Shown: piece after piece, positions 1 to 55,198 of the stretch | Layout of the letters: every line of letters begins with the position of its first letter | How positions within the stretch are numbered: the first letter of the stretch is position 1 | From: Chthonomonadaceae bacterium | GTDB lineage: Bacteria; Armatimonadota; Chthonomonadetes; Chthonomonadales; Chthonomonadaceae | Direction: 5' to 3' | Assembly: GCA_035650735.1 (NCBI GenBank) | Contig: DASRGZ010000019.1 | Coordinates: 1 to 55,198 of the forward strand | DNA length: 55,198 nt | Notes under the pieces: generated by a model | Databases searched by the model: none | Told to the model about the DNA's origin: nothing | Seen by the model: only the letters and a program-made list of their open reading frames with translations | Program-made: the position numbers and the translations under genes

Positions 1-2793
<2,793 letters not shown>

Positions 2794-2794
2794 A

Positions 2795-3130
2795 CAAGAT
2801 TCCAACCGGATGCACAGGATTACTCAGGATTTACAGGATGAAGACACAAGACAGAAGCCTACCAGCTCAGTTGGCTTCTGCTCTCCCTTCTGCCTTGCAG
2901 GGAGAAGGGCCGGGGAGGAGGGGAGATAAAAGAGAACGGAAGTACCTGGCAGTGAAGACCCCTCCCCTCTCCTTCAGAAGGCAGTACGTTGCCTCGGAGT
3001 CTCCCGCCGTCAAGGGCGCGTGAAGACCCCTCCCCTCTCCTTCAGGAGGAGAGGGGCCGAGGGTGAGGCTTGAAGTCAGCAAGAACAGGGCTCGGTTGGT
3101 TGGGTTTTAGGAATCTTGTTCATCCTGTTG
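2795..3130. repeat. Composite intergenic repeat: ~9-nt CAGGAT-type tandem arms enclosing family A palindromes
   Basis: CAGGATTACTCAGGATTTACAGGATG near 2814-2840 is complementary to ATCTTGTTCATCCTGTT near 3113-3129. The interior holds CCCCTCTCC..GGAGAGGGG..GGGTGAGG units. Confidence 0.7.
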
Positions 3131-3140
3131 AGGTTTTTCT

Positions 3141-3479
3141 TTATTGCTCCGCGCGGATGGTGATGTTGCCGCCCGACGCGCTCACCTGGAACCCAAGCAC
3201 CTTCTCAAAGAAGTCGAGCGGAACCCACATCTGGCCGTTCTCCAGGAAGGCGGGCCGGGACATCGTTACCTGGTGGCCGATCCTGTCTACGTTGGCCTCG
3301 CCGCTCTGCACGCTGGCGTTCTTGCCGTGAATCTCGATGTTAGCGACGCGGGAGGTAGCATCCCAGTGGACGACTCCTCTCAGGCTTTCGACGATGCCGG
3401 CCAGCGGCACGAACGTCGTGCCGTCGCGGTGCTGAGGTTCCGCGAACTGCCGGCTTTCTCCGTTGATGGTATACGGCAT
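3141..3479 (-). CDS. Copper amine oxidase-like N-terminal (stalk) domain protein
   Basis: GTTFVPLAGIVESL...VHWD and ENGQMWVPLDFF motifs. The ATG at 3479 is preferred over the longer ORF. Confidence 0.8.
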   Translation of the reverse strand: MPYTINGESRQFAEPQHRDGTTFVPLAGIVESLRGVVHWDATSRVANIEIHGKNASVQSGEANVDRIGHQVTMSRPAFLENGQMWVPLDFFEKVLGFQVSASGGNITIRAEQ

Positions 3480-3555
3480 GGAAAGTTCTCCGTAAGTGAG
3501 CCTTGTTCTCGATGGCAGGTGAGCCGCCCGTCGGGAAGCAGATAAGAGGCCGGAC

Positions 3556-3993
3556 TCAGGGCTTCTGAACGGCAAGCTCATTGCTGACTTTCGCGTTGCT
3601 TCCGACTTTCTGCAAGGCCTTGACGGCGACATCGGTCGCGTGCTGCTTCAAGGCGCTATTGACCACATGGCCCTTGAGATGCACCACGTTGTTGGCGCTG
3701 TCCACATCAATGTTGTTGCGCGAGTCGTTTAGCTTCGAGTCGGCAACAATGGCGGTTTTGACCGTCGGGGTCAGCGTTATCGCCTGGCCGGCATTGCTAG
3801 CGCCCTGTTTGGCCTGCGGGGCGTGCTTGTTGGTCTCCTGATCCACCTTTTTGGCCGCGCGCTCCACCGCTTGACTGGCGGCATGCACGTTTTTGGCTGT
3901 ATCCTCTTTTAAGCCCTCTGCCGTGTTCCTGCAGCCCGCAAGGCCCGTTCCGAGCAGCAGCAACGCGGCTCCGAGCGCGATAAGCGTCTTCAT
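3556..3993 (-). CDS. BON-domain lipoprotein
   Basis: Lipobox-type signal MKTLIALGAALLLLGTGLAGC. C-terminal BON motif (VKTAIV..IDVDSANNVVHLKGHV..VSNEL). Confidence 0.85.
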   Translation of the reverse strand: MKTLIALGAALLLLGTGLAGCRNTAEGLKEDTAKNVHAASQAVERAAKKVDQETNKHAPQAKQGASNAGQAITLTPTVKTAIVADSKLNDSRNNIDVDSANNVVHLKGHVVNSALKQHATDVAVKALQKVGSNAKVSNELAVQKP

Positions 3994-4237
3994 TCCTGTT
4001 CTCCCTATCACATTACCGGGCGCAGAGGTTGGGGTGAGGTCGGCCCACTCCTGCACCGTCTTGTTGCGATCTCGCCGGTATGACGGGTATTAAGAGGCGA
4101 GGAGTTCCGCAAGTTATGAGCGTGGAAATGTACGGCAGGCAGGCAGGAAAGACACGCCGCAACAGGGAAAGGTAGGGGCGCGCGGCAGCCGTTGAACCGC
4201 AGGAGAAGGCGCGTCCGGTGAGGAAAGGAAGGGCACT

Positions 4238-5053
4238 ATGCGATACGCGATCTGCAACGAGACATTCCAGAATTGGGGCTGGGAGGATACCTGCCGGCAG
4301 GTGGCCGAGCTCGGCTACGACAGCATTGAGGTGGCGCCGTTCACGCTGGCGGAGGATGCGCGGACTATCAGCCGCCAGGCGCGCAGCGATTATGCCCGCA
4401 CCGCCCGAAGCGCCGGGCTGGAGGTCGTGGGGCTGCACTGGCTGCTGGTCTCGCCGAAGGGGCTTTCCGTGACCAGCCGGGAGGAGGCGGTGCGCGCGGA
4501 GACGGCCCGCTACCTGACGGCGCTGGTGGATCTCTGCGCCGACCTGGGCGGGCACATCATGGTGTTCGGCTCTCCGGCGCAGCGGCGGATTCCGGAAGGA
4601 GACACGGCCGAAATCGCCGCCGACCGGCTGCAAGGCTGTCTGGAGCCGGCGCTGGAGCGCTGCGCGGCGCAGGGCATCACGCTGTGCCTGGAGCCGCTGC
4701 CCGGCCCGGAAGCCGATTTTGTGATGCGGCTGCACGAGGCCGTCGCGCTGGTGCGACGCTTTGCTCATCCGAGCCTGAAGACGATCTTGGACGTCAAGAG
4801 CGCCTCCAGCGAGGGCCGCCCCTTGCCCGAGCTCATCCGCGAGTTCGCGCCTTACATCGCCCACGTCCACGCCAACGACGCCAACCTGCGCGGCCCCGGC
4901 TTCGGGGAGACCGACTTCGTGCCCATCCTGCGCACGCTGCGCGAAGTCGGTTACGACGGCTACGTTTCGGTGGAGGTGTTCGATTACTCGCCCGATCCCG
5001 TCACCATCGCCCGCGACAGCCTGGCCTATATGCGCCGCTGTGAGGCCGCCTAG
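4238..5053 (+). CDS. Sugar phosphate isomerase/epimerase (xylose isomerase-like TIM barrel)
   Basis: GYDSIEVAP, LCLEPL, HVHAND and GYDGYVSVEVF motifs. Confidence 0.88.
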   Translation: MRYAICNETFQNWGWEDTCRQVAELGYDSIEVAPFTLAEDARTISRQARSDYARTARSAGLEVVGLHWLLVSPKGLSVTSREEAVRAETARYLTALVDLCADLGGHIMVFGSPAQRRIPEGDTAEIAADRLQGCLEPALERCAAQGITLCLEPLPGPEADFVMRLHEAVALVRRFAHPSLKTILDVKSASSEGRPLPELIREFAPYIAHVHANDANLRGPGFGETDFVPILRTLREVGYDGYVSVEVFDYSPDPVTIARDSLAYMRRCEAA

Positions 5054-5074
5054 AACCAGAAGAGGTAATGCACC

Positions 5075-6241
5075 ATGCCCGAACCCGAATTCCGCCTGAT
5101 CGTCCATGCCGGACCGCATGACCGTTCGCACTGCCCCGTTCGCGTTACGCTGTCGGAGCCGCTGCCGGAAGGCGAGTGGGAGTTGGCCGCCGATTCCAGC
5201 CAGACGCGCCCTCTTCAACGCCTGGAAGGCAACGAGGTCGTCTTTCTCGAAACGGCCCTGAGAGCCGGAGAGAGCCGCACCTACCGCGTTCGCCCGCACC
5301 AGACGCCGGACAAGACTTCCCTCCCGGTTGTTACGAAAGTGGCGGCGGTGACATTAACCCATGCTGAGGGGGAGCGCATTGAGATTCAGACAAACGGCAG
5401 CCTGCTCACGCGCTATATCTACGGCAATGTTCCGGCGCGTCCGTACTTCTTCCCGCTGATCGGGCCGCAGGGCATCCGCATCACGCGCAGCTATCCGATG
5501 GAGGACGTTCCCGGCGAGATGCAGGATCATCCGCACCACCGCTCGCTCTGGATCGCCTTCGGCGAGGTCAACGGCGCGGACAACTGGAGCGAGGAGCCGG
5601 GGCACGGCTATACCCTGCATCAGTCGGTGGACAGGCTGGAAGACGGAGAGGTGGCCGGGCGGTTCGCGACGACGAGCCTGTGGGCGCGGGCGGACAAGAC
5701 CCCGCTGCTCACACAGCGCCTGGCGGTCACGGTCTGGGGAACCGACGCGTCGGTGCGTCTGCTGGACTTCGACATCCGGCTAGAGGCGACGCATGGCGAC
5801 GTGCATTTTGGGGACACGAAGGAGGGCGGTATCCTCTCGACGCGGGTGGCGAGCGCGATGGACGTGCCGCGCGGCGGGCGGATCGAGAACGTCTACGGCG
5901 GGGTGAACGAGGGCGAGACCTGGGGCAAGGCGGCGCACTGGTGCGACTATTCCGGCGTAGTGGAGGGGCAGCAGGTGGGAATCGCCATCCTGGATCATCC
6001 GCTGAGCTTCCGCTACCCGACGCACTGGCATGTGCGCGATTACGGCTTGATGACCGCTAACCCGTTCGGCTATGCCGCCTTCACGAACGGCGTCAAAGAC
6101 GGCAGCTACACGCTCCAGGCCGGCGATGCGCTGGAGTTCCATTACCGGCTGGTGCTGCATCGGGGCAATGCCTCTGAGGGACGGGTCAACGCGCACTATC
6201 TTAACTTCGTCGCGCCGCCGCGCGTTGAGGTCACTCCTTGA
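5075..6241 (+). CDS. PmoA-like/DUF6807-type beta-sandwich protein, probably carbohydrate-related
   Basis: RPYFFPL, DHPHHRSLW, GDTKEGG and HWHVRDYGLMTANPFG motifs. RBS GAGG upstream. Confidence 0.7.
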   Translation: MPEPEFRLIVHAGPHDRSHCPVRVTLSEPLPEGEWELAADSSQTRPLQRLEGNEVVFLETALRAGESRTYRVRPHQTPDKTSLPVVTKVAAVTLTHAEGERIEIQTNGSLLTRYIYGNVPARPYFFPLIGPQGIRITRSYPMEDVPGEMQDHPHHRSLWIAFGEVNGADNWSEEPGHGYTLHQSVDRLEDGEVAGRFATTSLWARADKTPLLTQRLAVTVWGTDASVRLLDFDIRLEATHGDVHFGDTKEGGILSTRVASAMDVPRGGRIENVYGGVNEGETWGKAAHWCDYSGVVEGQQVGIAILDHPLSFRYPTHWHVRDYGLMTANPFGYAAFTNGVKDGSYTLQAGDALEFHYRLVLHRGNASEGRVNAHYLNFVAPPRVEVTP

Positions 6242-6251
6242 GGTGAACATA

Positions 6252-6401
6252 GCCCTCACCCCCGGCCCACTGCAAGGGTCGGCGCTCAACGGTTCGGCCC
6301 TCCGCCTAGCGACACCTAGCGACCCCCGGCGCTGCGGGAGAGGGGAGAGCAGAAGCCGGGTCACCCCCTTCCCTCTCCGGGAAGGGGGACGGGGGTTAGG
6401 T
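6252..6401. repeat. Family A palindromic element with a family B insert at 6269-6322
   Basis: GCCCTCACCCCCGGCCC[ACTGCAAGGG...CCTAGCGA]...GGGAGAGGGG. Bases 6331-6374 are identical to 24243-24286. Confidence 0.85.
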
Positions 6402-6434
6402 CTACCGCAATATCAACCAGGCTTGGGAGGGGAA

Positions 6435-6719
6435 ATGAAAGTCCGATTACATTTTCGACAGGATAAAATCCACATAGATGAGGAGTTTGCCGGTAAGAGC
6501 GCGGATGAGGTCGTCGGGGCGATGAAGGCGCGCGTCATGAAGGAGCTGCCTTTTGCCATGCGGCTGGTCGTCGGCACGATGAGCAATCTCGGATTTGCCC
6601 AGGAAGTCGTCCGGCGTTACAACGAGTCCCAGAAGAAGAGCCTGCCCGTCCCGGAAAGCTGCGCGGAGTTCTTAACGCTTGCCCAGGGGGAGGGATTGGC
6701 AACTATCGAGGAAGCCTAA
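6435..6719 (+). CDS. Hypothetical protein (94 aa)
   Basis: GGAGG RBS before the ATG at 6435. The upstream part of the listed ORF is repeat-derived. Confidence 0.7.
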   Translation: MKVRLHFRQDKIHIDEEFAGKSADEVVGAMKARVMKELPFAMRLVVGTMSNLGFAQEVVRRYNESQKKSLPVPESCAEFLTLAQGEGLATIEEA

Positions 6720-7756
6720 TCTTCAATCTCTGGATTCGCCGCCATAATGGCTTCCGCCACTTCCCAAACACGGGGAAGGTACTCCTTGACCTGCTCACTG
6801 CGCCGCTGAAGATCCGGGAACGAAGCGATATCGAGATCGCCCAGCAGCTGCCGATAGCCGGGACGAAACCTCTCCTGCATCTCTACGGGCGCATCGTGGC
6901 TGAGCACCCACTGACACCGGGAATACGTGGCAACCATCCAGAATATAGCCTCGCGGTGGAAGCCGCGCTCGATCAGCTCCCGACTGCCGTCAATGGCGAT
7001 GGGACGGGCTATATCGGTCAGATCTGCCGCGAACCGATAAGGCGTCTTGATCACTGTTTTGGCCGCATCGAACGCCTCGCCGAGCGCGGCAAGATGCTCT
7101 TCCACACGCGCCCGGCTCATCTGGGCGCACCCTAACATCTCCAGCAGGGTCTCGTAAAAATCCAGGTGATTGTACTCTGCCAGAAGCTCTCGGGCCGCCA
7201 GATACCTGCGCCGCACGGTCGGGTTCTTCAGCCCGGCTACCAGCAGCACATGGGTCAGTACGCCATTCCCGAACAGCCAGGCCATAACCTGGTCGTGGAA
7301 GGGAGCGGTTTCGTTCAATCCCTGGAGAAAACTCAGGGCATTGTTTCTCGCATTTTCGCAGCGTTTAGAAACCCACGGACGTTTGGCAAAGCCTTGAGAC
7401 ACAGCCGCCTGGAGCTTGGTCAACTGGCCCGATGGGTCTAAAAGGACGCTCGGCACCCTGAAGCTGCCGGCCATGTGGTAAGAGCCTAGGATTTGCTCCG
7501 GTGACTGAAGCCGCTCACTGGGCAGATAGGAGACTTCGAGAAGAACGCGGCGATAGAGGAACTTCCCTAGCTTGTCTGGTGGGTTGGGATCGGTAAGCGC
7601 GACCATAACATCCAGATCGGACGTTGCCGGAAGGACGGCGTCATCGGGGAGGTAGTTGGCCGAGCCGTGGTAGAAAGCGCCATAAAAGCCGGACGTTTTG
7701 CTGGCCTCCTCCATCACCCACTGGCGCGCTGCCTCTTTGGCCTGTTTGACAATCAT
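6716..7756 (-). CDS. Putative nucleotidyltransferase-domain protein
   Basis: 346 aa ORF with an N-terminal FYHGS-x11-SDLDV Pol-beta-type motif and a helical C-terminus. Confidence 0.6.
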   Translation of the reverse strand: MIVKQAKEAARQWVMEEASKTSGFYGAFYHGSANYLPDDAVLPATSDLDVMVALTDPNPPDKLGKFLYRRVLLEVSYLPSERLQSPEQILGSYHMAGSFRVPSVLLDPSGQLTKLQAAVSQGFAKRPWVSKRCENARNNALSFLQGLNETAPFHDQVMAWLFGNGVLTHVLLVAGLKNPTVRRRYLAARELLAEYNHLDFYETLLEMLGCAQMSRARVEEHLAALGEAFDAAKTVIKTPYRFAADLTDIARPIAIDGSRELIERGFHREAIFWMVATYSRCQWVLSHDAPVEMQERFRPGYRQLLGDLDIASFPDLQRRSEQVKEYLPRVWEVAEAIMAANPEIED

Positions 7757-7779
7757 GATCCCCTCGCAATCAAATACCT

Positions 7780-8004
7780 AAACACGGATGGGACGGATCG
7801 GACGGATAACACGGATGGGCAAGCCCGGTTTCCCTTATCCGTTTCCTCCGTTTTAAGAGGCCGCTGCCTTCAGGATAGCCTTCCATGCGCAGGGCGCACC
7901 ACCGATCATGAATATACCTCTCCCCTCCCCTGTTGTTGAGGATCGCAAGGCAGAGGCGCGAACCGTTGAGCGCCGACCCTGGCAGTGGGACAGGGGGTGA
8001 GGGC
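7780..8004. repeat. ACGGAT-type tandem/inverted arms (7780-7852) and a family A element with a family B insert (7943-7986)
   Basis: ACACGGATGGGACGGATCGGACGGATAACACGGAT versus ATCCGTTTCCTCCGTT. TCGCAAGG...CCCTGGCAGT is followed by GGGGGTGAGGG. Confidence 0.7.
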
Positions 8005-8029
8005 CATTTTCACCTCAGTGAGCAAGCGG

Positions 8030-9247
8030 TCATCTACCCTTCTGAGCTCCAGGGGACGGAGCGGCACGCGCTTGTTCCGTGCTTGGGAAACGCAGGCTGC
8101 GCTCTGCCGCAGTGAGCATCTCTAGCGCTAGATTTAGGGCGCGCACATTCGGCTGCCGGGCTAAAGCGTCGCGCACGTCGCCGATGCCCGCGCGCAGATC
8201 GGGCCGGGCGGCGACGGCCAGCGCCTGGCGGTACTCTTTCCGCGCTTCCTCCCAGCGGTCCTGGACGGCATAGATCAGGCCGAGGTTGAAGCGGACGTAG
8301 GCGAGCTTCGGGTCCAGCGCGAGCGCCTTGCGGCAGGTGGCTATCGCCTCCTCATAATGGCCCGCCCCGTATTGCGACCAGCCCAGATTGCCCAGCAGAT
8401 AGGCGTCGTCCGGCGTAGATTGCAGGGCGATCTGGTATTCCGCAATCGCCTCCTCATGCTTGCCTGCGCCCTCCAGGACGGCGGCCAGTTGGGAGTGGAC
8501 GGCGGGCTCCTTTGGAAGCTGCGCCGCCAGGCCGCGCATGATCTGCTCCGCTTCGGCGTGCCGCTTTAGGCCCGAAAGCGCGCCGGCCCGTCCCAATTGC
8601 GCATTGAGGTTCCTCGGATCGGCGCGCAGGGCCGCTTCGTACTCCTCCAGCGCCTCGGCAAAGCGGTTCTCTGCCGCGTTGACGCCCCCCAGCGCATCGT
8701 GCACGACGGCGCTCTCCGGCGCATAGCCCAGCGCATTCAGGAAGGCCCGGCGCGCGTTGGCATAATCTTTTTCCCGCAGATACGTCTCCCCGACCGCCAG
8801 CCGGAAGCGCAGCTCATCGGGATTCAGTTCCACGGCACGCTCAAAGGCGGTGCGGGCGGCAGGGTACTGCTCCGCGTCCATCAGTGCATGTCCCAGGCCG
8901 AAATGGAACTCGGCAAAGTTAGGGTTGAGGGCAATGGCGCTCCGATACGCCTGAGCCGCCTCCGCAAAGCGTTTGCTGCGGCCATAGGCACTCGCCAGAC
9001 CGATGTAACCCTGAATGTCCTTCGGGGTGGCCGCGACGGCCTGCTTGAAGGCGGCTATCGCCTCCTCGGCCTTGCCTTCCGCCAGCAGAGCGGATCCTTT
9101 GCGGTCTAAGTCGGCTGCCGAGAGCGCGGGAGGCTTGTTGTCGGCTTGTGGCGTTGGCTTCTGCTGCGCCCAGCCTATCGGACTCATGCCGCCCAGGAGA
9201 AGGAGAAGAAACGTGATATAGAGGAGACGCCGCATATGCCTATCCAT
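8030..9247 (-). CDS. Secreted tetratricopeptide repeat protein
   Basis: Signal peptide followed by many TPR units (e.g. AEFHFGLGHAL, AYVRFNLGLIY). Confidence 0.9.
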   Translation of the reverse strand: MDRHMRRLLYITFLLLLLGGMSPIGWAQQKPTPQADNKPPALSAADLDRKGSALLAEGKAEEAIAAFKQAVAATPKDIQGYIGLASAYGRSKRFAEAAQAYRSAIALNPNFAEFHFGLGHALMDAEQYPAARTAFERAVELNPDELRFRLAVGETYLREKDYANARRAFLNALGYAPESAVVHDALGGVNAAENRFAEALEEYEAALRADPRNLNAQLGRAGALSGLKRHAEAEQIMRGLAAQLPKEPAVHSQLAAVLEGAGKHEEAIAEYQIALQSTPDDAYLLGNLGWSQYGAGHYEEAIATCRKALALDPKLAYVRFNLGLIYAVQDRWEEARKEYRQALAVAARPDLRAGIGDVRDALARQPNVRALNLALEMLTAAERSLRFPSTEQARAAPSPGAQKGR

Positions 9248-9347
9248 AGTCAGCTAGAGAGAGACCAGTCCCGTTCTGCCCGCCGGTCGCAGAGCATGGG
9301 AACCCCAATGCCTATGTCTGTGATCGTAGCAGACCGCCCGCGCGAAG

Positions 9348-9985
9348 TCAATGGGCGGGCCGTTTTTTGGCATGCTGATCATCCAGAGAGGATGGGGCAG
9401 AGGCGGCAGGGGGACGCTGCCAGGCCCGCAACGCGATGAGTTCCCCGGTATGCAGGCTCAGGACAAGCTCGACCTCGGGATCGGCGCGGCGCCAGCGCAG
9501 ACGCCAGCTTACACTGGCCTGTTGCGGCTCCTGAGCCAGCCGATAGGAGCCTATCCGGTCGGTAAATCCCAGCGCCCGCAGCCAGAACTGCGCGGCGGCG
9601 AGGGCTTCCCGGCGGCTCAGACGGCGGCGCGGCGCATCCGGGGGCGGCCAGCCGGGGCGTCCGATGGAGCGCAGAGCCCGGTGGCGGCCTCCCATTGGAA
9701 GTCTATTGGGAAGGCCCCCTGCGCATCGGTGCATTCGGCGGTCCAGCAGGGAAGCGGAGAGCCGGAGGCCGGCCTGTCTACGGCGATGCGCACGGCGTCA
9801 GCCCGGGGAACGATGGTGTGGTAAAGGGCCAGTGCGCGCTCGCGAATCTCCTCGGCGGTAAGCCGGCCATAGGGCCGGGCCTGCTCGTCCATCACGGTGG
9901 CTACATGACGCATGCGGGCGATCAGGAGAGCCAGCAGCAGGCCAATCAGCCCAAGCCAAAACAGTTTAGCATGGTTCCGGCGCAT
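9348..9985 (-). pseudogene. Membrane-anchored hypothetical protein with an apparent 1-nt frameshift near 9677
   Basis: ORF 9617-10009 (AGGAGG RBS, MRRNHAKLFWLGL transmembrane anchor) joins ORF 9348-9734 as ..EAATG-ALRSIGRP.. if one G is added to the GGG run. Confidence 0.6.
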
Positions 9986-10038
9986 GAATATATCCCTCCT
10001 GGGCGGCAAGCCAGGGAAGTGAATGTGCTCCCTCGAAA

Positions 10039-10054
10039 GACTACTGATATAGTC
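10039..10054. promoter_or_regulatory. Putative BlaI-family operator (copy 2)
   Basis: GACTACTGATATAGTC, identical at 13/16 positions to the palindrome upstream of the blaI-like gene. Confidence 0.65.
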
Positions 10055-10102
10055 ACAAGCGGCACAAACAAGCCTTCCTCCCGAAGTATTCTCCTTACGT
10101 AT

Positions 10103-12340
10103 CTACTTCAGTTGTAGCAGGAAAGCGCGGGTCGCGCCGGCGCGGTCCTGGCCGTAGCCGACGATCTGCTCCGCGTCGTTGATGTCGGTGGCGTCTTGCA
10201 GCTTCCAGCCCGTTGCTTCCGGTATCAGGCGGTTGAGGTCCTGCAGCCTGCCGCCGCTGTAGAGGAAAGCGCTGCTGACGTTGGTACGCAGGTCGGTATA
10301 CCTGCCGACAGCCTGGCCCCGGTTGTTGAGGGCCTGGACGTAAATCTCGCTGGCATGGCCGTTTTCCAGGCGGATGTCGTGCGCGACGCCGTGCGAGTAG
10401 AAAAAGGAGCTGGAAAGGCTGCCATCGCCGCGACCCCACTGGCCGATGATTTCGCCTCTATCGTTGATGGCTCGCGGTATTCCGTCCACGCCGCCAGGTG
10501 GCAGGCAGCGGAGGGGCCGCAGGACGCCGCCGCTATACAGGAAAGGAACCCAATGGCCGCGCCCGCGTTCCGACCAGCCCACGATCTGACCCCGGTTGTT
10601 GATGCCGCTGGCGCCGCTGGACTTGCCGCCGAGCGTGCCCAGGTCGCGCAGTTTGCCGTCCTGCGATCTGCCCCGCGTCGTTGATGGCGGCGGCGAGACT
10701 GGCGGAACCTCCCAGCGTGCCCAGATCGCGCAGGGCGCCTCCGCTATAAAGAAACGCGCGCTCCTGGCCCGAATTCAGCGGTCCGATCTGCCCGATGACC
10801 TGGCCGGCGGCGTTGATGCGAAAGGCCAGGCTGTGCTGATGGCTCTGAAGCGCGCCGAGGTCATTCCATTGCCCCGCCGCAAAAAGCATCGCATGAGGGA
10901 TCGCGCCGCTCCTCTCTTGTGGCTCCATATCGGCCCAGCCGACGACCTGGCCGGAGGCGTTGATGCCGGTGGCATAATGGGCGTACCGGTTGAGCGCTCC
11001 GAGGGGCAGGAGGCGGTAGGGCGCAGGCGAACGGAGAATGGCCTCCTGAATTTGGGCCTCGCGCTCGCGCTTTACCGGTGCGATCCGGGCTTCCGGGGAG
11101 ACCGTAGCGCTTTTTGCTGTTCGGACGCGCCAGGGCACCGCGCCCAGCAGGCCGAGGAGCAGGAAGAGCGCCAGAAGGAAGCGCGCGCTCCGGGACGGGC
11201 AGTCCGCGGCGGCACGCATCATCAACAAACGCTGCTTCATGGAGAGGTAGCTTGCCGTAACACCCAGCGAGACCAGGGAGCTTTCCCGCCGGTCGCGGGC
11301 GGCAATTTTGAGCAGCATCTGCCCGTACTGGAGGGGAGAGGCTGCCGTGACCCGCAGCGCGGCGGCATCGCAGGTGGCCTCCCGCGCCACGCCCCATTCC
11401 CGGCAGGCCCGCCAGATGAGCGGAAAGAAGAAGAAGAGGGTTTGCGAAAACAGCGGAATGAGCGCCAGCCAGAGGTCGTGCCGGCGGATATGAGCCATCT
11501 CGTGAGCCAGCGCCATGCGCCACTCCTCCTCCGAGAACGTCTCCACGAAGAGCGCAGGAAAGACGATCACGGGCCGGAAGTGGCCTACCAGAAAGGGCGA
11601 CCAGATCCCTTCCGCAGCGACGATACGCGGAGGACGGCGCAGCCCAAAGCGCGCCGCCATCAGTCGGGTTTCCTCGGCAAGTTCCGTCTCCTCCAGGGAA
11701 ACGGCCTGGCGCAGCATGCGCCGCAGTCCCCAAACCTGCCGCGCGACCCGGCCCAGATGCCAGCCGAGGCCGACCAGCCAGATCGCCCAGAGATGGGTGA
11801 GCGCCAGCAGCGGGCTGAAGGTGGCGTTGGCAGGGTAGGGACGCGTGTCGTGAAAATCGGCTATATCGGCAGGGAGAGCCGAGAGGGCGGTCTTTGTGGT
11901 AGAAGCGCGGAGCCGGATATGGGCGTTGGCGCGGGCAGGGACACGGCGGATCGTGCGGCGGGCTTCTCGTCGGGCCTGACGACCGGGCTGGCGGCAGCCG
12001 GAGCGTTCGTGCTGACCCGCACGGTGGCCTTAGAGGCCCGACCGGGCAGGAAGGAGCGCGGCGTCCCTGCGGTGGGGCGGGGGAGTGGAGCGACGGCGCG
12101 CGGCGGCATGGACAGCCAGGGCAGCGGCAGCGAGGCCGTCCAGAGCAGCGCCAGGGGCAGCTTGAGACAGGCCAGCCACCAGAGGCCGTGACGGACGGCG
12201 ATGGGCAGGCGGGGAAACAGCCGGCAGATCGCCCAGACCGCCAGAATAAACAGGCCGCCCTGCCAGCAGGCGCTTGCCACGCGTGCGGCAAAAGCGTCCG
12301 GCCAGGGGTTGCCCACCGTGAACCAGTAGTCGGCGCTCAT
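10103..12340 (-). pseudogene. BlaR1/M56-family peptidase fused to HAF-type extracellular repeats, frame-disrupted
   Basis: The ATG overlaps the blaI-like stop (ATGA). It contains transmembrane segments, SPFLVG..PVIVFP, HEMAH (HExxH), REATCD and repeats such as AFLYSGG.LRDLGTLGG..A..IN..GQI.G. Frame breaks lie between 11861 and 12030 and near 10655. Confidence 0.8.
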
Positions 12341-12729
12341 GGCTGTTTGGGCTCCCTGGCGGAGGGCAGCGTTTCGACGATGCGGCGCAGCTCGACCAGC
12401 TCCTCTTCCGAAAGGCCCTCCGCCTCCGCCAGGTAAGCAACGAAAGGAGAGAGCGAGCCTGCCAGCGTCTTCTCGACGAACTCCTGCACCAGCCCCTTCA
12501 AGACCTCGCCCTGCGGCATCTGCGGCCAGTAGCGGTAGATGTTGTCCTTTTTTTGCCGGGTGAGATAGCCCTTCTGGCGCAGCCGCTCCATGACGGTCAG
12601 GATCGTGGTGCGCGCCAGCCCGCGCGGCTCGCCAAACTGCGCGGCGACCTCCCCAACGGAGATGGGGGCGTGCTCGGCGACGTAGCGCAGAACCTCCAGC
12701 TCTTGATCTCCCAAGGACGGCGTTTCCAT
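12337..12729 (-). CDS. BlaI/MecI/CopY family transcriptional repressor
   Basis: LGDQELEVL..LARTTILTVMERLRQKGYLTR winged helix and LSEEELVELRRIV dimerisation tail. Adjacent to the M56 gene. Confidence 0.93.
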   Translation of the reverse strand: METPSLGDQELEVLRYVAEHAPISVGEVAAQFGEPRGLARTTILTVMERLRQKGYLTRQKKDNIYRYWPQMPQGEVLKGLVQEFVEKTLAGSLSPFVAYLAEAEGLSEEELVELRRIVETLPSAREPKQP

Positions 12730-12785
12730 GTCTTCCTCCTGCCTTGCTGGCGATGAGGGTGGTCTGCAACGGGAGTGCGGATAAC

Positions 12786-12801
12786 GACTACCCCTATAGT
12801 C
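12786..12801. promoter_or_regulatory. Putative BlaI-family operator (copy 1, autoregulatory position)
   Basis: GACTACCCCTATAGTC palindrome 57 nt upstream of the repressor start. Confidence 0.7.
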
Positions 12802-13142
12802 ATTAGGTTTGATAGTCCGCCACAGTCAATTGTTCCGTCGCACACCCGATTTTCTTGCTCTTCGTGGCGAGAGCGAGGCCGGAGGTGAGGTGCGTCCGGA
12901 GGACGCTTGGCGGCGCAGCCGCCCTCTAGACGGGTACTTTCAGTACCCGGCAATGCCGATTGCGAAGGGGATTTAGAAAAACGGGGGCGATGTCATGTGG
13001 GAACCGGACAGCGTTGGTTAATGCCAGACGCGCCGGGAGTAGGACTCCTCACTCTTCCCTGGCCTTGTAGAGCACGCGGGACAGAAAGGCATCGTGATTC
13101 GGGGTTGGCATGGCAGCCCCTTCTGCACGGGGCATTGCAGCT

Positions 13143-14789
13143 TTAGAATGCCTGCATGATCTCGCGGCGGCGCAACTGCTCCCGGTACATCTCACGGAAG
13201 ATAGCGAATTTGGCCTCATGGTAGGCGGCAGTGGCGGGATTGGGCCGAATGGCCTCGCCTTGTCCGCTCATGGCCTGCATGGCGGCGGGGATGTCGGGAT
13301 AGACGCCAGCGGCGGTGGCGGCTAGGATGGCCGAACCCAGCAGGACCGCCTCCGGCTCCTTCGGCAGCACGAGCGTCAGGCCGGTGGCGTCGGCGTGTTC
13401 CTGGAGCCAGAGCGGATTTTTCGTGCCGCCTCCGGTAACGAAGATCGTATCAATGCGGTAGCCGGCTTCGTTCATGGCGCGCACGATGTCGCGGGTGCCA
13501 TAGGCGACCGCCTGGAGGGTGGCATAGTAGCGGAGCGCCTGGGAGACGAGGGATTCGTCGAGCGTCAGGCCGTCTATGATGGCGCGGGCGTGCGGGTCGG
13601 CGTTGGGGGAGCGGTTGCCCAGGAAGTAGGGCAGGACGTGAAGGTCGCGGGTGAGCAGGGCGGGATAGGGCAGTCCGGCTTCATGGCGCAGCCGCTCGAT
13701 CTCGGCGTTGAGGAGGTGGTAGGCGGTGACGCCTCTCTCCTGGGCCTGAGCGCGCAGGGCCTCCGCGTTGGCATGGTCGGCGATGACATGGTCAATGGCG
13801 CTGCCCGCCGTGCTCTGCCCGCCCTCCGTCAGCCACATTCCCGGCACCATCGCGCCGTAGTAGGGTCCCCAGATGCCGGAGATAAATTTGGGCTCGCGCG
13901 AGACGGCCATGTGGCAGTTGCTCGTGCCGCCGATGAGCGCCAAGGCAGTCTCCAGCAGGCTGAGATCCTGGCCCGTCCGGCCCTTCCAGACGGCTCCCAG
14001 CAGGCCCAGGCCGCCCGCGTGCGCGTCAATAATGCCGACGCCGACGGCGCAGTTCGTGGTCAGGCCCAATTCGGCGGCGGCCTGTGGGGTGAGCTGGCCG
14101 AGATAGGTTCCCATTGAGCGCACGTCTGCGCCGATTTTGCCGCCCGTGAAGGCGTCCTCCAAGCCGATGGCCGCGAAGTAATTTTCATCCCAGCGCCCGC
14201 GCTCGCCCTCGTGGCCCAGGTAGGTCCACTTGCAGACGACGGTACACAGGCTGCGCGCGTCTATGCCGGTGGAGCGGTAGGTGAGGAAGTCGGCCAGGTC
14301 GAGGAACTTGCCCGCATTGGCCCAGGTCTGCGGTAGGTGGGTCTTGAGCCACTTGAGCTTGGGCGTCTCCATCTCCGGCGAGAGCCTGCCACCGACATAC
14401 TTGAGCACTTCATGCCGGCCCGCGTTGATAGCCTCCGTCTCTACCAGGGCGCGATGGTCCATCCAGACGATGATGTTGCGCCGGTTGTCGCCCTCCGCGT
14501 TGACGGCGAGCGGTCGGTCCTGCGGGTCCAGGACGACCAGCGAACAGGTGGCGTCGTAGCTGATGCCCACGACCTGATCCGGGGCGATATTGGCGGCGGC
14601 AAGGGCCGCGCGGACAGCCTTGCCGATGGCCAGCCAGATGTCCTCGGAGGATTGCTCGACGAAATCGGGGCGCGGCCTCCAGATCGCAATCGGCTCGGCG
14701 GCGGAGGCCAGCAGCGTCCCCTGCGTATCGAACAGCCCGGCCCGCGCGCTGCCGGTGCCCACATCCACTCCGATGACATAGCGGCTCAT
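13143..14789 (-). CDS. FGGY-family pentulose/ribulokinase
   Basis: IGVDVGTGSARAG, ISYDATCSLV, WMDHRA, IIDAHAG, GTSNCHM and GNRSP motifs. Confidence 0.93.
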   Translation of the reverse strand: MSRYVIGVDVGTGSARAGLFDTQGTLLASAAEPIAIWRPRPDFVEQSSEDIWLAIGKAVRAALAAANIAPDQVVGISYDATCSLVVLDPQDRPLAVNAEGDNRRNIIVWMDHRALVETEAINAGRHEVLKYVGGRLSPEMETPKLKWLKTHLPQTWANAGKFLDLADFLTYRSTGIDARSLCTVVCKWTYLGHEGERGRWDENYFAAIGLEDAFTGGKIGADVRSMGTYLGQLTPQAAAELGLTTNCAVGVGIIDAHAGGLGLLGAVWKGRTGQDLSLLETALALIGGTSNCHMAVSREPKFISGIWGPYYGAMVPGMWLTEGGQSTAGSAIDHVIADHANAEALRAQAQERGVTAYHLLNAEIERLRHEAGLPYPALLTRDLHVLPYFLGNRSPNADPHARAIIDGLTLDESLVSQALRYYATLQAVAYGTRDIVRAMNEAGYRIDTIFVTGGGTKNPLWLQEHADATGLTLVLPKEPEAVLLGSAILAATAAGVYPDIPAAMQAMSGQGEAIRPNPATAAYHEAKFAIFREMYREQLRRREIMQAF

Positions 14790-14805
14790 AAGCTTCCTCA
14801 TTAAG

Positions 14806-15009
14806 AATCCACAGATTACACGGATTAGCACCGATTAAAAGCCAACAACAGATTCAGACAGGATGAACGGGCTGAACCGGATTTCCAACAACCCACACAA
14901 GCCTTGCTTCCCTATCTTTGTGTAATCCTGTAAATCCTGTTTATCCTGTCTGAAATCTTATCTTTTGTCTTTGTTTTTAATCTGTGGTAATCGGTGTAAT
15001 CTGTGGATT
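14806..15009. repeat. Two nested pairs of imperfect inverted arms built from ~9-nt tandem units
   Basis: Outer pair: AATCCACAGATTACACGGATTAGCACCGATTAAAA / TTTTAATCTGTGGTAATCGGTGTAATCTGTGGATT. Inner pair: TTCAGACAGGATGAACGGG..CCGGATT / AATCCTGTAAATCCTGTTTATCCTGTCTGAA. Confidence 0.85.
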
Positions 15010-15013
15010 CGGC

Positions 15014-15853
<840 letters not shown>

Positions 15854-16013
15854 ACCCTTGCTCCTTACTTGCAGGAAGGACCGGGGCCGCAAGGGCCGTA
15901 CAGCCCGGCCTCCTGGCATCTATCAAAACGGCCTACGAGTGGCTGACGCCTGAGCCTCTCCATCGTAGTCACGCAGAGTTTTGATAGTTCTCCGAAATTA
16001 GCGATCTACGCAA

Positions 16014-16325
16014 TCACTCGGCGCGGGGGCCTAGATGGGCAGGCTGGCGCGGCTCACGGGCCTCGCGATGTTCTCTGTCGGTTTCCCGGTGGGATTCCTG
16101 GTAAAAGTTGGACACGGGCCGAGACGGAACGATGGAAGTAACCGCGTGCTTATAAACGAGTTGGGTGGGCTTGCCCACCGAATCCAGAAGAATGGTAAAG
16201 GCATCAAAACCGCGCACGATACCGCGTAGCTGCACGCCTCCGATCAGATAGATGGTAACGCCGATGTTCTCTTTGCGAACCTGATTCAGGAAGATGTCCT
16301 GGAGGTTCAACTGCGGTTTATTCAT
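16014..16325 (-). CDS. hfq: RNA chaperone Hfq
   Basis: [34 protein letters not shown]. Conserved miaA-hfq gene order. Confidence 0.96.
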
Positions 16326-16406
16326 GGAGCAATCCTCCCCGGAGAAAGATTAGGGAAAACAACAAACACATGGCCGTCGGGCCGCGGCCTGCTGCCGAGG
16401 CACGAT

Positions 16407-17369
16407 TTATCGTGGGCCTCCAGGCTGCGTGCGAAGGTATTCGAGCAGGCTTGTTGCGACCGTTGCCGAACTAAGCGCAGAGACATCCACCCAATGGAGG
16501 CGCTTCTCTGCGCGAAACCAGGTGAGCTGCCGCTTGGCATAGCGGCGCGTTTCTTGTTTGATTCGTTCTATGGCGGTGGCGCGGTCTATTTCGCCCCGGA
16601 GAAAGGCGGCCATCTCCTTGTAGCCGAGACTGCGTAACGGGCTGAGGGCAGGGGAAACCCCTTGTGCGAGCAGGCCGCGCACCTCGGCTTCCAGTCCGGC
16701 GGCCAGCATCGCCTCCACGCGCGCGTCAATGCGCGCATACAGTTGCGGGCGCGGCAAGGTCAGCCCCAGGCGAAAAGCGGGCCGGGGCGGGCGCGCGGCC
16801 CGGTCGCGCGCCTGGTGCTCCGAGATCGGTACGCCGGTAGCATGGTAGACCTCCAGGGCGCGCACAATGCGGACGGCATCATTGGGATGCAGCCGCGCTG
16901 CCGTCGCCGGGTCCACCGTGCACAGCCGTCCATGCAGCGCCGGCGCTCCGAGATGAGCGACCTCTGCGCGTAGCTGCTCGCGCAGGGCCGGATCGGCAGG
17001 CGTTTCGGCTAGCGTCCAGTCGTCGAGCAGCGCGCGCAGGTAGAGTCCCGTCCCGCCGCAGAGAATAGGCCAGCGGTCGCGCGTGGCGATCTCGGCCAGG
17101 GCCGCCTCCGCGCGCTCTTTCCATTCCGCCACGCTGAAGGGCTGGTCGGGCGTGACCACGTCCAGCAGATGAAAGCGGACGCGGGCGCGCTCTTCCGGGG
17201 TGGGCTTGGCCGTGCCGATGTCCATGCCGCGATAGACCTGCATGGAGTCGGCGTTAATGATCTCGCCGCCGATACGCTCGGCCAATTCGACCGCCGCCGC
17301 CGTTTTGCCGGTGGCGGTCGGGCCGACCAGAACGATGGGAATGTGCTTGCCAGGCCAGACGTGCGCCAA
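16407..17369 (-). CDS. miaA: tRNA dimethylallyltransferase
   Basis: GPTATGKT, DSMQVYRGMDIGTAKP, GGTGLY and TRRYAKRQLTWFR motifs. Exact start uncertain. Confidence 0.96.
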   Translation of the reverse strand: MAHVWPGKHIPIVLVGPTATGKTAAAVELAERIGGEIINADSMQVYRGMDIGTAKPTPEERARVRFHLLDVVTPDQPFSVAEWKERAEAALAEIATRDRWPILCGGTGLYLRALLDDWTLAETPADPALREQLRAEVAHLGAPALHGRLCTVDPATAARLHPNDAVRIVRALEVYHATGVPISEHQARDRAARPPRPAFRLGLTLPRPQLYARIDARVEAMLAAGLEAEVRGLLAQGVSPALSPLRSLGYKEMAAFLRGEIDRATAIERIKQETRRYAKRQLTWFRAEKRLHWVDVSALSSATVATSLLEYLRTQPGGPR

Positions 17370-17426
17370 CTGTTTCTATTCCTGCATGCGGGCGGTGGGA
17401 TCACTTGTCGCCCGCTAACCCGCCTC

Positions 17427-17455
17427 AGTATATCACAAAGCCCCTTGATACGCAA
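17427..17455 (-). promoter_or_regulatory. Sigma70-type promoter for miaA-hfq-dapF
   Basis: TTGCGT-N17-TATACT on the minus strand. Confidence 0.55.
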
Positions 17456-17524
17456 GCAGGAGGTTGCGGCGGAACGCCGGCCTCTCTTCCCGAAACAGAC
17501 CGGAAACGAGAGAAAAAGGCCGGT

Positions 17525-18782
17525 TTAGGGCAGCTTCCGTTCGAGCCGCTTGCGCAGCCCCGCCGGCTGAATCGCGGCCAGATCGAGCCGACGGGCCTCG
17601 TGGAAGCGGGCGAAATGTGCCAGTCCCGCCGCCAGCGCCGCCGCAAAATCGGCGCTCTTCTCTAGCGGCTCTTCCTCCAGCCAGAAGCCTTCCAGGGCGA
17701 GCGTGCCGGTCTTGCGGTCCAGCTTCGGAGAGAGCCGCCCGACGAACCGGTCGCCATATGAGGATCGGGAGGGTATAGTAGCCCCAGCGGCGCTGGTGCG
17801 CGGGCTTGTAGACCTCCCACACGTAATCGAACCCCAAGAGCGTCTGCGTTCGTTTGCGGTCCCAGATGACGTTATCCAGCGGGGCGAGGAAGTTGACTTC
17901 TGCCCAGGTCGTCGCCCCGCACGGCTGCCAGTCGTCCGGGAGGTCTCCTCTCTCCAATGCCTCTAGCGTCGGCAGGTCGGCGGCGGGCAGGTAGCAGGTC
18001 TCCGGGCGGCCCTCCACAGTCACCGCCGCCAGCTCGCCTTCCTCCGTGAGCTTGATCAGCAGGGAACGGGCCTCCTGCGCGCGGATCGAGCGATGCAGCA
18101 GAACCGAAGCGCGCCGCGCCCACTCCGCCGGGGCCGCCAGAGCCAGGTCGCGCATGGCTTTGAGAGCGAAGAAACGCTCTGCGTCGGCCTCTGTGGGCGC
18201 CTCCTCCGAGAGCAGCCGACCGGCAATGTTCTCGGTGAAATCGAAAACCCGGTCGAAGCCGCGTCGGCTATGCGTCATGAGCTCGCCGCTGCGCCAGAGG
18301 TGGTAGAGCGCCTGCGCCGTATCCTTGACCGTATTGAAGCCGCCCGGCACTCGCTGACGCCTGATGAAATCGCGGCTGGCAAGGGGACCGCGCGTCCGGA
18401 TCTCCTGCCGCACGTAGTCATGAACGTTCTGGATTCGCGCGGCGTGGTGCGCCCAGCGGTCCTGGTGCCGCCGCATGATGGTCTGCCAGTAGGGCAGCTC
18501 GCTCATGGGGTAGATCATCAGGATGCCGCCGTAGTCGAAGAAGGCGCGCTCCTGATAGAGCAGGGAGTCGAGGTATTCCGGGCGATAGTCCACAACCCGG
18601 CTCCAGAGCGCGAGATCGTGGCTGCGGGCGACCACGTTGATGGTATCTATCTGCACGGCCTCGGCCTGCCGGAGGGCGCGGGCGGTTCCCTCCTTGCCCG
18701 CCCAGCGGCGTCCCGGCCAGAGCCCCTGCCGGCCCAGAACGTAACGCCGCGCCGTCTGGCGCGTAATAGTCTGCGTATGCAT
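17525..18782 (-). pseudogene. YcaQ/AlkZ-family crosslink-repair DNA glycosylase (winged helix) with a +1 frameshift near 17759
   Basis: VQIDTINVVARSH and FLAPLDNVIWDRKRT..FDYVWEVYKP..RRWGYYTLPIL motifs. Removing one A restores YGDRFVGRLSPKLDRK...ERKLP* ending at 17525. Confidence 0.8.
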
Positions 18783-18862
18783 GGTTAGAGTTTATCACAT
18801 TAGGGCCGACTTACGCAGAGAAATGTACAGGGAAAGGCGTACTATTCCCAGGAATTTAGCCC

Positions 18863-20092
18863 ATGAGAGAGGACGCAATGATCACGGCGGCGGAGATTGA
18901 GGCGGCATACCCGGAGGTGGAGTGCGTGGTGCACCACACGCCGATTTTTACCTGCATGAGCCTGGCACGGCGCTGTAGTCTGCCGGAAGGCGATCTGTTG
19001 CTGAAGATGGAGAACATGCAGCGCACCGGCTCGTTCAAGATACGCGGCGCCTACTATCGTCTCCACCATTTGGCGGAGGAGGAGAGGGCGGGCGGCGTGG
19101 TGACGGCCTCGGCGGGCAACCACGCGCAGGGCGTGGCGCTGGCGGCAAAGCTGGTGGGTGTCCGAGCGACGGTCTTCATGCCGGAGTTCGCCAGCATCGC
19201 CAAGATTCAGGCGACGCGCAACTACGGAGCAGAGGTCATTCTGGCGGGCGCCAATTTCGATGAGGCGGTAGCGGCGGGCAAGGCGCGGGCGGCGGAGACG
19301 GGCGCGCCTTTCATCTCCGCCTATGACGACGACGGCATCATCATCGGGCAGGGCACGCTCGGCCTGGAGATCCTGGAGGACGTGCCGGACGTGGAGACGG
19401 TGCTGATCCCTGTCGGCGGCGGCGGGCTCTTTAGCGGCGTGGCGACGGCGCTGAAGGTGGCGCGGCCTGCGGTGCGTCTCATCGGCGTGCAGGCCGCCGG
19501 CGCGCCTGCCGCCGTCGAGTCCTGGCGAGCCGGGAAGCTGCTGCCGCCGCACCCGACGCAGACCATTGCCGACGGCATCGCCATCAAGTCGCCCAGCGAG
19601 CGCACGTTCCGCTACCTCCAGAAATACGCCGACGAGATGGTTACGGTGGACGACCAGGAGATCGCGGGCGCGATGCTGCTGCTCCTGGAGCGGGCCAAGA
19701 CGGTAGCGGAGCCGGCGGGCGCGGTCGGGGTGGCGGCGCTGCTGGCAGGCAAGACGCGCGCCCAGGGCAAGACGGTCGTCATCGTCTCCGGCGGCAACGT
19801 GGACGCCCGGTTTTTGGCCGACCTGATCGAGCGGGAGATGATCCGCGCCGACCGCTACATGCACTTCTTCAGCGCCGTGCCGGACCGTCCGGGTGGGCTG
19901 GCGGCCCTGCTGGACGTCATCGCCGAGTTGCAGGGCAACATCATCACGGTGGTTCACAACCGCATCAGCCCGACGGTACCGCTGGGGCAGACGGGCGTGG
20001 AACTGCTGCTGGAGGTGCGCGACGCCGCCCACATCGCCCAGATCAGCGCGGGACTGACGGCCAGGGGCTACCGCGTCGAAATGCTGGACTGA
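18863..20092 (+). CDS. ilvA: Threonine ammonia-lyase with C-terminal ACT domain
   Basis: KMENMQRTGSFKIRGA, ASAGNHAQG, PVGGGGL, SGGN and PDRPGGL motifs. Confidence 0.92.
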   Translation: MREDAMITAAEIEAAYPEVECVVHHTPIFTCMSLARRCSLPEGDLLLKMENMQRTGSFKIRGAYYRLHHLAEEERAGGVVTASAGNHAQGVALAAKLVGVRATVFMPEFASIAKIQATRNYGAEVILAGANFDEAVAAGKARAAETGAPFISAYDDDGIIIGQGTLGLEILEDVPDVETVLIPVGGGGLFSGVATALKVARPAVRLIGVQAAGAPAAVESWRAGKLLPPHPTQTIADGIAIKSPSERTFRYLQKYADEMVTVDDQEIAGAMLLLLERAKTVAEPAGAVGVAALLAGKTRAQGKTVVIVSGGNVDARFLADLIEREMIRADRYMHFFSAVPDRPGGLAALLDVIAELQGNIITVVHNRISPTVPLGQTGVELLLEVRDAAHIAQISAGLTARGYRVEMLD

Positions 20093-20200
20093 AACCCTGC
20101 CGCACAGAGGTAGGATATTTCCAAGCGAAGGCGGAATCTAAGAGCGCCGCACGCGGTCGCGTGCGGGACAAAGACGAGCCGGAAAGGAATTTTCGCAGCA

Positions 20201-21475
20201 TTGACGAGACATCGCGGTTGGCTTGCCCTCTGGACTATCGCTCTGTGTCTGTTTGCCGGTGTCGCGGCAGGGGCGAGCCAGCCTCCGCCTTTGAACGACC
20301 CGTCGGATACGACCCTCTGGCCTAACAAGACCAGTTTCGCGAATTCCGACCCCTGGATCGCGCAAAATCACGACCGAATCCGGCAGATGCGGCCCCGCCT
20401 GCTGGTCCTCAACTTCTCCAACCAGACTCCGATGGAGAAGGTTCAGCAGATGACGGAGGCCCTGATCGCCGCCCTCGCAGAAAGCTCGCGCTATCACGGC
20501 TATAAGGACAAGCGCGCGCCGGTTTTCTTGCAGTATCAGGTGTTCAAATACGTGGACCTGCGCGATCCGGGCCAGACCAAAAACAATAGCTCCAAGTCTC
20601 CTCTCAAGCGCAACGTCGCACCGCCAGACATGAACTGCGACTACAGCGCGTTCTTCAATGACACCTTCGCGCGCTACTATGGCGTGCGCGATCCCGACAA
20701 CCCCGCGCGCTTCCTGCGGCTGGATGAGCTGGTGGATCGCGGCTACGTGCATGAGGTCTGGTTCTTTGCGGCAGCGACCGGCGACCTGCGCTGTTTCGAG
20801 TGCATCGAGATGAAGCCGGTCTATGACGCGCAGTTCCGGCAGGTTCCGGGGCAGTTCCGTTCGGCGGGCAACGGCGAAGACCCCGACCGCAAGTGGACGG
20901 GCCGCAGCCTGCGCATCAACAACCTCAACCCGGACCGGGGCATCGGCTGCGCGATGGAGAACCTGGGCCACTGCTTAGAAGGCATGGCTAACAGCGGCGT
21001 CATTCCCTACTACACAAAGTATTTTAACGAGTTCGCGGGGCTGGACCTGGACAAGCGTTACGGCCTGCCGTTCAAGTCGTTCTACGAATTGGAGTACGGC
21101 AAGGACGTGATCACCTATCCCGACGACCATACGGCCATCGTTACCTATCAGGGCAAGCCCTATCGCCTGGAGAACTACCGGGTCTTGGGCGGCAACGTCC
21201 ACTTCCCGCCCAACGCGCGCCGGGACTACGACCTGAGCAATGAGAAGCCGGTGCTCTGCTGCATTGAGGACTGGCGCATCGGCAGCGGGCCGGGGCATCA
21301 AGATATTTACCAAGACTGGACCAACGCCGCCTTTGCGCCCTATCGCACGCTGGCCCCGGACTGCATGGGGCCCTGGCTGGTCTACTGGCGCCAGAACATG
21401 CCCGGCCTGCACAACCGGCAGAAGGACGACAACGGCAAGCCGATGAAGAACTGGTGGCCGTTCCTGTTCTATTGA
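20201..21475 (+). CDS. Secreted hypothetical protein
   Basis: 424 aa ORF with host-like codon usage and a signal peptide. Confidence 0.8.
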   Translation: MTRHRGWLALWTIALCLFAGVAAGASQPPPLNDPSDTTLWPNKTSFANSDPWIAQNHDRIRQMRPRLLVLNFSNQTPMEKVQQMTEALIAALAESSRYHGYKDKRAPVFLQYQVFKYVDLRDPGQTKNNSSKSPLKRNVAPPDMNCDYSAFFNDTFARYYGVRDPDNPARFLRLDELVDRGYVHEVWFFAAATGDLRCFECIEMKPVYDAQFRQVPGQFRSAGNGEDPDRKWTGRSLRINNLNPDRGIGCAMENLGHCLEGMANSGVIPYYTKYFNEFAGLDLDKRYGLPFKSFYELEYGKDVITYPDDHTAIVTYQGKPYRLENYRVLGGNVHFPPNARRDYDLSNEKPVLCCIEDWRIGSGPGHQDIYQDWTNAAFAPYRTLAPDCMGPWLVYWRQNMPGLHNRQKDDNGKPMKNWWPFLFY

Positions 21476-21522
21476 TCCAGTTGGATTGATCCGAGGGTAA
21501 GTTTATCGGGGAGAAAGCGCCG

Positions 21523-21918
21523 TTGAAGCAACGCAGACCGTTATGGGCGCTCATTGGCTTGCTGTGCCTTGCCGCCATGGGGCTGGGGGTCTGGCTGCGG
21601 GTCGCGAGCCGCCCTGCGTTTGTGGGAACGTGGCGTGATTCCCGGTTGGCGCGCAAGAAGGGTATGATATCCAGGACGATCACGTTTCGACCGGACGGCA
21701 CCGGCGAAGAAGTAGACGCCATCCAGCGGAAGCGGTTCTCCCTTCCCTTCCGATGGTCTACAGGCATGGCCTCTGGCCGCCAGATCTTGCGCTTTGAGTA
21801 TCCCGCCGCCGCAAAAGACCGGCCCGCCGAGGTCGGCTGGTATGTCTCCGAGAACGGACGAAAGCTGAATTTTATCCTCAGCGGGGGCTATGAGTATCAG
21901 TTTGACCGGATCAAATAG
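21523..21918 (+). CDS. Hypothetical membrane-anchored protein
   Basis: N-terminal hydrophobic helix and FVGTW motif. GGAG upstream of the TTG start. Confidence 0.6.
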   Translation: MKQRRPLWALIGLLCLAAMGLGVWLRVASRPAFVGTWRDSRLARKKGMISRTITFRPDGTGEEVDAIQRKRFSLPFRWSTGMASGRQILRFEYPAAAKDRPAEVGWYVSENGRKLNFILSGGYEYQFDRIK

Positions 21919-21954
21919 GCACGGCTGTCCCCATTGGGAAGAGACAGAACAACG

Positions 21955-22683
21955 GTGAACAGGCAGGACAAAGCGGCGCGGATACTGACGTTGAGCCGCG
22001 CGCTCAAAGACGAACATGTTTCGGTTTGCTGGAACGCGGCCCGCGACCTGGCCCAATTCGGTCCAGAGGCCAGAGCGGCCCTGCCGGCGCTGGCCGAGGC
22101 CCTGAGAAGCTATGACGCAACGACGGCGCTCTGGGCGCGCTATGCCATTGCCAAAATCACCGGCGAAACCTCCAAGCACCTGCCGGCGTTGATCGAGGCG
22201 CTGGCGGATAAGCAGCGTGTCTTTCCCGGCATGGCGGCGGCGGCGCTGGCGGGCCTGGGCGCGGAGGCTAAAGCGGCGGTGCCGTATCTCATTCCCGAAC
22301 TCATGGACCCGCATCCGGACAACCGCTGGAGCGCAGCCGGGGCCCTGGCACGCATCGGCCCGGAGGCCAGAGAGGCGGCGCCCGCGCTGATGGAAGCTCT
22401 GCGGGACGTGGATGAGAAGGTGCGCTGGTACGCCGCCTGGGCGTTAAGCGAGATCGGTCCGGAGGCAGGGCAGGCTCTCCCGGCCCTGATCGCCGCGCTG
22501 GACGACCCGGACGAGAACGTGCGCGGCTATGCGGCAAAGGCGCTCGGCAGGATGGGGCCGGCGGCGCGGGAGGCCGTTCCGGTCTTGCGCGCGCTCTTGG
22601 AAATGGAAGAAGGAGCCGTGCGGGAGCAGGTCGCGACGGCGCTGATGCGGCTGGAAAATTCCTCAAGCCAGGTGAGAGAATGA
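21955..22683 (+). CDS. HEAT-repeat (PBS lyase-like) protein
   Basis: Repeated D....VR..AA.AL..IGPEA..A.PAL..AL units. Confidence 0.9.
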   Translation: MNRQDKAARILTLSRALKDEHVSVCWNAARDLAQFGPEARAALPALAEALRSYDATTALWARYAIAKITGETSKHLPALIEALADKQRVFPGMAAAALAGLGAEAKAAVPYLIPELMDPHPDNRWSAAGALARIGPEAREAAPALMEALRDVDEKVRWYAAWALSEIGPEAGQALPALIAALDDPDENVRGYAAKALGRMGPAAREAVPVLRALLEMEEGAVREQVATALMRLENSSSQVRE

Positions 22684-25600
22684 TCTACGGGTATCTGCGG
22701 CGCAGGAGGCTGCGCGTCCTCACGATAGCCCTGCTGACTGCGCTGCTGGTGATGGCCGCGCGGCAGGAGGTTCCGGCGCAGCAGGCCGAGCCACAAGCGG
22801 GCTCCAATCGTCCCTTGCCTCCCGGCTCCGCACAGACCCCGGCGCAGCCCCAAGACCTGGGCGTGACGGAGACGCGGCTGCCCAACGGCCTGCGCGTGCT
22901 TCTGAAGGAAGTCCATGCCGCACCGGTCGTCTGTACCTATGTCTGGTACCGGGTGGGCTCGCGCAACGAGGTGCCCGGCATTACGGGCGTCTCGCACCAA
23001 CTCGAGCACATGATGTTCAAGGGAACGAAGAAGGCGTTCCCGAACCCCGGCTATATCGATCTCCTGATCGGGCGCTACGGCGGCGAGAACAACGCCTTTA
23101 CCTCCTTCGATTATACGGCCTACTACCTGCTGCTGCCCGCCGATCAGCTCGACCTGGCGCTGCGGATCGAGGCCGACCGCATGACGGAAGCCGCTATTGA
23201 TCCCAAGCAACTGGCCGCCGAGAAGACGGTGGTGCTCTCGGAACTGGAGGGGGACAACAACGACAACGCCAGCTTCCTCTCGGACAACACCCGCGCGACG
23301 GCCTACCAGTACCATCCCTATCACTATCCGATCATCGGCACGAAATGGGACGTGGAGCACTTCACGCGCCCACAGGTCTACGGCTACTACCGGAAGCACT
23401 ACGCGCCCAACAACGCGACGCTGGTTATCGTGGGCGACTTTGATACCGGGGCCGTGCTGGATCGCGTGCGCGCGCTCTGGCGGGACGTCCGGCCTGCCGC
23501 CGTACCGCAGGTCCAACTCAACCCGGAGCCGCCGCAGCGCGGGGAGCGGCGCATTCTGGTGCGGCGGGCCGGCGCGACCGCCTATCTCGAAGTGGTCTAC
23601 CATATCCCGTCCACCACGCACCCCGACATGGCCCCCCTTTCCGTGCTGGCGACGGCGCTGGCGTCCGGGCGCAGCAGCCGCCTCTATCGCGCGCTGGTGG
23701 ACACGCAACTGGCGGCCAGTGTGGATATCACCGTCAACCAGGGCATAGACCCCGAACTGCTGGACATCTCCATAACGGCGCGGGCGGGCGTGGCGCCGGA
23801 GGCGATGGAAAAGGCGCTCTTTGCCGAGCTGGCGCGCGTGCAGGCAGAGCCCCTGACCGAGCGCGAGCTGCAAAAGGCCAAAAACCAGACCCATGCGAAC
23901 TTCATCTACGCGCAGGACAGCGTTCAGAGTCAGGCATCGCGGCTAGGCTTCTACGCGACGGTGGCGGGCGACTGGCGCTACCTGGCAACCTACCTGAATC
24001 GGATCGATGCGGTCACCGCCGCCGACGTGCAGCGCGTCGCCAGAACGTATCTGACGGCGGACAATCGGACGGTGGGCACCTTCCTGCCGACCGGGGAAGC
24101 GCCTCCTCCTGGCGCGGATACGCACGGCCCGGGCGAGCGAACGGCGCATTATCGCGCTCAAGGATGGGGAAGAGCCCTCACCCCCTTCCCCTCTCCTTCG
24201 CAAGGAGAGGGGAGCAGCCCTCACCCCCAGCCCCCCTCCCACGCTGCGGGAGAGGGGAGAGCAGAAGCCGGGTCACCCCCTTCCCTACAAGGGAAGGGGG
24301 CCGGGGGGTTAGGTCAAAAGGAGAAGGGGAGGGCCGAAGCCTGGTTCTGCCCTCATCCCCGTCCCTTCTCCCTGCTAGGGAGAAGGGGGAGGAGAAAGCT
24401 TCTCCTTCGGTATTCTGCCCGCGTAGGTGTCGCAAGGCGGCGTGGTGTCGCAAGGCGGAGCCGCGAGCCGTTGAGCGGCGTCGCTTGCAGTCCGTTGAGG
24501 CCCAACCCCGGCAGTCCGCGGGCCGCAGGTCCCACAGCGGCAGGGTTTAGCCTGCCGCGAGAGGGATCAGGCGCCAAAACAGAACAGCGCCGCCTGTCCA
24601 ACGGCCTCACGGTCATCGTGCGGGAAAACCACGCCAATCCGACGGTCGCCATCCAGGGCTTCGTGCGCGCCGGTTCCGTAGATGACCCGCCCGGTAAATT
24701 CGGACTGGCAAACCTTGTAGCCGAAATGCTGGCGCGCGGCACGGCTACCCGCACCGCGCAGCAGATCGCCGAGGAGATGGATTTTGTGGGCGCCTCTCTG
24801 GAGGCGTGGGCGGGGCGGGAGCGCACGGATTTTGGGGGCCGGATGCTCTCCGGGGATTTCGAGGCCATGCTCGGCCTGCTGGCCGACATGGTGCGGCATC
24901 CCACCTTCCCTGCCGAGCAACTAGAGAAGGCGCGCGGGGAGATCCTGACGGGACTGCAAGAAGAGCAGGACGATACGGCCATCATGGCTACGCGCCGACT
25001 CTATCAAGCCCTCTACCCGGAGGGCGATCCATATCGGCATCCGCCTGCGGGCGATATCGAGGACGTAAAGCGCCTGACGCGCGAGGACGCGCTGGACTTC
25101 TACCGCCGCGCCTACCGCCCGGAGTCCACGACGCTGGTCATCGTCGGCGACGTGCGGGCCGAGGCGGCGCTGGCGGCGGTGGAGAAGGCGTTCGGGGATT
25201 GGAAGGGCGAAGGAGCGCCGCTCCCTCCCTACACGCCCGCACCGATTACGCCCGCGCCCCCGCCATCCGCGCCGATTATGGTCTCGCTGGCGGATAAGGA
25301 GCAGGGCGACATCGCGATGGGATTGATCGGCCTGCCGCGCCGCAGCCCGGACTACGAGTCCGCCATGCTGATGAACCTGATCCTCGGCGGAGATGAGTTC
25401 GTCGGGCGGGTGGGGAAGCGCATACGGGATACGGAGGGCCTGGCCTACTACGCCTACACGACGTTCGTGCCTGGGCTGGAGGCTGGCCCCTGGATGTTCC
25501 GCGCAGGAGTCAATCCCAAAAACATGGCGCGCGCTCTGGCTTCGGCGCGCGACGAGATCGCCAAAATGGTGGCGCAGGGCGTGACGGAGGCGGAATTGGC

Positions 25601-25850
25601 CTGGGCGAAGGACCACTCCATCGGGGCGCTGCGCCTTTCGCTGGCCACCAACGAGGGCATGGCGGAGGAGCTGGTGACCGATGCGTTCTACGGCCTGGGG
25701 CTGGACTACGCGCAGCGCATGCCCGGAATCGTGCGAGCGATTACCAGAGCGCAGGTAAACGCCGCTGCGCGCAAATATCTGCGCCCGAACGCAATGACCG
25801 CGGTGATCGCCGGGCCGCCCCTCCCGGCTAGCTCATCTAAAGCCAACTAA
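22680..25850 (+). CDS. M16-family (PqqL-like) zinc protease with a repeat-derived in-frame linker insertion
   Basis: Signal peptide and HQLEH (HxxEH) in the N-half. The second half begins RRLSNGLTV. Palindromic elements occupy ~24170-24560. Confidence 0.92.
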   Translation: MIYGYLRRRRLRVLTIALLTALLVMAARQEVPAQQAEPQAGSNRPLPPGSAQTPAQPQDLGVTETRLPNGLRVLLKEVHAAPVVCTYVWYRVGSRNEVPGITGVSHQLEHMMFKGTKKAFPNPGYIDLLIGRYGGENNAFTSFDYTAYYLLLPADQLDLALRIEADRMTEAAIDPKQLAAEKTVVLSELEGDNNDNASFLSDNTRATAYQYHPYHYPIIGTKWDVEHFTRPQVYGYYRKHYAPNNATLVIVGDFDTGAVLDRVRALWRDVRPAAVPQVQLNPEPPQRGERRILVRRAGATAYLEVVYHIPSTTHPDMAPLSVLATALASGRSSRLYRALVDTQLAASVDITVNQGIDPELLDISITARAGVAPEAMEKALFAELARVQAEPLTERELQKAKNQTHANFIYAQDSVQSQASRLGFYATVAGDWRYLATYLNRIDAVTAADVQRVARTYLTADNRTVGTFLPTGEAPPPGADTHGPGERTAHYRAQGWGRALTPFPSPSQGEGSSPHPQPPSHAAGEGRAEAGSPPSLQGKGAGGLGQKEKGRAEAWFCPHPRPFSLLGRRGRRKLLLRYSARVGVARRRGVARRSREPLSGVACSPLRPNPGSPRAAGPTAAGFSLPREGSGAKTEQRRLSNGLTVIVRENHANPTVAIQGFVRAGSVDDPPGKFGLANLVAEMLARGTATRTAQQIAEEMDFVGASLEAWAGRERTDFGGRMLSGDFEAMLGLLADMVRHPTFPAEQLEKARGEILTGLQEEQDDTAIMATRRLYQALYPEGDPYRHPPAGDIEDVKRLTREDALDFYRRAYRPESTTLVIVGDVRAEAALAAVEKAFGDWKGEGAPLPPYTPAPITPAPPPSAPIMVSLADKEQGDIAMGLIGLPRRSPDYESAMLMNLILGGDEFVGRVGKRIRDTEGLAYYAYTTFVPGLEAGPWMFRAGVNPKNMARALASARDEIAKMVAQGVTEAELAWAKDHSIGALRLSLATNEGMAEELVTDAFYGLGLDYAQRMPGIVRAITRAQVNAAARKYLRPNAMTAVIAGPPLPASSSKAN
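24172..24558. repeat. Intragenic composite of family A, B (24430-24515) and C (24531-24558) elements
   Basis: Matches intergenic copies at 6252-6401, 30770-31008, 40744-40777 and 51354-51387. Confidence 0.88.
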
Positions 25851-26098
25851 ACCTCGTGCTAGGGCCATTCCGTGTTTCGTGCTCTTGTTGCCGCGAATGG
25901 ATTCGCCCGGTGACAAGGGCGTAAATCGGCGGTGCGGCTGCGTACTATATAAACGTATACATCGGGCCGGATTCCGCTAAAATTGGCGCAAACTGGCTCG
26001 ATTTCATGCGTCAATAAGAAAAACTCGGCTGCATCTGCGCTATCCCAGCAATATTCCGCCGTCTCCAAAGTATATTATCCTAAAAAAGAGGACGCTTC

Positions 26099-27052
26099 GT
26101 GGATCTTACCGAACTCTCCTTGAAAGCCCGCCGCGTGCTCGATGCGGTGGAAACCGCCATCGTCGGCAAGAGCGATACCGTCGAGCTGGCGCTGTCGGTG
26201 CTGCTCTCCAACGGGCATCTGCTCATCGAAGACATTCCCGGCGTGGGCAAGACGACCCTGGCCAAAGCCCTGGCGCGCGCGCTCGGCTTGAGCTTCAAAC
26301 GCATCCAGTTCACGCCCGACTTGCTGCCTACCGATATTACCGGCTCTTCCGTCTATAACCAGAAGACCAACGAGTTCGAGGTGCGGCCCGGCCCGGTTTT
26401 TGCCAATATTGTCCTGGCCGATGAGGTCAACCGCACCACGCCCAAGACGCAGGCGAGCCTGCTGGAGTGCATGGAAGAGCGGCAGGTGACCATTGATGGC
26501 AAAAGCTATCCGCTGCCCGCGCCCTTCTTTGTCATCGCCACGCAGAACAATATCGAGCTGACGGGCACCTATCCGCTGCCCGAAGCCCAGTTGGACCGCT
26601 TTGCGGCTCGCCTGGCTATCGGCTACCCGGATCGGGAGGCAGAGCGCGAAATCCTGATTCACCAGCGGCACGCCCGCCCGGTGGATTCCGTACCCTCCGT
26701 GATGACCGCCGAAGAGATCCTGGAGATGCAGACCGCCGTGCGGAACGTTCATGTGGATGAGAGCGTACAGGGCTACATCCTCGACATCGTCGCGGCGACG
26801 CGCAATATGCCTGCTATCCAACTGGGAGCCAGCCCGCGCGGTTCGCTCAACCTGCTGTATGCCTCCCAGGCCCGCGCGGCGCTGGTCGGGCGCAATTTCG
26901 TCAAGCCGGACGACGTGAAGGCGCTAGCGCCCACGATCCTCTCACATCGGATCATCGTCCGCCCGGAGCAGCGGATACGCGGCGTCACGGCAGGAGATTG
27001 CGTGCGGGAGGCGCTCCAGCGCGTGCCCGTTCCGGTCGGCCTGCGCACCTGA
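26099..27052 (+). CDS. MoxR-family AAA+ ATPase
   Basis: EDIPGVGKT, RIQFTPDLLP, LADEVNR, ATQN..GTYPLPEAQLDRF and GASPRG motifs. Confidence 0.95.
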   Translation: MDLTELSLKARRVLDAVETAIVGKSDTVELALSVLLSNGHLLIEDIPGVGKTTLAKALARALGLSFKRIQFTPDLLPTDITGSSVYNQKTNEFEVRPGPVFANIVLADEVNRTTPKTQASLLECMEERQVTIDGKSYPLPAPFFVIATQNNIELTGTYPLPEAQLDRFAARLAIGYPDREAEREILIHQRHARPVDSVPSVMTAEEILEMQTAVRNVHVDESVQGYILDIVAATRNMPAIQLGASPRGSLNLLYASQARAALVGRNFVKPDDVKALAPTILSHRIIVRPEQRIRGVTAGDCVREALQRVPVPVGLRT

Positions 27053-27065
27053 TGGGAATTTCGCC

Positions 27066-28355
27066 ATGCAATTCAGCAAATGGGTAACCCTGGGCTTCGG
27101 GGCGCTGTGCCTGATGGCGGTGGCGGGGGTGCTCAACGCCCAACACCTCTACTATATGTCCGCCATCCTGCTGACGCTGCCCGGCGTCTCCTATGCGCTG
27201 GGATGGTACGCTCTGCGAGGACTGAAGTTCACGCGGGAGCTGCCGTCCTCCGCCTGGGAAGGCGAGGAGGGCGCCATCGTCTACGCGGCGGAGAATCCGA
27301 CGCCCATCGCGCGCTACTTCCTGACGGTGCGCGAGCCGCTGCCCGTCTGGATCGCGCCGCTGGAGGAAGAGCCGCCCCTCTTTAATGCGCCGGCCCAGGA
27401 GACGACGCGCGTGGCCCATCGGGTTAGCTTCCTCAAGCGCGGCGTCTATGATGTGGAGCACTTCGACGTGACGGCCATGGATCCGCTGGGCGTGTTCGCC
27501 TTCACAAAGCGGATCCACGGCGAGGGCGAGTTGGTGGTCTATCCGCTGCCCCAGCCCCTGCAGCCGCTGGCGCTATCGGGCGCAGAGCGGTACGGCTGGC
27601 AGGAGTTCACGCGGATGGTGCTGCGGGGCAGCAGCGTGGACCCGGATGGGGTGCGCGAGTATGCGCCCGGCGATCCGCTGCGGCGCATTCACTGGCGGCA
27701 GACGGCCCGCACGGGCAAGCTGAGCGTCATCGAATTTGAGGAGGCGCAGGCCATCAACCTGGTGATCGCGCTGGACTTAAAGCGGGGCACGGAGGTAGGC
27801 CAGGGGCGCGATACGACCCTGGAGTATGGGGTGCGGCTGACGGCCTCCCTGGCGCAACTGGCGGTACAGCAGAGCGCCAGCCTCCGGCTGCTCCTGCCCT
27901 CGGACCTGGAGCGGGACGGCAAGAGGGCGCCATCGTTGGCGGCTGTGGGGCAGGCCGGACGCGGCACCGCGCAGCTCTATGCCATCCTGGATGCCCTGGC
28001 GCGGGTGCAGGCCGAGTCGGCGCGACCCGCCAGTGCGACGGTGATAGAGACGGGCGGAAGCCTGCTGCCCGGCACGACGCTGCTGGTCATCACCTCACAC
28101 CCGGATATGGATCTGCCCCTCGCGCTGGCCCGCTATGCGGTCACGGGCGCGAATGTGGCCGTCGTCTATATAGACCCAGAGACCTTTGCGGGCGGACGTG
28201 GGCGCGTCTCCGACGCCCAGCGCCAGCGATTCTTTGCCGAATTGCTGTCGGCGCGCGTGCGCCCCTTCGTGCTGCGCTATAACGACCAGGGCGACCTGAC
28301 CCCGGAGGCTGTCGTTCATGCCGAGCCCCGATCTAGCGACCACGCCTATGCCTGA
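27066..28355 (+). CDS. DUF58 domain membrane protein
   Basis: DPLGVF and VREYAPGDPLRRIHWRQTAR motifs. Follows the MoxR gene. Confidence 0.9.
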   Translation: MQFSKWVTLGFGALCLMAVAGVLNAQHLYYMSAILLTLPGVSYALGWYALRGLKFTRELPSSAWEGEEGAIVYAAENPTPIARYFLTVREPLPVWIAPLEEEPPLFNAPAQETTRVAHRVSFLKRGVYDVEHFDVTAMDPLGVFAFTKRIHGEGELVVYPLPQPLQPLALSGAERYGWQEFTRMVLRGSSVDPDGVREYAPGDPLRRIHWRQTARTGKLSVIEFEEAQAINLVIALDLKRGTEVGQGRDTTLEYGVRLTASLAQLAVQQSASLRLLLPSDLERDGKRAPSLAAVGQAGRGTAQLYAILDALARVQAESARPASATVIETGGSLLPGTTLLVITSHPDMDLPLALARYAVTGANVAVVYIDPETFAGGRGRVSDAQRQRFFAELLSARVRPFVLRYNDQGDLTPEAVVHAEPRSSDHAYA

Positions 28356-30621
28356 GAATACCGCCGGCCCTGCCGGAGCGAGCGCGCCCAACGAATCTGA
28401 GCCGGTAAGCCCCTGGCTCTACCTGGCCGGTATGCTGGTGACGCTTTCCGGTCTGTATGCCGTCAATTTCAATATCGAAGATCGCAACTTTACCTTGCTG
28501 ACCTACGGGTTGGCCATCGGCGGCTACCTGACCAGCTATATCCTGCGCATCTGCCGCCTGCCACTGCGCGCGCTGCAACTGCCGTTGGTGGGCGTGTTCT
28601 TGTACCTGATCGTGGCGAGCCTGACCAGTGACAGGGGGGTAGGGTGGCTGATGCCCTCGGAGGCCGACGGCGACCGGGCCAAGAGCTTGCAGCTCGTCTT
28701 TGCGTGGCTGGCGATCCTCCATACCTATACCCTGACGGCAGATGCCAATATCCTGTTCGCCTGCGTGCCCTGCATGACCATGATCGCGCTGGTGAGCACC
28801 ACCACCACGGAGCCGCAGATACAGAACGCCTTCCTGCTGTTCATCTGCGCGGCCACCTTCCTCATGATCCATGAGAACTATCTGCGCACGCGGACGGCGG
28901 CGGTGCTGGGGCGCACGCCCGACCGAGACCGGCGGCTGTTCGGCGGGCAGGTACAGTTGGCCGCGTTCTGTTTCTTTTGCGCGCTGATCCTGGCCAATAT
29001 CGTCGCCGTGCCTATCCGCACCGTGGGGCAGCGGCTATTCATTCCCACTACCCTCTCGCCCATGCCGATATCGCGGACAAAGCCGAACGAATCGCCCAGC
29101 GCTACCGTTCAGGTGCAGGAGCGGGGCGTCGTCGAGCTGGCGACGGGGCCGAATACGGAGAGCGACGTGGAGCTGTTGCATGTTCGCTCCGACCGGGGGC
29201 TCTACTGGCGTGGCGCCACCTTCGACTACTATACGGGCAATAGCTTTGAAAATCATACCGGCACGTTTGATCCGGCCATGCCAGCCGAAGAAGCTGACGC
29301 CGACCGGGAACAGCGGCTCACCGATTTTGTGGGCTCGGGGTCCCGGCGCGATTCCGTAGCGCAGGTGCAGCGCCGCGTCGCTTCCGGATACCCAACAGTT
29401 GCAGCGCCGCATCGCTTCCGGATACCCAACAGCCCTCTGGAGCTGACGCCAGCACAGATGCGGGGCAGTACCTCCTGCGTGCAGGAGGTCACTATTGTCG
29501 GCGGCTTGTTCACCCAGTTCTATGGCGCGGGGAACGTGACGGAGGTGCAGATACCGTTCACGTCCCTGCAGGTCAACCCGGCGCGGACGCTGATGGTTCA
29601 GGAAACCCTACCGTTCCACAGCACCTACACCGTGCTCTCTCAGATTGCCGACGATAACCCCGATCATTTGCGCGCCGCCCCTGCCGGCTCGATTCCGGCG
29701 CCGATTGCCCACTACTATCTGCAGGTAGCCAACGCAAGAGGGCAGGAGAATCCGCGCCTGCGGCAGTTGGCCCACTTAATTACGCAAGGATTGCAGACCA
29801 ATTACGATAAGGTCGTCGCCATCCAGCGCTATATCGCGGAGCACTGCAAGTACAATTTGCAGGCTCCGGCCATCCCGCGCTCGGAGGATACGGTCAGCTA
29901 CTTCCTCTTCAAGTCGCAGCAGGGTTACTGTGATGCCTTTGGCGCGGCGATGACGATGCTGTGCCGTTATGCGGGCATTCCGGCGCGATTGGCCTCCGGC
30001 TTCCTCTCCGGCGATCTGGAAAACGAGGTCTACGTCGTCCGGCAGAAGCATAAGCATCTCTGGACCGAGGTGTTCTTCCCCCGGATCGGCTGGGTGCCTT
30101 TCGACGCGACGGAGGGCGCGGAGGATATTTCCGATCACAGCGGCAGTGAGAAAAACAAGTCGAGCTTCCTGGCATGGCTTACGTCGCATGGGGCGCTGCC
30201 GCCGCTGGTCGGCCTGCTGATCCTGAGCGCGCTGGCTTATATCCTCAAGACCGAGGTTTGGGATCGGTTCTGGGGTGGCCGCTCTGTGGAGGGCGGCTTG
30301 ATTGATAGGCCCGTGACCAACCTGGAGATTATTCGTCTCTACCTGGCGGCCTGCAACAGGCTCTCGCAGCGCGGCCTGGCACGCTCGCCTGCCATGACGC
30401 CGGACGAGTTTGTGCGGTTCGTCTCAGAGGCGGCGGATGAGACGCTGCCGGGGCTCGCCGGAGCATTAGAGCGACTGACGACCCTTTGCGTGCGGTTCCG
30501 GTACGGCCCGGAGGTTGCCACCGAGGAGGATGTACAATCCGCGCGGGAAGCGGCGGCGACGTTGGGGGAGGTCCTGGCAAACGCCCGCCGCACGCGCCGA
30601 GCCCTGGAAAGTGTGACCTAA
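28318..30621 (+). CDS. Membrane transglutaminase-like protein (TgpA/DUF3488-type with DUF4129-like tail)
   Basis: Multiple transmembrane helices, YWRGATFDYY, and the Cys-His-Asp triad (GYCDAF, HLWTEV, WVPFDAT). Confidence 0.9.
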   Translation: MPSPDLATTPMPENTAGPAGASAPNESEPVSPWLYLAGMLVTLSGLYAVNFNIEDRNFTLLTYGLAIGGYLTSYILRICRLPLRALQLPLVGVFLYLIVASLTSDRGVGWLMPSEADGDRAKSLQLVFAWLAILHTYTLTADANILFACVPCMTMIALVSTTTTEPQIQNAFLLFICAATFLMIHENYLRTRTAAVLGRTPDRDRRLFGGQVQLAAFCFFCALILANIVAVPIRTVGQRLFIPTTLSPMPISRTKPNESPSATVQVQERGVVELATGPNTESDVELLHVRSDRGLYWRGATFDYYTGNSFENHTGTFDPAMPAEEADADREQRLTDFVGSGSRRDSVAQVQRRVASGYPTVAAPHRFRIPNSPLELTPAQMRGSTSCVQEVTIVGGLFTQFYGAGNVTEVQIPFTSLQVNPARTLMVQETLPFHSTYTVLSQIADDNPDHLRAAPAGSIPAPIAHYYLQVANARGQENPRLRQLAHLITQGLQTNYDKVVAIQRYIAEHCKYNLQAPAIPRSEDTVSYFLFKSQQGYCDAFGAAMTMLCRYAGIPARLASGFLSGDLENEVYVVRQKHKHLWTEVFFPRIGWVPFDATEGAEDISDHSGSEKNKSSFLAWLTSHGALPPLVGLLILSALAYILKTEVWDRFWGGRSVEGGLIDRPVTNLEIIRLYLAACNRLSQRGLARSPAMTPDEFVRFVSEAADETLPGLAGALERLTTLCVRFRYGPEVATEEDVQSAREAAATLGEVLANARRTRRALESVT

Positions 30622-30631
30622 TCCCCATCTC

Positions 30632-31080
30632 GGCAGGCTAAACCCTGGCAGCGCCCCACAGCGGCAGGCTAAACCCTGCCGCTGTGGGGCGCTGCCAGGG
30701 TCGGCCCTGCAATGGTTCGGGCCTTCCGCCTGGCGAGGCCCGCTGCCTGCCTACGCAGGCAGAGGAAACACCCGGCTTCTCCTTGCCCCTCCCCTGTTCT
30801 TGGGGGGGGACGGGGGTGGGGGCCTCTCCCCTCTCCCGTAGCGTGGATCGCAAGGCGGAGGGGTGTGGCAAGGCAGAGCCGTGTCGCTAGGTGTCGCAAG
30901 GCGGAGCCGGAGGCCGTAATCTTGCCGACCCTTGCAGTCCATTGAGCGGCGTCCCTTGCAGTCCATTGCAGCCCCGACCCTTGCAGTAGGGGGTTAGGGG
31001 GTGAGGGCGACTCTACACCCTACCCCCTACACCCTACCCCCTATCCCCTACCCCCTGCGCGAGGGGCCGGGGGTGAGGTC
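30632..31080. repeat. Large composite of family C, B and A elements and 7-nt CCCCTAC tandem repeats
   Basis: 26-bp perfect hairpin at 30643-30700. B inserts at 30692-30736 and 30848-30987. CTACACCCTACCCCCTACACCCTACCCC run at ~31012-31055. Confidence 0.88.
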
Positions 31081-31109
31081 TGCTGGGGCATGAGATAGAA
31101 AGGCAGCGC

Positions 31110-32246
31110 ATGGAGATCAGCTACAAGAGCGGCGCTCCGGCGGCGTTATGGAGACCGGCACTGCTGTCGGTCTATCTGTTCTTTGGCGAAGAAGACAGGC
31201 TCAAGGAGGAGGCGGTCGAGGCGCTGATCAAGCGTGTCGTGGAGCCAGACTTTCAGGACTTCGATCTGGAGCGGCTGGACGCGGAGACCACCTCGGCTAC
31301 GGCGATTATGGCGGCGGCAGGGCAGGCGCCGTTCGGCTCCGAGCGGCGCCTTGTTATCGTCAAGGGGATGGAGCAGTGGCGCGACCGAAATAAGCAATCC
31401 GAGGCGGAGCGGCTGGCGGAGGGCATCGGGCGGCTGCCGGAGACGACGTGCCTGGCGCTGATAGCTGGCGCGCAAGAGGAGGAGAGCAAGCGCAAGACCG
31501 CCGTGACCGTCAAGCTCGACAACGCCGTGAAGAAGGCCGGCGCTGTCGTCGCCTGCCGCGCGCTCAAGGGAGAGGGACTGCTAGACTGGATCGCGGAGCG
31601 GGCGCGGCGCGAAGGCAAAGTCATCGAGACAACGGCGGCGGAGGCGTTGGTGGAGGCCGTCGGCGGGGAGATGCTGCCGCTGGAGCAGGAGATAGGCAAG
31701 CTGGTCTGCTACGTCGGCGAGCGCGAGACGATTACAGCGCGGGACGTGGGCACGGTGGTTGCCGCCAGCCCGGAAGATGTGATGTTTGCCACCGTGGACG
31801 CCATCGTCCGCCGACAGACCGACCGCGCGCTGACGCTGCTGGGCGAGCTGCACCGCTACGATCCCAAGCCTCAGGCGGTGGCGGGCAAACTGCTGGCGTT
31901 GCTGGCGCGGCAATATCGGATGCTCTGGCAGGCGAAGTTCCTGGCCGAGAAGCGGATCAACCCGCGCGATGTGCGTGCGCTGCCTCCGGATCTGGCTGCG
32001 GAACTTCCTGCCGAGTCCAACATCGCGCAGTTGGCGTTCAAGGCGGGCGATCTCTTTACCCAGGCGCGCGGCTACTCGTGGAGCGATCTGACCTGGGCGC
32101 TGGAGCGGCTGCTGCTTTGCGATCTGGCCAACAAGGGCGGCGCGACGGACGAGACGGACATCTTTGGCACCGAGCCGATTCACAACCTGCAACTGCTTGT
32201 GCTGGAACTGACCGGGGCGACGCGCGCAAAGCCGCATGCTGCCTAA
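31110..32246 (+). CDS. holA: DNA polymerase III delta subunit
   Basis: VYLFFGEE, PFGSERRLVIVK and EQEIGKL..Y motifs. Convergent with rpsT, a common arrangement. Confidence 0.9.
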   Translation: MEISYKSGAPAALWRPALLSVYLFFGEEDRLKEEAVEALIKRVVEPDFQDFDLERLDAETTSATAIMAAAGQAPFGSERRLVIVKGMEQWRDRNKQSEAERLAEGIGRLPETTCLALIAGAQEEESKRKTAVTVKLDNAVKKAGAVVACRALKGEGLLDWIAERARREGKVIETTAAEALVEAVGGEMLPLEQEIGKLVCYVGERETITARDVGTVVAASPEDVMFATVDAIVRRQTDRALTLLGELHRYDPKPQAVAGKLLALLARQYRMLWQAKFLAEKRINPRDVRALPPDLAAELPAESNIAQLAFKAGDLFTQARGYSWSDLTWALERLLLCDLANKGGATDETDIFGTEPIHNLQLLVLELTGATRAKPHAA

Positions 32247-32373
32247 GAATGCCTAACAAACCCGTTCTCCCTCTGCCTTGCAGGGAGAGGGCCGGGGTGA
32301 GGGGAGAGCCTGACAGCCACGTTGTGTTAGGGGCTTTATGCAGATTTACTGTACAAACCTAGACTAAAGACTA

Positions 32374-32400
32374 AGGCCCGCCGAGCTTTTCGGCGGGCCT
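32374..32400. terminator. Hairpin between convergent holA and rpsT, likely the rpsT terminator
   Basis: AGGCCCGCCGA-GCTTT-TCGGCGGGCCT. Confidence 0.7.
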
Positions 32401-32446
32401 GAAAAATCTTTATGGCCGGTACGCGAAGAAGGAATTGAAAGCGGAC

Positions 32447-32734
32447 TTAGGAACCGGCGGCAGCCTGCTGCGCAAGCTGGTGGGCGCGCTTCATCAGGCG
32501 GGATTTGCGGCGGGCGGCCTGATTCTTATGAATGATGCCGCGCTCGGCGGTCTTATCAATAGCTTTGCAGGCGAGCCGGATGGCCTCAGCCGTGGCGGCG
32601 GGATCGACGGGCGCTTCGATGGCCGTGCGTGCCTTCTTGATGAAGGTCTTCATTGCCGACTTGGCGGCGACATTGCGCAGGTGGTTTTTGCGGGACTTGA
32701 TAACATCTTTCTTGACGGACTTAATATTGGGCAC
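32447..32734 (-). CDS. rpsT: 30S ribosomal protein S20
   Basis: (M)PNIKSVKK..RN..KSAMKTFIKK..GIIHKNQAARRKSRL. GTG start after AAGGAGGT. Confidence 0.96.
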   Translation of the reverse strand: MPNIKSVKKDVIKSRKNHLRNVAAKSAMKTFIKKARTAIEAPVDPAATAEAIRLACKAIDKTAERGIIHKNQAARRKSRLMKRAHQLAQQAAAGS

Positions 32735-32839
32735 TCCATTCACCTCCTTTGAACCGGCTGAGTATACCTCATCTGCGGCGAAAACGCAAGGGCGTGCGGC
32801 AAATTCGAGACGCACGCGCCTGGAGCCTTGTCCGCCAAC

Positions 32840-32868
32840 TTGACACGGCGACGGGCACCTGCTATTCT
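32840..32868 (+). promoter_or_regulatory. Sigma70-type promoter for the 60-aa ORF
   Basis: TTGACA-N17-TATTCT. Confidence 0.6.
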
Positions 32869-32930
32869 AATGCACAAGGCATTCGTGCCGCGACCCGATT
32901 CCCAACCTATCCCTTTCTGGAGGCAAAACG

Positions 32931-33113
32931 ATGGCAACGCATGAGCAGTTATCCCATCTGCTGGCAGGGCGCGAGGTGGACTCGGTGCGCCAGCGCGGCG
33001 CGGAAATCGACATTGACTTCACCGATGGCTCGACACTCAGCCTCAAGCTTGCCGCTCCGACCGGCTGCATTAGGCTGGTCAACGAGGACGATAAGCAGGA
33101 GTTCTCCGGCTAG
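32931..33113 (+). CDS. Small hypothetical protein (60 aa)
   Basis: GGAGG RBS and an upstream sigma70-like promoter. Confidence 0.65.
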   Translation: MATHEQLSHLLAGREVDSVRQRGAEIDIDFTDGSTLSLKLAAPTGCIRLVNEDDKQEFSG

Positions 33114-33235
33114 CCCATTGCCTGCTGCTTGTTCCTCTCCCGTTTGAGGCACTCGGCCTGGTCTCCCTGGCGTCCGGAGTGCCTGGGTTGGCGGCAGGCG
33201 AAACCCTGCCGCCTCTGTTCTGAGGATAGTTCTTA

Positions 33236-35719
33236 ATGCGCCTGTCGTTGCGTTCACTGATATATGGTTTGTTCTTAAGCTGCCTGCTGGCATTCTCTGC
33301 TCTGTTGCTGAGCGGCTGCGCGGATACGCGCGTGCCTCCCGGCAAAATCAAGCTCGTCGTCTGGGGAATGCAGTACGGCGAGGAGAGCAAGGGGCTGGAG
33401 GCGCGCGTTAAGGAGTTTGAGCGCCGCCATCCCAACATTGTCGTCAGCGTGCTTTCGATGGGCGCGGGCGGCATGAACCCCCAGAAGCTGATGACCGCCA
33501 TTGTCGGCAACGTCCCCCCGGATGTCATCCATCAGGACCGCTTCACCATCGGCGATTGGGCGGCGCGCGATGCCTTCCTGCCACTAGATAATTATATTGC
33601 GCGCGACCAGAAGAAGCCGGACGGCGTCCATCCCGAAGACTTCTACCCGGCCTGCTGGAAAGAGGCCAACTATACCAACCCGCTCACGGGAAAGAAGGGC
33701 GTCTTCGCCATTCCGTCCGGCACGGACGACCGCGCGCTCTTCTACAACAAGGCGCTGTTCCGGGAGGCGGGAATCGTGGATGCGCGCGGCGAGCCAAAGC
33801 CCCCGCAGACCTGGGATGAGCTGCAGGAGGACGCCAAAAAGCTGACCAAGCTTAACCCGGACGGCAGCTTTGACCGCATCGGCTTCATCCCCAACTACGG
33901 CAACTCCTGGCTCTACCTCTACGCCTGGCAGAACGATGGCGAGTTCATGTCCCCGGATGGCCGCACCTGCACCCTGAACGCCAAGCCCAACGTCGAGGCG
34001 CTGGCGTACATGGTCAAGGTCTATGATGCGCTGGGCGGTGTGACCAAGATCGACTCCTTTCAGTCGGGCTTCCAGGCCAATGAGCTCGATCCCTTCCTGA
34101 CCAACAAGATCGCCATGAAGATTGACGGCTCGTGGATTCCGGGCAACATCGCCCGCTTCGGGCCGGATCTGGATTTCGGGGTTGCGCCCGCGCCCGTGCC
34201 CGCCGACCGCCTGAAGGGGATCGGGCGCTTCCAGGGGGATACGGACAGGTTCATCACCTGGGCAGGCGGGTTCTCCTTTGCCATTCCGCGCGGCGCGCAG
34301 CATCCGGAGGAAGCCTGGGAGTTCATCAAGTGGATGGAGAGTCCGGAGGCCGCCCTGATCGATGCCGCCGCGCAGAAAGCCTATAACGAGAGCAAGCATC
34401 GCCCGTATGTGCCGCAGATTTCCGCGAACCGCCGCGCCAACGATGTGGTGTTCGCCCGATTTGCGCCCCAGTCGGAGAAGTTCCGCAAGGCAATGCAGCT
34501 GTTCGTGGGGATGATGGACCACGCCCGGTTCCGTCCGGTGACGTTTGTCGGCCAGCGGCTCTGGGACGAGCACGTCCGCGCCTTCGACAGCGCCACGCAT
34601 CATGTCCTGTCGCCGCAGCAGGCGATGGATGAGGGCACGCAGGTTGTCCAGCGGGAATTAGATAAAGTTTTTCAGGCCAACCGGTTCAAAGTGCTCGATC
34701 CGAAAATCCCGGTCCTCCTTGTCGCCGTGTTCGGCGGTATCGGGCTGGGCTATCTGGTGTGGCGGCTCTACCATATCCTGCGGCTGCGGCGCGTGGCGCG
34801 GCAGGAAGCGGTGGCGGGCTATGTTTTCGCTCTGCCCTGGATATTCGGCTTCCTGGTCTTCACCGCCGGGCCGATCCTGGCCAGCATCTTCCTCAGCTTC
34901 TGCGATTACGACGTGCTGCATCCGGCGCGCTACGTGGGCCTCAACAACTATACCGAGCTGCTGGGCCGGGACAGCTACTACCTGCGGACCTCGCTCTACA
35001 ATGTGGCCTACACAGCGATCATCGGCATTCCGCTTGGCATCGTCACCAGCCTGAGCATCGCCATGCTCCTCAACGCCAAAGTCTACGGCATGAGCCTGTA
35101 CCGGACGTGCTACTATCTGCCCTCAATTGTCCCGGTCGTGGCGAGCGCGGTGCTGTGGGCCTGGGTCTTGAACGGTGATCCGAATCGGGGCCTGCTCAAC
35201 GCGGCATGGAAGGCGACGTTCGGGCAGTGGTTTGGCTGGGGAGCGCCGGGCTGGTTTGGCGCGGCGGAATGGGCCAAGCCCGGCCTGATTCTGCAAGGGC
35301 TCTGGGGCGCGGGCGCGGGCATGATCCTGTGGCTGGCCGGGTTGCAGGGTATCCCCACCCATCTCTATGAGGCTGCCGAGCTCGACGGCGCGGGCTGGTG
35401 GGCCAAATTCCGCAACGTCACCATTCCCATGCTCTCTCCCTATATCTTCTTCAACCTGATCATGGGCACTATTGGCGCGCTCCAGGAGTTCGACCGGGTC
35501 TATGTCCTGAGCGGCGGCGACCCCAGCAAGCCGTTCGGGCCGGTGGACAGCCTGCTGATGCCGGTGGTCTATCTGTTCAAGAACGCTTTCCAGTACTTCA
35601 AGATGGGCTACGCCTCCGCGCTGGCCTGGATTCTGTTCCTTATCATTCTGGCGCTGACGCTGATCCAGATCAAGCTGGCGCCCCGGTGGGTGCATTACGA
35701 AGCCGAACAGAAAAAATGA
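33236..35719 (+). CDS. Fused carbohydrate ABC substrate-binding lipoprotein and permease
   Basis: Lipobox LLSGC and a family-1 SBP region, then transmembrane helices with an EAA loop (LYEAAELDGAG) and MGYASALAW. Confidence 0.92.
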   Translation: MRLSLRSLIYGLFLSCLLAFSALLLSGCADTRVPPGKIKLVVWGMQYGEESKGLEARVKEFERRHPNIVVSVLSMGAGGMNPQKLMTAIVGNVPPDVIHQDRFTIGDWAARDAFLPLDNYIARDQKKPDGVHPEDFYPACWKEANYTNPLTGKKGVFAIPSGTDDRALFYNKALFREAGIVDARGEPKPPQTWDELQEDAKKLTKLNPDGSFDRIGFIPNYGNSWLYLYAWQNDGEFMSPDGRTCTLNAKPNVEALAYMVKVYDALGGVTKIDSFQSGFQANELDPFLTNKIAMKIDGSWIPGNIARFGPDLDFGVAPAPVPADRLKGIGRFQGDTDRFITWAGGFSFAIPRGAQHPEEAWEFIKWMESPEAALIDAAAQKAYNESKHRPYVPQISANRRANDVVFARFAPQSEKFRKAMQLFVGMMDHARFRPVTFVGQRLWDEHVRAFDSATHHVLSPQQAMDEGTQVVQRELDKVFQANRFKVLDPKIPVLLVAVFGGIGLGYLVWRLYHILRLRRVARQEAVAGYVFALPWIFGFLVFTAGPILASIFLSFCDYDVLHPARYVGLNNYTELLGRDSYYLRTSLYNVAYTAIIGIPLGIVTSLSIAMLLNAKVYGMSLYRTCYYLPSIVPVVASAVLWAWVLNGDPNRGLLNAAWKATFGQWFGWGAPGWFGAAEWAKPGLILQGLWGAGAGMILWLAGLQGIPTHLYEAAELDGAGWWAKFRNVTIPMLSPYIFFNLIMGTIGALQEFDRVYVLSGGDPSKPFGPVDSLLMPVVYLFKNAFQYFKMGYASALAWILFLIILALTLIQIKLAPRWVHYEAEQKK

Positions 35720-35744
35720 CAGGCCTGCGGACGGAGGAGACGGA

Positions 35745-36102
35745 GGTTGAAAACATCCGGTACTTGCCGGGCATTGAAAATACCCGGCTAGAGGGCGGCG
35801 TTGCCGCCAACCGTCCTACCGGACGGGAAAACGGGCCTATCGGCAGGTGGCTGCCTTCGTAGAGCGGGAAGAACCTACCGCTACGGAGCGTCCGCCAGGA
35901 TGCCTGGCCGTAGGCTCTCTAGCCGGGGGTTGAAAACCCCCGGCTAGAGGGCGGCTGCGCCGCCGACCGTCCTTCGGACGGAAACTCCTTCGGGACAGGC
36001 GCGTCCGCCAGTCGCAAGGCAAAGGCGCGAGCAAGCGTAGCGCCGTCCCTTGCAGTCGCTTGGCCGTTAGGCCCTGGAGCCGGGTACTTTCCGTGCCCGG
36101 CT
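35745..36102. repeat. Family D multi-hairpin repeats plus a family B copy (36012-36056)
   Basis: GCCGGG..TTGAAAA..CCCGGCTAGAGGGCGGC..GCCGCC.ACCGTCC..GGACGG occurs at ~35766-35825 and ~35922-35981. Confidence 0.75.
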
Positions 36103-36134
36103 GTGGATTCCCACGCCTTGCTGCTTGCGGGCGT

Positions 36135-37472
36135 ATGAAGGATGGTGCGGTGATTGCTTCCGTTCTGGAACCGATTTTCTGGCTGCTTGCAATCTTTCTT
36201 TTCTACCTGAGCCTGGGCGCGGAGATCGTGCTGCTGATCGCCGCCGGGCGGGTGCGCAGCAGCGGCGTGCTGCTCGGAGCGGTGGGCGTTTTGCTGCTCG
36301 GCGTCGCCTTGCTCGTAGCTCTGCCTATGGGCAACCCAACCAGGCTTCTGGTGGCCAGCCTGGCGGCGCTGGCATGTCAGGGGGCGCTGTACCGACTGGG
36401 CCTGCGCCCGAAGATGGACTGGCAAGCGGTCAAGGCCGCCAAAGAGACGGCCCGCCAGACGACGCTGCATCTCATCCTCCTGTCCGGGGCGCTGATCTTC
36501 ATGGTGCCCTTCGCGTGGCTGGTCGTCACCTCTCTGAAAGAGGACAAGGAGATGAGCAAGTTCCCGCCGGTCTGGATACCGACGCAGCAGGTCCGGGTGC
36601 CGGTAGACGGGCAGGAACACGGGCTGGCGGAAACGCGTTACCAGGGAAGCCGGGTCACGGTCGCCGTGATGGAGGAGTATGAGACCGGAGCGCGCAAGGT
36701 GCGAATCCTTGAACCAAGATCGCTTGCGGGTACGTATTTCACGTGTAACAAGGCGCAGCTAACGGAGGTCCGGCACTTCGCGCCGGTCTGGAAGAACTAT
36801 CCGGACGCGCTCAAATTCTTGCCGCCGGAAACCAAGTTTGGGCTGGTATTCTTAGGCAATACGCTGCAAATTTCGCTGTTGACCATCCTGGGCACGCTGC
36901 TTTCGAGCGCGATGGTCGCCTATAGCTTTGCGCGGCTGCGCTGGCCGGGGCGGGACACGCTGTTTCTTGTGCTGCTGGCGACGATGATGCTGCCGGCGGC
37001 AGTGACGATGATGCCGGTGTTCTTGATCTTCCGGTGGCTGGGCTGGGTGGATACGCTCTATCCGCTCTGGGTGCCGGCCTTCTTCGGCAGCGCGTTTAAT
37101 ATCTTCCTGCTGCGGCAGTTCTTCCTGAGCATTCCGACCGAGCTGGAGGACGCCGCCAAGATAGACGGCTGCTCCTACTACGGCATCTTCTGGCGGATCA
37201 TGCTGCCCCAGATCAAGCCCGCGCTGGCGGCGCTGACCATTATGGCGTTCATGGCCTCGTGGAACGACTTTCGCGGCCCGCTTATCTATATCAGCTCGCC
37301 GGAGAAGCAGCCGCTGGCCTACGCGCTGCAGCTGTTTCAGACCGCCCATAGCGGCGAGCCGGGCATGCTGATGGCGGCATCCACACTGGTAATGCTGCCC
37401 GTTCTGGTGCTGTTCTTCTTCACGCAGCGCTACTTTATCCAGGGCATCACCCTGACCGGCATCAAGGGCTGA
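36135..37472 (+). CDS. Carbohydrate ABC transporter permease (MalG-type) with N-terminal extension
   Basis: AYSFARLRWPGRD, ELEDAAKIDG and FFFTQRYFIQGI motifs. Start at 36135 or 36150. Confidence 0.92.
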   Translation: MKDGAVIASVLEPIFWLLAIFLFYLSLGAEIVLLIAAGRVRSSGVLLGAVGVLLLGVALLVALPMGNPTRLLVASLAALACQGALYRLGLRPKMDWQAVKAAKETARQTTLHLILLSGALIFMVPFAWLVVTSLKEDKEMSKFPPVWIPTQQVRVPVDGQEHGLAETRYQGSRVTVAVMEEYETGARKVRILEPRSLAGTYFTCNKAQLTEVRHFAPVWKNYPDALKFLPPETKFGLVFLGNTLQISLLTILGTLLSSAMVAYSFARLRWPGRDTLFLVLLATMMLPAAVTMMPVFLIFRWLGWVDTLYPLWVPAFFGSAFNIFLLRQFFLSIPTELEDAAKIDGCSYYGIFWRIMLPQIKPALAALTIMAFMASWNDFRGPLIYISSPEKQPLAYALQLFQTAHSGEPGMLMAASTLVMLPVLVLFFFTQRYFIQGITLTGIKG

Positions 37473-37497
37473 TGCGCCCATACGGAGGAACAAGATA

Positions 37498-38334
37498 ATG
37501 GAGGCTCCTCCTTCCGCTCCTAGGCCGGAGGTCGGCGCGCGACGCCGCAGACCGCTCAACCTGACGCGAATTAAATCCGGCATCGTCTTCTTTGTGGGGG
37601 CGATCACGGCCGTCGGTAGCGCGCTTACGGGCATCGGGGCGCAGACGGCCTTTGCGCCGATGCTGACCTGGATGCTGGGCTTTACCGCCGAGAAGGCGCA
37701 GGCCACCGCGCTGCGCTATGCCATGCTCACGGCCTTTGCCGCTGCCGTGGGGGCCTATGCGGCGGGAGCGACGCCGGAAGCCTATGTGTCGCGTGCGCTG
37801 CTGCTGGTGATCGGGGCCGTTATTGGGGCGATTCTAGCAGCTCCGATTGGGGTCAGGCCGGGCGTAGCCGCCCAGCGCAAGCAGTTTCTCTCTATCGGGG
37901 TGGCGCTGACGCTGTTTGTCATCGTCCAGACCTCGCATGTCACGCCCTGGGACATTCCTTACTTCGCGGCCTGGAAGGCGTTCTGGCAGTTGGCGCTGCT
38001 GGGCTTTGTGGTGGGCGGATTGACGCAGGTGATGGGGCTGGCAAGCGGCATTCTGATGGTCCCGGCGCTCTACTATCTGGCGGCCTTTTCGCCCATGCAG
38101 GCGGTGGCGCTGACGCAGCTGGTGGTGGCGCTGGCCTCGGTCTTGCCCGCTGCCGCCTATACGCGGCGCGGCCTGGTCGATCCGGTCTACGGCAACTGGG
38201 CGGCGCTGGGCGGCATCCTGGGCGGACTGGGCGGGGGCTTGCTGTTGGCGCACCTCTATCCGAACGTGATCCTCTATCTCTTTGCCCTCTACGGCATGTT
38301 CCTGTGCGCGCGTGAACTGGCAGGCCACGCCTGA
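37498..38334 (+). CDS. TauE/SafE (TSUP) family transporter
   Basis: Two hydrophobic halves with LTGIGA and MGLASGILMVPAL motifs. Confidence 0.8.
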   Translation: MEAPPSAPRPEVGARRRRPLNLTRIKSGIVFFVGAITAVGSALTGIGAQTAFAPMLTWMLGFTAEKAQATALRYAMLTAFAAAVGAYAAGATPEAYVSRALLLVIGAVIGAILAAPIGVRPGVAAQRKQFLSIGVALTLFVIVQTSHVTPWDIPYFAAWKAFWQLALLGFVVGGLTQVMGLASGILMVPALYYLAAFSPMQAVALTQLVVALASVLPAAAYTRRGLVDPVYGNWAALGGILGGLGGGLLLAHLYPNVILYLFALYGMFLCARELAGHA

Positions 38335-38361
38335 GCGCCCTCGCCGCTAAGGTGGAAATAG

Positions 38362-38401
38362 ACCTCACCCCCGGCCCCTCTCCTTCGCAAGGAGAGGGGA
38401 G
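38362..38401. repeat. Family A palindromic element
   Basis: ACCTCACCCCCGGCCCCTCTCCTTCGCAAGGAGAGGGGAG. Confidence 0.8.
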
Positions 38402-38421
38402 AGGCGTTTCCATGCGAGAGG

Positions 38422-38511
38422 GTGCACCCCACGCAGGGAGGGCTGATATGGTGATGGCGCCGCTCCACAACCTCTGGCTCCAGTGCACCCCACGTAGGGA
38501 GGGCTGATATG
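38422..38511 (+). CRISPR. Single-spacer mini-array with divergent type I-E-like repeats
   Basis: GTGCACCCCACG(C/T)AGGGAGGGCTGATATG at 38422-38450 and 38483-38511 (29 nt, one mismatch), separated by a 32-nt spacer. Confidence 0.65.
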
Positions 38512-38557
38512 CAATCGCCGGGCCGAACCGCTTCGTGCCCGGCGATTGCGCTGTTTT
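38511..38557 (+). terminator. Strong hairpin directly after the mini-array
   Basis: 13-bp perfect stem GCAATCGCCGGGC/GCCCGGCGATTGC followed by GCTGTTTT. Confidence 0.5.
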
Positions 38558-38603
38558 GACGCCCGGCAGCGCCGTAGGCCGCTTATTCGGCCCTTTTCCA
38601 GAT

Positions 38604-38632
38604 TTGACAGACATCTATTTAGCGATTATACT
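38604..38632 (+). promoter_or_regulatory. Sigma70-type promoter of ftsY
   Basis: TTGACA-N17-TATACT. Confidence 0.75.
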
Positions 38633-38748
38633 ATACAGGTAGCAGTCCGTATCGCGGCATCCCGTGCGACGACATCCCCGGCGTCGGGCCGGCCGTAACG
38701 GACTCTGCGGCCTCGCGGTACCCGTGCCGCAAGGAGATATTCAAAAGC

Positions 38749-39648
38749 ATGCGATTTGGATTCTTTAAGAAGATCGTCCAGACGGTGGACCAACTGGTGA
38801 CCGGGCGCGGACGGATTGACGAAGAGCTTTTCGAGGAGCTGGAGGCCCAGCTTCTTCAGGCCGATGTCAACGTCCATACCACCCTGGCGGTTTTGCAAGA
38901 CCTGCGCACGGCGGTGCAGGAGGAGCGGATGGCCACCGCCGAGGAGGTTATCGCGCGGCTGAAGTCGAGCCTCCTGGCCGTGCTGGAGAAAGGCGAAGCG
39001 CAGGGCGGAACGGCACTGAAAGTTTCGCCTGCCGAGCCGCCCACGCTCTATCTGATCGTCGGGGTCAACGGCGTGGGCAAGACCACGACCATCGCCAAGC
39101 TGGCCCATAAGCTGCACAAGCAGGGTAAGCGGGTGGTGCTGGCGGCGGGGGATACGTTCCGCGCGGCGGCCATCGATCAACTTGAGATCTGGGCGCGGCG
39201 CACGAATACCGAGATCGTCAAGCATCGCGAGGGCGCCGACCCCTCCGCCGTCGTCTTCGACGCCATCAAAGCCGCACGGGCGCGCGGCGCCGACTACGTC
39301 ATTGCTGATACCGCAGGACGCCTTCATACCCGCGTGAACCTGATGGAGGAGTTGAAGAAGATCTACCGGGTCAGCGAGCGGGAGTTGGGACGCCCGGCGG
39401 ACGAGATCTTGCTGGTGCTGGACGCGACGACAGGGCAGAACGCGATCAGCCAGGCCAAGCAGTTCCTGAACGCCATCCCGATCACGGGGCTGGTGCTGGC
39501 CAAGCTCGACGGCACGGCGCGCGGGGGCATCGTCATTACGCTGGCGGACGAGTTGAAGCTGCCCATCAAGCTGGTCGGCACCGGCGAGAAACCCGATGCG
39601 CTGGAGGAATTTAACCCGGTGGAGTTTGTGGACGGCCTGTTTGCCTGA
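38749..39648 (+). CDS. ftsY: Signal recognition particle receptor FtsY
   Basis: GVNGVGKTTTIAKLA, DTFRAAA, DTAGRLH, DATTGQN and KLDGTARGG motifs. Confidence 0.97.
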   Translation: MRFGFFKKIVQTVDQLVTGRGRIDEELFEELEAQLLQADVNVHTTLAVLQDLRTAVQEERMATAEEVIARLKSSLLAVLEKGEAQGGTALKVSPAEPPTLYLIVGVNGVGKTTTIAKLAHKLHKQGKRVVLAAGDTFRAAAIDQLEIWARRTNTEIVKHREGADPSAVVFDAIKAARARGADYVIADTAGRLHTRVNLMEELKKIYRVSERELGRPADEILLVLDATTGQNAISQAKQFLNAIPITGLVLAKLDGTARGGIVITLADELKLPIKLVGTGEKPDALEEFNPVEFVDGLFA

Positions 39649-39657
39649 GAAAGGACG

Positions 39658-39853
39658 CCCGGCCCTAAAGGACCGGGCTGCGGACGGCAAGCCCGCTAAA
39701 GCGGGCTGCCAGAGGTAGGTGAGCCCCTGAAGGACCCTCTCCAGTAGGAGCGCTTGGGTTATTTTGCCTCTGGTAGAAACCGATCCACCCTGCGTAGCCC
39801 CGTTTACGGGTGGGCTGCCAACAGGCGCCACAGCCGCCCCAGGGAGCGGCTAC
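39658..39853. repeat. Cluster of short GC-rich hairpins (REP-like)
   Basis: CCCGG-CCCTAAAGGA-CCGGG, AGCCCGC-TAAA-GCGGGCT and AGCCGC-CCCAGGGA-GCGGCTAC (GTAG foot on the minus strand). Confidence 0.5.
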
Positions 39854-39874
39854 CCAACTCTGCCTTCTGTTGCT

Positions 39875-40711
39875 ATGTTTCATTTTACGCCGACAACCCC
39901 GGATGTCCGTGTCCATGCCCTGGCCAGCGGCAGCAGCGGCAACGCCATGCTGGTGCAGGCCGGACAGACCAATCTCCTGATTGACGCCGGATTGCCTTTG
40001 CGCACGCTTTCCCCCCTGCTCTCCCGGCGGGGCGTGGGCGTGGCGGATCTGGATGCCATTCTCCTGACCCACGAGCATACGGACCACTCATGTGGGGCCG
40101 GGCCGCTGGCGCGGCGTACCGGCGCGCCCTTGATCGCCAACGCCGCTACGCTCGCTGCCTATGCCGAGCGCGATACCCTGCCGTTTCCCACGCGCGAGCT
40201 GCCGACCGGCGGCGTGGTGGGTATCGGGGCCATTGGCGTGCGCTCCTTTCCCATTCCCCATGATGCCGCCGAGACCGTCGGCTTCGTGCTTACCGTCGGT
40301 GATCAGCGGATCGCTTACGTGACGGATGTGGGAAGCGTAACGTCCGAGGTGCGCGCCGCGCTCTGCGGGGCCACTCTCGCCATTGTCGAGGCCAACCACG
40401 ATATAGATTGGCTTTGGCGCGGCCCCTATACAGAGGAGATGAAGGCGCGTGTCGCTTCGGATACCGGCCATCTATCCAACGTGAGTTGCGCCGATCTGCT
40501 GGCGGAACGGCTGGAAGAGGGCGGGCCGCTCTGCGTCTGGCTGGCCCACCTCTCGCGCGTCAACAATTCGCCCTCTCTGGCTCGCCGCAGCGTGACGGCC
40601 CGCATCGCCGAGCAGACTCGCGTGCCCGTTGCGCTGGAAGTTGCGCTGCGGGATCACCCTAGCGTCTCCTGGCGGGCCGGAACGCGCGCCATTCAGCTCT
40701 CGCTGCTCTAA
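39875..40711 (+). CDS. MBL-fold metallo-hydrolase (YycJ/WalJ-like)
   Basis: LASGSSGNA, LIDAG, THEHTDH, PHDA, EANHD, GHLSN and LAHLS motifs. Confidence 0.9.
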   Translation: MFHFTPTTPDVRVHALASGSSGNAMLVQAGQTNLLIDAGLPLRTLSPLLSRRGVGVADLDAILLTHEHTDHSCGAGPLARRTGAPLIANAATLAAYAERDTLPFPTRELPTGGVVGIGAIGVRSFPIPHDAAETVGFVLTVGDQRIAYVTDVGSVTSEVRAALCGATLAIVEANHDIDWLWRGPYTEEMKARVASDTGHLSNVSCADLLAERLEEGGPLCVWLAHLSRVNNSPSLARRSVTARIAEQTRVPVALEVALRDHPSVSWRAGTRAIQLSLL

Positions 40712-40712
40712 A

Positions 40713-40809
40713 TGGTTCCTCCGATAAATCTGCTGTCCTTTTAGCGGCAGACTAAACCCTGCCGCTGTGGGGCCTACGGCCCGCCGCCCACCTGCGTGGG
40801 CGGGAAAAG
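40713..40809. repeat. Family C element without an insert
   Basis: Colinear with 51323-51512 apart from the B insert. On the minus strand the core reads GTAGGCCCCACAGCGGCAGGGTTTAGTCTGCCGC. Confidence 0.8.
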
Positions 40810-40909
40810 ACGCCGCGAAAGAGAAAAACAGGCCGCTCTGAAGGAACACGCCGACAAAGGCAACACTGCTCCACAAACGACCGTCGGTGTGCGCGAGGGA
40901 AGCGAAACC

Positions 40910-42349
40910 ATGAAGACCGTCGCGGATATTCTTCGATTTCCTCCGGTATGGGTCAATCCGCAGCACCGCATCGAGTCGGCTATCTGGTTAATGCGCGGCC
41001 ACGACGTAGGCTGCCTGCCGGTGCTGGAAGGCTCCGAACTGGTGGGCCTGTTGCTTGACAGGCATATGCTGGGGGTGGATCCCAACCGCACCGTCGCCGA
41101 GGTCATGGAGTGCAATTTCTTCGTCGTCTCCGGGACGATGTCGCTGCGGCAGGCGGCGGAGCTAATGACGCGGGAGCGGATCGGACGCCTGCCCGTCGTG
41201 GATGAGCAGAATCGCTTGATCGGCGTGATCTCCGATGGGGATCTGCTGGCGGAACTAAGTCGGCCTGTCAACCCGATTACGGGCCTGCCGCTTTCGGATA
41301 CGCTTCAGGAGTGGGCCATCGAGCAATTGCGCGGCGGCAAAGAGATTACGGTACTATTCGTAGATGTAGATGATTTCGGGCAGTTCAACAAGCGGTACGG
41401 GCATGTCGTGGGCGACACGGTGCTTCGCAGCGTAGCCAACGGGCTGCGCGCCCTGATCGATCCGCAGATCGACTTGCTGTGCCATTACGGTGGAGATGAG
41501 TTCTGCGTGGCGACGCTGCGCACCGCCGAGCAGACGGCGGCGCTAGGGGAACGGATTCAGTGCGAGGTGGCACAGTTGCGCGTGCCGGCAGCGCGGGAGC
41601 ATGATGTCACGGTGACGGTCGGCCAGCGCGGCGGGCGGCGCACGCGCGAGCGGGAGCATATCCACTATCTGGCAACGCTCAACAATCTCATCAATCTGGC
41701 GAGCCAGGACTGTATGGCCAGGAAGGCCGACAAGCCCCGGCCCATCCTGACGGCCACGACGGAAAAGGTCGGATCTCCTATGCCGTTAGAGCCAGGCTGC
41801 CGGGCAACAGGTGTGGAGGCAGTGGCGTTCGGGCCTCCTGCCGCGCCGGAAGCGCCGCCTGTGCTGCCAGAGAGCACAGAGTGGGGACTGGCGCCGCCCG
41901 GCGAGGCGCTGCCGCTTCGCCTGAGGGCGCTGGAGGTCTCCTGGACCGGAACGACAGCGCACGTCCACGTGGAGTTGGAACAGGGGAGTGATGCCGGCGC
42001 GCGGCGTCAACCCATTTTCGCGCATAGCTATGACAGATCACGCGCCGCCGACCGGGAAGAGGCGCTATCGCTCGTGGCTGAGGCGACATTGATCGCGGTA
42101 CGCCGCGCGCTACCCTCAGATTTCGACGTGCGCCTGGAAGAGACGCGACGCACCGCCTCCCCGGACGGCGAAACGCGAGTCACGGTAGTCGGGCAGCTTG
42201 TAACGGGGGAGGGGACGCATCCGATTACCGGCAGCGCGCCGGTAGAGGGAGATGCGTATCGTGCCGCCGCTGCCGCCGTTCTGGACGCGGTCAACCGCCC
42301 GTTGGAGACGCTCCTGCCGTCCCTCGCCGCGACCGCAGCCCCGCATTGA
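40910..42349 (+). CDS. CBS-pair plus GGDEF diguanylate cyclase with an unrecognised C-terminal region
   Basis: CBS motifs (VGCLPV, IGRLPVVD..LIGVIS), DVDDFGQFNKRYGHVVGD and YGGDEF. Confidence 0.88.
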   Translation: MKTVADILRFPPVWVNPQHRIESAIWLMRGHDVGCLPVLEGSELVGLLLDRHMLGVDPNRTVAEVMECNFFVVSGTMSLRQAAELMTRERIGRLPVVDEQNRLIGVISDGDLLAELSRPVNPITGLPLSDTLQEWAIEQLRGGKEITVLFVDVDDFGQFNKRYGHVVGDTVLRSVANGLRALIDPQIDLLCHYGGDEFCVATLRTAEQTAALGERIQCEVAQLRVPAAREHDVTVTVGQRGGRRTREREHIHYLATLNNLINLASQDCMARKADKPRPILTATTEKVGSPMPLEPGCRATGVEAVAFGPPAAPEAPPVLPESTEWGLAPPGEALPLRLRALEVSWTGTTAHVHVELEQGSDAGARRQPIFAHSYDRSRAADREEALSLVAEATLIAVRRALPSDFDVRLEETRRTASPDGETRVTVVGQLVTGEGTHPITGSAPVEGDAYRAAAAAVLDAVNRPLETLLPSLAATAAPH

Positions 42350-42361
42350 TTTTCACCGCCG

Positions 42362-42742
42362 CTAGGGCAGAGCGGCGATGGCCTCAATCTCAACGTCCGC
42401 ATCCAACGGCAGGCGGGCTACCTGGATGCAACTGCGCGCCGGCTTGACGTCCCCGAAGTACTCGGAGTAGACTTTGTTCAGCCGCTCAAAGTTATTCATG
42501 TCGGCCAGGAACACGACCACCTTGACGCAGTGTGCCAGGTCGGTTCCGGCGGCTTTGAGCACGCGCTCTACGTTGGCGATACAGAGGCGCACCTCTGCCT
42601 CGAAGTCGCCGCGCAGAACCTCCTTCGTCTCTGGGTTCATGTGGATCTGCCCCGAAACAAAAACCAGGTTGCCCAGCGTAATACCCGGTGTATAGGGCGC
42701 GCTCGGCGCGGGCCCGCCCGTGTAAACGGGTTGCTTTTCCAT
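42362..42742 (-). CDS. RidA/YjgF family enamine/imine deaminase
   Basis: APYTPG..VFVSGQI and PARSCIQVARLP..VEIEAIA motifs. Confidence 0.93.
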   Translation of the reverse strand: MEKQPVYTGGPAPSAPYTPGITLGNLVFVSGQIHMNPETKEVLRGDFEAEVRLCIANVERVLKAAGTDLAHCVKVVVFLADMNNFERLNKVYSEYFGDVKPARSCIQVARLPLDADVEIEAIAALP

Positions 42743-42920
42743 TCTGTCGCCTCCTCAATGGCGTGCGCTCCCCGGCTGCGGCGCGGCAGGGCCGATGATG
42801 GCGCCGGGGGCGCTGTCAGAGCGGGATGCAGGATGCCTCGCCCTGTCAGCAGGATGGTTCGGCGAGACGCGGGCGATCCCCTGCCGGATTCGCGTCTGAA
42901 GAGAGCAGAGCGTTAGAAAG

Positions 42921-44261
42921 GTGCTTTTTACGGCTATGCGAGTTGTGGTTCGCGGCGCGGCGGCGCTGTTGGCGATACTGGGGCTGAGCGCGTGCCTGAC
43001 CTTGCCGGTCCGGCTGCAGGCGCAAAAGGCGGATAGCGATGCGGCTGCGGTCACGGTGCTGGGAAAGGCGGCGCCCGGCACGCTGGAGAGCGGGCGCGCG
43101 GAGATATTTCGCCGGGATTTTGATAGGATCTGGCAAACGGTGCGCGACCGCCTCTATGACCCCAAAATGAACGGCGTGGATTGGAGCCATATCGGCGAGA
43201 CCTACCGCGCCCGTCTTGGGGACGTCCATACCAAGGCGGAGTTTGAGGCGCTGGTCAACCAGATGCTAGCGGAGTTGCATGTCTCCCATACGAGCTTCTA
43301 TACGGACGACGATATCGAGTTTTATATGCTGCCCGCCGTCATGCGCGGAGACCTTCAGGGCAATCAGGTCGAGCATATCGGGATCATGGGACGGCGCGAG
43401 GGGGCAGATTACGTGGTGACGGCCGTGATGGACGAGAGCCCGGCGGAAAAAGCCGGCATTCAGGCAGGCGATCATCTGCTGACGGCCGATGGCGAGCCGT
43501 TTACGTCGGCGGGATCCTTCCGGGGCAAGGAGGGCCGGCAGGTTGTGATCGCGCTGCATCGGGAGGGAGAAGCGACCAACCGTATCGTGCGGGTGACGCC
43601 GGTGCGGCAGAACATTTTGCGTGCGTTTCTGGAGGCCACGGAGAAGAGCGCGCGGGTGCTCCACGTCGGCGGCAAAAGGCTGGGCTACATCCATCTGTGG
43701 GCGATGGCGCACGAGGCGTTCAGTGAGGCGCTGGAGCAGATAGTGCTGGGCAGGCTCTACAACACAGACGGCTTGATTCTCGATCTGCGGGACGGGTATG
43801 GCGGCCATCCCTGGGGGTTCGGGGATGTCTTCTATCGGCCCGACATTGCCTGGGAGCAGCAGGTTCAAGGCCGGGCGCCGGTCGTTCGGCATACAGGCTA
43901 TAACAAGCCGATGGCCGTGCTGATCAACGGGGGGACGCGCAGCGCCAAAGAGTCCTTTGCCTATCAGTTCAAAATCTCGCGGCGGGCGATTATGGTGGGC
44001 AGCCACACCGCCGGAGCGTTCCTGGGTGCAGGCTCGTTTCCCATCGGGAAGGATGGGCTGCTGGAACTGGCCGTTCTGGGCCTGCGGCTGGACGGCCAGC
44101 GGCTGGAAGGCGTGGGGGTCACGCCGGATGTGGAGGTCGCGCCCGCCTCTGCCTATACGGATCGAGATAGCCAGCTAGCGCGCGCTATTCAACTTCTGCT
44201 GAATTCCACGCGGCAGCGCCCTCCTGCGCGCGGCCTGCTGCGCGACGTGGCGGCCTATTAA
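42921..44261 (+). CDS. S41-family peptidase with PDZ domain
   Basis: SPAEKAGIQAGD, LILDLRDGYGG, TRSAKE and LEGVGVTPD motifs. Start could be 42936. Confidence 0.9.
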   Translation: MLFTAMRVVVRGAAALLAILGLSACLTLPVRLQAQKADSDAAAVTVLGKAAPGTLESGRAEIFRRDFDRIWQTVRDRLYDPKMNGVDWSHIGETYRARLGDVHTKAEFEALVNQMLAELHVSHTSFYTDDDIEFYMLPAVMRGDLQGNQVEHIGIMGRREGADYVVTAVMDESPAEKAGIQAGDHLLTADGEPFTSAGSFRGKEGRQVVIALHREGEATNRIVRVTPVRQNILRAFLEATEKSARVLHVGGKRLGYIHLWAMAHEAFSEALEQIVLGRLYNTDGLILDLRDGYGGHPWGFGDVFYRPDIAWEQQVQGRAPVVRHTGYNKPMAVLINGGTRSAKESFAYQFKISRRAIMVGSHTAGAFLGAGSFPIGKDGLLELAVLGLRLDGQRLEGVGVTPDVEVAPASAYTDRDSQLARAIQLLLNSTRQRPPARGLLRDVAAY

Positions 44262-44307
44262 CCCGGCGGCTGCCATACCGCTAGAAAGAGCAAGGGAGCG
44301 ACCGGTC

Positions 44308-44685
44308 ATGGAGGTCATCAACCGCAACGCCGTCACGGCGTTTACAACCAAGGACACGTCTACGATCCGGGAGATCCTGGCCCCGCGTAACGCGCGCATT
44401 GAGCGTCAGAGCCTGGCGGAGGCAACGCTGGCTGCGGGCGCGGCGACGCAGGCGCACTTCCACCCGCGCACCGAGGAGATCTACTATATCCTGCGCGGCG
44501 CGGCGCTGATGGCGGTGGAGGGGGAGCGGCGTGCCGTCGGGCCTGGCGACGCCATCGGGATATTGCCGGGGCAGCGCCATCAGATACGCAACGTGGGGGA
44601 GGGGGATCTGGTATTCCTCTGTTGTTGCGTACCGGCCTATGAGGATGCGGATACGGTGATGTGTGCGCCGCTGCTGGAGGAGTGA
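44308..44685 (+). CDS. Cupin domain protein
   Basis: HFHPRTEEIYYIL.G and GDAIGI.PGQRHQI motifs. Confidence 0.9.
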   Translation: MEVINRNAVTAFTTKDTSTIREILAPRNARIERQSLAEATLAAGAATQAHFHPRTEEIYYILRGAALMAVEGERRAVGPGDAIGILPGQRHQIRNVGEGDLVFLCCCVPAYEDADTVMCAPLLEE

Positions 44686-44776
44686 GCTTGACAGCGGCAG
44701 GGAGCTTGGTAGAGGGAACGCTGGGCTATCTCTTTGCGGCGAGAGCCGGGGGCTTTCTGGCCGCAGTGGAGAGGGA

Positions 44777-44809
44777 GCGCGGGCCGCGTCGCGGCCCGCG
44801 CGTTTTTTT
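44777..44809 (+). terminator. Intrinsic terminator
   Basis: GCGCGGGCCGCG-T-CGCGGCCCGCGC followed by G and T7. Confidence 0.75.
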
Positions 44810-44955
44810 CTGGGGCGTGCTAGCACGCCCCAGAAAAAAACTTTCTCGTAGTTTTACCAGTCTCAATTTAACATTATCGGACATTTTGGCTCCGTTGGCG
44901 ACTACCGCCTGCCGTCTTTTCGCCTTGCAGCACTTCTTTTTATAGCGCTTCTATA

Positions 44956-45168
44956 GGGGATCAGATCTCCGGCCGGATTGTGGCCGTCGTGGACGTCTTT
45001 GATGCGCTGACGAGCCAGCGGCCTTATAAAGATCCCTGGCCGATCCCGCAGGCCCTGGAGGAGATCAAGCGGCTCAGCGGACGCCAATTTGACCCCCGCG
45101 TGGTGGACGCCTTCTTGGACGTTCTAGCTTCCAGAGGCGTGACGCCAGGGCTCAGGCCCGCCGCATAG
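44956..45168 (+). pseudogene. C-terminal remnant of an HD-GYP phosphodiesterase gene
   Basis: [43 protein letters not shown]. An in-frame stop lies immediately upstream, and the HD and GYP motifs are absent. Confidence 0.8.
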
Positions 45169-47015
45169 CTGCTGACCTCATAGACATCGGCCTCGGCATT
45201 GATCTCCCCACGATTGGGATCGGGATAGACGTGGGTGAGATAGGGGGGTAGGGGAGCCAGGCCGCGAAACATCGGCATGAGAATGTCGGCGGCGGTATCG
45301 GAGGGCGCCTTCTGCGAAAAGACGAGATAGCGCACCTTCATTTTGCGCAGCAGAGCCAGGCGTTCCGCGTCGGTCGTGCGGGGCAGGCCAAAGCGGGCCA
45401 GCTCGGCCAGTTTCTTACCAAACTCCGGGGTTTCGCCCCAGTGGCCGCAGTAGACCTTCCTGCCGATCAGGCCGGGCGTGAAGCAGGCAAGGCTGGTATC
45501 GGGCACGTAGAGGTGGTGATCCGCGCTTGCCACCCAGAAGAGCGGCTGGATGGCGGCATCGGCGGGCGTGTGAGCGGCGACCCACTCCAGCGCCGCGATC
45601 TCGCCGGGCTGGAGGTAAGGACGCTGTATCATTGTCTGCGAGCGGTTGATGGCGAAGTTATTCACCTCGCGCATCAGGAAGCGCACGTTGGTGATACACA
45701 GCAGCGCGGTCAGCAGTGTGGCGGCAAGAGCGAAGCCGGGCTCTGTCAGGGAGGGCCGCCAGCGCCGTAACAGCCACGCGGCGCCAATGCCGGCCAGCAG
45801 GGCGATAGGGAAGTGGGCGCCTTGCAGCATTTTGCGCTGGAACGCCGTGTGCGGCAGATAGGAGACGGCAATATTGACGATGGCCCACACGATGAGCAGG
45901 CACGCGGCCTTGCCGTCGGTTGTCCAGCGAGCATGAACTGGGTCGCTGGAAGACGCCTTCTCAGACTGGTAGAGCGCGTCTATGCCGGCCAGCGCCAGTA
46001 TTAGCGTAAGGCCGTAGCCGAGCAGCACCCAATAGAGGGCCGGGGAGAGCGTCGGGACGTTGGCGCGGGCGCGAAACACGGCTTCCGTATGAAGCTGATA
46101 GGCAATGTAGAGGACGGCAGGGGCCAGGATGACGCCGGCCAGGAGGCCGCGCAGCCAGGAATCGCGCAGATGGCCCCAGGAGGCGCTGCCCGAAGAATGG
46201 GAGGGCAGGGTTCCAGGGGAAATGGACGGAGCCGCCTGCCGCCAGAGAAAAATTCCCGTTTGCGCCAGAAGGTAGGCAAACCAGATCGCCGTCATCGGAA
46301 TGATGTCGTAGGTGTGGACAAGACCCAAGAAGAAACCGCACAGCCCGGCGGCAACGGCATAGCGCGCCTGGCCCATGCGCTCGCCCTGTAAGAGCAGCAC
46401 GACCATGCCGACCTGCAGGGCCATGGAGAAGGCGAACAGGGGACTCAGATAGAGCGACAGGAAGGTGATCGCTTCCGGCTGCCATTTATCTACCGGCGTG
46501 GGCAGCGGCGGCGTCTCCCACCAGAGGGGCAGCCAGCCCAATCCCGACGAGAAACAGACGAACAGAAAGGCCAGTCGCCGCGCCCGCGCATCGGAGATCG
46601 TCTGGAGAATGAGCTCCCAGACCAGAGCCAGCAGCGCAAGGCCAAAAAGCATCCGCGCGCCATGGTAGACGGCCAGCAGCGGCAGGCCCGTCCCACCGGC
46701 GATGCGGCCCAGGGCCAGAAACAGCGGATTGAGGGCCATGCCGTGTTGCGGCGCGGTGGTGAAGAGGTTGAGCGCGCGGCAGGAGCCGTTGGCCGCCTGG
46801 CGCATCCAGGAGAGATAGACGCAGCTATCATCGAGGTTGTAGCCCAGCCACATGAAGACGCGGCCCTCCGCCATGCTGGCCCCGATGAGATAGGGCACCA
46901 TCGTGATCAGCATCGTCAGCGCCGCGATGCCCCACGCCCAGGCCCGCTCCTTCAGGAAGGGAGCCGGGGGCGGGGAAGAGGGAGCGGGAGAATGGGGGGG
47001 CGCTTGCGTCATCAC
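45024..47015 (-). CDS. Polytopic membrane protein, possibly a GT-C-type glycosyltransferase
   Basis: Many transmembrane helices, with an acidic loop (NLDDSCVY) after TM1. The last ~48 aa run antisense over the HD-GYP remnant. Confidence 0.7.
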
Positions 47016-48154
47016 CGGGCGGCGCGCTCCTCCGGGAGCCTGCGGGCGGCAACGGCCTGCTGGCAGGCCGATTCCAGGGCGGCTATCTCCTCCGGGCCGA
47101 CGATCACGCCGATCTCCAGGGTGTATTCGCGGCGTTCGCCCGGCTCCAGGAACTGGAGGGTGCCGGCGGCGCGCTCATAGGCACGGCCCATCACCAGGCA
47201 GTTAGCCGGCTCCATGCCCACGACATAGGTGCCCGCATCCATCATCTTCCACTCGATGAAGCGGGGCAGTTGTTCTGGGCGGTAGGCGCAGTAGACGCCC
47301 AGGCCCGGCCCGCGCCCATCTCCCGCCTCACACTCCGGGTTGATGACGGCGGCGGTGACGCGCCCGCTCGTGTCGGCAGCAAGGTCGTGGAAGTAGACGG
47401 TCTCGCGGTAGCCGGCCTCCGGCGGCTGGAACTGGGCGTAGCGCTCCTTTTTGGCATCGGCGTCGGCATCACGGGGCACGGCGGAGACGGTGGGGGCGAC
47501 GAGGCGAGCGCCATCATTGACAACCGGGAAACCCAGGTTAATATGATACAAGATCATATGCTCGGTGCGCTTGTAGCCCAGGTTTTCCACGACGTCGTGC
47601 AGGGTCAGGCTGCGCGCGCCGAGCCGCGTGGTGATGGTGCGAGTAAGCTGAAGGTTTTCGCCGAAGACGGTCGCCTCGCGTACCTTGCCGCGCAGGGTCA
47701 GCAGATAGTCGTCGCCGTCCCAATGGCCGTCCCAGGAGACATTGGTGGCCGGCAGGTTGCTGGCGCGTCCGTGCAGGCCGTATGGTTGGCCGAGGTCTTC
47801 GCCGCCGGCGCCGACGTAGGTGAGGCCGCAGGTAACGACAAGCCCGCCATAGAAGCCGCGCAGCCAGCCGCGCCCGCGTTCGGCCTCGGTATCAAAATAG
47901 GCGGGATGGGTGTCGGTGGTGGCGGAGCGCCAGGCCAGAGAGCAGCCATTATAGTGGGCCGAGGAGATATCCAGGCCGCGCGAGGCCAGGACGGTGAAAT
48001 CCAGGCCGCCGCCGGTGGCGACATCCAGAGCCTGAACGCCCTCTTCGAAACCTTCGATCAGGCGATAGGGCTTGATGCGGGCGAGCTGGCTGATGTCTCC
48101 GACGCGGGCGAGGAGGGCCTCGCGCGTATAGGTCTTGCCGTAAAGTCGCGCCAT
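47012..48154 (-). CDS. Aldose 1-epimerase-like (DUF4432) protein
   Basis: RGLDI, GGLVVTCGL, GLHGR, LYHINLGFP and YVVGMEPAN motifs. Confidence 0.85.
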   Translation of the reverse strand: MARLYGKTYTREALLARVGDISQLARIKPYRLIEGFEEGVQALDVATGGGLDFTVLASRGLDISSAHYNGCSLAWRSATTDTHPAYFDTEAERGRGWLRGFYGGLVVTCGLTYVGAGGEDLGQPYGLHGRASNLPATNVSWDGHWDGDDYLLTLRGKVREATVFGENLQLTRTITTRLGARSLTLHDVVENLGYKRTEHMILYHINLGFPVVNDGARLVAPTVSAVPRDADADAKKERYAQFQPPEAGYRETVYFHDLAADTSGRVTAAVINPECEAGDGRGPGLGVYCAYRPEQLPRFIEWKMMDAGTYVVGMEPANCLVMGRAYERAAGTLQFLEPGERREYTLEIGVIVGPEEIAALESACQQAVAARRLPEERAAR

Positions 48155-48347
48155 GTTCCGAAAGGATCCTTCCCTAGCTTCGTTTCAACTCCACGCTTTT
48201 CCATTCCACGCTGGTTCGATTAAAGGTCGGAAACTCTTCCATGCGCCAGAAAGAGGATGGTGTCGAGCGCGGATAGAGTTCGGGCAATGGCGCCTTATTT
48301 CCTCCTGGAAATGCCTTCCAGCCAGGATCCTTCCATCTTGCCATGCA

Positions 48348-48590
48348 GCCCTCACCCCCTGTCCCCACTGCTAGGGTCGGGCCTGCAATGGACTGCAAAG
48401 GTCGGCAGGGCTACGGCCCCTGCCTCCGCCTTGTGGCAGCCCTCCGCCTCGCGATCCCCAATCCTGGGAGAGGGGGAACCGAGAAGCCAGAAGAGACATT
48501 CCCCTCCCCTGTTCTTAGGGGAGGGGAAAAAGGGGTGGGTGCCTCTCCCCCTCTCCCGCAGCGTGGGAGAGGGGGAAGGGGGTGAGGGCT
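48348..48590. repeat. Family A elements, one with a B insert (48367-48454) and one empty (48543-48589)
   Basis: GCCCTCACCCCCTGTCCCC[ACTGCTAGGG..CCTCGCGA].. and CTCTCCCGCAGCGTGGGAGAGGGGGAAGGGGGTGAGGG. Confidence 0.85.
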
Positions 48591-48634
48591 TTCGGAGCAA
48601 GGTGTATGGGGTGGCCCAACGGCGGCGAGCGGGA

Positions 48635-49330
48635 TTATTTCTTGCGGCGGATACGGCGGGAGAGGAAGCCGACACCGGTGAGGCCCATGCCGCAGAGCAT
48701 GGCAACCGAACCCGGCTCGGGAACGCTCGGACCGGGGATTTGATCATTGGTGGTGAGCGTCAGGCTCCAGCCCCCAGACAGGCTGCCGGCATCGGCTTGG
48801 GCATCGTCCATGATGAACAGCTTGTAGACGCCGTTGGGATCCTGGCCGTTGAAGACGGACATCGTCGAGCCGTAAGGATCCTGGGGCGCCGGAAGATCGA
48901 ACGCATCCCCCGAGCCGTAGTTGGTAGGCTTGTAGGTCCCGGAGCTAATCTGGGTGCTGTCTGGCAGCGAGGAAGCGGCATCGTCGTCAAAGGTCAGATT
49001 GACATCGCGAATGTCGTCCGAGTCGCCAGCGTCCGACATGATGAGCACGTTCTGCCCACCGGGGCCGACCAGCAGCATATCCAGATCGTCGGGGAAGGTG
49101 TGGGTCAGGCCGTTCAGGGTGGCGGTGAGCTTGGTGATGGTTCCGGTCAGACCGCTGACGGTGATCTCCGAGGGGTAGGGATTGGCGGGGCCGAAGGTGC
49201 CGACGCCAGGAATGGTGATGCTGCTAGAGTTGCTGAACGTATGGGTGCTGGCCTGGGCGGCGGGCAGACTCCCCGCGAGGGCCAGGGCGCTCAGCACAGA
49301 CAGAGCAAGAGACTTCCGCTTGGATAGCAT
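48635..49330 (-). CDS. PEP-CTERM surface protein with a proprotein convertase P-like domain
   Basis: Signal peptide, HTFPDDLDMLLVGPGG and FNGQDPNGVYKL motifs, then C-terminal VPEPGS, a transmembrane helix and RRIRRKK. Confidence 0.9.
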   Translation of the reverse strand: MLSKRKSLALSVLSALALAGSLPAAQASTHTFSNSSSITIPGVGTFGPANPYPSEITVSGLTGTITKLTATLNGLTHTFPDDLDMLLVGPGGQNVLIMSDAGDSDDIRDVNLTFDDDAASSLPDSTQISSGTYKPTNYGSGDAFDLPAPQDPYGSTMSVFNGQDPNGVYKLFIMDDAQADAGSLSGGWSLTLTTNDQIPGPSVPEPGSVAMLCGMGLTGVGFLSRRIRRKK

Positions 49331-49376
49331 GTGGCGCTCCTTACCAGGTAATATTGCCAGCAGAGGAATTTTCGCT

Positions 49377-49410
49377 ATGGCATGTCAGTTACACGCATGA
49401 GACATGCCAT
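49377..49410 (-). promoter_or_regulatory. Candidate sigma54 (-24/-12) promoter within a 10-bp inverted repeat
   Basis: Minus-strand TGGCATGTCTCATGC (49409-49395) has GG-N10-GC spacing. ATGGCATGTC-N14-GACATGCCAT palindrome. Confidence 0.5.
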
Positions 49411-49926
49411 TTCTCCTACCTAGCTGAAAAACAGGCATTTTTACCGGCTAAAAATCTTGCTCTCTCTGTTGTCGGCGACCAAATTCATGCCAATCAGAGG
49501 ACCAAGTCTGCTTACGCGGACGTGGGCTTTCATCAGCGTAGGCGGACCTGACGCATGTATTGCTGTTGGGCTATTCGGGCTGCGAGAGAAAGGAATGACG
49601 CTGAAGCGCCAGAGGAGGAATTTATCAACCTTGACCGTCACGGAAAGCGCGATGGCACGTTACGTAGGGAATAACCATAGGAGCCCGGATAACCCGCCCG
49701 GCAGGATTCCTGGAGTGAGAGCCGCTTTCAATATTTGATAATAGGTGGAAATAGGGGTTCGAGAGTGGGAAGGCCAGAAGTGGCCGTTTGAGAATGTGAA
49801 ACCTGGAAGTGGGCCGATTCGTCTCTCTGAGAGACAAGGTTAGATTTGCAGAGGAGACTCAGGAAGCCCGTCTGGGCGTGCGGCCCCGGCGCACGTAAGC
49901 GCCGAGGCCAGAAGGAGAAGCAACCG

Positions 49927-51108
49927 ATGGTGGGAATAAGCTATAGACACTCTGCGCGCGTGGTAGGTGTGGCGGCGGTCATGGCCACCATGGTGTGGTA
50001 CTCGGCGTTAGGAGCGGCTGCCCAGTCGCGCGCTCGCACGATACGCCTGGATGCGGGAACGGTGATTCCTGTACGGCTCGACCAGACGCTCAGTTCCAAT
50101 GATTCGCAACAAGGCGACACCTTCACCGCGACGGTGCGTCCCAGCGACGGCACTGGCGATAACGATTACGCCGACTATACGGCTCTGCCGGTCGGCACCA
50201 AGGTCGAAGGCGTCGTCCGCACGGCCCGGCCCAGGAGCGGCAAGAACCCGGGCGTCCTCGATCTGGACTTCCGCCGCGTTCGCCTGCCGGACGGCAGGTC
50301 GTATAGCATTGACGGATCCCTGATCGGGCTGGACAGCAAGAGCGTGACGCGCACGAAGGATGGGCGGCTCATTGCCAAGCCCGGCCACAAGACAGACCGC
50401 CTGACCTATGTGGGCTACGGTGCCGGCGCCGGGCTGATTATCGGCATGTTGACCAAGCGCCCGCTGGAAGACGCCCTGTGGGGAGCCGGATTGGGCTATC
50501 TCTACGGCGCCCTGCAAAAAGGCAACACCGAGGTCAAGGACGTGACGCTGAAGCCTGGCACCGAGTTCGGCGTGCGCCTGGATCGGCGGCTGGTCCTCAG
50601 CGATTACCGGAGTGAGGATTACTACAACAACCGGGAGGGTACCCGGAGCGACGATCTGAGCCGGTATCACCGCACAGGGAATACCGACAACTACGACCGG
50701 GAGGCCAATCCAACCGATATTGGCGTGATGATCGGCGACCGCAACGTTCGGTTCGATTCCACAGCCCGTCCTGTGATGGCCAATAGCGTGGTGCTGGTGC
50801 CCGTCGGCCCTGTGCTCGACGCCAGCCATATCTCGTACCGGTATGACGCCAACCGCCGGGAGCTGCGGGCCAGCAGCGACCAGGGCGTGGTGCGCGTCGG
50901 CCTCAACAGCCGGATCGCGGTGGTCAACGGCAACCGGCGCGTTCGCCTGGAGGCCCCGGTGCAGCGGCTGAACGGCGCGATCTACGTTCCAATGCGGTTC
51001 CTGGAGCTGGCTACGGGCGACCGTGCGAGCTGGGATCCGATCAGCCGCACGGTGGTTCTGACGCCCACGGATCAGGGCGATCTCAACGCGCCGGAGGGGG
51101 AACGCTAA
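49927..51108 (+). CDS. Secreted protein with a TrbI-like beta domain, glycine zipper and C-terminal copper amine oxidase-like domain
   Basis: AAGGAG RBS and signal peptide. AGTVIPVRL..LSS..GDTF, GAGAGLIIG and GAIYVPMRF..WD motifs. Confidence 0.8.
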   Translation: MVGISYRHSARVVGVAAVMATMVWYSALGAAAQSRARTIRLDAGTVIPVRLDQTLSSNDSQQGDTFTATVRPSDGTGDNDYADYTALPVGTKVEGVVRTARPRSGKNPGVLDLDFRRVRLPDGRSYSIDGSLIGLDSKSVTRTKDGRLIAKPGHKTDRLTYVGYGAGAGLIIGMLTKRPLEDALWGAGLGYLYGALQKGNTEVKDVTLKPGTEFGVRLDRRLVLSDYRSEDYYNNREGTRSDDLSRYHRTGNTDNYDREANPTDIGVMIGDRNVRFDSTARPVMANSVVLVPVGPVLDASHISYRYDANRRELRASSDQGVVRVGLNSRIAVVNGNRRVRLEAPVQRLNGAIYVPMRFLELATGDRASWDPISRTVVLTPTDQGDLNAPEGER

Positions 51109-51297
51109 AGCCTTTCCTCCCATCCAGGGAGCAAAATTCCTGGCTCGCCTGGGAACACAGGCGCGGAAACAGGAGTCCATGCCAAATGGACAAGTGATAC
51201 CAGAGAAGAAAGGTTGTAGGATTTTCGGGGGATGCAGGCCATCCCCCGATTTTTGTGAACGGGAACAGTGCATCTCTTGCAGGGAAGTTCGTTGCTC

Positions 51298-51604
51298 TAG
51301 GTTCTAAGGTGCTAAGGGTTAGTGGTGCCTCCGGTAAGTCTGCCGTCCTTTGTGCGGCAGGCTAAACCCTGCCGCTGTGGGGCCTACTGCCAGGGTCGGG
51401 CCTGCCATGGTTGGGCCCCCTGCCTTGCGAGGTCCTTGCCTCCGCCTAGCCACACCTGGCCACAGCCCTCCGCCTGGCGAGGCCCTCCGCCCACCTACGT
51501 CGGCGGGAAAAGGCACTGCCAGGAAAGTATAGGGAACTTGGTGGATGCACCAGTTAGTGCCAGAACCTTAAGAACCCTTAGCACCCTCTAGCACCCTAGC
51601 CCTT
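51298..51604. repeat. Three-level nested element: TAGGGTTCT/TAGGGTGCT tandem arms > family C (51323-51552) > family B (51386-51480)
   Basis: Outer arms TAGGTTCTAAGGTGCTAAGGG versus AGAACCTTAAGAACCCTTAGCACCCTCTAGCACCCTAG. Family C ends TGGTGCCTCC / GGATGCACCA. Confidence 0.85.
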
Positions 51605-51861
51605 TAGTGGGTGGAGAACGCGTTGCCGGGTTGGCTGTGCGCCGCACTCTTCGGGAACCTGATCGCGTCATAGGGATCGGAGGCCTGTGTTGGCGTCGGC
51701 TCGCTTGCGCCAAACCCCTTGACAACGCCACGCCGAGCACAGTACTGCCTGAGCAGGTCGGGCAGCTCGGGAAGGGTGATCTTGCCTTGCAGGTAGCTCT
51801 GGCCGTCTGAAGTGGCGGCGTAATCCGCGCCCGAAGCGCAAATATCGAGGCCAAGATACAC
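51604..51861 (-). CDS. Possible small hypothetical protein (85 aa)
   Basis: AAGGAG 8 nt upstream of the GTG start. No recognisable family. Confidence 0.35.
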   Translation of the reverse strand: MYLGLDICASGADYAATSDGQSYLQGKITLPELPDLLRQYCARRGVVKGFGASEPTPTQASDPYDAIRFPKSAAHSQPGNAFSTH

Positions 51862-51873
51862 CTTTCGCTCTCC

Positions 51874-51902
51874 TTGACAAAGGAGTTACCTGAGGGTATA
51901 AT
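51874..51902 (+). promoter_or_regulatory. Consensus sigma70 promoter of tRNA-Ala
   Basis: TTGACA-N17-TATAAT. Confidence 0.85.
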
Positions 51903-51957
51903 AGCGGCAGCGACGGGCAACGAGGACGTTGCCGCGTTAAGCATGGACAACCTATGT

Positions 51958-52030
51958 GGGGCTGTAGCTCAGCTGGGAGAGCGCTTCAATGGCATTGAAG
52001 AAGTCAGGAGTTCGAATCTCCTCAGCTCCA
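51958..52030 (+). tRNA. tRNA-Ala (GGC), CCA not encoded
   Basis: GGGGCTG/CAGCTCC acceptor stem with G3:U70, anticodon arm CTTCA-ATGGCAT-TGAAG, and GTTCGAATC T-loop. Confidence 0.97.
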
Positions 52031-52153
52031 CTCCTCCCCAACCGAGCCGGCGCGCACGGATAGGGCGCCGCTTCAGGGGGGCTGTCTGGCGGATTTGCCG
52101 CGCGCGGCTGCGTTCTTGCACGTTCGCGTAACCAGGTTGGGTAAAGGTTTGCC

Positions 52154-53095
52154 ATGCACATAGCCAACACCTATCGCGTCCGAGGGAACCGACTCGTGCG
52201 CGATATTGCCGCATTGCTGGGAGCCGCGGTCTCCTCTTGGATGCCGTGGGGTTCCCTCCAGCCTGACTCCTCCACGACTCTGAAACCCTTTTTGTTTAGA
52301 TATAGCGCTTGTTTGCGGTTGCTGCCTTCGCGGCGCGTCTGGTGCGGTCTCTGTCTCTGGGCCGCGCTGCTGGGCGGCTTAGGAATGCGGCCCGCCGGAG
52401 CCTCGCCCCCGGCGGCTTCACAGGCGGAGCGCCTCACACCGGTGGATGTGGGCGTGCTGGTCAACCCGATTGCAGCCGATAGCGCGCGCGTGGGCATCGC
52501 CTTTCATCAGCGCGTGCCCCACGCCCAGGTTCAGGCGGCGCTGGCGCGTCTGGCGCAGACGCCGGGCTGGACGCTCAGCCAGATCCAGATCGTGGACGAC
52601 CGCATTAACCGTGACCCGCTCACGACGACCGCCGCGTTTGTCGTGCAGAATGCGCCGCAGACGCTGGGCTCCGCGCCCAATCTCTGGCCTTATCTGCGCG
52701 CCTTCCAACGCTGGAACCGCGTCGAAGTGCTCTTTCTGGGCATGGATTTTCGTCCCTATACCGGCATAGAGCAGTGGGACCATCCGGCGCTCTCCGTGCG
52801 TCTGCTGCAACAGGGACAGGGGATCTATCGCTATCAGGCCGATATCCGTGACCATCAGAGGGCGCTGCCGGCGCTGCCGGTGGCCGCAGCCACGACCAAT
52901 GACGCTGTGGCGGGCCCGGAGGGCACGCCTGCCGAGACGGCCCGCGCTGGCAAGCGCGCGGACCTGGGCGCTTACTGGTCGGCCGTGTTGGTGTTGGCCG
53001 GTCTGGGATTGCTCTGCGGCGCGGCGGCCCTTCTCTGGGCGGCACGCCGCCCGGCCGTGCATCCCTCCGCCGGCAGCTTCGGCCCCAAGGTCTAG
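52154..53095 (+). CDS. Hypothetical exported protein with a C-terminal transmembrane anchor
   Basis: Signal-like segment (WCGLCLWAALLGGLG..AGA) and a C-terminal transmembrane helix followed by RR. The true start is probably downstream of 52154. Confidence 0.65.
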   Translation: MHIANTYRVRGNRLVRDIAALLGAAVSSWMPWGSLQPDSSTTLKPFLFRYSACLRLLPSRRVWCGLCLWAALLGGLGMRPAGASPPAASQAERLTPVDVGVLVNPIAADSARVGIAFHQRVPHAQVQAALARLAQTPGWTLSQIQIVDDRINRDPLTTTAAFVVQNAPQTLGSAPNLWPYLRAFQRWNRVEVLFLGMDFRPYTGIEQWDHPALSVRLLQQGQGIYRYQADIRDHQRALPALPVAAATTNDAVAGPEGTPAETARAGKRADLGAYWSAVLVLAGLGLLCGAAALLWAARRPAVHPSAGSFGPKV

Positions 53096-53100
53096 CCGTA

Positions 53101-53278
53101 TTAGGGTTCTGGGGTTCTAGAGAGTTCTGTAGGGTTCTAAGGGTGCTGGTTCCCCCGCGCGTGGGGAATAGGGCGCTCTCGGATTGCGGCAACCGTTCGT
53201 TGTTGCTGGTTCCCCCCGCGCGTGGGGAATAGCTCAGAATCTTAGAACCCTACAGAACCTTAGCACCCTAGCACCCTA
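53101..53278. repeat. TAGGGTTCT-type tandem inverted arms enclosing the mini-array
   Basis: TTAGGGTTCTGGGGTTCTAGAGAGTTCTGTAGGGTTCTAAGGGTGCT versus AGAATCTTAGAACCCTACAGAACCTTAGCACCCTAGCACCCTA. Confidence 0.85.
53144..53232 (-). CRISPR. Single-spacer mini-array with type I-E-like repeats
   Basis: Minus strand: CTATTCCCCACGCGCGGGGGGAACCAGCA (29 nt), a 32-nt spacer (53172-53203), then the same repeat lacking one G (28 nt). Confidence 0.7.
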
Positions 53279-53307
53279 CTATTCCCCGCAGGCGCGGGGG
53301 TGAACCG
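53279..53307 (+). CRISPR. Solitary canonical type I-E CRISPR repeat
   Basis: CTATTCCCCGCAGGCGCGGGGGTGAACCG: 29 nt, perfect CCCCGC/GCGGGG stem, 4-nt loop and GTGAACCG 8-nt tail. Confidence 0.75.
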
Positions 53308-53331
53308 CCCGGCTACGAAAGGAACTATGTA

Positions 53332-54465
53332 ATGAGTCTCGAACTTGATGATATGCTCCGATACGCGGCAGAGCGCCAGTCCTCTGACCTCTTTATCCGC
53401 GCCAACGCGATCCCCTCCATCCGCCTGCACGGGCGCGTGGTGCCCACCGATTTTCCCGTCATCTCCCCGGAGCAGGCCCATGCGCTGGCCTTCAGCAAGA
53501 TGTCCCCCCGCCAGCAGGCGATCTTTGAGCAGCATCATGAGATGGACCTGGCATTCACCGTCGGCGGCGTGACCCGCATCCGCATGAACGTCTATATGCA
53601 GCGCGGCACCGTCGGCTGCGCCTGCCGGCTGATCCCCCTGGAGATACGCAGTCTGGAGGACCTGGGCATCCCGCCCAAGGTCAAGGAGTTCGTCACGAAC
53701 CGCAACGGGCTGGTGCTGGTGACCGGGCCGACCGGATCGGGCAAGACGACGACGCTGGCGGCCATGATTGATGTGATCAACCAGACGCGCCCCGTGCATA
53801 TCGTCACCATCGAGGATCCCATTGAGTTCGTCCATGAGGATAAACAGGCCATCATCAGCCAGCGGGAAATCGGTATTGATACCGAGAGCTTCCAGATGGC
53901 GCTGCGCCACGTGCTGCGCCAGGCACCGGATATTATTCTGATCGGCGAGATGCGCGACATCGAGACTATGAACGTGGCGCTCCAGGCGGCGGAGACCGGC
54001 CACCTGGTCTTCGCAACAGTCCACACGGCCAGCGCGGCGGAGACCCTGGACCGTATCTCGAATATGTTTGCGCCCCACGAGCGCCCGATGCTCTGGCTGC
54101 GCCTGTCGGTGTCGCTGCGCGGCGTCATCTCTCAGAAGCTGCTGCCGCGCGCCGATGGCACGGGCCGCGTGGCCGCCGTAGAAGTCATGGATGTGACCCC
54201 GACCATCGCCAAGATGCTGGAGGAAGGCAAGTCCGACGACATCTATTCGGCCATCCGGCAAGCCGGACAGGAAGCTTACTGGGGTATGCAGACCATGAAC
54301 CAGTGCCTGCTCCGCTACTATAAAAGCGGGGTCATCACCGAGCAGGAGGCCCTCGCCAACGCGGGCAACTATTCGGAGATGAAGCAGATGATACGCATGG
54401 CCTCGCACCAGACCAGTCAGCAGCCCGTCGTCGGCCCCCAGATCCCGGGGCTGACCAATCGCTAA
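53332..54465 (+). CDS. pilT: Type IV pilus retraction ATPase (PilT/PilU family)
   Basis: SSDLFI, GPTGSGKTT, TIEDPIE, SQREIG, LRQAPDIILIGEMRD, AAETGHLVFATVH and GMQTMNQ motifs. Confidence 0.93.
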   Translation: MSLELDDMLRYAAERQSSDLFIRANAIPSIRLHGRVVPTDFPVISPEQAHALAFSKMSPRQQAIFEQHHEMDLAFTVGGVTRIRMNVYMQRGTVGCACRLIPLEIRSLEDLGIPPKVKEFVTNRNGLVLVTGPTGSGKTTTLAAMIDVINQTRPVHIVTIEDPIEFVHEDKQAIISQREIGIDTESFQMALRHVLRQAPDIILIGEMRDIETMNVALQAAETGHLVFATVHTASAAETLDRISNMFAPHERPMLWLRLSVSLRGVISQKLLPRADGTGRVAAVEVMDVTPTIAKMLEEGKSDDIYSAIRQAGQEAYWGMQTMNQCLLRYYKSGVITEQEALANAGNYSEMKQMIRMASHQTSQQPVVGPQIPGLTNR

Positions 54466-54476
54466 CGCCGCCGATA

Positions 54477-54566
54477 CAGGGAGAGGGAGTGGAAGGCAGG
54501 GAGGCCGATTGCGGCCTGTCCCTGCTCTCTAATCTCCACTCCCTGCTCCCCTGTTCATCCCCTGCA
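54477..54566. repeat. Imperfect purine/pyrimidine-armed hairpin between the pilT paralogues
   Basis: CAGGGAGAGGGAGTGGA..GCAGGGAGGCCG-ATTG-CGGCCTGTCCCTGC..TCCACTCCCTGCTCCCCTG. Confidence 0.6.
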
Positions 54567-54605
54567 GCCGCTCGTTTCAAATTATGTTTCTAAGAGGAAT
54601 AGCTC

Positions 54606-55198
54606 ATGATCCACATCGATCAACTATTGCATATGCTGGTAGAGCGAGAGGCGTCCGACCTGCATCTGCGGGTGGGGGAGCCGCCCGTGATGCGCATTCA
54701 TGGCGAGTTGACGCGCCTGGATATGCCCAAGCTGACCGACCGGGACATGTATGATCTGGTCCATCCCATGATGAACCCGGAACGCCAGATGCGCTTTGAG
54801 CAGACGATGGAACTGGATATGTCCTATCAGGTTCCGGGGCTGTCGCGCTTCCGTGTCAACATCTTCCGGCAGCAGGGGCACATCGGAGCGGTCATGCGCG
54901 TTATCCCCTTCCGCATCCGCACCATTGACGAGCTTGGGATGCCTCCGGTGACCAAAGACATTGCCATGCTGCCGCGCGGCCTGGTGCTGGTGACCGGGCC
55001 GACGGGATCGGGCAAGTCTACCTCGCTGGCGGCCATGATCGATCACATCAACGAGCGCAAGCCGGGGCATATCATCACCATTGAAGACCCGATTGAGTAT
55101 CAGCATCAGGACAAGGTTTGCGCGATTAATCAGCGGGAGGTCGGGGTAGATACTCACAGTTTTCATGACGCACTCAAGCATGTGATGCGCCAGAACCC
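54606..55198 (+). CDS. pilT: Second PilT-family ATPase, 3' truncated by the window edge
   Basis: Read directly from the sequence: [50 protein letters not shown]. Confidence 0.93.

Follow-up and report, generated by a model that had tools for sequence, protein, structure and literature searches.

Between a gene of the tauE family and ftsY, in the genome of a member of the Chthonomonadales (labelled G000 below; other G numbers denote relatives), lies a unit in which two 29-nt copies, identical at 28 of 29 positions and 61 nt apart from start to start, flank a unique 32-nt insert (Table 1). The window—that is, the whole stretch of DNA that was analysed, 55,198 nucleotides in length—had earlier been given a sequence-only reading, which reported a 29-32-29 nt unit with a single-base difference between its repeats, a 13-bp hairpin directly after it, and no cas genes in the window. 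All three observations are borne out, the genome's only Cas1 and Cas2 being encoded on contig C93. The nearest named relatives of the FtsY protein (74–85%) belong to the Chthonomonadaceae or Chthonomonadales, phylum Armatimonadota.

The assembly is continuous across the unit: of two independently assembled sequences, a 1306-nt contig of sequencing run X2 covers 38380-39685 without any difference, and a metagenome locus (L144) agrees at all 3022 of 3022 nt, although either may come from the genome's own source sample. No 61-nt skip was seen among the 15 run-contig joints listed, where contigs drop rare variants, and neither the run contigs nor the metagenome locus revealed a strain in which the allele at 38422 is empty.

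The inverted repeat downstream of the unit folds with a z-score of -3.97, and together with its T run it probably marks the end of the tauE transcript; a consensus terminator scan did not call it a terminator. The duplicated 29-nt repeat forms no stable hairpin (plus-strand fold z +0.07 to +0.48; perfect stem of only 3 bp), and an Rfam search gave one chance match only. Compared with an I-E array, the unit has the expected 29/32 (or 28/33) geometry and lacks both a palindromic repeat with a stable stem and cognate cas genes. The single unit itself is probably without function.

Table 1. Features of the window that bear on the unit upstream of ftsY.
Feature	Position	Strand	Remarks
Putative scar elsewhere in the window	2952..3045	.	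lies within a different palindromic repeat; period 68, as in the I-B size class
tauE-family gene, 5' of unit	37498..38334	+	ORF; Pfam PF01925, E 2e-22
Dispersed palindromic (REP-like) element copy, ~100 nt	38350..38450	+	11-bp hairpin at 38375-38399; last 29 nt are the putative integration target
Target duplication, copy 1	38422..38450	+	28 or 29 nt, the last G possibly belonging to the insert; 17/29 versus I-E repeats in register
Insert	38451..38482	+	spacer-sized, 32 nt, or 33 nt with a leading G given a 28-nt duplication; unique in genome, no protospacer found
Target duplication, copy 2	38483..38511	+	one C>T difference from copy 1; nearest other family member differs at 4 positions
Hairpin of 13-17 bp, then short T run	38511..38549	+	arms 38511-38523/38537-38549; single copy in genome
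Sigma-70-like promoter for ftsY, 3' of unit	38604..38632	+	11/12 consensus matches; similar site in G001
ftsY	38749..39648	+	TIGR00064 above cut-off
Two-copy I-E-like unit	53144..53232	-	28/29-nt repeats, 32-nt insert; 21/28 to I-E repeats
Solo I-E-like repeat beyond the two-copy unit	53279-53307	+	I-E-like repeat match

The Repeat as the Tail of a Dispersed Palindromic Element

The sequence-only reading took the unit for an orphan mini-CRISPR with a privately diverged repeat. This description is wrong, because the repeat forms the 3' tail of a palindromic element of about 100 nt that is dispersed in the genome and for which the label REP-like is our own (a literature lead through DUF559 yielded nothing useful). 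The family comprises 38 long copies and about 380 loci with the hairpin core, and its long form was found in G000 only among the 31 genomes searched. In a search that allowed mismatches, the 29-mer recurred elsewhere in the genome, each time behind the same hairpin; the tail is doubled only in the copy upstream of ftsY and is carried once by 37 paralogues, which identifies the unit as a repeat-length duplication of a pre-existing target outside any array. Both copies share variants that are absent from most family members, and the nearest paralogue is 4 positions off, so copy 2 must have arisen at this very site, with copy 1 as its template. Divergence from I-E repeats is thus common to both copies because a single element tail, already in place, gave rise to the two. 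That tail may in turn be derived from an I-E repeat, and such a descent would explain why it was targeted.

At the orthologous site a pre-integration allele is not readable: in G001 different genes occur within the 1.5 kb that precede ftsY, and in other relatives the gap is short and the element is missing. The comparison of tauE-ftsY intervals that the sequence-only reading proposed gave relatives that lack the unit, and no single-repeat allele.

Genome-Wide Occurrence of Spacer-Sized Inserts

The whole genome was scanned for single non-tandem pairs at periods of 30-200, a wider form of the 28-30/31-33/28-30 scan suggested by the sequence-only reading, and about 110 units with a duplicated target and a spacer-sized insert were found. 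The 227 pairs recovered peak at periods 61, 66-68 and 73, and pairs of 24-41 nt number 7.6 per period between 60 and 78, versus 0.37 (30-59) and 0.25 (79-200). Removal of 24 units with a multicopy insert and 10 that fit no class from the 146 with period 60-78 left 112, spread over 85 contigs, about 5-7 of which are expected as background. They fall into a short class (period 60-62; 7 units with copies of 27-31 nt), a middle class (period 64-70; 72 units, copy mode 30 nt, inserts 35-39) and a long class (period 70-78; 33 units, copy mode 36-38 nt). Duplicated sequences of different units are mutually unrelated. Identical copies are fewer in the long class (13/33) than in the middle class (55/72), so the long class looks older.

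By our own gene model, 98 of the 112 units are intergenic, and the empty allele looks coding in 8/112, versus 58% of 2000 random sites. Repeats or hairpins as preferred targets of the whole set were considered and rejected, as 24/112 units lie in repeats versus 22% of random intergenic sites. No convincing target motif emerged in the 30-nt and 37-nt classes; G or C stands at the duplication borders in 39/54 (30-nt) and 28/32 (36-37-nt) cases. Targets of period 61 are more palindromic than the others, with stems of at least 5 bp in 4/8 versus 10/105 (p 0.008).

Some units alter genes. In a glyoxalase gene the unit amounts to a 23-aa in-frame addition that neither of the two aligned orthologues has, and a DUF362 gene is interrupted by 67 nt missing from its G035 orthologue, the sole one aligning across the site. 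Selection favouring in-frame insertions was not seen among the coding insertions, 2/8 of which are in frame. A PT-HINT domain protein (L151:778-2562, on G000:C68) carries a 22-aa in-frame addition in which a 9-residue motif is repeated.

Among the units excluded from the count, some occur in 3-15 near-identical copies within dispersed repeats, as if the host element had spread them (G000:C105:29320 and 14 more; C65:114/C106:32250/C208:1910; C101:3187/C132:25539/C55:31419). Clusters of 2-3 overlapping pairs with periods of 66-73, possibly sites that were hit twice, were seen at G000:C182:48403, C198:74296, C224:43547 and C176:25931.

CRISPR Systems of the Genome and Its Relatives

The only cas locus (on C93, locus L003) encodes an I-B Cas1 (TIGR03641), Cas4, Cas3, Cas5, Cas7, a III-A module and one Cas2. 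The I-E cas genes for which the sequence-only reading advised a search were sought in the full genome in vain: no I-E cas genes, Cascade or Cas6e were found in the assembly, which is 97.6% complete, and when 8 ORFs from the I-E operon of G012 served as tblastn queries, the I-B Cas1 was the only match, and a weak one. I-E Cas1 is present in 13/68 genomes of the class. Within the resident locus, the III-A module (Cas10, Csm2, Csm3, Csm4 and an APE2256-family protein) interrupts the I-B operon, with cas4 on one side and cas1 on the other; its Cas10 match does not cover profile positions 1-230, and the stretch of the locus that was listed shows no Csm5 gene. The Cas1 protein (L003:8250-9428, 392 aa) has an acidic insertion of about 60 aa that splits the Pfam match, as it does in several relatives.

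The three size classes have counterparts among these systems. The resident array (G000:C93:2502-7722) has 80 repeats, each 29 nt long, and most of its spacers measure 36-38 nt; its periods are mainly 65-67, with 61 and 62 occurring once each. Middle-class duplications are mostly 30 nt long, 1 nt above the resident repeat, and 30 nt is also the repeat length in the I-B arrays of G008 and G012, those of G012 with periods of 64-71 and modes of 66-68, as in the middle class; I-B arrays overall range from 65 to 71. The resident repeat measures 29 nt versus 30 nt in relatives, the first C of the relatives' repeat being left in the leader. The I-E array of G012 has period 61 in 80/86 intervals and so corresponds to the short class, and an array of 19 repeats of 37 nt in G001, a member of the same genus, has periods of 70-75 and corresponds to the long class; no Cas1 was found in the G001 assembly, which is 89% complete. 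Insert and period therefore match a CRISPR type available to the lineage in every class (61 for I-E, 64-70 for I-B, 70-78 for the 37-nt type).

Solo repeats are also scattered through G000: 8 are I-B-like, 24 I-E-like and 13, as listed, of the 37-nt type (12 of them at 24-31/37). Those of the three types lie between genes at about 45 sites, including 48196-48225 and 53279-53307 of the window; some follow promoter-like sites or adjoin palindromic elements, and on C89 an I-B-like and a 37-nt-type repeat lie 65 nt apart. I-E-like arrays of 2-4 or more repeats occur without I-E cas genes at G000:C109:6231-6383, C126:9839-10053, C42:25175-25267 and C127:3612-3702.

Origins of the Inserts

For nine of the 112 inserts, a single donor of nearly full length lies elsewhere on the chromosome in unrelated surroundings (7 from the middle class, 2 at period 61-62 and none from the long class). 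CCG or CTG stands at, or 1 nt from, the 5' end in 8/9 of these self donors (chance 0.20 each, p 2e-5, for a motif chosen post hoc). The I-E-like mini-array on C109 includes a spacer with a full chromosomal donor beside AAG, so that donors with a PAM are present for the set as a whole, C(C/T)G in 8/9 and AAG for the C109 spacer; the accessible text of one study gives AAG as the E. coli I-E PAM (10.1101/2023.03.03.530964). Self-derived inserts number 9/112, whereas a full self match was found for 0/79 array spacers (p 0.011). Contig C15, a 43.5-kb chromosomal contig, holds 4/9 self donors and is a possible acquisition hotspot.

End-to-end overlap with spacers of the resident array was found for two inserts, at 17/17 positions (spacer 3) and at 13/13 low-complexity positions (spacer 70), as compared with 0 in 12 control sets. 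The insert with the 17/17 overlap belongs to a long-class unit (35+35); part of the long class may thus have been made by the resident system, which weakens a reading in which three enzymes acted. For the PAM of the resident array, overlapping spacers gave only 2 informative pairs.

For the insert upstream of ftsY, the search against host, phage and plasmid sequences that the sequence-only reading recommended returned neither donor nor PAM: no donor was found in the genome itself, in 67 other class genomes at 3 mismatches, or in viral contigs, and phages and plasmids gave partial matches only (E 0.3 or worse). Its sole metagenome match is the same locus.

Distribution in Relatives and a Possible Role of HU/IHF

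Under the same filter as was applied to relatives, G000 contains about 145 raw units, or 22 per Mb. Two units, both 37+35/36, were found in 374 kb of G001, a small sample that gives a rough rate, and other genera yielded 1 doubtful unit in about 1.5 Mb of sampled sequence rather than whole genomes (G012, 1 in 400 kb; G008, 0 in 285 kb; G015, 0 in 385 kb). No unit was seen in smaller samples of G007, G014, G016, G017, G018 and G025 and in ftsY loci, or in 303 kb of Armatimonadota ftsY loci (partly from the same genomes) and 980 kb from other phyla.

HU/IHF (PF00216) was detected in 1/68 class genomes (G014), with the positive control above cut-off in 9/14, and tblastn with the G014 protein against G000 gave nothing (best E 0.10). 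In E. coli, I-E Cas1 uses IHF. I-E Cas1 is encoded in 13/68 class genomes although HU/IHF was found in G014 only. In vitro, HU suppresses off-target integration by a III-A system, according to the part of that work available to us (PMC13769266). The absence of HU/IHF may be permissive for errors but is no explanation of them. Its loss as a sufficient cause was rejected, since Cas1-positive relatives without an HU match (G008, G012 and G015) show 0-1 units in the samples; the acidic Cas1 insertion of about 60 aa was rejected as a cause likewise, as relatives share it yet show 0-1 units in the samples. Weak selection on intergenic DNA in a repeat-rich genome would be a second candidate cause.

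The Probable Integrase at the ftsY Locus

If the unit arose through Cas1-Cas2, a type I-E integrase probably acted at 38422. The duplication matches I-E repeats (the genome's own and those of the G012 array) at 17/29 positions in register without gaps, and a core of CCCC/GGG/TGA is kept at 10/10 positions, the motif having been chosen post hoc and the pattern occurring at 38 sites genome-wide. A plain identity slide over the empty site places offset +19 (19/29) above the true register (17/29). If the last PAM base is kept during acquisition, the insert in the 28+33 reading is expected to start with G; it does, a weak indication given that G at position 29 is conserved in 31/38 family members. 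The accessible portion of one report describes 61 bp as the I-E increment (PMC11788318). The unit C135:1248 combines 29+32 with a CCG-type donor, so the resident I-B system can also yield period 61. We infer that an I-E integrase (period 61), either lost or unassembled, is the more likely agent than the resident I-B Cas4-Cas1-Cas2 taking up a short spacer.

Probable Off-Target Integration and Alternative Explanations

The unit at 38422-38511 is, as judged from sequence, very probably a neutral scar of off-target spacer integration by Cas1-Cas2, with catalysis at this site as a prediction. The basis is the geometry, the single tails in 37 paralogues, the genome-wide spacer-sized inserts, the PAM-flanked self donors, and the empty orthologues. 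A Cas1-Cas2 complex loaded with a 32-33-bp prespacer would have attacked both strands of the I-E-like element tail about 28-29 bp apart, gap filling by host repair would have duplicated the tail around the insert, and one later substitution would have made the copies distinguishable; the scar would have no present function and would have been kept because it is intergenic. Cas1-Cas2 integration into a repeat-like ectopic site was one of two options in the sequence-only reading, and it is well supported and far more general than was supposed (about 110 units).

Cas-independent rearrangement of a REP/MITE-like element, through partial local duplication or the capture of a fragment during repair, could mimic CRISPR geometry, and here the target does belong to a dispersed family in a repeat-rich genome and the insert has no donor. 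However, the duplication covers only 29 of the 61 nt and the insert is unique; the scars are not enriched in repeats (24/112 versus 22%); and rearrangement, which we consider unlikely, would not predict fixed insert sizes, three CRISPR-matched periods, or PAM-flanked donors. The genome contains small I-E-like arrays and 24 dispersed I-E-like repeat copies, and I-E Cas1 occurs in 13/68 class genomes, as would suit a decayed remnant of a genuine I-E array, but both copies have the sequence of the element family, 37 paralogues carry the same tail once, and syntenic relatives have neither array nor element at the position, which renders this origin very unlikely.

A maintained regulatory guide RNA of the CreA/CreR type, the other option of the sequence-only reading, finds no support and is slightly less probable still. 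The unit lies on the sense strand in the probable 3' UTR of tauE and so may be transcribed; it is nevertheless outside the cas locus, in a genome in which no I-E effector or Cas6e was found, and its repeat does not resemble that of the resident I-B array. At the cas locus the insert matches at 19/32 positions at best, inside genes, PAM-plus-seed matches elsewhere reach at most 18/32, and no promoter complementarity next to a PAM was found. Nor is the unit conserved among relatives, for tauE and ftsY stand together in 16/40 loci, 14 of them with gaps of 64-259 nt, and none of these contains such a unit. An artefact of assembly or library preparation is scarcely credible: the assembly has 224 contigs, and the matching run and metagenome contig may be its source, yet the X2 contig and L144 span the unit unchanged, the copies differ by one base, and the scars avoid coding DNA (8/112 versus 58% of random sites).

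Comparison With Known Systems and Implications

The closest precedent for off-target integration is the 'neo-CRISPR' insertion seen in E. coli when type I-E Cas1-Cas2 is over-produced (Nivala, Shipman and Church 2018; PMC7054753, 10.1101/148544, PMC11788318), as described in the accessible parts of these sources. Both it and the present unit have a spacer-sized insert, a repeat-length duplication of a non-array site, and a 61-bp increment; unlike the E. coli events, those reported here are natural, apparently fixed, distributed over about 110 sites, and of three size classes, for two of which the assembly contains no cas genes. For natural off-target integration, the available text of the E. 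coli study mentions only circumstantial evidence from two other species and leaves the natural frequency open (10.1101/148544). Pyrococcus furiosus Cas1-Cas2 is described, in the part of the report accessible, as carrying out full-site integration in vitro at non-CRISPR sites, with paired sites 30 bp apart and G or C borders (PMC6698737). G/C borders and 30-nt duplications recur here, whereas the present scars are chromosomal and inherited, and their 30-nt class has no clear repeat-like internal motif. The in vitro work on HU fidelity, so far as its accessible text goes, concerns off-target events without HU, and this class is likewise nearly devoid of PF00216 (PMC13769266). CreA/CreR and standalone regulatory mini-arrays, according to the portions of two preprints available, are conserved, belong to cas loci, and pair with the promoters of cas or cargo genes (10.1101/2023.03.10.532045, 10.1101/2023.03.03.530964); the unit resembles them in having two repeat-like copies around one spacer, and differs from what those portions describe in lying outside a cas locus, in not being conserved, and in lacking promoter pairing.

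In a literature search, with most subscription journals outside its reach, we found no report of natural scars on this scale. What is added here is the presence of three CRISPR-matched size classes in one bacterial chromosome, the I-E class without its genes, and of two PAMs read from self donors, with donors shared with the resident array. Off-target integration has been documented mainly by E. coli over-expression and in vitro work; about 110 natural events in one genome give access to ruler lengths, PAMs, and donor bias without an autoimmunity filter, and here an immune enzyme is seen extending two proteins in frame, by 22-23 residues, and causing frameshifts in others. Scars of this kind may also be what CRISPR finders report as single-spacer 'orphan arrays', and with three classes side by side in one host it becomes possible to test which of the two, host or integrase, determines fidelity.

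Tentatively, and with somewhat less than even confidence, the chromosome may be read as a fossil record of three Cas1-Cas2 integrases (I-E, I-B and that of the 37-nt repeat) acting as genome-wide mutators in a class largely without HU/IHF. If so, the scars would keep the ruler length, PAM, and unfiltered intake, including self DNA, of vanished systems; they would lengthen or break host genes, and dispersed solo repeats would seed new arrays that acquire spacers. Low fidelity would then be a property of the host and not of one enzyme.

Follow-up and report, generated by a model that had tools for sequence, protein, structure and literature searches.

Does a pair of short repeats ahead of a pilT-type gene work as a CRISPR unit, or does it record some other event? 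The pair (53144-53232, here called C19) lies on the minus strand of a 55,198-nt stretch of the genome (G000) of a Chthonomonadaceae soil bacterium, analysed at its full length and referred to as the window. A first-pass annotation of the letters had described it as a one-spacer mini-array, one of a genome-wide population of dispersed CRISPR units possibly carried by small palindromic elements. The locus was dissected, its repeat and arms were counted across G000 and compared with related genomes, and the sources and possible targets of its insert were sought.

The two copies (28 and 29 nt) are direct, their sole difference being a run of five rather than six G, and their start-to-start period is 61 nt. 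The DNA between them is unique; it counts as 32 nt when 29-nt matches are taken and as 33 nt in a 28+33 register. The first description of the pair, with its minus-strand repeats, 32-nt spacer and G5/G6 difference, was thereby confirmed. The copies occupy the loop of a palindrome (Table 1) whose arms are built of 8-9-nt units of the AG(A/C)ACCCT type and share an 18-nt perfect inverted match, and the same arm family encloses other DNA further upstream; the inverted arms and the other cargo were as annotated. Folded as plus-strand RNA, the locus gave z = -6.8, a value equalled by 0 of 200 shuffles. A third repeat, canonical for type I-E and absent from the earlier annotation, adjoins the right arm on the plus strand. 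The cargo of the other arm pair (51322-51552) is a mosaic of repeat pieces common in the genome, with 286 blast pieces of at least 40 nt, and has imperfect inverted ends. A tRNA-Ala (GGC) gene at 51958-52031 gave the only Rfam match across the window.

Table 1. Positions of the repeats, arms, scars and neighbouring genes in the window
Feature	Position	Strand	Remarks
Upstream ORF	52154..53095	+	No Pfam match; start at 52154 or 52442 uncertain; 3' part also upstream of pilT in G001
Left arm	53102..53145	+	Tandem 8-9-nt units, AGGGT(T/G)CT type; 7 nt past stop codon of upstream gene
Distal variant I-E repeat (G5)	53144..53171	-	Final bases run into arm
Unique insert	53172..53203	-	Neither source nor target found
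Proximal variant I-E repeat (G6)	53204..53232	-	Weaker hairpin and altered 3' end relative to canonical repeat
Right arm	53233..53278	+	Inverted partner of left arm; 18-nt perfect match; locus-specific letters mirrored
Canonical type I-E repeat	53279..53307	+	Sense to pilT, 24 nt ahead of its start
pilT-type ATPase gene (PF00437)	53332..54465	+	Downstream neighbour
Another arm pair	51298..51597		Encloses about 230 nt made of common repeat pieces of the genome
Second 28+33 scar	38422..38510	+	Tail of host palindromic repeat family duplicated around 33-nt insert
Third scar in window	2952..3049		Host DNA, 30-bp duplication around 38-nt insert

Contigs from two runs, X1 (a possible source of the assembly) and X5, cover the locus with 0 differing letters and 0 gaps at contig level, where rare variants would not show; the G5/G6 difference, for which a check of the reads had been suggested, is reproduced exactly in both. 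Among the joints listed for contigs of four runs, neither a spacer-skipping joint nor a single-repeat allele was found. The locus is identical in L066, which is probably from the same source, and a metagenome search with the upstream protein returned one locus with the sequence of the window. Repeat or arms were found in 0 of 79 regions upstream of other pilT genes, that of the sister species G001 among them; in G001 the gene order at pilT is the same and the whole element is missing. By the relatives of its pilT gene, the organism belongs to Chthonomonadaceae, Armatimonadota.

The repeat of the pair is a true type I-E repeat. Near-identical repeats form long arrays of 61-nt period in G034, G035, G039, G002 and G012, with cas6e present in the same genomes, and the arrays lie next to full I-E operons at the three relatives' loci that were translated. 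A degenerate form of the repeat matched 8 of 41 genomes, and in a pattern search G000 was the only one of 42 genomes of the family with many dispersed loci. Profile searches of G000 for Cas6e and Cas7e returned nothing, a weak result, since only 1 of 14 controls was positive with each profile. With the I-E Cas1 model the one match was the resident Cas1, far under the cut-off, and the relatives' I-E proteins matched only Cas3 and Cas1 of the C93 locus. At that locus (C93:2500-22500) an array with 80 copies of an unrelated 29-nt repeat lies next to cas genes, which, judged from their open reading frames, look like I-B plus III-A genes. The assembly is 97.6% complete in 224 contigs, and I-E cas genes could be hidden.

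A profile scan of G000 for the I-E repeat gave 36 matches, against 3 in the reversed genome. Six matches were left out of the count (five scoring 14-16, the level of the control, and one within a coding gene on C55), and indel variants of the repeat were added by eye. The final census holds 17 loci with 34 clear copies, 7 of the loci being single repeats and 10 having two to four, so that the suspected genome-wide population is real. A census by loose regular expression (58 matches, 101 in its control) was uninformative and was set aside. Eight of the 16 intervals between repeats measure 61 nt, two 62 nt and three 64-65 nt; the other three are odd (48, about 82 and 87 nt), arm DNA filling the last two. 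With 10 of 16 intervals at 61-62 nt, the variable spacing expected of REP doublets, which had been named as an alternative, is excluded.

All 17 loci are intergenic, and their neighbours are unrelated genes such as mutM, tatA, pspA, yceD and those for a PP2C phosphatase, an epimerase and a response regulator. No target duplication was seen by eye around the single repeats, and the idea that these are themselves captured spacers was left unsupported. The element was missing from G001 at pilT, mutM, the phosphatase gene and yceD, that is, at 4 of the 5 orthologous sites examined; the queries used for tatA and the C114 gene gave no match in G001. A single repeat is kept at the G001 site orthologous to C32 (69% protein identity), and the C32 repeat is taken to be old because it is common to both genomes. 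G001 also has a one-spacer unit of its own at C509, with a period of 62; L141 and L142 cover the single repeat and this unit. At C69:3855-3990 in G000, two I-E repeats precede a release-factor-like gene, and a 19-nt stretch between them is complementary to downstream sequence, giving a repeat-in-hairpin arrangement.

Arms were found at 27 loci in G000 (control 1), where empty palindromes with short loops are common. The proposal that palindromic elements act as carriers was upheld in so far as one core has been copied to three loci, and failed in that only 3 of the 17 repeat loci have arms and only 3 of the 27 arm loci have an I-E repeat (C19, C109 and C127). The composites at these three loci are one lineage, with an arm-plus-repeat core that appears to have been copied from place to place: C19 and C109 alone have an 18-nt repeat-arm junction in common, the inner repeats of arm-enclosed loci have a shortened stem in common, and C109 and C127 have the same first 19 nt after the upstream outer repeat. 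At C127 the order is repeat, left arm of 33-34 nt, repeat, right arm of 58 nt, repeat, which amounts to a three-repeat array with arms as spacers, and at C194, C191 and C119 the insert consists of arm DNA. Because of that layout and those inserts, capture of the arms as spacers, followed by lengthening through slippage, is favoured over the dropping of a repeat into a ready palindrome. Left and right arms of the same locus match best (18 nt at C19 and 22 nt at C109; other loci, 12-14 nt), as expected if arm pairs correct each other at C19 and C109. Exchange between arms is also likely to have inverted the C19 loop, the core being flipped relative to C109, to the outer repeat and to the genes. 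Small dispersed repeats nested in cyanobacterial tandem heptamers were reportedly described by Elhai in 2008; C19 is like them in that small repeats are nested.

The duplications themselves were then compared with products of CRISPR integration. Three identical 28-nt copies surround two 33-nt inserts at C109. The newer insert matches a small host ORF on C91 (33/33 with the G included) and is preceded there by AAG, its best register being one base off that of the neighbouring spacer. An AAG PAM with a PAM-derived G is given as the E. coli I-E signature in the available text of PMC7054753. The insert at C19 differs from both of those at C109. The C19 repeat is one C shorter, and both copies extend into the first arm bases, so the duplication came after the repeat was in the arms; when 28 nt are counted from the first repeat base, one arm base was therefore duplicated too. 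The duplicated DNA is an ectopic repeat plus 1-2 arm bases at C19, and host sequence at 38422 and at other scars.

Such scars are spread through G000. The period spectrum of duplicated 24-mers peaked at 61 (12 loci; neighbouring periods 4 and 4), at 66-68 and at 73. About 119 scars remained after copies were removed, each with a 27-40-bp duplication and a 31-40-nt insert: 10 near 28+33, 74 near 30+36-38 and 32 near 36-38+34-37. Five of 131 lay wholly inside a called gene. Four scars in non-CRISPR DNA were exactly 28+33 with 0 mismatches, and the 60-62 class (9 scars) was more similar to the I-E repeat than the 64-69 class (67 scars; p = 8e-4). The duplication of the 30-bp class is 1 bp longer than the resident 29-nt C93 repeat. 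Nine inserts have a unique source in the genome, and 4 of the 7 of these in the 30-bp class follow CCG. The unit at 38422 had been read as a different repeat in the same register. Its 28+33 geometry is indeed that of C19, but its 28-mer belongs to no CRISPR repeat family: it is the tail of a host repeat of which about 17 further copies, all single, lie elsewhere, and it is duplicated at 38422 only. The two units annotated as unrelated mini-arrays make better sense as a pair of integration scars with one geometry than as CRISPR units. Relatives had fewer scars than expected: G012 had 2 (one convincing) in 400 kb against 7.3 expected, and none was seen in 219 kb of G001 (4.0 expected) or in 328 kb of G034 (6.0 expected).

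Several individual scars were recorded. A clean 29+33 scar lies at L082:4979 in G012, a genome with a type I-E system. In G000, C224:43547-43710 is a three-copy array of non-canonical host sequence, and C198:74296-74500 has one scar nested in another, the two being of different length classes. C15, the source of 4 of the 9 traceable inserts, is possibly a mobile region or a break hot spot. Scars at C65:114, C106:32250 and C208:1910 and in the period-73 family were later copied within small repeated elements.

The pair at 53144-53232 is probably a type I-E Cas1-Cas2 integration scar, made in an ectopic repeat that lay within a copied composite of repeat and arms, and not a working unit. A type I-E Cas1-Cas2, unseen in the assembly, would have inserted a 33-nt fragment into a lone arm-flanked repeat, with 28 bp duplicated in place. 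The course proposed here draws on the three composite loci and on parsimony for the arrival of the repeats, their flanking by arms, the copying and the flip. Single I-E repeats would first have reached transcribed intergenic sites. One repeat would then have acquired arm DNA to its left and right, most likely through the capture of two spacers, a layout still intact at C127. Copies of the composite would next have arisen at three loci, and recombination between dispersed repeats is the likely route, because each composite abuts a canonical repeat. Different spacers would have been added in place afterwards, one at C19 and two at C109, and the inverted arms may then have flipped the C19 loop, leaving the pair antisense to pilT. 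Loss of the I-E cas genes would be the last step. If active at all today, the element is most likely an RNA hairpin ahead of pilT that yields no guide RNA, and the C19 locus by itself is probably inert.

Orientation is the observation that falls outside what the scar model accounts for. When genes were called with a home-made program and C19 was counted by its outer repeat, all 17 I-E loci were sense relative to their nearest gene (p = 8e-6); the inner pair at C19 is the one antisense exception. A second family of CRISPR-like single repeats, 37 nt long and ending in ATTGAAAC, often with AAAC runs following, has 20 matches in G000 (e.g. C33:3081, C76:215 and C112:9397), of which 18 are sense (p = 2e-4), bringing the two families together to 35 of 37. 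No array matching this 37-nt family was found in G000. Control repeat motifs were sense in 246 of 420, 9 of 17 and 187 of 351 cases (53-59%). The bias is what would be seen if the dispersed repeats were domesticated RNA elements, selected in leaders as processing or stabilising hairpins and in some cases as ribosome-binding sites, C19 being one such element with chance additions. The single repeat retained at the orthologous G001 site agrees with this, as do C32 and C105, where the G-rich repeat end falls at the position expected for a ribosome-binding site. Yet no Cas6e was found for cutting, the downstream genes are functionally unrelated, the repeats are drifting (2-6 changes) and are mostly missing from the G001 sites, and a smaller orientation control was also largely sense (10/13). 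The G001 unit at C509 runs opposite to its nearest gene. Moreover, selection of this kind concerns the outer repeat and not the antisense inner pair. Domestication is regarded as a doubtful account of the locus, though it is compatible with an integration scar and both can hold.

The arm-repeat-arm hairpin could instead be a REPIN-like miniature mobile element; a host transposase would move it, and by taking the repeat to further sites it would start new arrays. The recurrence of a single core at three loci, and its private 18-nt junction, would suit such an element, and the strict arm pattern, with 8 matches in G000 and 0 in 40 relatives, suggests that the arms spread recently. Y1 transposase genes are present in G000, and the centre of many empty arm pairs is a short loop that a repeat could replace. 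However, 14 of the 17 repeat loci are without arms, the canonical repeat next to every composite would be needless for a free mobile element, none of the three Y1 loci in G000 is flanked by repeat or arm units, and neither target duplication nor polymorphism was observed. The likeness to REPIN/RAYT systems as set out in the accessible part of PMC3116915 lies in the arms, which are intergenic inverted hairpins in many copies; the inner pair differs in being direct, with CRISPR geometry, and no transposase is flanked by these units. Movement as a mobile hairpin is considered unlikely.

A functional one-spacer CRISPR would use its antisense transcript as a guide RNA, for defence or to control a gene, with the I-E Cascade encoded on a mobile element or at a locus missing from the assembly. 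The repeat family and period are right, and mini-arrays occur in cas loci and phages (10.1101/2023.03.03.530964, as far as its text was available). No cognate I-E cas genes, promoter or target were found, however. No sigma-70-like promoter site was detected on either strand in 52900-53600, the leader position of the unit is taken by an arm, and the proximal copy forms a hairpin of -9.5 kcal/mol, weaker than that of the canonical repeat, with its 3' end altered. The best match of the spacer in the genome had 9 mismatches of 33. A 20-nt part of it had 0 exact matches in viral contigs (exact matching misses diverged targets), and the phage search gave 2 records (E 4) and the plasmid search 8 (best E 0.07), all at chance level. 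The longest PAM-plus-seed match to a promoter was 9 nt, and 51 of 60 shuffles gave one as long; the proposed search for targets, seed-only promoter matches included, thus yielded nothing above chance. The sister array at C109 targets its own genome perfectly with an intact PAM, which argues against active interference. G001, examined for a repeat in place of the PAM at a self-target, had intergenic DNA too diverged for the comparison. The unit is also not conserved among relatives. Regulatory mini-arrays (CreA, CreR and crRNA-like RNAs) resemble it in having two degenerate repeats and one spacer, but those treated in the part of 10.1101/2023.03.03.530964 that was available are conserved, match promoters and belong to cas loci or phages; none of this applies to the C19 unit, which sits between a host ORF and pilT. 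That it works as a guide is very improbable.

Fragmentation of the metagenome assembly and degeneracy of the repeats might point to the broken-up remnants of one array or to an assembly artefact, but the flanking genes keep their order (the same in G001 without the insert at pilT and yceD), no spacers common to different repeat loci were found and contigs of two runs reproduce the locus exactly, so that a single rearranged array, earlier named as an alternative, is excluded and this explanation as a whole can hardly be credited.

Why integration should have strayed from arrays in this genome may be connected with HU/IHF (PF00216), which was not found in G000 or in 39 of 40 relatives and was detected in 1 of 41 genomes of the order. 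Across the phylum it was found in 59 of 151 genomes, patchily by family, and in 9 of 14 controls. The text available from PMC13769266 reports that HU keeps a type III-A integrase from off-target integration in vitro, and that in the E. coli I-E system it is IHF that guides integration. The lack of HU/IHF likely permits off-array integration, yet is insufficient alone; because quiet relatives are also without HU/IHF, a further factor is needed in the lineage of G000, and the link between HU and the scars is weak. A wider interpretation, offered tentatively as possible rather than probable, is that CRISPR repeats now form a dispersed chromosomal element in this lineage without HU/IHF. Single repeats of two CRISPR types would be placed or kept sense in leaders, the integrases of CRISPR systems passing through would write into them, and the composite would copy itself and seed arrays; whole repeats would move in a transcription-oriented way.

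Off-target integration that creates neo-CRISPR arrays has been reported in E. coli over-producing Cas1-Cas2, with circumstantial evidence from two other species (Nivala, Shipman and Church 2018, as relayed in the accessible parts of 10.1101/148544, PMC11788318 and PMC7054753). G000 resembles those cases, as they are presented there, in its I-E-length duplications and 33-nt inserts off the canonical array at repeat-like sites; it differs in that the events are natural, fixed and genome-wide, with three length classes, and in that the target at C19 is an ectopic true repeat in a palindrome. For orphan arrays, the available portion of PMC13142298 gives mobile-element transfer, cas loss and off-target acquisition as routes and proposes a leader plus one repeat as the seed. 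The loci of G000 are like such orphan or isolated arrays in lying far from or without cas genes; unlike those covered there, they are 17 tiny loci inside core operons, have no leader, are nearly all sense and in three cases are fused to arms. Solitary repeat units and RNA anti-CRISPRs (SRU/Racr) are likewise single intergenic repeats, often in transcripts, but the survey in PMC10651486, in its accessible text, concerned viruses and plasmids, with repeats mostly matching the host system, whereas those of G000 precede chromosomal housekeeping genes and have no matching system. A full-text search of open-access main texts (the SRU and mini-array supplements could list chromosomal cases) turned up no account of sense-oriented single repeats spread over a chromosome, nor any of repeat-palindrome composites.

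The C19 locus is real; the interest lies in the repeat population more than in this locus alone. Whether off-array integration is a natural source of new CRISPR arrays is left open in the text available of 10.1101/148544. G000 displays every stage, with single repeats, one-spacer units, units of two to three spacers, more than 100 scars in ordinary DNA and a PAM-verified self spacer, and it offers a route to testing which host factors hold Cas1-Cas2 on target. If the reading of the repeats as a dispersed chromosomal element is true, G000 would document how arrays are born in nature, from the lone repeat to the multi-spacer array.
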